Part shown: one piece after another, positions 1-64,000 of the stretch
How positions within the stretch are numbered: the stretch's first letter is position 1
Layout: every line of letters begins with the position of its first letter
Assembly (NCBI GenBank): GCA_951406725.2
Contig: OX597825.1
Coordinates: 2,294,001 to 2,358,000 of the forward strand
Length of the DNA stretch: 64,000 nucleotides
Source: Octopus vulgaris
Lineage: Eukaryota
Reading direction: 5' to 3'
Translations under genes and position numbers: made by a program
The notes under the pieces: generated by a model
The model's database searches: none
What the model was told of the DNA's origin: nothing
The model's input: the letters and a program-made list of their open reading frames with translations, nothing else

Positions 1-87
1 CAGGATTTCTCTTTACCATTCCGTTTCGTTTCATCGAAGGTTTTCTCCATTGGAAAAGTAGTGGAAGAGAAAATAAATAAACGGTTT

Positions 88-426
88 ACATACATATATA
101 CATACATAAATACATACATACGTACACACATACATACATACGTAAATACATAAATACATACATAAATACATACATACATAAATACATACATACAGACATA
201 CATAAATACATACACACATACATACATAAATACATACATACATACATACATACATACATACATACATAAATACATACATAAATACATAAATACATACATA
301 CATACATACACACATACATACATACACACATACATACATACATAAATACATACATACATACATACATACATACATACATACATACATGTATATATTGTAT
401 ATATGTGCGTAAATCCCTGTATGTGA

Positions 427-483
<57 letters not shown>

Positions 484-495
484 ATATATATATAT
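88..495. repeat. Compound (CATA)n then (TA)n microsatellite
   Basis: Direct tandem repeats; source of the YVCM/YI ORFs. Confidence 0.97.
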
Positions 496-1789
496 CCATG
501 TCTGTATATGTGTGAGTTTGTGTGTGTTTGGTAAAAGTCGCTAGAAATAAAGAATTTTACAGGAAACCATATCAGGAAAACATTTAGACAAATAGTATAC
601 AATAAAAGAATGGAAAACCACGGACTAAAAAGAACATCAAAGATTGAGTTTTAAGATATTGATGAAAGCAAAAAATGGCAGATAACACTACAAATATTTA
701 TAAAAGACAAACATACCTTTTCTTGTTTTCTCCACCCTAGACTAAGAAAGTTAATAGATATTTTAGAAGAATTCAGAAAACTGTCAGAGATATTGTATTT
801 TTATTGATAATTTTACCTTTGTCGCATTTTTCATTACGAATCTATGTTTACAACTCTATACAGCTTTCTGATATGAATCCGCTCAAGGTTAGTCTAAGCT
901 TTATTTTTCAACATATTTTTGACATTTATATATATCTTGTTTTTTCGATTTTTTTAAATACGATTTATCTCTTTGGATAGAGTAATGTCCATGGATGGAA
1001 ATTGAAATAACGTGCTATTCGACTACCTTCAGCTGAAACTAAATGTCGAATAAAGAGTAATTTTGAAACTACAGAGAATGTTTAGTTTTCGAATTCTGAC
1101 AAGGGGAGTTCGTTATTCTTCACTCAGTACCAAATAAACTTACCTCATCTCCATTCTTCATACTCTGGCATCTCAGACTCCTCCAAACTAAATATTATGT
1201 TCTTCTGACAATGGCCTGCCACCGTCGTAATATATTTTCTGTCATGTTGCACTGGTAGCTATTGGATAGCATCTACTGGAGAGGAAGATTAACCGCATCG
1301 ATCATCTCACATTTTATACTTTACATCAAACAATTAAAAGCATTAGTTCAATGCACTCGTTATTTCGTCTCCACTGACATGACAACGCACGTGGTTTTAA
1401 TAGTTCTAAGGTTACCGAACAGTAGGAAGGGTATCCCAACTTTAAAAGCAAATTGTCCTTCAGATTTAAATGAATACAGAATCGGATAATTATGACTTCT
1501 ACAAGTAGAATTGTGAAGCAAATTGTGTTTTGTTTCAGGACGATTAGCGATCAATTCCTATTTCTCATTTGAAGCATCTTAGGTAAGGATGAGAAAGTAA
1601 GACATTCACTTCGCAAGAAGGTGCATGCGGTAAGAAAGTGCATGCGGCATTGTGACCAAACTTTGGGGGGAAACTACTTGCATATACACTGGAGGGATCG
1701 TTGGGGCGGATGTGTAGTAAAATTCAATCTGTTATGAGATTTAGTAACACCACGTGGCTTTGAAATATATTTAATCTAATTAGTTGTAT

Positions 1790-1858
1790 TGCAAGTACCT
1801 GCAGAAGAAAGGGTTTGGCCCACAAGGACATTTATGCTGATATATTTCCTCTTAGGAA
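1790..1858 (+). mobile_element. Short N-terminal fragment of a mariner-type transposase
   Basis: Reads KYLQKK then, after a +1 shift, GLAHKDIYADI, resembling the first HTH helices of mariner transposases (K.L..KG..P..IH.DM). Recalled similarity only. Confidence 0.4.
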
Positions 1859-2585
1859 TTTAAAGAATGCCATTGTGCTTCAAATAGACAATGACATAAA
1901 TTAACAATTTCAGCAAAATTGCTGAAGAGATGAATTGTAATAATATAATGCATGAATACTGAAGATTACACACGTGTTGTCATTTGTTTTATATTATCAT
2001 CGGGCAGACACGGAACCGTTTCATCAGTTCGGCATCTGAGTTGCACAAAGACCCCTTCAACACCGACCATTTTCAATATCTACTATACTAAATACATGGA
2101 ACTGAGATGACATCAAGTTTATAGGTTTCCTGGTCAACACACATAGTACTCCTGCATTCGTATGTATATGGATTGGCCTTTATGATGTATTTTAACGGCT
2201 CTAATATATATATACATACAAGATATGGAATAGCTAATACTTGGGCTATGTATGCTTCATAGCGAGCGGAAACTCGGAAGTGGTAAATATCCCAGCGAAT
2301 TTAGACATGGAAGATTCGAATCTTCCATGTGTAAGCATGTACCTCCTTGCGCCAATGTAAACTTTGATTTAATCAGGACATCCTTGGCCTAATGAGTAGT
2401 CTGCGGTAATTAGCACTTCCAATGTTCCACTCGCTATGAAGCATATGCAGCCCGGATCTTAGCTATTCCATCCCTTAACTCTTGTATTCTTATTCGCAAC
2501 TCTGATCGCCTGCCGTGAAAGAACTTTTCTCACTTTATCGTCCTTCGATGCGAAGAAGTCCACAACCTTCTGTCTCAATAAATCA

Positions 2586-2928
2586 TTGCTGGAGACGGTT
2601 GCTACTAGAAGGCTACATGTGTGGCACCAGGATTCTGCTCCATGACATTCCTTCAGAATTGGTTCTCGGAAAATTTCTACGACTTCACCATCTCCATTTT
2701 CTGGCTTCAGATTGTAATTCCATGGATTATTGTGTGTGGACAATAATGGACGATAATGGTAGCGAAATACACCAACTGCTCTTGCTGCGATACCAACGTC
2801 AAGGTAAGTAGCTAAGATGAAGCAGGTGTTCGATGGACAGCTTAGGGACACAGAAAGAAACGCATGCACCGAAACCGTCTGGAGACCCTGTCCGAAGCAG
2901 GGTGTACGCAGGTAGTTACTTTGAGTAA
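2586..2928 (+). mobile_element. Decayed Tc1/mariner superfamily (DD37D/maT-like) transposase C-terminus
   Basis: Across frameshifts: VWHQDSAP*H (W.QD.AP.H), WFSENFYDF, SDCNSMDYCVW (SPD.NP.DY..W) and the terminal GSYFE*. Confidence 0.8.
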
Positions 2929-3014
2929 ACTAGTATTTCCCTGAAAGTTGTTTTTTACATTTACTACGGATTGTTTGAAGGTAACTTTCTTCCTACACCT
3001 GGATCATTGGAATT

Positions 3015-3045
<31 letters not shown>

Positions 3046-3125
3046 GGGAGAGAGAGAGTGAGAGAGAGATACAGACAGACAGATACATAAACATACATTT
3101 ATATATATCACATATACATGTATAT

Positions 3126-3216
<91 letters not shown>

Positions 3217-3230
3217 TACATATATATATA
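3015..3230. repeat. (CA)n/(GA)n/(TA)n compound microsatellite
   Basis: Direct tandem repeats. Confidence 0.95.
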
Positions 3231-3342
3231 TGCCCACGTGCTTCGCCAAATGCTTTGTAACACCTTTCATTAAGATGACCTTCGTATTGTTTTTATGGTT
3301 CCTTGACGACCAGTACAAACTGATGATAGTTGTAAGAAAATA

Positions 3343-3389
<47 letters not shown>

Positions 3390-3642
3390 ATATTACTATT
3401 AGTCATCATCATTTTATTATTAGTAAAACTATTGTTGTATATTGTTTTTTATTACCCTTCTTAATGTTAGAATTATTTTTAAATAAGTTTTTCTTCTTCT
3501 TCTTCTTCTTCTTCTTCTTTTTGCACTCCTTCATTATTATTATTATTATTATTATTATTAATATCATTGTAAACATTGCTGTTGTAGTTGTTGCTTTTGT
3601 TCTTCTTGGCATTACCATAATAACAATAATAATAATAACAAC

Positions 3643-3701
<59 letters not shown>

Positions 3702-3712
3702 TGATGATGATG

Positions 3713-3744
<32 letters not shown>

Positions 3745-3746
3745 CA

Positions 3747-3783
<37 letters not shown>
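3343..3783. repeat. Trinucleotide microsatellite cluster (TAC)n, (TTC)n, (ATT)n, (AAT)n, (ATG)n, (ATT)n
   Basis: Direct tandem repeats. Confidence 0.95.
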
Positions 3784-4419
3784 GCTCGTTTAACCCTTAT
3801 ACTCTTCGCATAATTTCTGTTCGCGCCACCTACACGCGCATAAATAATTCCCTTAATTGTCTTCATTGAAAACAGCTAAAGCACAAAGCCTCTCTAAATA
3901 CGTGTCATATTGAAAAATAGCTGATATCTTTTGCCCCGAAGCGGTCTTGTACGCATCATTGTTAATCTTGTTTCCTCCGTGAAAGGTCTTTTCTAACACT
4001 CTAATGGATGCTAAACAATTGTTGTTGAGATAAACTATTTAAGCATGTCATTTTGAAGACCTTCAGTAACAAAGAGACTGCAATAACAAAAACTACGGCA
4101 GCCATTAACAGCAGTAACAATAGTAGTTGTAGTAGTGGTGGTAGTAGTAGTAGCAGTAGTAGCAGTCGTAGTGGTGGTGCTTTCAGTAATAGTTGTAAAT
4201 AATATTAATAATAATGTGGAATTTTTTGCAGAGAGAGAGAGGGAGAGATGGAGAGATGGAGTAAGTGAAAAGCGGAGAGCAGACTGCAAGAAATGCGATG
4301 CTAGTCAGGTGAGTAACTTCAAATTCACTGACAACAATGAAAATGATGTTATTTCGTGTTATAATAATCTCCCCTGAAGCGAACAGAAATAAGCGAGTAA
4401 ATACATACACACCCACATG

Positions 4420-4487
4420 CGTACATACAAACACACATATACACATACACACAAACATATATATATATACATATATATTATATATAT

Positions 4488-4584
<97 letters not shown>

Positions 4585-4589
4585 CATTA

Positions 4590-4625
<36 letters not shown>

Positions 4626-4642
4626 TAATGCATATATATATA
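4420..4642. repeat. (CA)n/(TA)n microsatellite
   Basis: Direct tandem repeats. Confidence 0.95.
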
Positions 4643-5546
4643 TGATATGTAAACGGAGAAAAACTTAAACCAACAAAAGAATGATTCAAATACATAAAGA
4701 AATAAATAATGCAAAAACATACAAAAGAACAACAGGAAATAATACAACAAAACAAATTACAAAAAAGTATTAAATGATAATGTAATGAAAAGAAAGGTTG
4801 GATTATTTCTTTTTTCTTCTCGTTCTTTTCTATTCCTTCTTGCTCCTTTCCTTCGTTTCTTTTTCTCTTTCTTCTCATCTTCTTTTTTCTCATCTTCTGT
4901 CTCTTCTTCATTTTCTACGAATGCCTGATATAATTGGTTAAAGTTGTCATGTTTGTGATCAGGGAGACGAAGAATATGAAGCATATAAAACGGTTAAGGC
5001 CGATAACAATGAAACTGCTTCTTTCACATCTTATTAATCAGCCGCCGGCCGACTCGGCCGCCTGATATGCATTGTTAAAAAAAATGAAAAAACAGAAAAA
5101 CGAAAAACAGAAACAGTTAACCCAAACACAAAACGAAAAACGAAATATACTGAAGAAACAAAAAAACATAATTTCTTGGAATGTTTGTCTTTGGTTCGTT
5201 TCTATCGTTTGATTTATTTTTCATTCTTACTCTTTTTGTATGTTCGTGATATGTTTTTCTTCAATTTCTTTTTTCTTTATTAAGAATATTAATTACTGTT
5301 TGCTAATGCTCTAAGGGCATTCAATTCTCTATCTGTTTATCTCTCTCTCTCTCTCTCTCTCATTCCCTCTGTGTGGCTGTCTGTCTATCAATCTATCTAT
5401 AACGCTCACTTTCTACAATGCCAATTTCATACACACACACGGCACACACACATGTGTTCATTCATAACTATATGTATATATATATATATATATATATGAA
5501 TATACATGTATGTACATAAATGTCTCTTTAACTCCTTCTCTCTCTC

Positions 5547-5585
<39 letters not shown>

Positions 5586-5599
5586 TATGTGTGTGTTTA

Positions 5600-5653
<54 letters not shown>

Positions 5654-5655
5654 TA

Positions 5656-5783
5656 GGCGCATGAGCAGCAGTGAGATAAGAAGTTTGCTTATCAACCACA
5701 TGGTTCTGGGTTCAGTTCCACTGCGTGGCATCTTGGACAGGTGCTTTGTACTAGGGCTCCGAGCTGACCAAAACCTTGTGAGT
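5656..5783 (+). mobile_element. SINE family A, 5' portion (tRNA-derived head)
   Basis: Aligns by eye to the head of the full copies at 27429 and 16020; B-box-like GGTTCAGTTCC. Confidence 0.85.
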
Positions 5784-6965
5784 ATGTGTGTCTGTATGTA
5801 TATATGTATGTACGTATGTACGTATGTATGTATATATGTATGTATTCATACATACATGCATGCATGCACATGTAAAGTTTGACATGAATCACGCCGATGA
5901 AAGCATTGCAATATTTTGGCGGAGAATCCATTTATCGTATTTAAAGAGTCTCTTCGCGAATAAAGTGAGTGGAAAAATATGTGAATGAAGTGGAACATTT
6001 ATTTTAAAAAAAAACTAGATATAACAAAATGAAGTGCAAACGTGTGGTTTAGTTTCTAGGAATTCCGTATATAATAATATAAAGTTTCCGAAGCCTTGTA
6101 TAAAAACCGCCCCGAACACTAATAAGAATGAGATTTTAGATCTGCTACTCAAATTCTAAGAATGCATAAAATCTACTGGAGTTTGTATTCATGAAAATTA
6201 GCGTATAAAAAATAAATATAGATTAAAAAAACTAAAAACAAAGCACAACATAAAATATTGGTAAACTCCTTTCGCAATAACTCACAAAATACTATTAACA
6301 AAAAACCTTTGAGCCAGATATATATCACACCAGAAATATAAACCTATCTACAGAGGCGAACGAATTAGGTAAGCCGACACATGAAAGTGTACTCGGTGGC
6401 TGTTTCTAGTGAAAAGTATCCTTTTGAAATTACATCCTAATGGCTCAGAAAGAGAACAAATTGGATAACGATGGATGTATAGAATATCTATTCATTCTTA
6501 ATACGTTCTGACAGAGTAGAACACCAATATCTCATCGCTTTTGTTATGCACTATCGGTGAATATCTCCCTGAAAGCGATGTGTGTTCATAAAACACATAA
6601 TTCACAGGAGTAACTGTCCTTCGAGACTCCGATATTTGCTTATGCATGCTGATGTATTCGAAGTAGAAAATGATTCATATCAAATATTCACGTTCGAATT
6701 AGGTCATATGAACAAATGGCTACATTATTGTCCACGTATTCTTACTTTTCTACGTACACCCCATACATTATTACTACTTTGGCAGACATTTGTAGTCGTC
6801 AGAACAGAGTTTGTATACGAATCGCACAAATAAAAGACCGTGCTCTCATGAAAGTCATCGGTCCTACGTAGTTTTCATTTATAAGATACAGAACGAGTTC
6901 GAAAAACAATGGTAACTTGAAGTCCCCTACAGCGGCGAATATTGTGCATTATGAACACACATCGT

Positions 6966-7277
6966 TTAAAAAAGGGATTTCCTCTGGTTCTCAACCAAAA
7001 CGTAATAAGAATGAACGGTGTTCTCGTTTGTGTTCTCGTTGGTCTTCTTGCAGCCACTGAATGTATATCCGTTTAGCAAACATCTGCACACACCAGCAAA
7101 TTCTTCATTTGCTAACTGCAGTGAGAGATCCTGCTCTATTTGGATCCATTCATCGTTGGTAGCATCGACTGAAGAGATGCGCAGCAACACGTTGTTGTTT
7201 TTGAGTGCTTGTAGATGTGCGATCTGTCTATGAATTGTCATCTGTTTAGTGAATGTTACTCTGGTTATTACGCACAC
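6966..7277 (-). other. Non-repetitive 103-codon ORF: decayed piggyBac-like transposase fragment or unknown terminal exon
   Basis: Open frame follows a tttcag acceptor-like site. FTKQMTI..LKNNNVLLRISS and TVHSYYVL loosely resemble piggyBac F...MTLVSY.PKKNK.VLL.SS and A.NSY.L motifs. Confidence 0.3.
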
Positions 7278-7495
7278 CTGAAATGTAAGTTTATAATTCA
7301 TGAAAGGGGCAATTGTAACGAACGTGGTTAATATGAAAATGTCACTTAAAATCTCATGCCAGAACTGAGTGTCGTATATACTGAGGAGGTTAAGCTTTGT
7401 ATGTTCACAGACAACAATCACATACATATATAGTGCCCGATTATTCAATACAGAACTTGACCTATCCAGCGTACATGTTGTATATATATATATAT

Positions 7496-7832
7496 AAAGA
7501 CCCCCTTCGGTCATGAATGACCATGGGATTGCACCTAGAAAGTTACCTTCCTAGACACAAGTCCGGGGAAGGTTGTTTGTGGAAGGCCAGCAGTCGCCCA
7601 TGCATACCAGCCTCCCCTCTCCACACCACCAGTGTTATCCAAGGGAAAGACAAAGGTCGATACAGCTTGGCACCAGTGACGTCGCAACTCATTTCTACAG
7701 CTGAGTGAACTGGAGCAACGTGAAATAAAGTGCCTTGCTCGAGAACACAACACGCAGCCCGGTCCGGGATTCGAGCTCATAACCTCACGATCGTAAGCTC
7801 GACGCTCTAACCACTGAGCCATGCGCCTTCAC
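7496..7832 (-). mobile_element. Full-length tRNA-derived CORE-SINE (family C)
   Basis: Head GGCGCATGGCTCAGTGGTTAGAGCG with A box and B-box-like GAGCTCGAATCCC. The central GAGCAAGGCACTTTATTTCACGTTGCTCCAGTTCACTCAGCTGTAGAAATGAG resembles the MIR/CORE domain. About 96% identical to 38701-39037. Inserted in (TA)n. Confidence 0.92.
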
Positions 7833-7835
7833 ATG

Positions 7836-7887
<52 letters not shown>

Positions 7888-7974
7888 TATATATATATAT
7901 ATATATATTAATTAGAGACAAAACCACTATTATTTTTGATTTTTCCCTGTAAATTTGGATTTATTCCCTAATAT

Positions 7975-8015
<41 letters not shown>

Positions 8016-8299
8016 CATGTATATATGCATACGTACAGACATATTCATATAACTGTGCGTTTCGTCATATATACAGCGAGAGAGAGAGACAGAGAGAGTA
8101 AGAGAGGGATAGATATACGTACATACATATTATATAACTGTGTTTCTTTATATATATCAGCAACTACGCAGGCATATATACATATATCTATACATTCATA
8201 AATGCATACATCCATGCATCGATCCGTACACTCGTATATTTGCACATCGAGCCAACGAGGAAGAATATTAGCATCTGTGTCGATAACAGATGCTATCAA

Positions 8300-8335
8300 C
8301 TAGATGTTGCGGTCCGACCCTATCCCGCGGAATCG
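8300..8335 (-). mobile_element. Possible Helitron 3' terminus
   Basis: Minus strand ends CCGCGGGATAGGGTCGGACCGCAACATCTAG|T: an imperfect GC hairpin, then CTAG followed by T. Confidence 0.3.
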
Positions 8336-8824
8336 ATAAAGTTCTATACATGCCATAAATTAACTCCCCAAAATAGTTGTTAAAATGAGGGTAAGATTTT
8401 GATCACGTTCCCATTTGATAAGGAATACTAATGGACTATGCAACGACAACCAGAGCATGCCGGTTAAGATAAATTTTCAGAAACACTCGACTGAACTAAA
8501 AATACAGAGAATATTTCTTAAAAAATCAATAACGCAACCAACCGGAAAATAATTAATTATCGCAGCGAAAATTGGTTTAGTTATAGCTAATTAATTAATG
8601 TAATATATGACAAAGTTACAGGGAAATCAACAATCAGACAAATTTTCATGAAAATCGACAAATTCCAACAATTCTAAGTCGGTCGTGACTATTATAGATC
8701 GGTTTCACGATACAAAACGAAAGTCATTCATTAATTATCAACGGTTACTTCTCAAGAATACGTTTACTGCTGCTAAAACGTTTCTGTTTCGGAATAAAAA
8801 GAATTTACCAAAACCACAACAGGA

Positions 8825-8975
8825 GCCATAGGCTGACAGAAACGTAAAGTTATATGTATTTTGATGTATACGTTTGTCTTCTGAGTCTTCTGAGTTCCAA
8901 CGCTGTCAATTTCGTCATTGCTTTGTAATTTTCCCAGAATCGATGACATAATTAGCAGCTTAGCCTGGATTCAGT
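8825..8975 (+). mobile_element. Highly decayed SINE family B copy
   Basis: GCTGACAGAAACG and TTCTGAGTTC landmarks in the same order as at 24288. Confidence 0.35.
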
Positions 8976-9422
8976 TGACCAATAATGAAAAGCATTTCAT
9001 TTGCGACTTAACTCGTCTTTTAATAATCTGCAATGAAACGAAGTTCAGATTATAAAATGTGTATTTTACTAAGGTCATTTCGGATGTCATTTAAAAGAGA
9101 TTTAGCTTCTATTTTTAGCGGGTCAATGTAAGCACCTAGTGGCTTCTTTGCAGATTCTTAGAAGTACCACCAGTTGAGTATTAGTGTCGATTCACTGAAA
9201 CGTAATGAGTGACAACTCTTAACGATTTAGCATATATAATTAATCAACTTCATAAGCTTGCTATGATAATCGTCAGGAGAGGATTCGCCGTTTCAGTGAC
9301 AAGTAAGCAAGAGTATAAGAACGAAAAGAGGATTTCGGTATTAAAATAAGTAAGTTCAGGTAATCTATTCTCTTTGCAGAAAAAAAAATATACATGTTAT
9401 GGTTTTACTGCTTTTAGTCAGT

Positions 9423-9648
9423 GGAGTGCGAATGCACTGGGACATCGTGACAAAGGGTCGGAGTGCGCATGCACTGAAGCACGGTGAGAAATGGTCGGAG
9501 TGCGAATGCACTGGGGCATCGTGACAAAGGGTGGGAGTGCGAATGCACTGAAGCATGGTGAGAAATGGTCGGAGTGCGAATGCACTGGTTCATCGTCACA
9601 GAGGGTCCGAGTGGGAACGCACTGGGGCATCGTGACAAAGGGTTGGAG
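9423..9648. repeat. 37-bp minisatellite, 6 units, two alternating unit types
   Basis: Units start at 9423, 9460, 9497, 9534, 9571 and 9608; shared head GGAGTGCGAATGCACTG. Confidence 0.95.
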
Positions 9649-9770
9649 AAGGTTTCACAGAAGTGCAATAGTCGTTTCACTCTGGAACGTATAGTACCTA
9701 TCTTTACTTCTGGAAAATAAGGGCAACTTAGCACACCGATTTACACTGGTATGTACAAAGATATGTATGG

Positions 9771-9772
<2 letters not shown>

Positions 9773-9847
<75 letters not shown>

Positions 9848-9860
9848 CACAACACATACA
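9773..9860. repeat. (CA)n microsatellite
   Basis: Direct tandem repeat. Confidence 0.97.
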
Positions 9861-10715
9861 TGTAGGCTTCTATCACACTAACTAAATAATTTCAGTCACA
9901 AATTCTCTCCTCTTGTAGTGGAATCGAACCCATGGACAAGTCGTAGAACTACGTTGTCATTTGTTCCTTAAAATGTCGAAGCAACAAACGTGGGTTTTAT
10001 TTCCTTCTTTAACACTTTATTCCTTATATATTACGTTGTACCTGACCCATACTGTAAGACATGTCGTGTGTTATATCCCCTACATTCAACATTGGCCAGT
10101 CAAGTCCGCCATTCGCCATTGTTCAGTGATCAATACCTCTGAAAGTTGACGTGCTGAGACCTGGTTTACGAAAGACAATTTTGTTAATTAAACCATAGCA
10201 CCTGAGTAAAATTGAATATATTTCCTCTCAATTTCCGCTTCTTAATAAAGCTAATTGCCATTTCTTACACAAATGTGCAACACGAAGTAGTTTTACATTA
10301 CTCATGAATAAATTTAAGCGATTAATTACATAATGCTTTACGATCGACATTTAATACATTCAGCAGGTCCTTAATTAGATAGAATAAATAACATTCCTTA
10401 AACTTCATCTTACTCTCCTCATAGAGTTAAGTTTAATTTGAAAAATGCAGTTCTAGTAGAAATTCTGAAAACGATAATTATACATATTTCATTGCTGGAA
10501 CTTGTGGGGTAATTGTATACTGCACCAGCCGCAATCGGGGCAAATAGTACCACCGGTGCACTGGTATGTACCAATCACCGAGGAATAAACCGTGTATTTA
10601 ATAGAAATAAATTTCATTCCAAGATACAAAGAATATCAATTATACTTTGGTAAAACTCATCATCCAATATCAATTCAAAATCATTTTGGTCTACCAACTA
10701 TGTAGTGAACTTTGA

Positions 10716-10885
10716 CAAAGTCACTTGATCTGCTGGAAATAGCAACCACATCGCCTCCTACTATTTAAAAAAAAAACAAGTAAATATTTGCGTAAATCTT
10801 GATGAAAAAGAAAATACAATATGGTCATAGCTTCAACACCATTTTCTCATTTGCTTTTCGACCAGAATTGATACAAAGCAAAGCA
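10716..10885 (+). mobile_element. Old dispersed repeat remnant (unclassified)
   Basis: TGCTGGAAATAGCAACCA landmark recurs degenerately at about 26290 (+), 29846 (+) and 9100 (-). Confidence 0.3.
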
Positions 10886-12457
10886 ACTACACCTTATAAG
10901 GGCTCTAGTTTATCTTGAAATGGTTACTCCAAAATGTCAAAATGAGTTTCAGTGAATGATCAATATTTCCGATCGATTCAAAGTCCATAGGAATAATCAA
11001 AATCGATAGCTTATAAGGCGATCATAGCTGCTCAGCAAGACTTAAGAAATCTCTCACCTTCCAGGTTGAATAAGCCCCACACTCAACCACCAAAAGAATT
11101 CCTACGTCCATTCCATTCTCTCAGGACGAAATCCTCTTGGAAATTCATACTCATTCATTTCTTTATTGCAGGTGGCGTGTTGTAATACTTTAAGCGAAAC
11201 ATTAATAGCATTAATTAAATGGAGACGATGCGATCTACAATAGTTCTTGGTACTATATTTTCTGTAAAACCAAATATGTTAAACGACCACTAAATAATTA
11301 CTCACTAGCATTTTCTTCTAATCACGCATTTTTCAGAGGTTTTCTGCAATTCTTCCTCCGTCTTTCGCTGATTTTGCTCAATCGTCATATTGATAGTTAA
11401 CTTAAAGAAAGTGCTTCTCTGACAAATCCCGGAACTTGGTCTTCTACAATTCTCAGATGTCAGTCTATACACAATTACTTATACATACGTTAAGTAGCAT
11501 GCTGCTAGCTTCAGGTTTTTGTTACAGGAAAACATTGCGATATTCCTAGTTTGGATAATTTTGATTGCAGCTGTGTTCGATCAAGGATGATTAAGGCTAA
11601 CGCCAAACAACAGAATCAAAGATGAGGAAATAAGGAAGAGACGGACTGTATTCTTGCTGATGGCTTTTCCGAAGTTAATAGCACGAGCTGAAACTATTTT
11701 GCTCCTGTCTCGAACACCTGTGTTGGCAACTTGTCTTACCAAGAGTCTCACATAAATTTGGGGCAGTTATTCTCATCTTCAAAATTCTGAAAGCTATTCC
11801 GATTTTAAACAACGTTGCAAACACGGCCATATTATTGAAGCATAAGTGTTGGTGATAATACCTTTTCGCCCCTTGATATATATTGCCTTTCAGGTTTTGA
11901 TGGCGATTGTTGTGGTAGTTTGCATAGTTCTGTTACGTACTTGACCATTTTCAGAAATGTTATTATCAGAAGCGGAATCGTAGCTGCTGAAGAATGTTTC
12001 ATGCATCCATACTAAATGAGGTGAATTGAGACTTGAAAATGGCTAACAATTGGTTGGGTAAGACTAAAATGAAAGTCAAATTGTAAATATTCGATCAATG
12101 TGCCTATTATGATTTTTCTACAGTGTAAAATGGCGAGTTACTTTCGCTTATCCAGATACGATGTATTTTTCTATGTATATAATAATTGGCATGATGCGTA
12201 TTGATCTCACAAAATTATCGGCTATACAAGAGGGCATAATTTAATGATACTTGCTTATGGTTATCTATTTTGTAAATTTTATATCCATTCTGAATGCTGG
12301 CAGAGCTTTTGATTTCAGATGTTGGAAATCCAAACGAAATTCTGAATATTTCATTCCCACTTAGATGATTCAATTTATTGATTAAGTTTAATAGTTCGAT
12401 TTGCTTTTTAGTATTGATTTTCTAAACTAACCTATAATATGCAGATGACCTGTCGAA

Positions 12458-12489
12458 TACATACATATATATGTATGTATATGTGTGTG

Positions 12490-12521
<32 letters not shown>

Positions 12522-12631
12522 TGCATATATATATGTATATATATGTGTATATATATATATATGTGTGTGTATATATATATATATATATATGTGTATATAC
12601 ATATATATATATATACGTCTATATAGATGTG

Positions 12632-12673
<42 letters not shown>

Positions 12674-12842
12674 CACGTGTTGCGTCTAGGGAAATAAATA
12701 TGCTTTTAGCGGATTTACAAATTCTTACCATAAATTCTTTTTGAAATAGTGGTGTACAATAAATATAATTGCGTAGATACACACACACACATATGTATAT
12801 ATATATATATATTCATGCATGCATATATGTATTCATACATAC

Positions 12843-12890
<48 letters not shown>
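12458..12890. repeat. (TA)n/(TG)n compound microsatellites
   Basis: Direct tandem repeats. Confidence 0.9.
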
Positions 12891-12892
<2 letters not shown>

Positions 12893-14329
12893 ATGTATAG
12901 GTACTGTAAATTGTGATACGCTGTACGGATAACAACGTATTCCAAGACAATAATTTTTCGAATACACTCGAACATTTCAACGTTCAACTAAGCTTTAACT
13001 TTTAACGTTTAATTAACCCTGATTATCATATCAGTAACAATCATACCATCATCAGCAACATCATCGTCGTCGTCAATGTCCTCATCCTCATCACCATCAT
13101 CATCATGAACAACAACAACAACAACAAACTTAATGAAATTCCATTGGCCTAACATTGATTTCTTTCTTTCTACGCTTGAACAGATCGAGCTGGTTTACAG
13201 TTCAGCGTATTCTATGCACGTCAGTCCTGCATGAACTCGTATTGAAATGTTGCTTCATAAAATCTCATACAACTCAAGAGCTCTTTGATCAAACTCCATC
13301 AGCCAAGCTGTTGTATTATCGCACGCAGTATATATTACGTATTCCGATTGCAATTCACGTGTATGTTATCTTTCTTTTGAATATATATAAGGTTGCATTT
13401 GCATAGGCCAAACAATACAATGCTATTCCTCATCAGAACATCCGAAAACTGAATAACAAGTCTACAACAATAATACATTACCATATAAGATTTGCTGACT
13501 GAAACCTCCTCTCTCTCTCTCTCTCTCTCTCTCCCATCCAAACATGATGCATTTCAAATTACTGTAAATATTCGAGAGACGTGTTACTTTTCATGATTCC
13601 ATAGTGGAACATTTTACATTATCTCCTTTCTAAAAGATATTGTTGTTGCTGAATATTCCAAGGTAGGTTTGTGGAGCAAGCTTATGCTAAGGTGATAAGT
13701 AGATTACACAAAGCATGATGGAAAGAAACACACTACATCAGCGAAGTCTGAGATTTAGTGGTGTGATCGTTTATTCAGTAATAAATGTTAGGATGGATGC
13801 AGTGCAATTCAATATATCGATTTCGATTAAGTTTCTTGTCCAAATTGTTCTAATTACTCAGTGAATATTATCGAAGGAAAATGGTGAAATAGTTTGCGAA
13901 GTTGTAAATACCTTTTCTCAGATTTATTCGTTTTGCAAGACAGTTATTAGGTGTGCATAATCTTTTTGTTTTTTATATTATGTTATTTTTGAGCATTTGT
14001 TCGAAATTTATTCAAATATAAAAATGAGAAAACAGAAAAAACGCAGACGTTAGGATCCGAACCTAGTATATGTTCATCAAAAGACAGAATAGCGCTATAG
14101 CAACCACATGGAAATGTAGTGTAAGAAACTTCGGACGGATGGCGGACTACCAGTATCACCGAGGGAATTAACCGTGACACGCATTACAAGTACCCAAGAA
14201 GAATCCTAAACTTCCTTTGCATACTTTGCTGGGTCTTGCAATGTTTGTACAGCCAATGTTTCTGGCAACGACATTGTATTTTACCTCCTTTCATGTGCCT
14301 GATAATCGAGACGTCACTGGGCGTTACCA

Positions 14330-15290
14330 ACAGCACAGAAGAACAGGTCAGTAGGAACTCTATCTAAATCCTGTCTTAAAATTTACTGGTTCGTCATTAA
14401 TTTTGGTCTAATGAGGTCTCTAAAGATAATTTTCGGGCTTATTTGAAGATGTTGCTTCCAACGAATTAGGTTTTCTAAAACTGACAGATGACAATGGCCA
14501 CTCGGATAAACTTGTCCTGTATGAAATATGCCCCAGCTGAGGCGATCGGTGGAAATCCTCCTTTAACTTAGAATTAAGAAAAGCTGGAATATATGGAGCG
14601 AATCCATATAAACTACGATGAATTGTGAACAATGATCACACGCACTGTCGATTGTAACAAATAGAATACAACAACAACAACAACAACAACATTGAATAAT
14701 TATATATTGTATTTCATATGATAGAATGGTTAAACCCACTGAGAATTGAGCCAATAGAAAATTGTTTTTCAAAAGACAGACAGGGATGGCGTCGTCTCCA
14801 AACATTGCTCCTTTCCTCGTCACGCCGTACAGGAGTATCTGCTTTTCCGCTCTCTGCGGGGGGAATGCGAACACTGGTCAGATGACTTACTTTTGCCAAC
14901 ACGCACTGAGTGAGGAACTGGGTAAGCTGTTGCTTGTGATAGGCAGATATTTGTAGATGTTGCGCAATTTCCAGCGTTACCTTCTCGGAGAAAATTTGCG
15001 ATGATCATTTTTACAGACAAACTTTTCCACAACTTATGTCCTCGACAGATCTTCACTCGTGTAACAAGAGCAGAGCAAGGCTGGACAGGTGTCACCTGGA
15101 TTATCATCAGAGTATCATCAGTTTTCTTTCGGTTTCCCAATCTTTTCAGTGGAATTTCTACTTCTGCAATTCATAAATGATCAATAATGGGTACGATGAC
15201 GACTACTCGGAGTAACTTCTAATCCAGTCCCTGGCCTGAGAGAGCATCCGGGTGACAGGTATAGAAATGCCTGTAGGGACGTATTCCCGA
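14330..15290 (-). mobile_element. Heavily decayed CR1/L2-like LINE reverse transcriptase region
   Basis: Minus strand, in correct order over many frameshifts: PLLIIY (GPLLF.IY), TDDTL (YADDT), SLYGFAP and FKTG.DR. Interrupted by (CAA)n at about 14668. Confidence 0.5.
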
Positions 15291-15561
15291 GAGCATCATC
15301 GGCAGGCGACGTTATGCCAAACACCTGCTGTTGTGTATAAGACAGATCTGGTTATCGAGTCCTGTTGTGAAGAACCTCCGCCCTTTCCTTTGATTGATAA
15401 GTATTTATAATTCTTCTGACCTTGTTAAAAGAGGTCACTTGTTGGATCAGACTGAAAGGACTGAAAACTGACATCTTAAGGTCATCTGTCAATATCTCTT
15501 TCTTTGTCTCTCTTTCTCTCTCTCTTCATCTTTTTGTATGTGTATATATATATATATATAT

Positions 15562-15777
15562 ACTCTTTTACTCTTTTACTTGTTTCAGTCATTTGACTGC
15601 GGCCATGCTGGAGCACCGCCTTTAGTCGAGCAAATCGACCCCGGGAGTTATTCTTTGTAAGTCCAGTACTTATTCTATCCGTCTCTTTTGCCGAACTGCT
15701 AAGTGACAGGGACGTAAACACAATTGTCCAGCAATGCTAGGGGGACAAAAACTGACACACAAACACATACACACGCA

Positions 15778-15857
<80 letters not shown>

Positions 15858-16020
15858 TACGGCAGGCTTCTTTCAGTTTCCGTCTACCAAATCCACTCAC
15901 AAGGCATTGGTCGGCCCGGGGCTCTAGCAGAAGACACTTGCCCAAGATGCCACGCAGTGGGACTGAACCCTGAACCATGTGGTTGGTTAGCAAGCTACTT
16001 ACCACAGCCACTCCTGCGCC
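15562..16020 (-). mobile_element. Full-length SINE family A with internal microsatellite
   Basis: Head GGCGCAGGAGTGGCTGTGG, B box GGTTCAGTCCC, internal (TA)n(TATG)n, 3' GGCGGTGCTCCAGCATGGCCGCAGTCAAATGACTGAAAC and (GAGTAAAA)n tail. Confidence 0.93.
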
Positions 16021-16047
16021 TATATATATATGTATATATTTAAATAG

Positions 16048-16079
<32 letters not shown>

Positions 16080-16664
16080 CCATATTGCCCATTTTCAAGT
16101 AAGTTATCTATACTCTATGGTATTATATGGTATCACGAAACCGTTATAGAATAATGTTATTTTGTTCAAAATTGCTGACATGATTGTGTAAATTCACAAT
16201 TGAAATTTCGAATTTCATCACAGATCACATTACGTTTTACTTCTATTCGCTTTAATAAATTAACTCAGGTATATCTCATCATTTCACCTGAACCTACCCA
16301 TCTCTCCAGTACAAAAGGTTACCAAAGTGCTAAGTTAAAATAGACTGTTGCTAACATAATATTTTTTGTTCCTACTTTTTATTTTTAAAAAATGCTGAGA
16401 AGCTACATTAAACAAAAAGTAAGGATAAAAACAAAAGAAAACAACAATAATGGTTATTAAGACTTCAACCGAATTGACTCTTCAGTTTGGGGAATAAATA
16501 TCTTATTGCTACGTGAAGAGTTGTTTGTATCAAAACTATAATCAAGTTAAAATCTTAAACAAAAGAATTTTCTCAAAAATCTGTTTTCCTTGAAATCACA
16601 TGAAAACGTCAGTCTGGTGCACAAAGACGGAATAATAAGAGAGTTGAGAAGAGGAGGATAAGAG

Positions 16665-17265
16665 CTGGTGGTGGTGGTGGGGATGTTTGGCGGTGGTGGT
16701 GGTGGTGGTGGTGTGTGGTAGTGATCATAATGGTGAGAGGGATTATTGGTGGTGATGATGATGGTGATGAGGGCGACGACAATGATGATGGTAATAGAGA
16801 TTATAGCAATAGAAGGACTGAAGTATATCTCCTGTAAGTGGCATGCCGCTCTCTGCTGGAGCTGCGGCTGGTGCTGCTGTCGCCACTACTACTGCTGGTG
16901 CTAGTGCTGCTGCTGATGATGACGTCGACGAAGACGATGATGGTGATGAGGAGGACGACGATGGTGGTGGTGGTGGTGGTGATGACGACGACGATGATGA
17001 TGAAAACGACTTCGACGAGGTCAACGACGATGACGATGATGATGATGACGATTATGACAAGGACTTTGATGATGTTGATAATGACAATTATGGTGCTGGT
17101 GGTGATGGTTGTATCTGTGGTGGTGAAGAAAGGTTGCCGTTATGCAAAACATTGATGTTAGGAACACGGAAGGTGAATCCTTGCAGTGGCATCTAAAGGT
17201 GGTGGTCTTGGTGGTGGTGGCCGTGGCTGATAATAATATGGCGAAGGAAATAAAGGTGGTGGAAG
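16665..17265. repeat. Degenerate (GGT)/(GAT)/(GAC)/(GCT) low-complexity tract
   Basis: Mosaic of trinucleotide repeats. Confidence 0.85.
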
Positions 17266-17290
17266 AATTGGGAAGAACGTGGTTTGGTAT

Positions 17291-17375
17291 AAGACACTTG
17301 CCCGAGGTGCCACGCAGTGGGACTGAACCCGGAACCATGTGGTTCGGAAGCATACTTCTTACCACACAGCCACTC
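17291..17375 (-). mobile_element. SINE family A head fragment
   Basis: Close match to 15931-16013. Confidence 0.88.
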
Positions 17376-17584
17376 GCGGTCGATATAATAAACTATTCAA
17401 ATTCGGGCATCATTGGATGTCCTTGTCCGTAAATTACTAAACGCAAAGTATTTGCCAGAGACACAAAATAAAGTAAGGCACCAGATTAATGCTGGTTTTG
17501 GTGGTATTGACGAATGCCCTCCACGCAAATTTCAGACTTTGTGCAAATGCTTGAAACGATTATCATTATTATTATCATGTTTGA

Positions 17585-17760
17585 AATTTACAGAAAAACA
17601 ACAGACGAAGGCAGGTGTATGAACAAGAAGCAGGTGTATTATTTTGACGTTCGGGAAATTGAAAAAAGTCTTCTACGTTTCGAGCCTACGCACTTCAGCA
17701 GAATGGAATAAGAGAAAATAAACAGAGAGAGAATTAGAAAAAGTTGTGGATTTAGCGGTC
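17585..17760 (-). mobile_element. Solo PLE 3' UTR/pseudo-LTR remnant with decayed hammerhead
   Basis: Reverse complement matches 21733-21842 (CTGCTGAAGTGCGTAGGCTCGAAACGT ... CACCTGCCTTCGTCT). Confidence 0.75.
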
Positions 17761-17778
17761 AAGAATTATTATTAAAGG

Positions 17779-17895
17779 TTTGTCCTTTCATCCTTTCGGA
17801 GTCGATAAAATAAGTATCAGTTCAACACTGGGGTCGACCTAATCGATTTACCCCTCTCGCTCGAAATTGTTTGCCTTGTGCCAAAATTCGAAACC
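17779..17895 (+). mobile_element. SINE family B, 3' portion
   Basis: CCTTTCATCCTTTCGGAGTCGATAAAATAAGTA...CTGGGGTCGA...CCTTGTGCC matches 41655-41755. Confidence 0.85.
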
Positions 17896-18150
17896 AATAT
17901 TACTCTATAGAAAACCCATCAAAATTATATAGTAAGCTGAAAGCATCTTACAATAAATTTCTTTTGTGAGAATACGATCTTGCCCAAGAGAAAAGAAAAT
18001 CTAATGAATAGGTAACATTATTTCACACACCATCTTTAAGATAAAACCATTTGGTTTCTCTCTCTTATAACAATGGACGTCGAAACCTCAAAAATAGAAA
18101 AAAAATCTCGTTAAAATAATGATTTCTAATCTAGGCAGAATTCTTGGCTT

Positions 18151-18487
18151 TTGGATTAATGTATTCCTAGAGCTACATAATATTTATATCGCGCCCAGGA
18201 CTTCATTGGCTCATGAAATTTGCGCATGACTGAATGTATTGCATTTGGAATAATATCACCGTGACATGAATTTCCGTAATGTGAAATGCATGTTCTAAAT
18301 GAATTCCATGCTAGTTGGATTAATGCATTCCTATAACTACCTAATACTTATTTATATCGAGCCCAGGACTTCATTGGCTCATGAAATATCCGCATGATTG
18401 AAGTATTGCATTTAGGATAATATCACCGTGACATGAATTTCCGTAATGTGAAATGTATGTTTTAAATGAATTCCATGCCAGGTGGAT
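18151..18487. repeat. Tandem duplication, period about 164-167 bp
   Basis: Copies start at 18151 and 18315; long identical blocks such as CCCAGGACTTCATTGGCTCATGAAAT. Confidence 0.93.
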
Positions 18488-19881
18488 GTCAATAAGCTTA
18501 TACAGTTCGGGAGGAAAACATATATTTTGGATTAAAGATCTGCATGTTACGGCAAATAAAGGCTGGAAGGCTACATTGCCATAACACAAAAGGTGTGTTT
18601 ACTTAAAGGTATCGACATGAAATATGACAAAAGAAATTAGTCCAGAATTTTCATTTTATGCTGTAATTCACTTCGTCTTATTACACAAGAATCCGTGCTA
18701 CTCATTAAATAAAGGTAATTGAAGTTTTTGATCAACTCTAATCAAGATATCATAAACTAATTACTAGAACACTTCACTCTAGTGGAAGTCTATTAAAGAT
18801 AGAAATAGTTTAAGACTGCCACTTTGTATATTCGCCTAATAATTAGGTCCTTCACATGTAGGGTTTGGTGATTCGAACAGTGAAACAGTAATTTTAGATA
18901 CCGTAAATAATTTATTTTACTTTCTATTAACTTTCTATAAGCTATCTATTATAAGACGAGTCTGCTTGCATTAACAACACATAAAATCTATTCACGAAAT
19001 CCTATGATATACAGAATGGATTTAATCACACATGGATACAGAGAAGTTTCTAAAGGTATACAGACAACAAAAATGCAGTGATGTAATGCATCGCGTGCCT
19101 TTTACAATTTGCTTTTTACTTCTGATTAATTTCGACTCGAATTGAGATATCACAGAAAAATAGTGAACAAACCTTTTGTAAGTATTAACAATCACATTAA
19201 ACTGACGAAGATACGGTGCTCTATGAGAGCTTCCTGCTTTTGCAATACAGTATTGGTATAAAAGTTTGTTTTAGGAATAAGAATGGATCCTATTAAATAG
19301 TAAAACCAATGGTAATACTTCGCAATAACAACTTACTAGTGACATGACTAAAACTTCATTAGTATAATAATGAAAGAAACATTTCACAGGCAATGTTAAT
19401 AGAGGAATTCACTACTATCAGTATTATCCAATTCGGGAATTGATGTTATACTTGGCATGGCAGACTCAGTTGAGTCAAAGATATGAGATGAGAAAGAGGA
19501 AATGATTTTTTTTCATAACATGTGATGTACTCAGGCAATGGAGACAAATGATTTCTGGCTGGAGGCTGCGGCAGCTAAAACAGAATGACAAACTGAATAG
19601 AACTAAAGCAAAACTTATAAAAATTATTATATAAAAGATGCTATTAACACTCTCTATATAATATGTAATGGATATATATGTCGCTGAAAGAATTCTGAGC
19701 AGGGTGTTTATTTTCGAGGGAGCAAACAGAAAATAAAAATATCGCCACTAGACAAAACAAACCACCCAACAAAAAAAGTACAAAAAAGACAAAAGACAAA
19801 AGGCAAAAAATAAAACAATAAAAATAGACAGTTGCGGCGCTGGCATTGATAAATCCTGATTTCTGCTTCGTTGTGATTCAC

Positions 19882-19927
19882 CATTTTAAGCGACACCGCA
19901 TTTTAAGCGACACCGCATTTTAAGCGA
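19882..19927. repeat. 17-bp tandem repeat (CATTTTAAGCGACACCG) x2.7
   Basis: Perfect units at 19882, 19899 and 19916. Confidence 0.95.
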
Positions 19928-20375
19928 AAATCGAGCGCTAGCTGCTATAATTAAACAACAGTTTAAAAGGAATTTAAGAATATATATGCTTAAGATCATC
20001 GGTGCGACCATCCAGATGAATATAATTTGTAGGACTGCATGCTAGGACGTCCGCACAAAGTCAGACTTGTAAGACAGTCCTACCGATTACACTCGTGGCT
20101 ACTATTTCAAAAGTCCTCGTTTTGGCGCGCTACGGACATTTGGACATTTATGTAAGTAAAATTATATAATATGTTGATAGTGAAACATGTATGCGAATAA
20201 TCCATATTCTTATTGCTTTATCTTTTGTCTTGCTCGATTACATTTTGGTTGTGTTGCTAAATTTTTCTTGAGGACATTTCTTAGTGGTAAGACCATAGCG
20301 GATCTGTTTCTAGCATAAGGGTGTCCACATAGTGGTTCCCCTCTAATATGTGTATGTATATATATATATACATAC

Positions 20376-20438
<63 letters not shown>

Positions 20439-20439
20439 A

Positions 20440-20913
20440 GCCCACAACCTTCGAGACCTTTTGGTCCATAGCTCCTTCCCTGACCCTACCTCCCAACCCG
20501 GCTCGTTCCCCTGCTCCCGCCCACGTTGCCGCACTTGCCCTTACCTCTCCAACACCACCCGCCTCACTAGCACCCACCATCGACCCTATCCCATCATCCA
20601 CTCCTTCACCTGCACCTCCAGCAATATTATCTATTGCATCTCTTGCTCTCTCTGCAATTCCTTGTACATCGGACAAACGGGACGCCGCTTGGCTGACCGG
20701 TTCGCGGAACACCTTCGTGACATCCACCTTGCGAACGACACACCGGTCTCACGCCATTTCCGCTCCACCGGTCACTCCTTGCAACACCTATCTGTGTTCG
20801 GTTTGTCCTTACACAGAGGCCATCCGGATTCCCGTTTACGCCGTGAACAGGAATTAATCTTCTCTTCGCTCTTATACGCCATTTGGTCTCAACTCTCCCC
20901 CCTCCTCATCTAA
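20440..20913 (+). pseudogene. GIY-YIG endonuclease domain of the PLE ORF (5' truncated, frameshifted near 20865)
   Basis: ORF 20461-20913 carries the motifs. The conserved terminal RSYTPFGLN is in a different frame and no RT domain is present. Confidence 0.88.
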
Positions 20914-21732
20914 CCCCCTCTCCCCCCTCCTCACCTATCCTTTTCCCCCCGACCCCTACTTCTTCAGTCCTTCATCCTTTCACCCCTACTCCCCTTCCCT
21001 TCTTCCCTCTTTCTCCCTCCCTCTTCCCCTTCCCTCTGCTCCCTCACTCCCTCTCTCCCCTTCTCTCTCCCCCTCTCCCTCTTTCCTCCTTCATCCCCCT
21101 CCTCCCCCATCCTCTCCTCTTCCCCCTCTCCTCCCCCTCTTCTTCCCATCCCCTTCTCTCCCCTCTTCCCCTCCCCCTCTTCTCCTCACTACACCACATG
21201 ACTTTACACATCACATCACATATGATGTGCCATACTAATACACACACCAACTAATACATACTAATACGTACTAATACATACTAGTACATACTAATACATA
21301 CACCAACCCTATACATACACACGTCCAGACCCCGCATACGCACTTATACTCTCTCATACACACACACTTATACATACCAATACGTACTAATACATACTAA
21401 TACATACTAATACATACACCAACCCCATACATACGCACGTTCAGACCAATCCTACGCACTAATACTCTCTCATACACACACACACACACACACACACCCT
21501 TATACATACTAATACATACACCAACCCTATACATACACACATCCAGACCCCTCCTACGCACTTTTAGCTGGTCCCTCAACCCATTTATCAACCCTATTAT
21601 CTCCCCTTATTTCGCTCTCGCGTCTCATGTTTGATCTTTGACCTCTGGCCGAAATCAGATCGCCATGTTGATTCGTTCGCTACTGCACGCATTTTTTTTC
21701 TCTCCTTCTTTCTGTGTTTTTCTCTCTGTGTA

Positions 21733-21770
21733 TCTTTCTGTTGAAGAGCGTAGGCTCGAAACGTTAAAGA
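21733..21770 (+). ncRNA. Minimal type I hammerhead ribozyme variant in the PLE 3' end
   Basis: TCTTT-CTGTTGA-A-GAGC(GTAG)GCTC-GAAA-CG-TT-AAAGA: stem I TCTTT/AAAGA, 4-bp stem II, loopless palindromic stem III. Core has A6>U. Confidence 0.7.
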
Positions 21771-21844
21771 CTTGTTTTATTTATATTTCCTGAGCGCCAT
21801 ACTAATACAATTGTTCGTTTGTTTTCCACCTGCCTTCGTCTTTT

Positions 21845-21892
21845 AGACCTGTATCACAGTGATTTCATACTTACGTATTCATCAGCAGGCCT
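21845..21892 (-). ncRNA. Type I hammerhead ribozyme (inverted copy)
   Basis: Minus strand AGGCCTG-CTGATGA-ATAC(GTAA)GTAT-GAAA-TCAC(T)GTGA-TA-CAGGTCT; canonical core and all three stems. Confidence 0.88.
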
Positions 21893-21915
21893 GGATATAT
21901 CATACATAAACGACC

Positions 21916-22447
21916 CACGCTATCTACCTGACAATTTCTTGTTAAGTTTTCCTTATATAGTTGTCCTTAATTGCTAAATTTTTATTCCGAAAAACTTTTC
22001 CTTTCCCGAAATGCAATTCGTAAAAAGTCTGACATTTACAGGATGTAATATATGTAAACTCACCCATGTGCTTCGCTGATGTTGATCAGTTAGCTGATCG
22101 GCTTAGGCGAGGCAGGGTCGTTTATGTATGATATATCCAGGCCTGCTGATGAATACGTAAGTATGAAATCACTGTGATATAGGTCTATTTTTTAAATGTC
22201 TTACTTTGAAAAATTGCATTCGGTGGGATTAGTAATATTTTTGGTAGAAATGACTAATTGTCCCTCTTAGCGTGTGGCATGTATGTATAATGCCATCTGG
22301 CATGTATGTATAATGCCCTCTATATATAAATTAATATGTTCAATAAGAAATAATTATTTTCGAAATTTTTTCTCTTATGAGGTTTTCACGCTATCTACCT
22401 GACAATTTCTTGTTAAGTTTTCCTTATTAAGTAGTTGTCCTTAATTG

Positions 22448-22450
<3 letters not shown>
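21916..22450 (+). mobile_element. Candidate retrozyme / non-autonomous PLE-dependent element, about 471-bp unit with about 60-bp terminal redundancy
   Basis: Direct repeat 21916-21976 vs 22387-22450, one internal hammerhead, no ORF, ends in (TA)n. Confidence 0.65.
22139..22186 (+). ncRNA. Type I hammerhead ribozyme
   Basis: AGGCCTG(22139-45) CTGATGA(22146-52) ATAC-GTAA-GTAT GAAA(22165-68) TCAC-T-GTGA TA TAGGTCT(22180-86). Predicted cleavage 3' of A22179. Confidence 0.88.
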
Positions 22451-22497
<47 letters not shown>

Positions 22498-22680
22498 TTA
22501 TATATATATATATATATTACTACTGTCACCCCAACCGCCACTACGAAGTTCTTGCAATGAATCTACAGATAACAACACGGAGACGAAACTGTGGCGTTGC
22601 TTTACTCATCATGTATTTATACATTTTGTATAATTTCTCCATTATATATATATATATGTACATATATATGTGTGAAAGAA

Positions 22681-23110
22681 CAGGCGTGGCTGTGTGGTAA
22701 GAAGCTTCGTTCTCAATCACACTGTTCTAGGTTCACTCCCACTGCGCGGCATCTTGGACAAGTGTCTTCTGCTATAGCTTCTGGCCGACCAAAGCCTTTT
22801 CAGTGGATTTGGTAGACGGAAACTCAAAGAAGCCTGTCGTATACAAATGTGTGTGTGTGTTTGTATGTGTTTGTGTGTATGTATGTGTGTATGTGTGTAT
22901 TTATGCGTGTGTGTTTGTGTTTGTCCCCCACCTCATTTAACAACCGACTTCGGTGTGTTTACGTCCCTATAACTTATCAGTTCGGCAATATAGACCGATA
23001 GAATAATTACTAGGCTCACAAAGAATAAGTCCTGGGATCGATTTCATCGCCTAAAACTCTTTGAGACGCAGCTCCAGCACGGGCGCAGTCAAACGACTGA
23101 AACAAAAGAA
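22681..23110 (+). mobile_element. SINE family A, near full length, internal (TG)n
   Basis: Collinear with 27429-27846; more diverged. Confidence 0.9.
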
Positions 23111-23171
23111 TGTATATGCATTTGTTAAACCTCATACACACACACATAGAATAATATGGCCACCAGTCTCT

Positions 23172-23222
<51 letters not shown>

Positions 23223-23548
23223 TATTCCGCTAACCAACCAAAACATCTAGAATAATAGTAATAGCAAAATAACTAAATTATATGCTAATCGACATGTAAA
23301 TTAGATAACTTACACGCCGAATGGTTTGTAATTTCGCTATTTTGTTGTTAACGTGTTGAACAATGTACTCTTCGTTAGATCGTAATGCTTACTAATAATA
23401 GTTGTATTTGTTCTAAAATATCTCATTTCAGTGATTAGAAATAGCGAAGCATTATCCATTAACTGGATATCCAGCCCTTTCTCTTTGCTCTAATAGGAAT
23501 ACACCATTGCCTTTTATATAAGACAATCCATTCTTAAAATCACCTTTT

Positions 23549-23584
<36 letters not shown>

Positions 23585-24287
23585 AAAGTGATATTCAGAC
23601 AAAACTGATTAGTGGCAAATAGAGAAGACATGAAATTCCATACAATTGCCAGTTTAGATTCTTTATATAAAATTAGCTTTGATTTAATATTTCTTCCATT
23701 TATGCCACTCATACATTCTGAAAGAGATGTTCTCTTTCTTTTTATGTTTACCCTTTGAAAGTTATCATGGCTTATGACAAAATGTTATCGGAAGAGATGC
23801 ACTAAATTATATAGCATACTATCATGTTAAAATCAATGGTAAATGACAAAGTGTTTCAAATGAGGAACTGTTTCAATTATTCACATTATGGAGAAACTGT
23901 TTCATTATTCACACTATTAACTCGAGTCTGGGGTATTGAAAATATTACTTATACTTATTAAAGAATGTTCAACTGGTTAGCTTCTAACAAGATAGATGAA
24001 CGAAGTTTCTAGTTAATCACTTCTTGTAGTCTATTGAAAATGTTAAATTATATATCTATTCACGCGTCTCTGAACGAAACATTATTTTCAAACTTTTGGA
24101 GTCGGAATCAACTCTGCTCGATTACACAGTAATTGGTGGGATAGAGGATGCATCACAAAGCTAAAGATGATGAGTTCAAACGCTACGTAAAGCATTATGT
24201 AGTGGATGTATACTACATTTAGATAGTGAGCTGTTACTTCAACATTTTATGTTAATAATAATGGACCCATATATATCCAGTATATAA

Positions 24288-24426
24288 GGGCACGAGCTGG
24301 CAGAAATGTTAGCACGCCGGGCGAAATGCTTAGCGGTATTTCGTCTGCCGCTACGTTACGCGTTCAAATTCCGCTGAGGTCGATTTTGCCTTTCATCCTT
24401 TCGGGGTCGATTAAATAAGTACCAGT
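24288..24426 (+). mobile_element. SINE family B, 5' monomer
   Basis: GAGCTGGCAGAAATGTTAGCACGCCGGGCGAAATGCTTAGCGG, B-box-like GTTCAAATTCC and central GCCTTTCATCCTTTCGGGGTCGATTAAATAAGTACCAG. Confidence 0.92.
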
Positions 24427-25904
24427 TTTTTATACTAATAATTTTGCGCAAGCTACCATAGACATATAACTAAAGACTATACTACCATATTGCAGAATAT
24501 CTACCGTATACTCATTCCTTCTTTGCGGCCTAGAATCATACTTCTAATGTTTATTTTGTCATGATTAAAGTGCCAATTAGATTGCGCTCATTCTTTCTTT
24601 AGGCCTGAAGATATTAGGCAAATGTTTTGTACGCTGGCGGTTACTATCATGTACATTTTGTGGAGAAAAATGTTATGTCCACTCATTAACACGAGACAGA
24701 TGTATTTGGCTTGGTATTTAAACTAATATGTCTATTCAATATGCTACGAATATATGTTGAATCTTTCCCCACCGCCTATGAATATCAGACTTTAGATAAT
24801 ATCTGAAACAAGGCGATATGGACTCGAGCTACACAAAGTTTTCCTATTCGTCTTCTCGATCAATATGCACGAGCTGTAAACAACTAGAACAAATTCACCA
24901 TCAGCCATACAACTCTTGCTATGTAGCTGAGTGGCAAGCATTATACAAAACTAGGATAATTTTAAAGAAGTAAATAAACGAAAACCTTACTGATCACATA
25001 TATTTATAAATGAATCGACCTTTGTATAAAACAACTCAATTTAGATGTTATTGGGTTCGGTTTTAGAAACGAAGTCGCGACGTTGATGTACATCGTTGAT
25101 ATACGGAGATCCGATTTTGCCATCGATTCAACTTTCTATATCTTCACGATTATAACGAAACAGTTTTTAAATTTGCTGTAATCAGAAACATTTTTTAATT
25201 GGAAATTAACCTATTATCGAAGTAGAAAACATAGATGCCAAAATAATCAGAATAAAAACGTCCTTGCCAACGTCCCCTGTCTTAATTAAATTATCAATAA
25301 TTACTTTAGAAACATCTGCAATGAAATGAAGAAGACAGGACACTAACTACTAATAAAGATAAAATGAAACTGAGAAACACACAGATATTCTCAAACACCC
25401 AGAGAAACACACACCAGCATACAAGCATCACCTATAAAATTTCTACAAATACCACTTGCAGACTTTGTACTATATCAATGAAAACATGTATATCATAAAA
25501 AAACAGTAAGTTGAATACTATTACGTAGGAGATAGTTTAGCCTTTATATATTACAAGCACATTAATGTCAAGGAGTTTATAATGCAGAACTGTTCCACTA
25601 CTGTCCGTCCTGTTAAGACGGTGGTTATCGTAGTATTGGTTGCGTTGTTCATAAATGTACAAGTAAAACAGAAAACTACAGTCTCGAAATTACATTCAAC
25701 TAGCATTCTCGAATTTTTTCAATATGTTTAACTATGTGCATAGACCAAGGGAAGATAAAGGGTAGGAGTTTTGTACTTATATTTAAATACGACGGTAAAA
25801 ACTGTCAAACACTTGACTAAACTTCAGCGAAAATTGGTAAATTTTGACAACATGCATTATTCAATACGTCGTTTTATGCATACATGCACATAGGTGCGTC
25901 ACTC

Positions 25905-26135
25905 GTTTGTCTCCGCGTGTCTTGACAAAAGGTGTTGTTCTTTTACGTCTCCGTAACTTAGTGATTTGACTAAAGACGCTTAAATTAGGAGTAATTAAAA
26001 AAAAACCCAAAGAAAACAAAACAGAACAAAAAACTAACCACTGGGATAGATTTTCCGGACTAAACTCTTCAAAGCAGTTTACCTAAATGGCTGCAGTCCA
26101 ATGCATAGAACAGGTAAAGTAATGAAATAAAAGAG
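25905..26135 (+). mobile_element. Decayed SINE family A, 3' half
   Basis: CTTGACAA...TTTACGTCTCCGTAACTTAG...ATGGCTGCAGTCCAATG landmarks. Confidence 0.65.
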
Positions 26136-26694
26136 AACATGATCTGAAACTTACAGTTAAGATATCAAAATGTGGTTCTACAGACTTACGCAAAATCATG
26201 AATATATTAGTTAAAAGACTTCATATCTGATACTTATACATACAGGAAATTTAAGAGGCCAACTTAAGAAATTTTCAGGATCGTCTCAATTGTTAGAAAT
26301 TGCAGCTAAATGCGTTGAAACCAGAGGCTACAATCTTAAAAAGAGGCGTCAAAGGCATATCGTATAATGTTATGATACACAATGTCATAAATGAATGACC
26401 AATTAGTTATGGCTGAAACTTTTTCCATGTCAGGCTTCCTCGGCCAACGGTGATTTGGTTTTACACATAAACACCAACCTGGCAATATACACCTTTTGTT
26501 AGCCAAACATAATAAAATACCTTTTTCTTAATGTCACCGACGGTGTATGAAGTAGCCATGTTGACTCCCACCTAATAAATTACAGGCATTCAAATCAAAA
26601 CGGAAGAAGTATTTTGATTACGGTACGCTTCCACTTTCTCTGTCCGTGTGTCTACCTGCATTTGCTCCTGTCTCTGTCTATCGTCTGTCGTCTG

Positions 26695-27035
26695 TCACAT
26701 ACATACACACGCGTTTGCACACACAAACACACACATACACATACACACATAAAAATTTACCCAAACACACACACACACACATAGAAAACATTACAAGTAA
26801 CATACACACACGTCTGCATACACACACGTCTGCATACACACACGTCTGCATACACACACAAAAGAAAACACCGCAAATACACACAAACACACACACACAC
26901 TCGCACAAACACACACATACACACAAAAGAAAACCGTAAAATATCCACACTCACACACACGTACAACCACACCCACACATACACTCACACACACAAACAC
27001 CGCAGAGACAGAACTGGTGACCACACACATACACA
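26695..27035. repeat. Degenerate (CA)-rich tract with three CACACACGTCTGCATA units
   Basis: Direct observation. Confidence 0.85.
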
Positions 27036-27428
27036 GGTGGAGACACTCAAAAGATTACTAACCAAAAGGAAAATCCTAATTCTTTCTTCAAAAAGACATT
27101 AATCACAACATACACACCCATCAACACACAGCTGGTTTCATTCCAAACATATTGAAAGGACATTCAGCAAAACACACACACACACACACATGTGGACATA
27201 AAACCCACTCAACAAATGCTTTTTGGCCACTCCTTTGGCAGGGATAGACAAAGAATTCTTTTAGACAATAGATGACTACACTCCTTCTCTTATGCCCTAA
27301 CACATTGAACGCTACAGGAAACTATACTTTAAAAAGTCTTGAACGAAAAATCTCCAGACATGTTCTTGACCACGAGACAGAAGATAAACTGTTTTTAATT
27401 CAAATTTTTATATATGATTTTATTGATA

Positions 27429-27846
27429 GGCGTAGGAGTAGCTGAGTGGTAAGTAGCTTGCTTACCAGCCACATGGTTCTGGGTTCAGTCCCACTTCGTA
27501 GCACCTTGGGCAAGTGTCTTCTACTATAGCCTCGGGCCGACCAAAGCCTTGTGAGTGGATTTGGCAGGCGGAAAGTGAAAGAAACCGGTCTATATATGTA
27601 TATATATTTATATGTGTTTGTGTATATGTTTGTATGTCTGTGTTTGTCCCCCCAACATCACTTCACAACCGATGCTGGTGTGTTTATGTCCCCGTAACTT
27701 AGCGGTTCGGCAAAAGAGAACGATAGAATAAGTACTAGGCTTATAAAGAATAAGTCCTGGGGTCGATTTACTCGACTAAAGGCGGTGCTCCAGCATGGCC
27801 ACAGTCAAATGACTGAAACAAGTAAAAGATTAAAAGAGTAAAGAGT
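27429..27846 (+). mobile_element. Full-length SINE family A
   Basis: tRNA-like head with B box GGTTCAGTCCC, internal TA/TG tract, conserved 3' tail. Confidence 0.93.
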
Positions 27847-28840
27847 ATATTTCATAATATGAGATTCCTCATCGAATCCAGTAACATTTTTCTTTATATA
27901 AATGTTTTAAAAATCATTTTTATTAAATTGCTTCTTAAATTGAAACGTCTTAGAGTTATTTTTGTTGTATTTCCACCTCTATCATGATATACAAGGTGTT
28001 CAAAAATTATCTCCGCAGTAAGTATTTTATTGTAATAAAATAAATGTTCATAACATGGTATAAGATTACAAAAGAATATACTTGAGATTACAAGAACTGA
28101 ATCGGAAGCGACTTGCTAGCAAGGCAAACCTCTTAAGCTCACAGCCATGCTTGTGTCTATACCAGAGATATGTTCACTTCCACTACTCAGTAAAGGAAGT
28201 GATAATGACGACGATGACGACGACGACGATGATGATGGTTTTTGGTCAACTCTGTCCAGAACGGAATCGGCAGAACTATGTTAAGTACCATTCCAAAATC
28301 GGATACCTCGTCGTACCCTCGAGTTAGCAAACTTATCCCCTGTTTTTCAAGAACGCAGAAGCTATTTTGCAGAATGACGACTGACGCTCAAGTGCTTCCT
28401 TCGATGATGATTTCGAAAGCGTAATTACGTATGAGACATTCTGATGCCACAACAGAAGATGTGCACCATAAAATCAGAGTTGTACCAGGAAATAAAGGGA
28501 ATATGAAAACGAAAACCTTTGCAAATATCAGCGAAATCATATTTTTACCACCTGAAAAACCATACAAAATATAACAGGTTCACACGCCAATAACCATAAG
28601 AGAATTTAACAAAAAGATCTGTGCACGCAATGATAGAGTGAATAGTTAGAGTTCATAGTGACATCTACTTCATTTGTACGCATTCACTGTACCTGGCCGT
28701 AAAACGCTTACTGCGTATATGAATAGAATATTATAATAAGGAAATGAAACAATACTGAAAATTGAATTGCATGTCGTCAATTAATACCTGCTGTGTACGA
28801 TATAATGCAATAAAATATTGAATTATATGCTGTTTGTAGG

Positions 28841-28873
<33 letters not shown>

Positions 28874-29004
28874 GTGTGTGCACGAAGAAAAGTGTATATA
28901 TACATACATACATAGGCATATATACACATACATGTACTGCATTTTCATTCGCAAACGCAATGGTGGGAAAGTGCGCACACACCTAGCCACTTACACGTAT
29001 ATAA

Positions 29005-29262
<258 letters not shown>

Positions 29263-29547
29263 CCTTAATATGATCAAAACTCTCGCTCAGTCTTTATGTG
29301 CAGACAATTTTTTGCAACACAAGTGCTCAGACAACATGTCACATCCAATCACATACGTTCACATTCAAGCGAATGCTCCTGTTTGTATGTGTGACAATGT
29401 GAGCTTGTGCCTACCTGACTATATGCGGACACGCGTTGCAGCTACTATTTTGAATTTGTAAGCTAATGGTTTCCATTACGTAATAATGTAATGAACTTTG
29501 CTCATTTATGTCATATAATCCACTTTATGCATACAGACATATTCACT

Positions 29548-29583
<36 letters not shown>

Positions 29584-30212
29584 CATGTAATATATATATA
29601 TACATATATATATGTAATATATATATATATGTATATATATATAAATAAAAAAATGGAGTTAACGCAGGTGTAATAAAATATTTTTACTTTCGATACATGT
29701 TTCGAAAATTCCACTGATACTATTCAAAAGAAAATTTATATATATAAGGCTAAATCTTTTCAAGTGGCCAGCATGGTAATAAAAACCGTCAAAGGTAATA
29801 ATTATTATTAAATTTTAATTTAGGGCATCTAAGAGACACCACCACGCTGGAAATAGTAGCCAAAACTTGACTACAAAACCGCATTAAATGTTCATACATC
29901 ATCAGGAGAGAAGATAAAATGGCAAACATTTTTGCTAGGTTATTTACTAGGTTATAGAGATAGAAAGAGAGAAAGAGTGAGATAGGTAGATAGATAGATA
30001 GATAGAGAGATAGAGAGAGAGGGAGAGAGAGAGGGTGAGTAGACTAAAAACATATTGTGATCAGTAATGCACGTCTCGTAATCTCATGGTTTCATTACCC
30101 AATTTTTTCTGGGTTAGGGGATCATGAATTTGCAAATTTGAAAGATGATGAACTTTGGGTTCAGATTAGCTGGAGTATAATACTGATCACAATACATTTT
30201 CTCTCTGTGTAC

Positions 30213-30243
<31 letters not shown>

Positions 30244-30917
30244 TGTTAATATGTCTCTGAGTAAATGTATTGAGAACGCACCGGAAAAGACCAGACCTTA
30301 ACGAACAAATCGTAGAAGATGGAGTCCTACAAGAAACACGTTTTGTGTCTTTTTATCACATTGAAGATTGCTAATGACATTCATCAGTAATAAAACTTTT
30401 CACTCATTTGGTTCTAAATTTTCTTCAGTTGCAAACTTTCTGTCGCAGTTATCTGACTTATTAGTAACCGATTCCCATTAGTTGTCAATCATTCTGCATT
30501 CTATGATGGGCTGTACTTCTGGGATTAGGTGAAACCTCCTGCCTTTGCTTTTACACTGAAAAGTGCTTCGAAGTGGCCGCAAACATACTCTATACAACAC
30601 CAAGTATGTAAATTATAGTAATAAATTATATTTATAATTTCATTCATTTGTCCAGTTTTACTGCGAAATTCGGTGACAATTCATAAGTAACATTAGATTT
30701 GGTTGTTATGTTTGGTTAGATGAAGCACGTGTAGAGAAACTATTTTTAAGTAGAGAAGACTGTTGGAAATATAGTTATCCAGTGCTGTAGCGGAACTTTG
30801 GAAGTAGCAAGCATATATTTTTATCCAGTGGAAGGCTGAAGGCTAGAGTATAGGTCAACATGTAGGAACCGAGTCACTCTACCCTAAAAACGCAAATGTT
30901 GGGATTTTAAATTTATG

Positions 30918-31229
30918 TACGAGGGTGAATCACGGGAATAAATTTTGCCTCTCTTCGGCCGCATGAAAGAGGGTTTGAGGGGCAAACATTATTCTAGTGA
31001 CAAGGAAGTGAAAACTGCAGTGAAGAGGTGGCCGAAAGAACAGTCAACAGCATTTTACGGTACAGGGATACATGCTCTCATTCGAAGGTAGAACATTGAT
31101 ATTGAGAGAAACGGTGATTATGTTGAGCAGTAGGGATGTCATCCACATAGTACCACCTTCATTTTGATGTATACCTGTAAGCATACCTGTCCTAAACAAA
31201 ATGGCATTACTTTTCGACTCACCCTCGTA
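30918..31229 (+). mobile_element. Internally deleted mariner element with TIRs and TA target duplication
   Basis: TA-CGAGGGTGAATCA ... CGACTCACCCTCG-TA. The inside reads LFGRMKEGLRGKHYSSDKEVKTAVKRW...FYGTGIHALIRR*NIDIERNGDYVE, the mariner C-terminus. Confidence 0.92.
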
Positions 31230-31539
31230 CATTTCAGGTGCGCTGGTTTCAGGATTTTACAGTCACTGCATTCTTTTCCAGGATGAGAAAAATAATAGTG
31301 AGGAACTTTGCAATGTAGACTGCTATAAGAACTAATCATAGTAGGCCAATTCACTAATCAACAATATGCATATTTACACAATACACACACACACACAACA
31401 CAGACACAGACACACACACACATATACAGATATAGATGTGTGCGTGTGCGCGCGCACGCAAAAATACACTAACATTCAGGGTGAACTTGGTTGAATATAT
31501 TTTGTAAACACTTGACCAATAGTTTTGCATCAGTGCGTT

Positions 31540-31564
31540 TTTGCGCGCGCGTATGCGTGTGCGT

Positions 31565-31631
<67 letters not shown>

Positions 31632-31666
31632 TATGAATATATCCATGTATATGTATATATATACAT

Positions 31667-31748
<82 letters not shown>

Positions 31749-31790
31749 GCATACATACATATGCATGTACATAGATAGACACATACATAT
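31540..31790. repeat. (CA)n/(TA)n compound microsatellite
   Basis: Direct tandem repeats. Confidence 0.95.
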
Positions 31791-32594
31791 AGAAATTGAC
31801 ATTAACATATACGAACATTCAGTGGAAAAACATGAACCACGATTTTCTTCAAATGAACATGTTAGAAAAGCTTTTAATTTTATAAAATCGACTGACTGTT
31901 TTTTTTGCTTCTTCCTTTTTTTTTTTTTTGAATTAGGGCTAAAACATCTGAAATAATTTAAAGAACAAACAACAAAAATTAAAAATAAACAAATAAACTA
32001 AAACTTTTCAAGTCTGCAAAAAGCAAATTTTGTTATAACCAATGTCATTAAGAGATATTTTAAGAAAATTTTTGCCACATTCGTCTTTATTGCAGAGTAA
32101 TTGAAATTTAATTCCGAAAACCTACAATCAGTGAAAAATCAAATTAAACTTCATATATATTTCGTCCATTCCAATGAGTTTTGATGTTTCCTCATAAATT
32201 TCTGGAATTTGTTGTTTTAGTGAAAGAAAATTAGAGAGAAAGAAAACCTCCGATGTCAAGGGTCAGCGATCATTAATATGTTAACAAAATAAGCAGAAAC
32301 AAACATCGAAATATTCTGATATCTAAATTATTACTTTTCTTCAGGAAATCTCCTTAATTATTTCAATTTAAAATAATTAAATTTTACATGATAAAATTAG
32401 AATTATTGATTTTTTATTTTCTCCAACACAACCACATCAAGACGAATTTTCATTTTTAATTCGTTTTCTTCTTCATAATGTTTATTGTACTTTAATTTTT
32501 TAAAAATGTTGGTGTTCGCTTATTTATCACGGGGATTATTAAATTTAAAGTAATTGCCACCTTTTTCAGAAGTAGTTACCATACTTTTAGTGTA

Positions 32595-32687
32595 TATGTA
32601 CATACATTCATATATACATACATACACGGCTATATAGAAACATACATAAATATATATATACATTCATACACACATACATACCTACAT

Positions 32688-32732
<45 letters not shown>

Positions 32733-32833
32733 CATACATATACATATATATACGTATATGCATATAATAGAACATATATTATATATATCTATAAATATGT
32801 ATTTATGAATATAGTTATGCATGTGTGTGTGGC

Positions 32834-32884
<51 letters not shown>

Positions 32885-32912
32885 TCATACTGATATTTAC
32901 ATAATCTTTGTA

Positions 32913-32953
<41 letters not shown>

Positions 32954-32970
32954 GTGTGTTTGTGTGTGTG
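32595..32970. repeat. (TA)n/(CATA)n compound microsatellite
   Basis: Direct tandem repeats. Confidence 0.9.
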
Positions 32971-33949
32971 CAAGGAGTTGCGCGCGCGTATATTTGGAAA
33001 CGCATGGGATTATATGTCCATATGTCTTTGTGTACAATTTCATGTGCGTGAGTTTATTCTTAGTCTACAAATATATACACGCACACATGATTGTTGTTCT
33101 CTCCATTTCATTTACACCAATATATTCGCACTAATTTTCGTCATATATACGACTAACCTACTTTTCTCTCTCTCTCTCTCTTTCTCTCTCTGAATCCTAT
33201 TCCATTTAACCCTTTTGTACTTCGCTGCAATGCTACACCAAAAGTATTTCACATGTAGAATGCTGTGAGCAAAGTACTTGATTCAAATTTCTCACCAAAT
33301 TTCTACGGTAACCTTTCCAATGAAGTTTTCCTATCTACTTGAAAGCTTCTAAAAAGTTTGTGATACAGAATCTTGATTCGAAATTGCTTTATACGATCAC
33401 TTCAACAGGTATGAAGTGCTGCGTATGTTACAGGAATTGCACCTGGTATCATCCGTCGTCTAATTGCGTTAGCGTTTCATACCTGAAAATGAAAACTGCT
33501 TCTTGTAGTGTAGTTGTGTAGTATATGTTGCTTTTCAAAATATCTTGGATTTGTAAGGGAAATTTAAGCCAGCAGGAAAATAGATATGAGATTGGTCTTT
33601 GTGTTAGAAATAGAAATATGGATGCGTGTATGCATGTGTATTTGCACGTAAGTGTGTTTGTGTGTGTATAAATGTATATATAGTAAAATTTCTGTGTATT
33701 GTATAGGCAGTAGTTTGAAGTGTTCAGATACAAGCCCGAGACGCAAATTTCTATAAAGATATTCTGCCAGGGATCGGTGTATATCAGCTTTGAGAGAGGC
33801 AAATGTATCAGTCATTAAAATATTGAAGCATATTAAAAATCTATGAATACATAAATATATAAAGAATTAATATATAAATAGATGAATGGGATTAAGTTAT
33901 ACAAGCGTAGATGTATAAAAGTATTGATGTATAAAGATATATATGGAGA

Positions 33950-34846
33950 CATTTAGAATTACGGTCGTATTAAAAGGCGTTGTAGAACGGCATTGTAAAA
34001 ATTATTGATGAATATGCCCTTACGAGTAGTTGAATGAAATAAAGTCTTGTGAGTATCATTGAGGTTGGATTTTTGAAAAAAAAACATATCTAAATAATCC
34101 AAGAGAATAAGTTTAGATAAACTGTTGGTGGTAATAATCTTATGGCCGTTTCAGGAGCATAGTTTTCCATAGATTTTAAGAGTATTTTCACTCCGAAAAT
34201 TGGATACTGCCTCCTTCATCAGAGCGTGTATTATTCAGGATTCAGATTTCGTACTGGGCAGATGAGATTTAATGATATAAAGAAGTGCACTTATTATCAG
34301 GAAGAGGAAATGCTATAGCAGGAATTATGGGAATTATTATTTAGAAAATGTTGTAAATGTTAAGCGGGTATTAATTGATCAACATGAAGTTACAGGATGG
34401 CAGGAGTAAAGAGATTAAGAGTAATATGTAGTTAATTAAAAATTTAATGGTGAATTTATCGAGATTTACCCAAATATTTAAATCTTGAACGGTAGCTATG
34501 GTTACAGGAGAAAATAGCATCCGAGAATTTGTTTAATGATATAGGATCATATCGACGAAGAATATTCATGGATTCTCTAAAACACAATTTAAATACACCC
34601 GCGTAATTGTTTTGTATGGGGCGGAGGCTTCTGTTATTACAGACTAAGATAATGAGTATTGTATATTTTTTTAGTTGACGTTCTTGCATCAACGAAGTTA
34701 GCGTTGTGGAAGATTTATATTTTACGTTGGTAAACGTGTTCAAATGGGCTCTATATCGACGTTGAAAATTTACAGTGGCTTCCTATATAAACTCTTACCC
34801 TCTGTGTGACAGAGATTGCCATAGAACACGTGTATACTACATTATA
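33950..34846 (-). mobile_element. Second 5'-truncated Penelope-like element (different lineage): decayed GIY-YIG domain plus 3' UTR
   Basis: NVVYTC...VYIGS (ORF 34751-34954), then after a frameshift RYRAHLNTF..Y..STTL, KLCFRESMNIL and LNKFSDAIFSCNH (ORF 34456-34743). A hammerhead lies about 230 bp after the stop. The 3' boundary is approximate. Confidence 0.8.
34138..34225 (-). ncRNA. Hammerhead ribozyme motif with long stem II insertion (partly decayed)
   Basis: CTGATGA-AGGAG(G)CA...TGCTCCT-GAAA-CGGCCA-TA-AGA; stem III looks like a mutated CGGCCG palindrome and stem I is weak. Confidence 0.6.
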
Positions 34847-34916
34847 ATGTATGTATGTATGTATATATGTATGTTTATATATGTATGAATGTGTGTATAT
34901 ATATATATATATATCC

Positions 34917-34966
<50 letters not shown>

Positions 34967-35000
34967 GTATATATTCAGTCACCATATTTCATTCAATAAC

Positions 35001-35095
35001 GGCTACCTCTGATGAGCGCAGCTTTACATAATCGGATTGTTACCTAACAGTCCGTTGAATCCCTAGCGCGAAACCGATTTGTAAGATCGGCTGTA
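35001..35095 (+). ncRNA. Hammerhead-like motif with extended stem II (cleavage site and stem I decayed)
   Basis: CTGATGA(35009-15) GCGC ... CGGATTGTTA-CC-TAACAGTCCG ... GCGC GAAA(35070-73) CCGAT-TTGTAAG-ATCGG. Confidence 0.55.
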
Positions 35096-35164
35096 ATGGT
35101 CATATAATACTGTACACTTCGATTTATATATGTATATGTGTGTGTGTATGAATACGTATGTGTA

Positions 35165-35197
<33 letters not shown>

Positions 35198-36099
35198 TTG
35201 TGTGTGCTTGCTCGGGTACGTGTTTGTTTGCGCATCAGTGGGTTTTATACAATGAAGTTGTTGCATTGAATGACCTGTGTCAGGCGGCATAACTGTCAAC
35301 ACGATCTTTATCTCTGCTGCTTTTAAAACCACAAACAACTGCGTAGAAGTTCCAAGATCTATATTCTGACTGCAATGTTTTCACGCATGTTCACTACTTT
35401 GCTTCCTATATGAAAAGAGATGAAGATGAAGGATTTCGGAATGCCTTCTTCTCCGAGCCAATCTTTACAGGAATTTGGCACGTGTTGTCATGTGGAAATG
35501 TTTTCTTTGAATTCTTTACTAAATTGCTTTTATCCGTTCAAAGCTTTCAGCCGTGACACGTCTGTCATGACGAAACACCACTGTCGCTGTTTACTGAACC
35601 ATGAAATCACCTGTGTAGCGTAAGTGACGTCACGCTACACGCCAATATACACAGATATAGAAGCAGGCATGGAGACAGACACACACATTTATACGCACGC
35701 GAACACATACACACGCAAAAACACACGCATGTACACGTGCTCACACTCGCATGAACGCCTCCTCACACACATACACACACACAAAGGAAATAAGGACCGC
35801 TTTACATACCTGTAAGTATATTTATGCTGATGTATAGTTGAGACTGTGAATATGCATACACACACACACACACATTCTAAATTTGCTGCGTTTAATATAT
35901 GTACAATATCGGATAAGTATATTATATCATACCTTGATATTCTCTGCACTCAGATCCCTTTTGAGAAACATACAGATCAAGACTGGTCGTAGGTTTTTCA
36001 ATCTAGAGAGAAATAGCTACATTTTCCCCAGTATATGTCTTGTATATGCTTCACACTGATTCACACAAAATGTGTATGTGTGCGCGTGTGTGATCTGTA

Positions 36100-36101
<2 letters not shown>

Positions 36102-36194
<93 letters not shown>

Positions 36195-36198
36195 TATA
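36102..36198. repeat. (TA)n microsatellite
   Basis: Direct tandem repeat. Confidence 0.97.
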
Positions 36199-36204
36199 TC
36201 TAAT

Positions 36205-36340
36205 TCAAATTTACAGAAAACAATGGAAGAAGACAGGTATAAGTGCACCAAGCAGGTGTATCAGTTCAACGCTCGGGAAGGAAAAGTTTTGTAGAGGTTT
36301 CGCTCTTCACCAGAAAGAATTAAGAGTTCGACGGTCCAAC
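36205..36340 (-). mobile_element. Solo PLE pLTR remnant
   Basis: Matches 17585-17710; the hammerhead is collapsed to TCTTTCTGGTGAAGAGCGAAAC. Confidence 0.6.
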
Positions 36341-36412
36341 ATGGCGAGATGACTAGAAAAAAGAGGTTCAATAACAATAACAGTAATGGTGACCCCCAAC
36401 GAATTAAGGTGC

Positions 36413-36447
<35 letters not shown>

Positions 36448-37091
36448 TGAGAATGGTGCGTGTAAGTGTGTATGTGCGAATAGGGGTGAGTGCGTAATTA
36501 CGTATATATATATATATATATAAAACCGTCCACGCAGATTACTCTACACGCACACATACACACACACACACACTAGCACACATGCACGTATGTGTAGGTC
36601 TGTGTCCTTTTATATATTTGTATATATATGCAAGTATATACATATATATGTATGCATGTATTTATATATATATGCACAATACATGTATACATATATGTAT
36701 GGTGTATAAACTTTGAGTCTCTAAAATGTAGTGGAACATTAAAGATATGTTTAGGTATCAAAACATTTCATATTTCAATAATAAGAAATTCCTTACTTTT
36801 ACGGTAATAATAAATGAAATTGATATTAAAAAATCCATGTATTTAAAATTTTCAATAACAATAAGTACATAATTTTGATATATTGCAATTTTCGTAAGTT
36901 TCTTTTCAGTTACATAAGCTGAATAATAAAAATGGCGTTAACGTTTCATTCTCAAATAATAAGTTTCAGTATTATTCAGTATACTAATCTAACATTGTCT
37001 ACTCCTACTTTATAAAACCATATAATATTTTAGCACGCACATATATATATATATATATGCACGTATGTATACACACACATACACACACACA

Positions 37092-37133
<42 letters not shown>

Positions 37134-38007
37134 TGCACACACACACACTTATACAGAGAACAGTCTCATTCTACTAAGTAACATGGGTTGAAAAATGATA
37201 TTTTTAATGTTAGTCGACACTTAACAGAGAGAGAGAGACAATATTTCTCCCAGCAAAACATTTTAGTATTCCTAGTATTTCAGTATTACAAAGCAAGAGA
37301 GAGAAAAAGAAATGTTTTATTGAAACTATAACTGCAAGGAAAATAGTTTAGAGTTTAATTTACTTGTGATGGAGAATTAAAAATAAATATATATATATGG
37401 AAGAATAATAGTTGCTGTAAAACTAAATAAGACAATATGTGCATGAATAAAACGTTTGCGAAATAATATATTTTTAGCTTTACTAAATAACATTATAAAA
37501 GACAACGTTTTTCATTTGACTAAATAACTGTGAGAATTACAATATTTTTAGTGTTACTAACTTTGAGTAAAACATTATTTTTAGTGTCATAAAGTAAACT
37601 GATATTTATCTCTCTTGCATGAGTGGAACGATTTTATATATCTCTCATAATGCCAAAAATATGTTCCCTCTCGGGAGAAGTAATTTCGTAGATATAACGA
37701 AATAAAAGATTTTAAAAAAAAACGGAACAAAGTAACCAAAGTCTCAAACAATATGTGAGTTGTTTAAAGATTTCAAAGAGATCACTTTCGCTGAATAAAC
37801 TAAAGACAGATTTATCGATATTTGATGTGGAGATTGCCAGAGACAAACTTAAATATGAACGATCTTTTCAGGGACTTCAATGGCTTTATATTGGTTTGAA
37901 AATATATCAGTTTAGGTTATCAAAAGACATAATAACCCACTTAGATTTGTTTCTCCCATTTTCATTTTACCTTCTCAATATATATATATAATTATTATAA
38001 TTATACA

Positions 38008-38056
<49 letters not shown>

Positions 38057-38354
38057 TGTATATTGTTATGTATCGAAATATGTTTCTATCCGTACATATA
38101 AACATATAAACGTGCACAAACCACAGACACACGAAATGACTCGTTTGCATAAAGTGCTAATCATTGATCGTCATTTCGTTTACATCCGTTTTAAAGTGCG
38201 CAGAAATGTTCTATTGATTTTGAGGTTTATTGTAACAAACAGAAATTTGCTTTCGCTTATCATTTATCACTTCTCTCGTAACCCCTCTCCCTCTCCTCCT
38301 CTCTCTTTTCTTTCTCTCTCTCTCTTTCGCTATATATGTATGTATGTATATATA

Positions 38355-38560
38355 GTGAATCCAAACAATGAACAAACAAGAAAAACAATGACGCAAGCAC
38401 GTGGTACAAGTACTGTATTATCAGACGCTCAGGAAAGGAAGGAAAGAGGATTTAACGTTTCGAGCCTTGTTCTTCTTCAGAAATGGAGGAAGGTCCAAAG
38501 GAAGTGAAGACGGAAGGAGAAAATCTCCAACGATACACACGCGGTTACATTTTGAAAATG
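38355..38560 (-). mobile_element. Solo PLE pLTR remnant with hammerhead motif at 38450-38484
   Basis: Minus strand ATTT-CTGAAGA-A-GAAC(AAG)GCTC-GAAA-CGTT-AAAT followed by TTCCTGAGCG...AATACA, as at 21788-21809. Confidence 0.65.
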
Positions 38561-38589
38561 TATATATGAATATATGAATCCATGTACAA

Positions 38590-38598
38590 TAGTAGTAA

Positions 38599-38682
<84 letters not shown>

Positions 38683-38693
38683 TAATAATAATA
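38590..38693. repeat. (TAG)n(TAA)n microsatellite
   Basis: Direct tandem repeats. Confidence 0.97.
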
Positions 38694-39037
38694 AAGGGGT
38701 AAAGACCCCCTTCGGTCATGAATGACCATGGGATTGCACCTAGAAAGTTACCCTCCTAGACACAAGTCCGGGCAAGGTTGTTTATGGAAGACCAGCAGTC
38801 GCCCATGCATACCAGCCTCCCCTATCCACGCCACCGATGTTATCCAAGGGAAAGACAAAGGTCGATACAGCTTGGCACCAGTGACGTCGCAACTCATTTC
38901 TACAGCTGAGTGAACTGGAGCAACGTGAAATAAAGTGCTTTGCTCAAGAACACAACACGCAGCCTGGTCCGGGATTCGAGCTCACAACCTCACGATCGTA
39001 AGCTCGACGCTCTAACCACTGAGCCATGCGCCTTCAC
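38694..39037 (-). mobile_element. Full-length CORE-SINE (family C)
   Basis: About 12 substitutions and no indels versus 7496-7832; inserted in (TAA)n. Confidence 0.93.
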
Positions 39038-39072
39038 TAATAAATGCTACAGACTAACAATTGCTATGGCCT

Positions 39073-39110
<38 letters not shown>

Positions 39111-41366
39111 TAATAATAATAATAATCGTCATCAATAGCAACAGTATGGATATGAATACAACCACCAAATCATCAAGGTCCTAATTCTGTTTGGTAGTAA
39201 CAATAGAATTTAGTGTTATTATAATATCCGGATCTCCACACTTTAAAAATTTTTTAGATCCTTTGTTTGTTATTTTGATATATGAAGTCGCTAATTCTTC
39301 ATGCAACTAATCTTCATGCGACATTTCTATTTCTGTCTGTTGTTGCTTCCATTTGTCCTATGTGTTTCCATGTTTTCTGTAAATCCTTCCTAAATTGATG
39401 TATGGTCGTAATAGCGTATAACCTTCACCGTTGCTATACCATAGACACACCTCATCTCCCGTCAGTTCACCTTGCAATGCTTTTGCACATAAATAAATGT
39501 ACACAAATTAATAATACTAAAATGTAAAATCAAATAAAATACGTGGACAAATATGTACAAACTTTTGTACCAAAGCACAAACGGCTTTTTGAGTTACGTT
39601 TTTTCCCAAGTTAAGTCGCAAGTCTTGTAAAAAAATTTCCGACCTAAGTTGAAATACTCACGCGTTTTAAAGCTTTACAAATTATCCGCTCCTTAAGTCT
39701 ATGAAATAAACTTAGCAGATATTATTTCTGTATATCATTCCAATGGACAGAATTATTTTATGAAATTCTTCGTTTGAGAAAATCTAAATCCTTATCGTAA
39801 GACAAACGTTATTCACAGGAAAATAAACAAATAAAAAACTATTATGATGACTGAGTGATCTTTTAATTAGAAATGTCTATCAACCACTTTTCTCCTTGTT
39901 GACTATTATTACCTCTGGAATGACACGTTTCATATACAATATGGTCGAAATTGAGAGTATGAGGTTCGTAACTATAGCAGGCGCCATCTTCTGGTCGAAA
40001 CATGTCGGTTGTGACTGATATCTATTATACTGATGCAAACCTATTACAATTTTCCCACTTTATTACTGCAGGATTATTTCTTAATGCCTCATTTTTTCTA
40101 GCATATCATAAAACAGTATTATATTACATGGCCATACACGTGAATTTTAATAAATGCTACAGACTAACAATTGCTATGGCCTTAAATTGTAGCTTACCAA
40201 TACCTATCTATCTGTCTATGAATCTGTCTGTCTGTATATATAAATATATATATATATCTATATGTATCTGTCTGTCTGCCTGCCTGTGTGTGTATCTGTC
40301 TGTCAATCTCTATCTCTCGCAAAATTATATTTCCACAGATCAATATAAATACACCTATGTGCATACTAATATCAGTTATACTTTATTTTTTTCCTATCAT
40401 ACTGTCTTTAATCATGTTTTCATCAATGTTTAAGAAATAAAATTTACCTTCCAGTAAATTCTGTACTGGCTTCCATAGCTACAAGCATCTCCCCCATGAG
40501 AAAACAATTTTTTACACGGATACTATAGTGAAATAACTTATGTTTTCGTAATGTCTGGAATTACATAACTTCTATATAATGTTTACTTCGTGATTTAAGT
40601 TGAATGACTTCATCTTTAAATTCCAAACATGTCCGAATATATTTAAAGTTGAATAACAATCGTTAAGTCTTTTACACCTAATGCAAATTAAAACTAGGTT
40701 ATAAATTCGTTGCTATGCTTCAGAGCTTTCAATTCTTCATATCTTGAGCACAATATTTAATTGACTATTTTACATATCTCCATGCTTCTCAATATTACAC
40801 ACTGCTCCTATTTTGTTCAGCTCCAGTAATTTTCTGTTAGAAGTAATTGGTAGTTCCTTCTTCAGCTCTTTGTTGCACCAGGATTGTAAGAATTTATCTT
40901 TACCCTTCTTACAAAGCAAATGTATGTAAGCAATTTAGAAAGTGAAACAGAGTGAAAGAAAGAGAGAGAGAGAGAGAGAGAAAGGGAGAAGGAGAAATGG
41001 AGATAGAGAGAGAGAGAGGGGAGAGAGAAATAGAGATAGTGAGAGAGAAACATTGAAGAGGCTTTCAGTAATGAGAAAATATTAAGTTGACCTCGGTGGA
41101 TTTGGACATATTGTTCATCGAGACTAAAGAGATATTGTAGAACCTTCTATTCAGGGTTGTATCATCACTATCATTTCAACGAGTTGATCGAATATCTCAA
41201 ATTTCTTTTGCTATCGCTCCTTCAAGTAATAGGGAGTACTGACCTCTTTGTCAGAATTTAGTCCCAAAATTCATAAACCCAACTAATTTCGCGGAAAATA
41301 TATGGCAGTGGTTTCTCGTTTCATTTTGCTGGTCTTGTAGAATTTATTCCACTGATATCTTACTTT

Positions 41367-41766
41367 CTCAAAGGCGGCGAGTTGGCAGAAATGTTAGCAC
41401 GCCGGGCAAAATGCTTAGCGGTACTTCGTCCGCCGCTACGTTCGGAGTTCAAATTTCACCGAGGTCGACTTTGCCTTTCAACCTTTCGGGGTCGATTAAA
41501 TAAGTACCAGTTACGCACTGGGGTCGATATAATCGACTAAATCCGTTTGTCTGTCCTTGTTTGTCCTCTCTGTGTTTAGCCCCTTGTGGGTAGTAAAGAA
41601 ATAGGTATTTCGTCTGCCGCTACGTTCTGAGTTCAAATTCCGCCGAGGTCGACTTTGCTTTTCATCCTTTCGTGGTCGATAAATTAAGTACCAATGAAAT
41701 ACTGGGGTCGATGCAATCGACTAGTCTCTTCCCTGCAAATTTGGGGCCTTGTGCCTTTAGTAGAAA
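41367..41766 (+). mobile_element. Full-length dimeric SINE family B with 14-bp TSD
   Basis: TGATATCTTACTTT at 41353-41366 and 41767-41780; two tandem B-box/central-domain modules. Confidence 0.95.
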
Positions 41767-42116
41767 TGATATCTTACTTTTTCGAGCTTCACTTTAAGGC
41801 ACAAAGTCAATATAATATTTAGACTGAGAGATTAACTCACGTGATACCAACCGATGCCGACAAACGGTTTGCCTCTTTTAGCAATGTCCAGTGGGCATCT
41901 TTTCTTTGCAATTTGAATGCCTTAGCTTCAGGTATGTCTTCTGTTATTTGATCCATAAATGGGATTCAATCTGTGAGAAAACCTACAAGACTGGTCTGGA
42001 GCGGACCTAGACTCTTAGTGACAAAGCGTAATTTCGCTTTAACTCTATGAATGGTTATGCTTGATAGCTGTGGCCTTTACACTAATCCTTATGAAATTCG
42101 TCTTAATCTCTATATC

Positions 42117-42428
42117 GTGAAGGCGCGAGTCTTCATGCTAAGAGTATTTGGCTCACGATCATAAGAACGTCGGTTCGATGCACGGCGGCGCGTTTTGTTC
42201 TTAAGCAAACCACTTTATCTCTCGTTGCTCCAGTCCAGAATCAGTAGTAACAGCATCTGAAAGGATCAGCCGTGTCAAATTCTACGTCACGTTAGATCTC
42301 ACTGGTAACTACGATAAGGGTGCGCATGTCTGTAGAATTTTCAGCCAATTGGGGGCTAATTGCAAGAGCAAGATGTTCAGTTGATCGGATCAACTGGAAC
42401 ACTCATCGTTGTAACCGACGGAGTGCCA
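42117..42428 (+). mobile_element. Older CORE-SINE relative with a different 3' tail
   Basis: GTGAAGGCGC start and CACTTTAT..CGTTGCTCCAGT core as in family C. The tail is unrelated and contains the palindrome CAGTTGATC-G-GATCAACTG (42378-42396). Confidence 0.75.
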
Positions 42429-42450
42429 TTTAAAAAAATTTCTGCCTTAG

Positions 42451-42611
42451 GAGACACAGGAAACACAGATGCGGGCAGCGTCATCGAACTCCCTTGTTGA
42501 TCAAGTGCCATGTATCAGAGGTGGAGTCACATATTAGTGTAGCTCATTCAGCGGTGCCCCAGCATGGCCGCGGCCTTCGGGCTAAAACATTTTTAAGGAT
42601 TTAAGGATTTA
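42451..42611 (+). mobile_element. Extreme 3' end of a CR1/L2-group LINE
   Basis: ETQETQMRAASSNSLVDQVPCIRGGVTY* (RAA.SNSL..Q C-terminal motif), short structured UTR and (AGGATTTA)2 tail. Confidence 0.75.
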
Positions 42612-42874
42612 AATAGAGTAGAAAATCAGTCATTTACGAGAATTCTGACCAGTCTTTAAGCTTCTGTACAAAGATTGGCACTGAGACACGGCCTCCTCCA
42701 ATACGTGTCGTGACCTAACAAACCCCCGTCTCTCTAATGATCAAATCTCGTCCCCTTCCTACAACAGAAACATTTTATTAACACATCCGGGTTATTTCCT
42801 TCCATTACTTCGTAGTCTCCACACAGTCTAGAAACTCCAAACATCTTTTTTTAAGCTCTTTTGTTTTTGTTATA

Positions 42875-43076
42875 GTTGCTGTTGTTGTTCTTCTTCTTCT
42901 TCTTCTCCTCCTTCTTCTTCTTCTTCTTCTTCTTCTTCTTCTTCTTCTTCTTCTTCTTTCTTCTTCTTCTTCTTGTCATCATTGCTATTATTCTGTGCAT
43001 TATTATGATTGAATTCACAATTGTTATTAGTAACGTTTCTCTCAATATTAACATACCTTCTCCTCCACCACCTCCG

Positions 43077-43128
<52 letters not shown>

Positions 43129-43132
43129 CATT

Positions 43133-43180
<48 letters not shown>

Positions 43181-43182
43181 GC
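42875..43182. repeat. (TTC)n, (ATT)n and (GTT)n microsatellites
   Basis: Direct tandem repeats. Confidence 0.95.
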
Positions 43183-44617
43183 TACTGCTGAGCATGTTAT
43201 TGTTATCGTGATTATCATATTTCCTGTTTTTGTTTTCAATGTTTGTTTTTTTTTGTTGTTGTTTCGTTTTGTCAGAGCTCATATGTTGATGAATGAATAT
43301 TTAACAATAGAACTATGTCTTAGAATATTTCCAGCAAGTGCCACTGTTTTTGTTAGTAAAATGACAAATCTCAGAGTTCAATAGTTGGAAAAAAGCCAAA
43401 TCTTGAAGGGTTTCATTTGATTATTGATGGCAAATACTTTTTGTTTGGCTTCCAACTGACGTTCAATTTGTTTATGTCTTTGATACTTTAAATCTTTCAT
43501 TCGTCCATTCTTTCATTCTATCATTCTTTCAGAAACACCATCTCGCTTATCTCTTACATCTTTGTCCAACAAGTTATTGTTTGCTAAAATAAAAAGAAAA
43601 ATATTATTTAGTAATTGTTGCTACTTGATACCTCTAATTTCTAATGTCTAGTCTCCACGTTCTGCTCTAAAGCAATTAGAAAACAAACACACACACACAC
43701 ACACATATATCTATATAAAATATTAGTAACAAAAAATACACACAACACATCCTCACACATACACATCACACATCACACACACAGACACTCACACACTCCT
43801 ATGTACACACACACACCCCCAACACATGCGCACATACATAATATATATCTCCACAAAATGAACATACCACACTAAAGTATCCGTTCTTTTCCTATCATTT
43901 CCACCACGAGAAAGCATACCACCGCAACCGTCATCGCCGGAACCAACACCATCACATCATCTACAAAAACAACAGCAACAACAACGAAAGCCAAAGGAAC
44001 AACTCAAAAACAACAAACCAATGCAAGCACAGATTATTCTTAGATTAGTTTTGCTTCGAAAAATATATCAAACCTCAAAAAGAGAGTGTTTGTCTGTTTT
44101 TTAGCTTTGATGTATATTTTAGATTAGCCATTGATGGACAAACATATTAGAATTGTGGGTTTTATTTTTATATGTTTTCTTATGACATTTCGTGACCTCA
44201 AAGAAACCAATCAACTATTGGCTACTTAGAATATGATTCTAATCTTAACATTTCAAATTTTGAATCTCAAATTTAGTAACAAGATTTAGTAACAATTCTT
44301 CTGTTACGCATGATTTCATATATTAATCAGTCGAAGAAAATAAAGCTATATTGTGTTATAAACAACACTTTGATATTTGCTTGTCATTTAAATTTACTGC
44401 TGCTGCTCATATCTCCCCCCCCCCCCGAAAAACACCCCCGAAAAATAAAAATGTAAACAAAGAGAAAGCGATCTCTTTTAAGTCTTAATAACAATATCAT
44501 TATTATGTTTTCTTTCGAAGTCATGTTTCGTATTTTCTTTTTTTACTGCATAGGATGTTACATCAACGTTTCTTTCCAGTAAGCAAATCATATTAGCAAC
44601 GATGGACGCCTCGCTGC

Positions 44618-45110
44618 TCTTCTTCTTCTTCTCCTCTTTCTTCTTCTTCTTCTTCTTCTTCTTCTTCTTCTTCTTCTTCTTCTTCTTCTTCTTCTTCTTC
44701 TTCCTCTCCTCCTCCTCCTCCTTCTTCTTCTTCTATTACGTCTTCTTCTTCTTCTTCTTCTTCTTCTTCTTCTTCTTCTATAGCTTCCTCTACTATTTCT
44801 TCTTCTTCTTCTTCTCTCCTCCTCCTCCTCCTCCTCCTCCTTCTTCTTCTTCTTCTATTTCTTCTTCTTCTTCTTCTATAGCTTCCTCTACTATTTCTTC
44901 TCCTTCTTCTCCTTCACCTCCTCCTCCTCCTCCTCCTCCTCCTCCTCCTCCTCCTCCTTCTTCTTCTTCTTCTCCTTCCTCTTCTCCTTCTCCTTCTTCT
45001 TCTTCTTCTTCTTCTTCTTCTTCCTCTCCTTCTTCTTCTCCTTCTCCTCCTTCTTCTTCTTCTTCTTCTTCTTCTTCTTCTTCTTCTCCTCCTCCTTCTT
45101 CTTCTTCTTC
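44618..45110. repeat. About 490-bp polypyrimidine (TTC)n/(TCC)n tract
   Basis: Nearly pure C/T on the + strand. Confidence 0.97.
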
Positions 45111-46034
45111 TATATTTTCCTCTACTATTTCTTGTTCGCCAATTGATCAATATATAATCTTCAATGGCCAAGATACTATAAAGAGCATTGTTGAGCTGCC
45201 TGGGAATTTTTGTCGGAAATCCTTCAATCCATTTTGGTACGCGTAAAACAAAATATTCCTGTTTCCCGAAAAACATATGGATTTTTCTCTTCTTACAGAA
45301 ATACCATTATTGTTAGCTCCAGCCGAATCATCAGACGATTTGGGACATATATTGCATTACGTACTCTCTTGTATTAACACAAAAGATGTGTGAAGAGATA
45401 AGCTTAATCTCTGCGTCATAGATACGACCCTGAACAAATCCTCGCTAGAATTAGAATGTTCTACGTAAAAGACACCGGTTCCGATGTAGAAACCAGGGCG
45501 ATGGTCAGCTGTCAAGTTAGCGTGTCTAGCGTCGATTCTATAATGGTGTGTGCTGTGATATATTATTGGGAGATGATTGTGTTATCTATGTGTTGTGTTA
45601 TCTTATAATATTTTTCGGTGAATCCATAAAATGTATTGTGTGAGTTGCGTAATGTCATTATGTAATCACTGTATACGTTACGTGTTATGTGTACAAATCG
45701 CAGAAATTGAATTGCAGCGTAGACAAGAGGGCTAATTTGATTAGAGCGCTAATATGACCAGATCTGTTAGCAGCAGCAACAACAGCATCATATTTTAGCA
45801 TATAAAAATATTTGGAAAATATTTAATGTTAGTAATAAAAGTGATAATCTAAGCTCTGTCCTCTGTTAACGCTGCCAGTAATTAAAGAAGAATATATATA
45901 GAATATGCACTTCAAATTATACATGTCTGCCAGTATTTCAGAGGCAAACTAGCACAACTTACATCTCGAGAGTAACACATGAGACACTAACAGCATTGTA
46001 TGTTCGTGTCAACATCAAATGTATATTTCCATTA

Positions 46035-46388
46035 GGCGGCCAGTTGGCAGAATCGTTATCACACCGGGCGAAATGCTTTGTGGTATTTCGTCTGCCGCTT
46101 CGTTCTGACTTCAAATTCCGCCGAGGTCGACTTTGCTTTTCATCCTTTCGGGGTCGATAAATTAAGTACCAGTTACGCACTGGAGTCGATGTAATCTACG
46201 TAATCCGTTTGTCTGTCCTTGTTTGTCCTCTCTGTGTTTAGCCCCTTGACGGTAATAAAGAAATATGTATTTTGTCTGTCTTTATGTTCTGAGTTCAAAT
46301 TCCGCCGAATTCTATTTTACCTTTCATCCTTTCCGGGTTGATAAATTAAGTACCAGTCGCATACTGGAGTCAATCTAATCGACTCCCC
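46035..46388 (+). mobile_element. Dimeric SINE family B, 3' end running into (TCTA)n
   Basis: Same two-module structure and linker as 41367-41766. Confidence 0.92.
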
Positions 46389-46710
<322 letters not shown>

Positions 46711-47036
46711 CTTATATCTTGGTGGGTGTTTGAACGATTGATTGTACGTGCGCCATTCGATCCCGTAACAAACCCGGAATGGTTATATCTCTCTCAGCAT
46801 CAGATACCGAAACGGAGAACGTTAGGAACTGACGAGAGATGGATGTCTCATATTATATTCCTGTCTTCATATTTTGGTTGTGCTGATTGGTGACACGCCA
46901 CAAGTAAAATATAAAGTTGAGAGTGCTAAGCAGTAACGCGGATAAATACAAATTTGTTACCAGTTCAAATATGCTAGGGGCATATATATAAATTTCTTGT
47001 ATTCGTGACTAAATTATCAAAGTAATTATTAAAGAA

Positions 47037-47062
47037 ATTATTATTATTATTATCATCATCAC

Positions 47063-47143
<81 letters not shown>

Positions 47144-47148
47144 CATTA
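47037..47148. repeat. (ATT)n microsatellite
   Basis: Direct tandem repeat. Confidence 0.96.
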
Positions 47149-47187
47149 CTATAGTGTTACGTCAATGAAAATTAGTTTGTAGAAAAA

Positions 47188-47381
47188 GGTGTCGAGGTGA
47201 CGAAATTGTTTCTACAGCAAAATGCTTAGCGGCATTTTATTTCGTCTAATTTTATGTTCTAAGCTCAAATTTCACCAAGGTCAACTTTCCCTATCATCCT
47301 TTTACGGATTTACAAAATAAGTTGAGATTATTGACTTCTTGTTCCCTCTCTTTTGTTTGCTGGCCTTGTGCCGAACCTGAA
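47188..47381 (+). mobile_element. Decayed SINE family B monomer
   Basis: AAATGCTTAGCGGCATTT, CTCAAATTTCACCAAGGTCAACTTT and GGCCTTGTGCC landmarks. Confidence 0.75.
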
Positions 47382-47394
47382 AAAAATATTTTTA

Positions 47395-47805
47395 TTGTTT
47401 TGGTTTGGCTCAGGTCCGTTTTCATTCCTGGTAGGATTTAAGAAGGTAGTGGTTTACTTCCTGTAACCTTAGGTACCCACAAGTTTTCAGCAGTCTTTCA
47501 AATGCTTAAAACCCTCCTGATGATCCTTGCTGTCCCTAAGAGTCTAACTCTCTGTATGAGCTCTACCGAGCATTCTATCTCAATCCCGTTCAGCCCTTTG
47601 TCTATATCTTATCTTACTGTTCTCAACTCACCAATTATTATAGGCACGACCTTTACTGTTCGAATGCTCCAATTTTTTCCTATTTAAAATTTTAAGGGAT
47701 TATAATATTTTCGTATTTCTTCCTCTTTCTTTACGATGCTGGAATCAAACGGGCATAATGGGTCGATAATTAAGCAGCTTCGCTTCTCCTTATCTATAGT
47801 TGTTA
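47395..47805 (-). mobile_element. Decayed R4/Dong-clade retrotransposon 3' fragment (RLE C-terminus)
   Basis: DKEKRSCLIIDPLCPFD...KYYNPLK...W...VKVVPIIIG...IQRVRLLGTARIIRRVL* with in-frame stops; abuts (ATT)n. Confidence 0.85.
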
Positions 47806-48576
47806 TAAAAATTATTATCATCATTATTGTTGTAGCTATTTTTCTTGTTATTATTATTGTTGTTGTTGTTGTTCATCTTCTTCTCCTTCTTCTTCTTCTT
47901 CTTCTTCTTCTTCTTCTCCTTCTTCTTCTCCTTCTTCTTCTTCTTCTTCTTCTTCTTCTTCTTCTCCTTCTTCTCATTTTTATTATTATTATTATTATTA
48001 TCGAGGTCGCATATTCATCTCGTTTTCTTCGCTTTATCAATTTTATGTGTTGACTTCTTGAAGCTCAGAGATGCAACACTTCCATTAACATATGCACTTC
48101 TCCGAGTATAAACGAGTAGAGCACTTCTATCCCATGCCTGATACTTGTACCTTCTTATGTGTCCTTTGACACGGTTCCAAACGCACCACTTGCGAAAAAT
48201 TTGAACTCACAATTCCGCCGCTATGAATCCGCTCCACTTTGAATGTCTGCATGTGATATCTTTCGAATCACACACGGTCTATTATCACAATGTCATGTGC
48301 ACGTGTCGCCACATCAATCAGGAATTATTCTTTGAACTTTTCCTTGCGAGAGCGATATCAATTCAATTATATTACAGCTTCTTATCTGTGTAGACTGTCT
48401 CCGTTGCCGATAAAACTTGATATTTGTATCAGATGCCGGCGTGTGGTATCCCATACACACGCCGTACACATCCCTCAGTTTACCATGTGCCAAGGCCTTT
48501 TATTTACTCTTTCTTATCCAGTTTTGAAAATCCACAAATTGTACATTGTTGTTGTTCGTATTCTTTATATCATTTA

Positions 48577-48752
48577 GGCGGTCAGCTGGCCGAATCGTTC
48601 ACACACAGGCCAAAATGCTTCGTGGCATTTTGTCCATCTTTACGTTCTGAGTTCAAATTCTGCCGTGATCGATAAGTACTAGATGAGCACTGGGATCGAG
48701 GCAATCGACTTACCCCGTCCACCAAAATTGCCTTGTGCCAAACTTTGAAACC
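48577..48752 (+). mobile_element. SINE family B monomer (internal deletion)
   Basis: GGCGGTCAGCTGGC head, GAGTTCAAATTC and CCTTGTGCCAAA tail into (ATT)n. Confidence 0.85.
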
Positions 48753-48781
48753 ATTATTATTTATTATTTTTAAAATTATTA

Positions 48782-48836
<55 letters not shown>

Positions 48837-48840
48837 TGAA

Positions 48841-49048
48841 GCGGTGAGCTGAGAGAAGCGTTACCACACCGAGCAAGATGCTTAGAGTCGTTTCGTCAGC
48901 CTTTACGTTCTGGCTTCAAATTCCTCCGGGATCGAATTTGCTTTTCATAATTTCAGAGTGGACGAAAGAAGCACCAGTCGAATCTTGGTATCAATATAAT
49001 CAGCAAACCACACATCCCGAAATGTCAGGCCTTGTGCCTATACTTGTA
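48841..49048 (+). mobile_element. Decayed SINE family B monomer
   Basis: Same landmarks, more diverged. Confidence 0.75.
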
Positions 49049-51443
49049 ATAGTTGTTATTGTTGTTGCTGTAGTTGCTGATGCTGTTATAATTATGTATG
49101 TAATCCGAATGTATGAATAAAATATGTACCAATCGAATAAGGCAATCAAATTTCGTCCTTGACGAAGCGAGATCGACTGGAAAGTTATTCTTTAATTGCA
49201 TCCCAGATACTCCGAGATGAAAAGGTAATTGCTTTTCTTTTGTGGTTCGTTCACCACAATTCAAATTTAGAGTAATTCTTCCGCTTAGGTCCTTTCGAAA
49301 GAATGGACAGAATAGCCAGTCTGCAGTCTAATTTATATATTTCATAAGAGTTCTCTTTGGCGTAGGATCCATACAGATACACAACAGAATAGTAATCATG
49401 TTGTAGGTGTTTATAAGTTTGCTCGTACCTCAAAATAGACCGTAGACTTACACGAATGAAGACAGGAAATTATATGCTTAATTCTGTGTTTTTTTAATAA
49501 ATTGATGGAAATGAAGAGGATCAAATTTGTTGTGCAGCACAGGTATGAAAATCCATTGTTGTTCATTTTCTAATTTGCATGTGATCCAAATCTTTTGGCA
49601 AGAAGAAGTGTTCTTCACCCTCCCTTCTCAGAGATAATGTATCCAAGTAGGAAGATTTCTCATGTGTGCTACCCACAGTGGAAATGATAGGAATACAAAT
49701 TATGAGTATTCTATATTGTTCTCTGCGCTAGAATAACGAAGGTGTGTATGCATGCTAAGATAACAGCATAGAAATCGACGATAATGCAGAGGCGCACAGA
49801 CATCAAGTCTCCATTCAGCAGGACTGCTTAAGATTGCAGATTCCTGACAATAAAACTGGCTGTTGATGGGAAATACAATGTCTTCCAAGTTTTTTGTTTA
49901 TTTTCAATCTTATTCTGTCTATTCAAAAGTAAGTGCAATCTTGTTACACAAATTCAAGACCACAAACACGATTTCCATTCGCATGTGATCGAAGAATCTG
50001 CATGCGGGCTAGCAATGCTCGCATCTCGTAAGCATTTTTCATGAAGGAACACACTGACATACATCTTCACGGTGGAGATCGCTTGCTGTCCAGTAAATCT
50101 CAGTGTTATGGATTTCCTATTTTATTAACCACGGGTTTAGTATCCGCAGTGTGACAGTACATGGATAGCGTTTATCGTAGAGATGATAAGTATTTCATTT
50201 ACATCAATGAATATCTATTGTCGTTTAATTAGTGTTGAATAACATTGTTCAAATTCTTGTCCATCCTCTGCTACACCTGTAATCTGGTAAGCTGAAGGTT
50301 ATTTATTTGTTGCAGCAGTGACATAATTCTAATCATTATGACTGTAAGTATTTCAGACACTCCAGTGTAGTTTCAGACACAGACAAGTCCGGTCAACACA
50401 ATCCAATTAAAAAAAACAACCTTTTTAAAGACAATAATGCCAGCCTTGAGTTCTCGTAGGTTTCTAATTTTGACAAGTTGTGTGGCCACCTAGAAACTCC
50501 TTCTTTAGCTTACTCTGGTGTAAGCACTAAGAAATACAATAGACGCATAATGCGGCAATGGCAGGGATACGTTGCCCTTGTAATATCAGTTTCCGCATGC
50601 CATAATTCCATTTTCTTGGAAGCGGAAATGGTACAATTGATCATATTTATTAATCAAGGTGAACATGCAATTTGACAGAAAGACAGGGTTGCTAAATCTC
50701 ATTGAAGAGATAAAAGAAGCGAGGGAGAAAGCGGAACAGAGAAGATAAAGTAGACCGGAGAAGTTGAATCAATGAATTCAGCGTGTTTATAGGGAGGAAA
50801 GAATATTCACTGAATGAGATGGAGAAATAGAAAAGGAAAACAATTGAACATGAAAACAAAGATTGGAATAGAGGCAAGTTAATAATAGAGTAAGATAAGG
50901 TTTACACAGTAAGTTAGAGTAGAAAAGGAAACGAGAGTGGAGAGGATAGAAATATGACAGAAGTGCTTGATAGTGTAATATATATTAGAAGATAAAAGGA
51001 GGTTATTTAAGAAGGAATAAATGAAATAGGCACAGAAGAATAGAGGGAGGGGAAGAGCATATATTACTGTATTCCTCTGCCGGTTTTACGAGATAGACTG
51101 CTCTCAGAGCTGAGGCATCGTCTTCAACGGTCTTAGTCGATAAGATTTTCCTAATACGGATTTCAGTCTCACCGATTTTTATTGATATGTATTAAAGGTG
51201 ATACGAAATCCCACGTCGACCTCAAGTAGTGCAGCTCAACACATCAAATTATACATTAAACAACAATAATGAATATTGCCATACACACACACGTACAAAT
51301 GTACTACACACGTATAAACATGCATATCTGAATGCCCATACGCACTCATGCATATATATATATGTGTATATCTGCATAAATTCATGCACACAAACACACG
51401 TATATATATATATGTGTATGTAGATATGTATGTGTGTGTATAT

Positions 51444-51491
<48 letters not shown>

Positions 51492-52432
51492 AAAAAGTTT
51501 GCAAAGTATATTTTGGAGAATGTTTAATAAAACATTACAAGTTTCGTTGTATCCATCTTAACAAATATTAGAAATATTAGACTTTTGGTGGGTGTCAGAG
51601 AAAACAAAACATTTTCTGGGAGGGGTTAACAGTTTGTACCTAAATTTGAGTTCTGAAACACAAGAAGTGAACAGAGAGAAAAGTTAATTAAAATTCTTTT
51701 AAAAAAAACTAGAATATTTATTGTGCAAACCATACTCGTATCAAAATACAGCCCCAGATTGAACAGTCAAACATACAAATCAAAAGATTAACCCGTGGTT
51801 ACAGACATAAGAGAATAATAAAAATTTACGCTCACAATTTGACAGAGTCAAGCAAATCAATGCATGACAGCTGATGCATGAAGCTAACAATAAAAACAAC
51901 AAAATAACAGATAGTCGACAATACTTCAGTCCCTAAAATATACATAAACAAAAGACACGAACGCCAAATGGATTGAATTCTTAAAGGGGAAACTGTGATA
52001 GTCCAGAAAAGTCGCATATAGGTTTAGAAATCGTATAGTTCCAAACCATCTGAGTACATAAGAAAATAGGAAAGCTCTGAGAAGTCTCAAATGAAGAAAA
52101 ATATAACTACAGCGTAATGTGTATTTAAAACGATATGCATACAGTTACACACACTCACACAGACACACACACACACTCATGCACATACATAAATACTGAC
52201 ATATACGCTGACGACCTCAAAGACGAGTATATCTACTGACAGCTTTTCGGTGGGTTCAAAAATGACATGCCCTCCACTCCCAATTTCCACGACAGGTTAG
52301 GGCCCGGAATCCTCCAAACTGACGTATTACATGTCATTTAATCCACAAATATTTTGTCGTCAATGCTGCACTTTCCCGTATCATCTGTTTCAACATAACT
52401 GTAATATATATATACAAACTATACCATTTTAA

Positions 52433-52462
52433 TCCTGAGCAACGCCGGGTATTTCTGCTCGT
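52433..52462 (+). mobile_element. Possible Helitron 3' terminus
   Basis: CCTGAGCAACGCCGGG hairpin followed 8 nt later by CTCG|T (CTAG with one change). Confidence 0.35.
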
Positions 52463-52469
52463 AATAAAA

Positions 52470-53257
52470 AATGCCTTTATTATCGCACGAAACACAAAGC
52501 ATAGCTTTTTTGGCATGGATATTCGTCTTTGGTTGCTATTTGGGTGAAACCTGATGCAAATTCCAGATTCTTTTGCACAATAGGCTTTCGTACGCAATCC
52601 ATTTTTTATCTCCAGTCACAATTTGTTTAAAAAAAGCATGTTTCCATTCCGTTGCAAAAGAATACCACAAACGGAACACCGGTCCAAGCAATTCTTTCCT
52701 CAGCGTTTGTGAGGGAGCCATAATTTATAGCGAGAAATGTATCCTACCTTCACTAGGTGGTCCATGATCCGTACGTTTAAAAACGCCCAACTCCTTTGCA
52801 ACTCGTCTAGTCGTGATATTTTAATTTTCTTCGATTTTTGCGTTCAAAACATCTCCACCCAATTTTGAAACTCTTCCACTGCGACTGTCTTCTTCCAAGC
52901 TAAATTTTCCAGCCTTAAATTTTGCAAACGATCTTCGAACATTCGATTCATAATCACCATACAGTTCACATATGTTTTTGCAAGTCGTTGCAACATTTTC
53001 ACATTTTTTTTAAAAAAAACAAAAACAAAAACATTATAAGGCGAATATGAAATTTTGGTTATCCTGCTCAAATGACAATAAAGGGAAACCGGAATGACAG
53101 ATGAATCTATTTTTAGTCACGAAAAAAATTAAAAGATGCATTACCACTTCAAGCAACACCTAAGTTTTTACTGTGTTACCTTTCAGGTGTATTCAATGAA
53201 GTGTGAAAATATTTAAAAGATTTAGGTTAAAAACGCTCAAAACTTTCCGGACAACTA
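52470..53257 (-). mobile_element. Decayed mariner element, 5' half
   Basis: TIR-like TAGTTGTCCGGAAAG at 53257; FAKFKAGKFSLEEDSRSGR, KELGV and FFKQIVTGDKKWIAYE (TGDEKW, first catalytic D); multiple frameshifts. Confidence 0.85.
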
Positions 53258-55475
53258 CACACACATGCAAACATACATATATGTATATACATACATAGAT
53301 AAATACACACACATATTTGCATCTCTAGTATATACAAAGTTCAATTATTTATTCCTATTGTCAGACGATTGGCGTATACAATGTGATAAGTTATCAGTAG
53401 TGTCGTTTTAGTACGTTTACGATTGGTCTGTCACGAGGTGATTATTTTACCTACCAACTATTTGAATAAACGCCACTGTGTTGAAACATTAGTTCTCGTT
53501 TTATTGTTCAGTCTCCCCTCGTTCGCCATTCTAAACCAGTGAGAAGAAGTAATTTAACAGCAATTACGACTTCACCTCTAACATGATTGTAATCGTCGAA
53601 ATTTCTTTGATTTGAATGATTTTGGAAATTACTTTGAAAGGTAACGGTGTAGGTGGCGTTGGTGTTGTTTGAAGTGGCAGCGGGTGGTGGTGGTGGTGGT
53701 GGTGATGCTGTGGAGAAAATGAAGAAAAGTAGAACATTTTGCTGCACTGTTTAACTACTTTGATGAGAAATGTTATTGAGAAGTGAAATACAGATCTATG
53801 TATAGTGGCAACACACTAACTCATGTACTTATTGATAGTAGGTCTCCTATGATGTGAAACATCTTAGAAGTTTATTCCTGTTTATTCATGGTGCCTGTTG
53901 TACCATCAAGAGGAGAAGGTGGTATGATCAGGGAAGAAGATATTACATTTCGAGGAAGTTACTTATCTCAAGCGGCCATAAATTATGAATTTTAGTCTGC
54001 TCTGTACAGAAGCCATAGAATAACTTTACTGTAAACTGAACTCTTCATGCAAATAAACAGAGAAGTACCTCGTAATAGCGATGAAGCTGTACATAATCAA
54101 AATTAACATTCTGATCGCCATCATTGCTTGTCTCCTGTTGAAGGCTGATCATTTGAAATGGTTATTCAGAGAGAATAACCAAGGCAACGATAATGCAACA
54201 TGTTCATCAGTTCAACAATAAATATCACGTTTCAACATGTATTCAATGGTATTTTTGAAGTGTTTCACTATCATTTGTATATTACAGTTTATGCACGTAT
54301 GTATTCGTGTATGAATGAATGTATGCATTTAAATATATCCCTACATAAGTATATTTGCATGTATGTCAGTATAATCCCTCTCAGAATTCATTGAGAAAGT
54401 TCAGATAAATGTATTCTTATTCTATTTTGTGAGTTAGCGTAAAAGACGCCTGTCCATCACAAGTTCAACCGGAAATGTGAGACGATCGCTTTACTGTCCT
54501 GCTTAAGCTAATGCATGAAATTGACGAAAAGAAAGATGGCGTTCCGGTAGAACCATTATGCAAATTAGTCTGAACGGACTTTCGAAAGAGGGACGCTATA
54601 TGCTTGATGTGAGTTGAAAAGATGTGTGAGGCTTGACTAGAGGCGAGAAACGACAAGCTTATTCCGATAAATCAAACTCATTTCATAGAGAGTAAACTAC
54701 AGGTCTCTTAATGAAAGGCTGCGGCGTGTAGGTGAGAGATTTTGAGCCATTCATTGGATGCGATCCACGATGGTTATGCAGGTATCTTTTGTAACGTTCC
54801 ACATGGGAGAGAAATATTGAATGAGCGACTAAATATGTTCTGGCTCTTAATTCAATGGACAATTTCAGGTACAGTCCTAGCTATGTTAAGGACATATTTT
54901 TGGCTGGAGGAATCTCCGGTTATTGTGAATGGTAACATTGGACAAAAGACCAGAAATGCATTTGCGTACCACTCATGCATTATTTTCTTGATATGAATTG
55001 AATTCTCCTATTTTGCTTTTGAATGAACCACTTTATGCATGTCAGCGCTATAGGTTGCTTTCCGATTCTCCATTCAGGATATCAGCGCAGATTGACGTGT
55101 TACATATACACACATGTATCTCACAGAAATCCTTTCATACACATACTCACACATGAACATGCACGCACTCATATACACACATTCATATGCACACGTTTAC
55201 ACACACAACAGTTCTCACAGAATATGCCCTAAATATTAAACTCTTAAAAAGAAGAGTGATGAACTCAGTCTATACCATTATTTGCGCATATATGCACACA
55301 TACATATTCATACATATACAGGCGATATCCACATACATACATACATACTTCCTTCCATCCATCCATCCATACATCCATCCATCTATGCATACATACATTC
55401 ATCCATGCATGCATAACTAAATAAATACATACAGACATCGACTCATATTCTAGCAAGTTATGTATGCATGTATTG

Positions 55476-55838
55476 TCCTTTAATCTTTTACTTGTTTTAG
55501 ATATTAGACTGCGGCCATGATGGGGCACTGGCTTCAAGAATATTAGTCGCACAAGTCGGCCCCAGTCCCATTTCGTTTCTTGTTCTTTCAGTACCTGTAT
55601 CGAGCCGCAAAGTTGCATGGACATAGACACACACAAGCAGTGGTTGTCAAATGGTGGTGGTACGGGGGGGAGGGTGAAGAAAATTGCACCGGTGCGCATG
55701 CTCACATTTGTGACGGACTTTCTTCAGGTTCCGTCTTCCAGGTCATTTTCCAGGTCTTTGGTCGAAGCTATTGGAAACTGACACTTGCCCCCAAGTCTCA
55801 GTGAGACTAAATCGTGGTAGGGAAGCAGTTTTCTTACC
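55476..55838 (-). mobile_element. Decayed SINE family A
   Basis: CTTTTACTTGTTT..GACTGCGGCCATG, GTTGTCAA and GACACTTGCCC landmarks. Confidence 0.75.
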
Positions 55839-55874
55839 TTTGTGTCGTCGATATGATAATGTTATACAACGCAC

Positions 55875-56129
55875 CTTTGGTCACCATGCATTTCCCCGCT
55901 TTGTTGTAGCTTTCCAATGGGGCCTCCCAGACAGGTAGTGGCACCAGGCCGATATCTGCCGTGAAGGGCACGTCAGTCGCAGGATCCTCGTCAGTTTCAG
56001 CTGAGCGAAATGGAGTAAGATGGAATGAAGTGTTATGCTCAAGAACCAAGTTCGCCGCCGGTCTGGGAATTGAAACGACGACCTTTCGATCGTAGGGGTA
56101 AAATACAAAGCATTGGGCCTCACGCTTTC
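55875..56129 (-). mobile_element. Decayed CORE-SINE
   Basis: CAGCTGAG..TGGAG..AAGTGTTATGCTCAAGAAC and GGGAATTGAA..CGATCGTA match family C. Confidence 0.7.
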
Positions 56130-56297
56130 AAACACACACACACACACATACACACACACGCATACATACACACACACACACACACTCACACACACAGACA
56201 CACAGACAATCTCACTCAGGTATGCAAACACACATCATTTATGTATGAGTGTGTGTGCCCCTCAATCTTTCTCTCTTTCTCTCTATACACACACATA

Positions 56298-57258
56298 TAT
56301 TATTATTAATATTTTATGTTTGACTTTTGCTTTATGTCTGTACAAGTTGGCTCCAAGTCTCACCCAGAGACCTCAAGAGACAACAGGTTGGAAGTTCTGT
56401 GCCATATATTTGGGTGGGTGGGGGTTGGGCGTTTTTTTCTCTTTTTTTTTTGGTGTTGTACTAGTGAATGTCTAATACATAAAAATTAAAAAAAAATTTA
56501 AATAAAGAAAAAAGTTTGTTTTAAATCTTGGGATTACATAGAGAGTATTTTGCGTAGGATATGAGCAGTTCCCATGAGCACTATCTTTTGAATTTCTGCC
56601 ATTTTGGGGTTTCCTGATATCTGAGTTAGGTAGCAATCAGTCCCTTTCGCTATCATTCCCAGGGCACCTATGACAACATGTATTGTTTTAGTCTTCAGCT
56701 TCCACATTTTGCTGATTTCTATTTCAAGATCTTTATATTTGCTCAGTTTTTGGTAGGTCTTGACAGATACGTTTATATCGATTGGGACAGTCATATCAAT
56801 GAGGAGGCATGTTCTTTGTCTGAAGTCTTTCAATATGATGTCTGGCCTATTTGCATCTATCTTCCTGTCAGTTTGAATGGTGAAGTTGCAGAGGAGTGAG
56901 ATGTGGTCATTTTCAAGCACTGGAGGTGGATTGTGTTCCTACCAGTTTTCTTCATGGGGCAAATCCAGGTTTTTGCAAATTACCCAGTGAATATATTATG
57001 CAGCTCTATCATGCCTGTTGAGGTACTCTGTAGGCGCTACAAGACTGCATTTGGAGACAACATGATAAATGGTTTCATTTTGTTGTCGGCATACACATGT
57101 TGGGCTACTGCCGTTCTTTAATATGTTGGCCGGGTAGTTTCTTGTTGGTAGGCATTGATCTTGAGCTGTTATGATAAACCCCTCTGTTTCAGATTTTAAG
57201 CCAGAGGCCATTAGCCATTGATGGGTTGCAGATATTGACAAAGCCCTGACCCATCAAT
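56298..57258 (-). mobile_element. 5'-truncated R4/Dong-clade non-LTR retrotransposon in a (TAA)n tract
   Basis: HQWL..GLKSETEGFI..AQDQ.L.TRNY, CCHC knuckle, RHD, RPDII...LID...K..KY RLE motifs and LMGTAHILRKIL*. Stops and a frameshift are present. (TAA)n lies at both ends. Confidence 0.93.
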
Positions 57259-57362
57259 TATTATTATTATTGTTATTATTATTATTATTATTCTTATTCT
57301 TCTTCTTCTTCTTATTATTATTATTATTAATATTAATATTATTATTATTATTATTATTATAA

Positions 57363-57441
<79 letters not shown>

Positions 57442-57451
57442 GTTGTTGTTG

Positions 57452-57494
<43 letters not shown>

Positions 57495-57501
57495 CATCAT
57501 C
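57257..57501. repeat. (ATT)n tract, about 240 bp
   Basis: Direct tandem repeat. Confidence 0.97.
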
Positions 57502-57749
57502 AGTATATTAGCACGGGCATCAGGTGTATTTGATTAATATACCTTCTATCGCTGAAGTCCTAGAGGTTAAACCTGAAGACCCGACTTCACCATCTCTAGC
57601 AACTCAGCACCACACCTGTCCATTTTTCTTTTACCTAATCTTGACTTTTCCATTCTATTTACTCCCACCGCTACCAATTTAGGCGTCTTAGAATCTTTTA
57701 CGCTCTACGTTTCTCAGGCCTGCGAACTTGTCTTCTTTCGCAGAAGCGA

Positions 57750-57856
57750 ATATGTATGTACGTATGTATACTTATGTATGTACGTGTGAATGTATGTATA
57801 TGCATTTATGTACGTATGTATGTATACATGCATGTATGCGTGTTTGTGTGTGCATA

Positions 57857-57892
<36 letters not shown>

Positions 57893-58011
57893 CAAATGCA
57901 TGTATACATATGTACATATACATAAGTGTATATATATGTATATGTGTGTGTACGTATACATACATGCGTTTATACATGTATATATATATGCATGTATATA
58001 TATATATACAC

Positions 58012-58053
<42 letters not shown>

Positions 58054-58087
58054 AAATAAGAAGGGATGTGCATGTGTGTATTATATG

Positions 58088-58128
<41 letters not shown>

Positions 58129-58195
58129 GTAGAGACATGCATACTCGCACACACATATCTATAAGTATTTGCGAATGTATGTAAGTATGTATATA
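57750..58195. repeat. Degenerate (TA)/(TG)/(TATG) tract
   Basis: Direct observation. Confidence 0.9.
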
Positions 58196-60374
58196 TTTCT
58201 ATCCATCTATGAGTGTATTGATTGATTGTCGTGTGAATAAAATATTCTTTTGGGAAGAATTCTTTATGCTAGCCTATCATTTACATGTTAGAAGCTTCCC
58301 ATACAATTTTCGGCTATTGCGCTGCCAATGCAATACGAATGTATTTAATATGTCAGTTTAAATAACTTACGCAAGTAATCCGAACATTGGCTGGGGGTAT
58401 AAGCAAGAAACGAGTCTATGCTTACACGAAGTGTTGATAAATATGTAGATTATCCCTAGCAAAATCTCGTGGTTTTGTTCACTGTAAATCGTGAAATTGA
58501 ATTTCGACCAATGTAATTGTACCCAAAATGCGGTTGTATTATATATGAAGTAAAGAAACATCTAATACAGTGGTTCCGATGCTAAAGAATAAGCTAATAT
58601 AAGACGTCCATATGCTTAATAACCCTGGGGTATGTGAGAGAAATTTATTTTGGAATTTAGCAGGTTGATGTATGAGTCATATCTCTGAGGAACATGGAAG
58701 AAATTTATCTCAGAATTTAGCATATTGAAGGCAATGTGAACAGCGACATTTTATCTCAGCACTCTCTTCACACATATGAAGTTAGAGAACCCGAAGAAGC
58801 TGCTTCGCTCACTTCAATTAAATACACGTAAATGAGTTGAAATGGAATTGAGACGGCAGAAAGCTGTGATTTCCTAAGACTTCACTGATCTATTTCGAGA
58901 TAGCTGAATTTATTGAACTTTCCAATTTCCGTTACTTATCACTTTAGAATTGGTAAATTTCACATACGTTTGATAGGAATTTCCTTTCTAAAAAGAACAT
59001 GTAGATTCTATATAATAGGTTTATTTCATTTTAACAACTACCACCATTTTCTATTTATGACCAATTCCAATAGAGACAAAATCTAATTTCATGCTCTTTA
59101 CATCGAATGCAGCAGATATGTTGTATATAAAAACTGTATCTTGTAGGACATTTTGCCGAAGAATGTCTTAGAAACTAACATGTTGAAATAACATGCTTAA
59201 GTATTGTCATAGAGTAATATATTTTCTTTAATGGTTCACAAAATGCTATCCTACAATCTACCATTGCTGTAAAATGTTGGTAGAACTAACCCCAAATATA
59301 CTTTAAGGCTTTTATTATATTTTTTCGAACTTAGCCCTATCGGGTTACGTATATATTTCTGTAATATTTAATATAAATTTATCAATCATCTACGTACAGA
59401 TAAACTTTTCTTTTCCAAAACTGACGACCACTACAAATATTTTTTAATACTCTTTAGGAATATGCCACACACCCACATACGTACACAGAAATGCATGCCG
59501 TATGTTGCAACATGTATTCAAATACACGTCAGGTTATCTAATTTAATTGAGAATTCATATGTTTATTTCGTATTGTAGTTCATTGAAAAGAAGGCTTCGG
59601 CGTTGCTCTATTTTCTCTTCTCAATATACATCTCTCTCTCCTTTTCCTCAGTTATCACGTATTTATGACTACATTATGGAATAAGCGTTTCCACTTCGCA
59701 TGGGTTTAGATGAAATTTGAAGTTGGCTTGGCTGGTTTCTATAACAGTTAAAGCTGCCACATATAATCAGACACGTCATCGTATAGAGGCTATATTCTTG
59801 CTGATTACATAACAACAATTTGGCTAACAACCCTTATTTAATTTTAAATAGAAAAAATGTTCTCTAACCGGTAAATTGACTACTGTAGTTTATTAACTGC
59901 ACAGTAGTTTCCGAACTCAGCGCGCCAAAGTGAATGCATTTGAAAGATACACCTAAATATAAAATGTAGAACTTTATACATGCTGGATTTCGGTTGAGCG
60001 TTCTGTTTTTAGTTCAGGAAATTGTGTTTTGTAAACGACAGACTATGCTGATGATCTTGCAGATGTTTGCGTGTGTATATACCTAAATATTAACAAGTGA
60101 AACCAAATGGTACATAGGTAAACGTTTTTTTATTTCGTACATTTTCATTCGTCTTGCTTATTTTTACATTTTTATTTTTTGCTGAGATTTTTCTTGAGAA
60201 CACATTATTTGTGGTAATGGCGATCTGACGTCTATGTTTAGCATATAGGCTGTCCACTTTTAGTGGTCATTCCTCTAAATTTTGTATGTAAAACAATATT
60301 TAATCTTGCGATTTTTTAAAAATATGCTAAGCCACTGGTTTTAATTGATTAATATCAATTTCAACCCTTATTTA

Positions 60375-60377
<3 letters not shown>

Positions 60378-60411
<34 letters not shown>

Positions 60412-60531
60412 CATACATATATATATAGATATATATATATATGTATATATTTATATATATATAATATATATATATACATACACATATACATACATACATA
60501 TATATATATATACATATACATACATACATAC

Positions 60532-60614
<83 letters not shown>
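60378..60614. repeat. (TA)n/(CATA)n/(TCTA)n tract
   Basis: Direct tandem repeats. Confidence 0.95.
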
Positions 60615-60616
<2 letters not shown>

Positions 60617-60617
<1 letters not shown>

Positions 60618-60737
60618 GACAGACTTCTTTCAGTTTCCGTCTTTGGTCGATTCAGTGCCATCGCAGGAGACATTTGCCCATAGGACCAGACCATGTGAGT
60701 GAGAAACAAGCTTGTTACAACACAGCTACACTTGCGC
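60617..60737 (-). mobile_element. Decayed SINE family A 5' part
   Basis: CTTCTTTCAGTTTCCGTCT, GACATTTGCCCA and ACCATGTG landmarks. Confidence 0.7.
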
Positions 60738-60750
60738 TTCAATCTCTCTC

Positions 60751-60786
<36 letters not shown>

Positions 60787-61434
60787 CTTCATTCTTTGCT
60801 CAAAGGCAAACGCCCACATTTAACATTCCTCGGCGTCTTGTGTCACCGGGATTTATGAAACTTGTTTTCGTTGCAGCAGATTAACACAATTTACCTCTAA
60901 ATATTCGATTCTATCGCATTATTGAATATCTCACAAAGTATTACTTTTTGCCCGGTAAATTTCATAACAATACAAACCAATTGTGATCCATGTCCCAGGG
61001 TTTCGCTTGCTTAAATTGGCTCCAGATTTGCTATAAAACACAATCAATAGCTTTACAAACATCAGAACAGAAAGAAGTATTCTTAGATGCTGCTCCCCGC
61101 CCCTAGATTAAGGATGGTCGGGTTATCTAAGTACTAGGTAATCATCATCATCATCATCATCAATATTTTCGTCATTACCACCAACCCCACCACCATCATC
61201 GTCTACGTCGTCGTCAACATCATCATCATCATCATCATATATTCGTGACCAGCACTAACCAAATCACACCACCACCATCATCACCATTGATCGTTGCCGC
61301 CGCCGCTGTCTTCATCGTCATCATCATCATCCAAAACAACAACAGTAACAACATGCACGTGATATTATGCTCAGTCAAAGTGTACTCCTTGAATGACATA
61401 TTCTATTTTGCAAACGTATCCAGTTAATGCCTGA

Positions 61435-61680
61435 CCAACATTACACGATGGTGGGGGAAAAACACAGACACACAGACACACAGACACACACACACATATA
61501 TATATGTATATATATATATACGACGGGCTTCTTTCCAGTATCCCTCCATCAAATCCACTTAGAAGGCTTTGGGGAGCGTTAATAGTAGAAGACACTTGCT
61601 CAAGGTGCCACGCATTGGGACTGAACGTGGAACCACGTACCCGGTAAGCAAGCTACTTACCACGCAGCCACTCCTCCGCC
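61435..61680 (-). mobile_element. SINE family A, 5' two-thirds
   Basis: Head GGCGGAGGAGTGGCTGCGTGGTAAGTAGCTTGCTTACC and internal TA/TG tract. Confidence 0.88.
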
Positions 61681-61929
61681 TGTTTGTTTAGAAAATAAAT
61701 ATTTAGATAAAAATATTGTCAACCTTATTATATTCATTATATATATATATTTCCGGTATAAATCTATATTGCTAAGAAATATTACCGGTCCCTACCGCAT
61801 CAGACAGTTTGAGAAGCCCTTCACTAGAGGACTGCTGACTGCCTTTGAGTGCTAAGTCTTCCGATATCCGAGTATCCTGTTGCATTTTACATTGGAAATC
61901 TTGGTCCCCCAATGTCGTCTTCGTGTATA

Positions 61930-62195
61930 AGTATATCGATCTTGGTTGTAAATGTTGATTTGGTAAATTCCATTTGTCTCAAAAAGAAACATCATCAGCT
62001 GCTTCAAACCCAGCTGTCATAAATATAATCGATGTCCAAAGACCCGACCTTCCTCGCCTCACATCGAACCAATAAAAAAAAAAGAAATATTAGCGTTCGA
62101 GAGAGAAATCAGAAATCATTTCGGTGATCAGCTGGAGGGCCATCGATCATTGATCTTCAAGCAATCTTCTCTGCCATAAGAACATGACGTTCACG

Positions 62196-62236
<41 letters not shown>

Positions 62237-62391
62237 ATCTACTACCACCACCTCCACGATTATTACTACCTCCACTACTACCACCACCACCGCCACCACC
62301 ACTACTACTACTACCACCACCACCACCAACATCAACACCAACACCACCATCACTACTTCTACTACTACTACTACTACTCCTACTCCTACTC

Positions 62392-62433
<42 letters not shown>

Positions 62434-62680
62434 AACTACTACCACCAACAGCACCACTACCACTACTACTACTGCTGCTGCTGCATTTGCTACGTCCTTA
62501 CAATTTTTACTGCGTTGCATAACAAAGGCTAAAACAAAGGCGAAAATGGTTCAGCTGCCCCCCCCCCTTTTCCCCCCTATGATCCTACGATGTGTTTTTG
62601 GGATTAATCGCCAAAATCAGGAACAGCAAAGATAAGTGGATGCTATCGGTTGCCTTGGCCGTCAATTGATATCGATCGGT
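61930..62680. promoter_or_regulatory. Candidate cis-regulatory motif cluster
   Basis: Four CAGCTG, four ATCGAT, two tandem AACAAAG and GGATTAATC in unique sequence. Motif evidence only. Confidence 0.3.
62196..62482. repeat. (ACT)/(ACC) trinucleotide mosaic
   Basis: Direct tandem repeats. Confidence 0.95.
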
Positions 62681-63451
62681 GAATTTACAATTTTTAGTAA
62701 CATAAAATTTTCAATAACAACAGTTCACATTGTTTTATGTTTATTGTTGTTTACGAACATTATTTTGTTATGTTTTTGATGAATTTAAACATAATTTGCA
62801 TTAATTATACATAATCTGATTAAATGAATGTCTGATACTAGAAATATAATTCATATGTATATGTGTACACGTGTATGTATTTGTGTACCAGTGTATATAT
62901 AAATGTGTAAAACGTATGTGTGCTTGTTTCATTGTGTGTATGTGTGTGAAGACCTATGTGAGTGTATTTGTGTAAATCTTGTTTATATCTGCTTTCTCAC
63001 TGTTGTGGTATAATGTTTTTTTGTGTATAAGGATATGTATATGAGTTTGTATGTGTGTATGGTCATAAATACGCGTGAAGCGGTACGTGAGTGTATTTAT
63101 GTGGTTGGTTTATGCGTTTGAGTCTGTGTGCGTGATATGTTGTGTTCGTTGTTGTCTGTTATGAATGAAAGAAATTTTGTTCACATTTTAAGTCCATTTT
63201 CCATGAATGATTGTAAATGTAATAAAGCAAAAAGAAAGATCGCTACACATACAAACACCAAGAACTAGCTTATTCTGTTTGCCGCCGAACGCATTCGTAC
63301 TGACTCACACGCACAAACATCAACACAGAACTACGCACCACAACATATACACAATGTAAGCACGACAACAGCCGTACAAACAAAACACGGGCACTACTAA
63401 CATTTCACACACATGCACACGTGGACAAACACATACGCAAACATTATCACA

Positions 63452-63534
63452 ATACACACACACATACATACATATATATATATATATACATACATACATA
63501 CATACATACATACATACATACATACATACATACA

Positions 63535-63570
<36 letters not shown>
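63452..63570. repeat. (CATA)n/(TA)n microsatellite
   Basis: Direct tandem repeats. Confidence 0.97.
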
Positions 63571-64000
63571 TGCACAGACTGTATATTGTTATTAGAAAAT
63601 ATCCGAAATATTCTATCATTTGTTGATGTCTTCTGCTTATCCGTATTTTTTTCTTTTGGGCATTTGCTTTTTTTTTCATAAAAAAATACAAAACAAAGCA
63701 AAATTATTGTATTGTTTTGCAATCTGTTAGATTTCATATGAAAACAAGGAATCTCTGAAATAAATCAGAAAGAAAAAAAGCAAGAAATGATGGAACATCT
63801 TCTATGCAGCTGTAATAGTTCAACTGATTTTCTTAGTAAGAATAAATGTAACTAAAAAGAAATAGAAAAAATATATAAAGTCCACCAGATTTGAAGTTCT
63901 ATAGATTTTTTTTACTTCTAATATCTTTAGACACTTCATAACGTGATGTTTCATATTAAGATACTGTAACTATCAGGACATATTTTACCTTGAAATTCTT

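Follow-up and report, generated by a model that had tools for sequence, protein, structure and literature searches.

We found that the 64,000-nt stretch of Octopus vulgaris DNA analysed here (the window) carries an ordinary, damaged member of a young and abundant retrozyme family. As a whole, we favour with fair confidence the reading of a non-LTR retrozyme that typically inserts into TA microsatellites as a pair of opposed arms, likely through Penelope-type copying of one RNA, probably a circle. The evidence comes from the anatomy of 53 insertions, from the alleles shared between their arms and from the way in which the arms pass the predicted ribozyme cut site.

In the window, the direct arm (21916-22450, plus strand) comprises 1.13 monomers at 97% identity to the family consensus, is truncated at its 5′ end, and has its 3′ end at a fixed site, A, whose motif TCCTTAAT lies at 22438-22445 (plus strand), with the element ending at about 22449. 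An earlier note on this DNA had described a terminally redundant unit, and the redundancy is borne out: 21916-21976 recurs at 22387-22450 (both plus strand, the second copy including site A) with a period of 471 (blastn E 1e-22) and one indel, a private 3-nt deletion in the first copy. The period of 471 is correct for this copy but specific to it, the family ranging over 475-481 and being mostly at 476. What the earlier note overlooked is an inverted arm of 73 nt at 21844-21916 (minus strand), which corresponds to consensus positions 203-275, is without (TA)n, and is an inverted copy of 22115-22187 with 72 of 73 positions identical. About 145 nt of the usual outer part of this arm are missing toward a second end site, B, which in the direct arm lies at 22316-22337 (plus strand) as the motif CCCTCTAT followed by a TA-rich run and at which the second arm of most insertions stops. 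An internal 23-nt tandem duplication (22275-22320, plus strand) forms a hairpin just 5′ of site B and differs in copy number between loci. The unit ends, as had been noted, in (TA)n, the target microsatellite read from the sequence at 22450-22518 (unstranded). Copies of a common SINE-like repeat with simple-repeat ends, 77-91% alike across the region, are present at 22673-23100 and 15560-16006 of the window.

A descriptor scan of both strands over all 64 kb confirmed the type I hammerhead motif that had been proposed at 22139-22186 (plus strand) and returned exactly two motifs, the other being a complete inverted copy at 21845-21892 (minus strand), which has the consensus C after the cut site. 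The window hammerhead has a 7-bp stem I with two G-U pairs and a third at U22180, the sequences CUGAUGA and GAAA, an AUA triplet, a 4-bp stem II capped by a GUAA loop, and a palindromic stem III; its cut is predicted 3′ of A22179. U22180 is private to the window copy (1 of 116 passes). Since the window copy has one sense hammerhead, release of a monomer by this copy itself is impossible. The Rfam search that had been suggested gave no hammerhead match at E≤1 over 15 kb, nor at E≤10 over 651 nt. The descriptor match and conservation are thus the grounds for the assignment; complete hammerheads were intact in 109 of 111 cases in the family sample, and 24 of 53 loci have an arm carrying at least two intact ones. 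The 9-bp hairpin reported earlier is also real, and it sits as the tip of a longer hairpin at 22069-22114 (plus strand; z -5.8), which is in turn the tip of the monomer's long predicted rod.

The monomer is predicted to fold (z -9.8 at locus L002) into this long rod with the hammerhead as a side branch, and the RNA structure is under selection. Inherited substitutions disrupt pairs at 12 of 48 positions, compared with 19 expected (P 0.007), and changes that followed insertion do so at 43 of 111; in L100 one compensatory pair in stem I is present on both arms. The 14 core positions show no inherited change, which taken alone is not significant (P 0.16). In the model, with core tertiary contacts ignored, the active fold is less stable by about 4 kcal/mol than the minimum-energy fold, in which the core is paired with stem III, and pairing of stem III between two copies is worth -11.5 kcal/mol. 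Such folds could keep a monomeric circle closed and permit cleavage as a dimer.

To sample the family, the window's own genome (2.8 Gb, 227 contigs) was searched with three queries, for each of which the best 40 candidates were scored. The queries gave 1352, 686, and 1187 first-look candidates, which are not copy numbers, and the best 40 of the 1352 were at 94-100% identity. The 110 fetched loci merged into 53 distinct insertions; these are the best-scoring, youngest copies most like that of the window, and the first query demanded an A end. Full monomers (n=51) are 468-481 nt long, mostly 476, and the consensus is 476 nt with a GC content of 33.6%. We number it c1-c476 from window position 21916, which places the predicted cut at c267/c268. 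The absence of an ORF from the unit was upheld, with 56 aa as the longest stop-free frame of the consensus.

All 53 insertions are built only of monomer sequence between (TA)n tracts, with no attached RT+GIY-YIG ORF. Two of the three outcomes that the earlier note had named as speaking against a retrozyme were a single-copy sequence and the pseudo-LTR of an ordinary Penelope-like element (PLE) fixed to an RT/GIY-YIG ORF; we find instead a multi-copy, non-coding, tandem, hammerhead-bearing family whose copies are not tied to an ORF. A non-coding unit, one type I hammerhead per unit, dispersed tandems, low GC, and a highly self-paired predicted RNA place the element, with high confidence, among the animal non-LTR retrozymes. 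Contigs from four runs presumed to be RNA cover most of the unit, two of them spanning the monomer junction, but genomic tandems would likewise do so, and these contigs do not count as a sign of expression.

Arms were counted when they reached at least 55 nt and 88% identity, which yielded 94 arms of 63-3705 nt. At their 3′ ends 87 of these abut (TA)5 or longer, and some of the other 7 are alignment slips at the internal duplication. Two sites, A at about c63-72 and B at about c411-427, account for the 3′ ends, and the 5′ ends are scattered. Free circular permutation of the copies, along the lines proposed earlier, is therefore not supported, as variation is confined to the 5′ ends. We observed two arms joined head to head in 39 of the 53 insertions, the other 14 being single-armed or irregular. 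Among the 39, 33 have the end pair A+B, one has A+A (L021), and none has B+B; two have one alternative TA-like end (L006, L110), and three have a truncated non-TA arm (the window copy, L024, L101). A script assigned 31 of the A+B pairs, and L102 and L022 were added by hand on reading of their ends. A+B thus makes up 33 of the 34 two-armed insertions with both ends at A or B, for which P is about 2e-9 under independent 1:1 choice (35/2^34), and the demand for one A end in the first query leaves the independent-choice expectation unchanged. Two single-armed insertions (L007, L028) begin at B within (TA)n and end at A, so that the B-to-A stretch is a direct terminal repeat.

The same pairing is seen in a sister family, which came to light through a 72% match next to one of the loci. 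A search for it gave 1869 candidates, from which 25 loci were fetched (L141-L165, with L149:1592-2284, minus strand, as an example). Its unit of 495-499 nt has 61% identity to that of the window family over the whole unit and a similar predicted fold, and its hammerhead has an A-C mismatch at the start of a longer, imperfect stem II. The sister family ends at the same two sites A and B; of 11 two-armed insertions, 10 are A+B and one is B+B-like (L154, with B on both sides; hand count). The spacing between A and B is 122 nt in the window family and 107 nt in the sister family. In both families the motif YCCTYWAT is present only at A and B, although it was derived post hoc from those four sites and is a lead. 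A third related family is hinted at by a small fold-back insertion (L173:2836-3171) and by contigs of several runs, at 69-77% to both families.

An inverted, 5′-truncated copy with a tail at one end and a microsatellite target are features of Penelope-mobilised DNA, and we consider Penelope-type mobilisation of the family to be very highly likely. Intact RT+GIY-YIG families exist in this genome and also end in (TA)n, among them a young PLE family (L196-L201, L206, L207) with many intact 781-aa RT+GIY-YIG frames that are 95-100% identical. Upstream of these frames lies a separate one that reaches up to 479 aa. Two PLE loci, L178 and L202, have an inverted arm with a tail on one side only. Neither retrozyme family matches any of 80 PLE-bearing loci (30 of 150 scored from 6136 GIY-YIG candidates, 20 chosen stretches, and 30 loci of the family next to the window copy), except where a retrozyme copy is near. 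A partner enzyme from the PLE class is plausible, at the level of the class rather than of an individual enzyme.

The PLE beside the window copy (20440-21843, plus strand) is unrelated to it, is 5′-truncated, and retains the GIY-YIG part only (Pfam match E 5e-4, below the curated cut-off). The unit had been placed right behind this element; a GIY-YIG-bearing element does lie upstream, but not directly, as the inverted arm intervenes. Full-length members of this PLE family (1219 candidates) have 1119-1177-aa frames with RT. At 20440-20913 the window PLE frame departs from its full-length relatives near the C-terminus, and at 21733-21775, near the PLE 3′ end, there is a minimal hammerhead-like motif with a non-canonical core. 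The other 29 fetched copies have about 25 nt more past the point where the window PLE stops, and then pass into (TA)n in 27 cases and into a tandem copy in 2; the window PLE has neither its last ~25 nt nor a (TA)n tract. A single deletion probably removed the PLE tail, the TA tract, and the missing part of the inverted arm, and priming at a non-standard site with target loss is a possible alternative. We rejected this PLE as a parent or co-inserted partner of the retrozyme: it is a separate family with zero shared sequence, and its unit-bearing members number 0 of the other 29 loci, apart from one 36-nt AT-rich match. The link to the adjacent PLE drawn in the earlier note is accordingly not supported; of the 53 insertions only two, the window copy and L104, lie 50 nt or less from the 3′ end of this PLE family. 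In the latter (L104:1487-1805) the retrozyme lies in the (TA)n tail of a PLE whose end is complete; as the window alone has 46 TA tracts of at least 16 nt, one extra case cannot separate chance from preference.

The two arms of an insertion carry the same alleles. Of 244 comparisons between opposite arms at 11 common polymorphic sites, 240 agree where 149 would be expected (32 loci, 28 fully concordant). Arm pairs are fully concordant in 19 of 23 cases when both arms come from one locus and in 282 of 2752 when they come from different loci, the 53 loci showing 18 allele patterns at these sites. Successive monomers agree in 243 of 248 site columns. Differences per 100 nt, for pairs that are not independent, amount to 0.69 within an arm, 0.77 between opposite arms, and 2.56 between different loci. 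It is very likely that both arms were copied from one RNA; gene conversion could also inflate the similarity within a locus. Locus-unique variants are common to both arms in only 8 of the 24 two-armed loci that have such variants in the overlap, as expected if most of them arose after insertion. A-to-I editing of the template was considered and is not supported, with A>G versus T>C counts of 3 versus 4 among uniform locus-unique variants and 5 versus 4 among shared ones.

Variation along the arms bears on the form of this RNA. With the internal duplication left out, 131 of 165 cases of variants found in at least two loci show uniformity within the locus; of the locus-unique variants, 25 are uniform, 83 single, and 5 partial. 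Additionally, 75 of the 94 arms traverse the cut site, 27 of them twice or more and one eight times, and no template-jump scars were found at the ribozyme cut site among 114 crossings, which fits a template that was not cut there. Longer-than-unit copies that pass the cut cleanly are what the circular RNA suggested in the earlier note predicts, but a very similar layout would be expected from an uncleaved linear multimer, and clean crossing does not separate a ligated circle from such a multimer.

A two-ended Penelope-type insertion from an uncleaved linear multimer, transcribed from a genomic tandem, is the strongest competitor. Here the hammerhead would be an inherited pLTR feature with another role or none, and arrays would grow later by duplication and gene conversion. 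Work with a purified PLE protein found uncleaved RNA to be the main template and ribozyme activity to be dispensable (PMC11167929, in the text available), which favours a multimer, and a recent preprint proposes, in its accessible text, local tandem amplification by unequal crossover (10.64898/2026.07.22.740005). The longest array in our sample also points this way: L102 (G000:C5:2041448-2045615), with 7 full monomers, has a three-monomer variant pattern that cannot come from one monomeric circle plus independent mutation, and hence implies later duplication, gene conversion, or a mixed template. Against the multimer, the uniformity of shared variants and of the 25 locus-unique ones would need a bottleneck of one monomer in every generation. 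The inner junctions, mostly overlaps of a few bases or short insertions, include none that is common to any two of the 39 two-armed loci, and the hammerheads have been kept intact at the frequency given above. We regard the multimer as unlikely, though it deserves to be taken seriously. A circle is favoured by the uniformity of inherited variants, with caution urged by L102 and by the in vitro PLE data, and we take a circular template to be probable.

That the inverted arm instead results from fold-back self-priming, or from L1-style twin priming at the TA-rich site B, with no programmed second start, is doubtful in the extreme. The TA run in site B is able to pair with a (TA)n primer, 10 of the 45 A arms have their 5′ end at c411-453, a short way beyond B, and self-priming has been proposed for inverted junctions of PLEs (PMC3846280, as far as its available text goes). 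Most A arms, however, extend well beyond B, and only 8 of 39 loci have their two 5′ ends no more than 35 nt apart, compared with 5.8 expected (hand count), so that the junctions are not fold-backs; A and B moreover have in common the post hoc motif that occurs nowhere else in either unit. Help from base pairing at B is compatible with our preferred explanation, two programmed starts on one RNA. Among B arms, the 5′ ends form clusters at c281-291 (8 of 43), c318-331 (7), and c90-98 (5), possibly as pauses on entering paired regions. Least probable of all is a cleaved linear monomer from whose 5′ end the enzyme jumps back to a 3′ end to give longer-than-unit copies. The one private ribozyme substitution of the window copy does affect the base immediately 3′ of the cut, but the consensus at c264-271 is matched by 108 of 114 crossings, with 3 copy-specific events, one an indel, compared with 2.8 expected, and there is no accumulation of 5′ ends at the cut (1 of 88 mapped ends at c263-273, within 5 nt of it).

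We tentatively propose that a single Penelope-type dimer, rolling round one circular RNA, writes each insertion from two programmed start sites, of which each DNA end uses one, a scheme to which we give somewhat less than even weight. In the broader reading that we favour, a genomic arm with at least two hammerheads would be transcribed and would self-cleave, probably as a dimer through the palindromic stem III, and the cleaved RNA would be ligated into a circle of ~476 nt, both by analogy with the retrozymes of mussel, coral, and axolotl. A Penelope-like RT-GIY-YIG protein acting in trans may then cut both strands of a (TA)n tract. One DNA end would prime at A and the other at B, ~122 nt upstream on the same RNA, if the enzyme is of the kind we infer. 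Each cDNA would extend for a variable distance, often beyond one full turn, and the two would be united head to head through short homology or the addition of a few bases, as seen in the observed junctions.

The element class and the inverted layout are already known. Retrozyme units of invertebrates are about 170-400 nt, with cleavage and circles demonstrated (Cervera and de la Pena 2020, PMC7229834, in its available text). Like those metazoan non-LTR retrozymes, the octopus family has non-coding units in tandem that each carry one type I hammerhead, a GC content of 34%, a highly self-paired predicted RNA, many dispersed copies, and PLEs in the same genome; unlike them, its unit is 476 nt, and it is known here from sequence, whereas cleavage and circles were shown for theirs. 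The words "octopus", "cephalopod", "inverted", "target site", and "microsatellite" are absent from the main text of that paper in the form available. With vertebrate retrozymes (Li, Clavereau and Pollet 2026, 10.64898/2026.07.22.740005) the family would share dependence on PLEs, and it shares the occurrence of monomers, dimers, and multimers and a unit within their range of 51-972 bp. In the accessible text of that study, which includes no mollusc, the evidence is co-occurrence and pLTR homology, arrays are ascribed to later tandem amplification, and one of nine predicted dimers cleaved when tested; the octopus family has no homology to the sampled PLEs, and its evidence is insertion anatomy.

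Endonuclease-bearing PLEs, as described in the available texts (Craig 2021, PMC8557442; PMC3846280; PMC11167929), offer the closest match in layout, with a head-to-head inverted 5′-truncated copy, a one-ended tail, two internal starts, AT-rich or microsatellite targets, and a hammerhead upstream of the 3′ end. The purified PLE protein of Frangieh 2024 (PMC11167929, same limit) both cleaves and extends the two strands, initiates at two internal positions, and has a predicted ability to form dimers. The octopus family differs from these elements in having no ORF, in a start-site spacing of 122 nt (107 nt in the sister family) as against 30-40, in a hammerhead that is canonical and not minimal, and in arms that are multimers of one short unit. 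Supplements and subscription papers aside, we found in the literature no description of the window family or of A+B pairing, and no published counts of end pairing or of allele sharing between arms. In the 2026 octopus repeat annotation (PMC13282606) the word "ribozyme" is absent from the main text as available, and its repeat library may hold the unit unclassified.

Two questions are left open in the accessible text of the cited papers, namely how retrozymes return to genomes and what causes the inverted copies and one-ended tail of Penelope-like elements. The octopus family gives counted genomic evidence on both in the form of A+B end pairs, alleles shared between arms, and scar-free passage through the cut site. 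With its 476-nt RNA, its two mapped starts, its (TA)n target, and the intact candidate enzymes encoded in the same genome, it could also allow a direct test of the model in the existing in vitro PLE assay. If the reading of a dimer on a circle is true, the inverted repeat and one-sided tail of Penelope would reflect an obligatory pairing of A with B, and retrozyme tandems would be written upon insertion, not grown afterwards.
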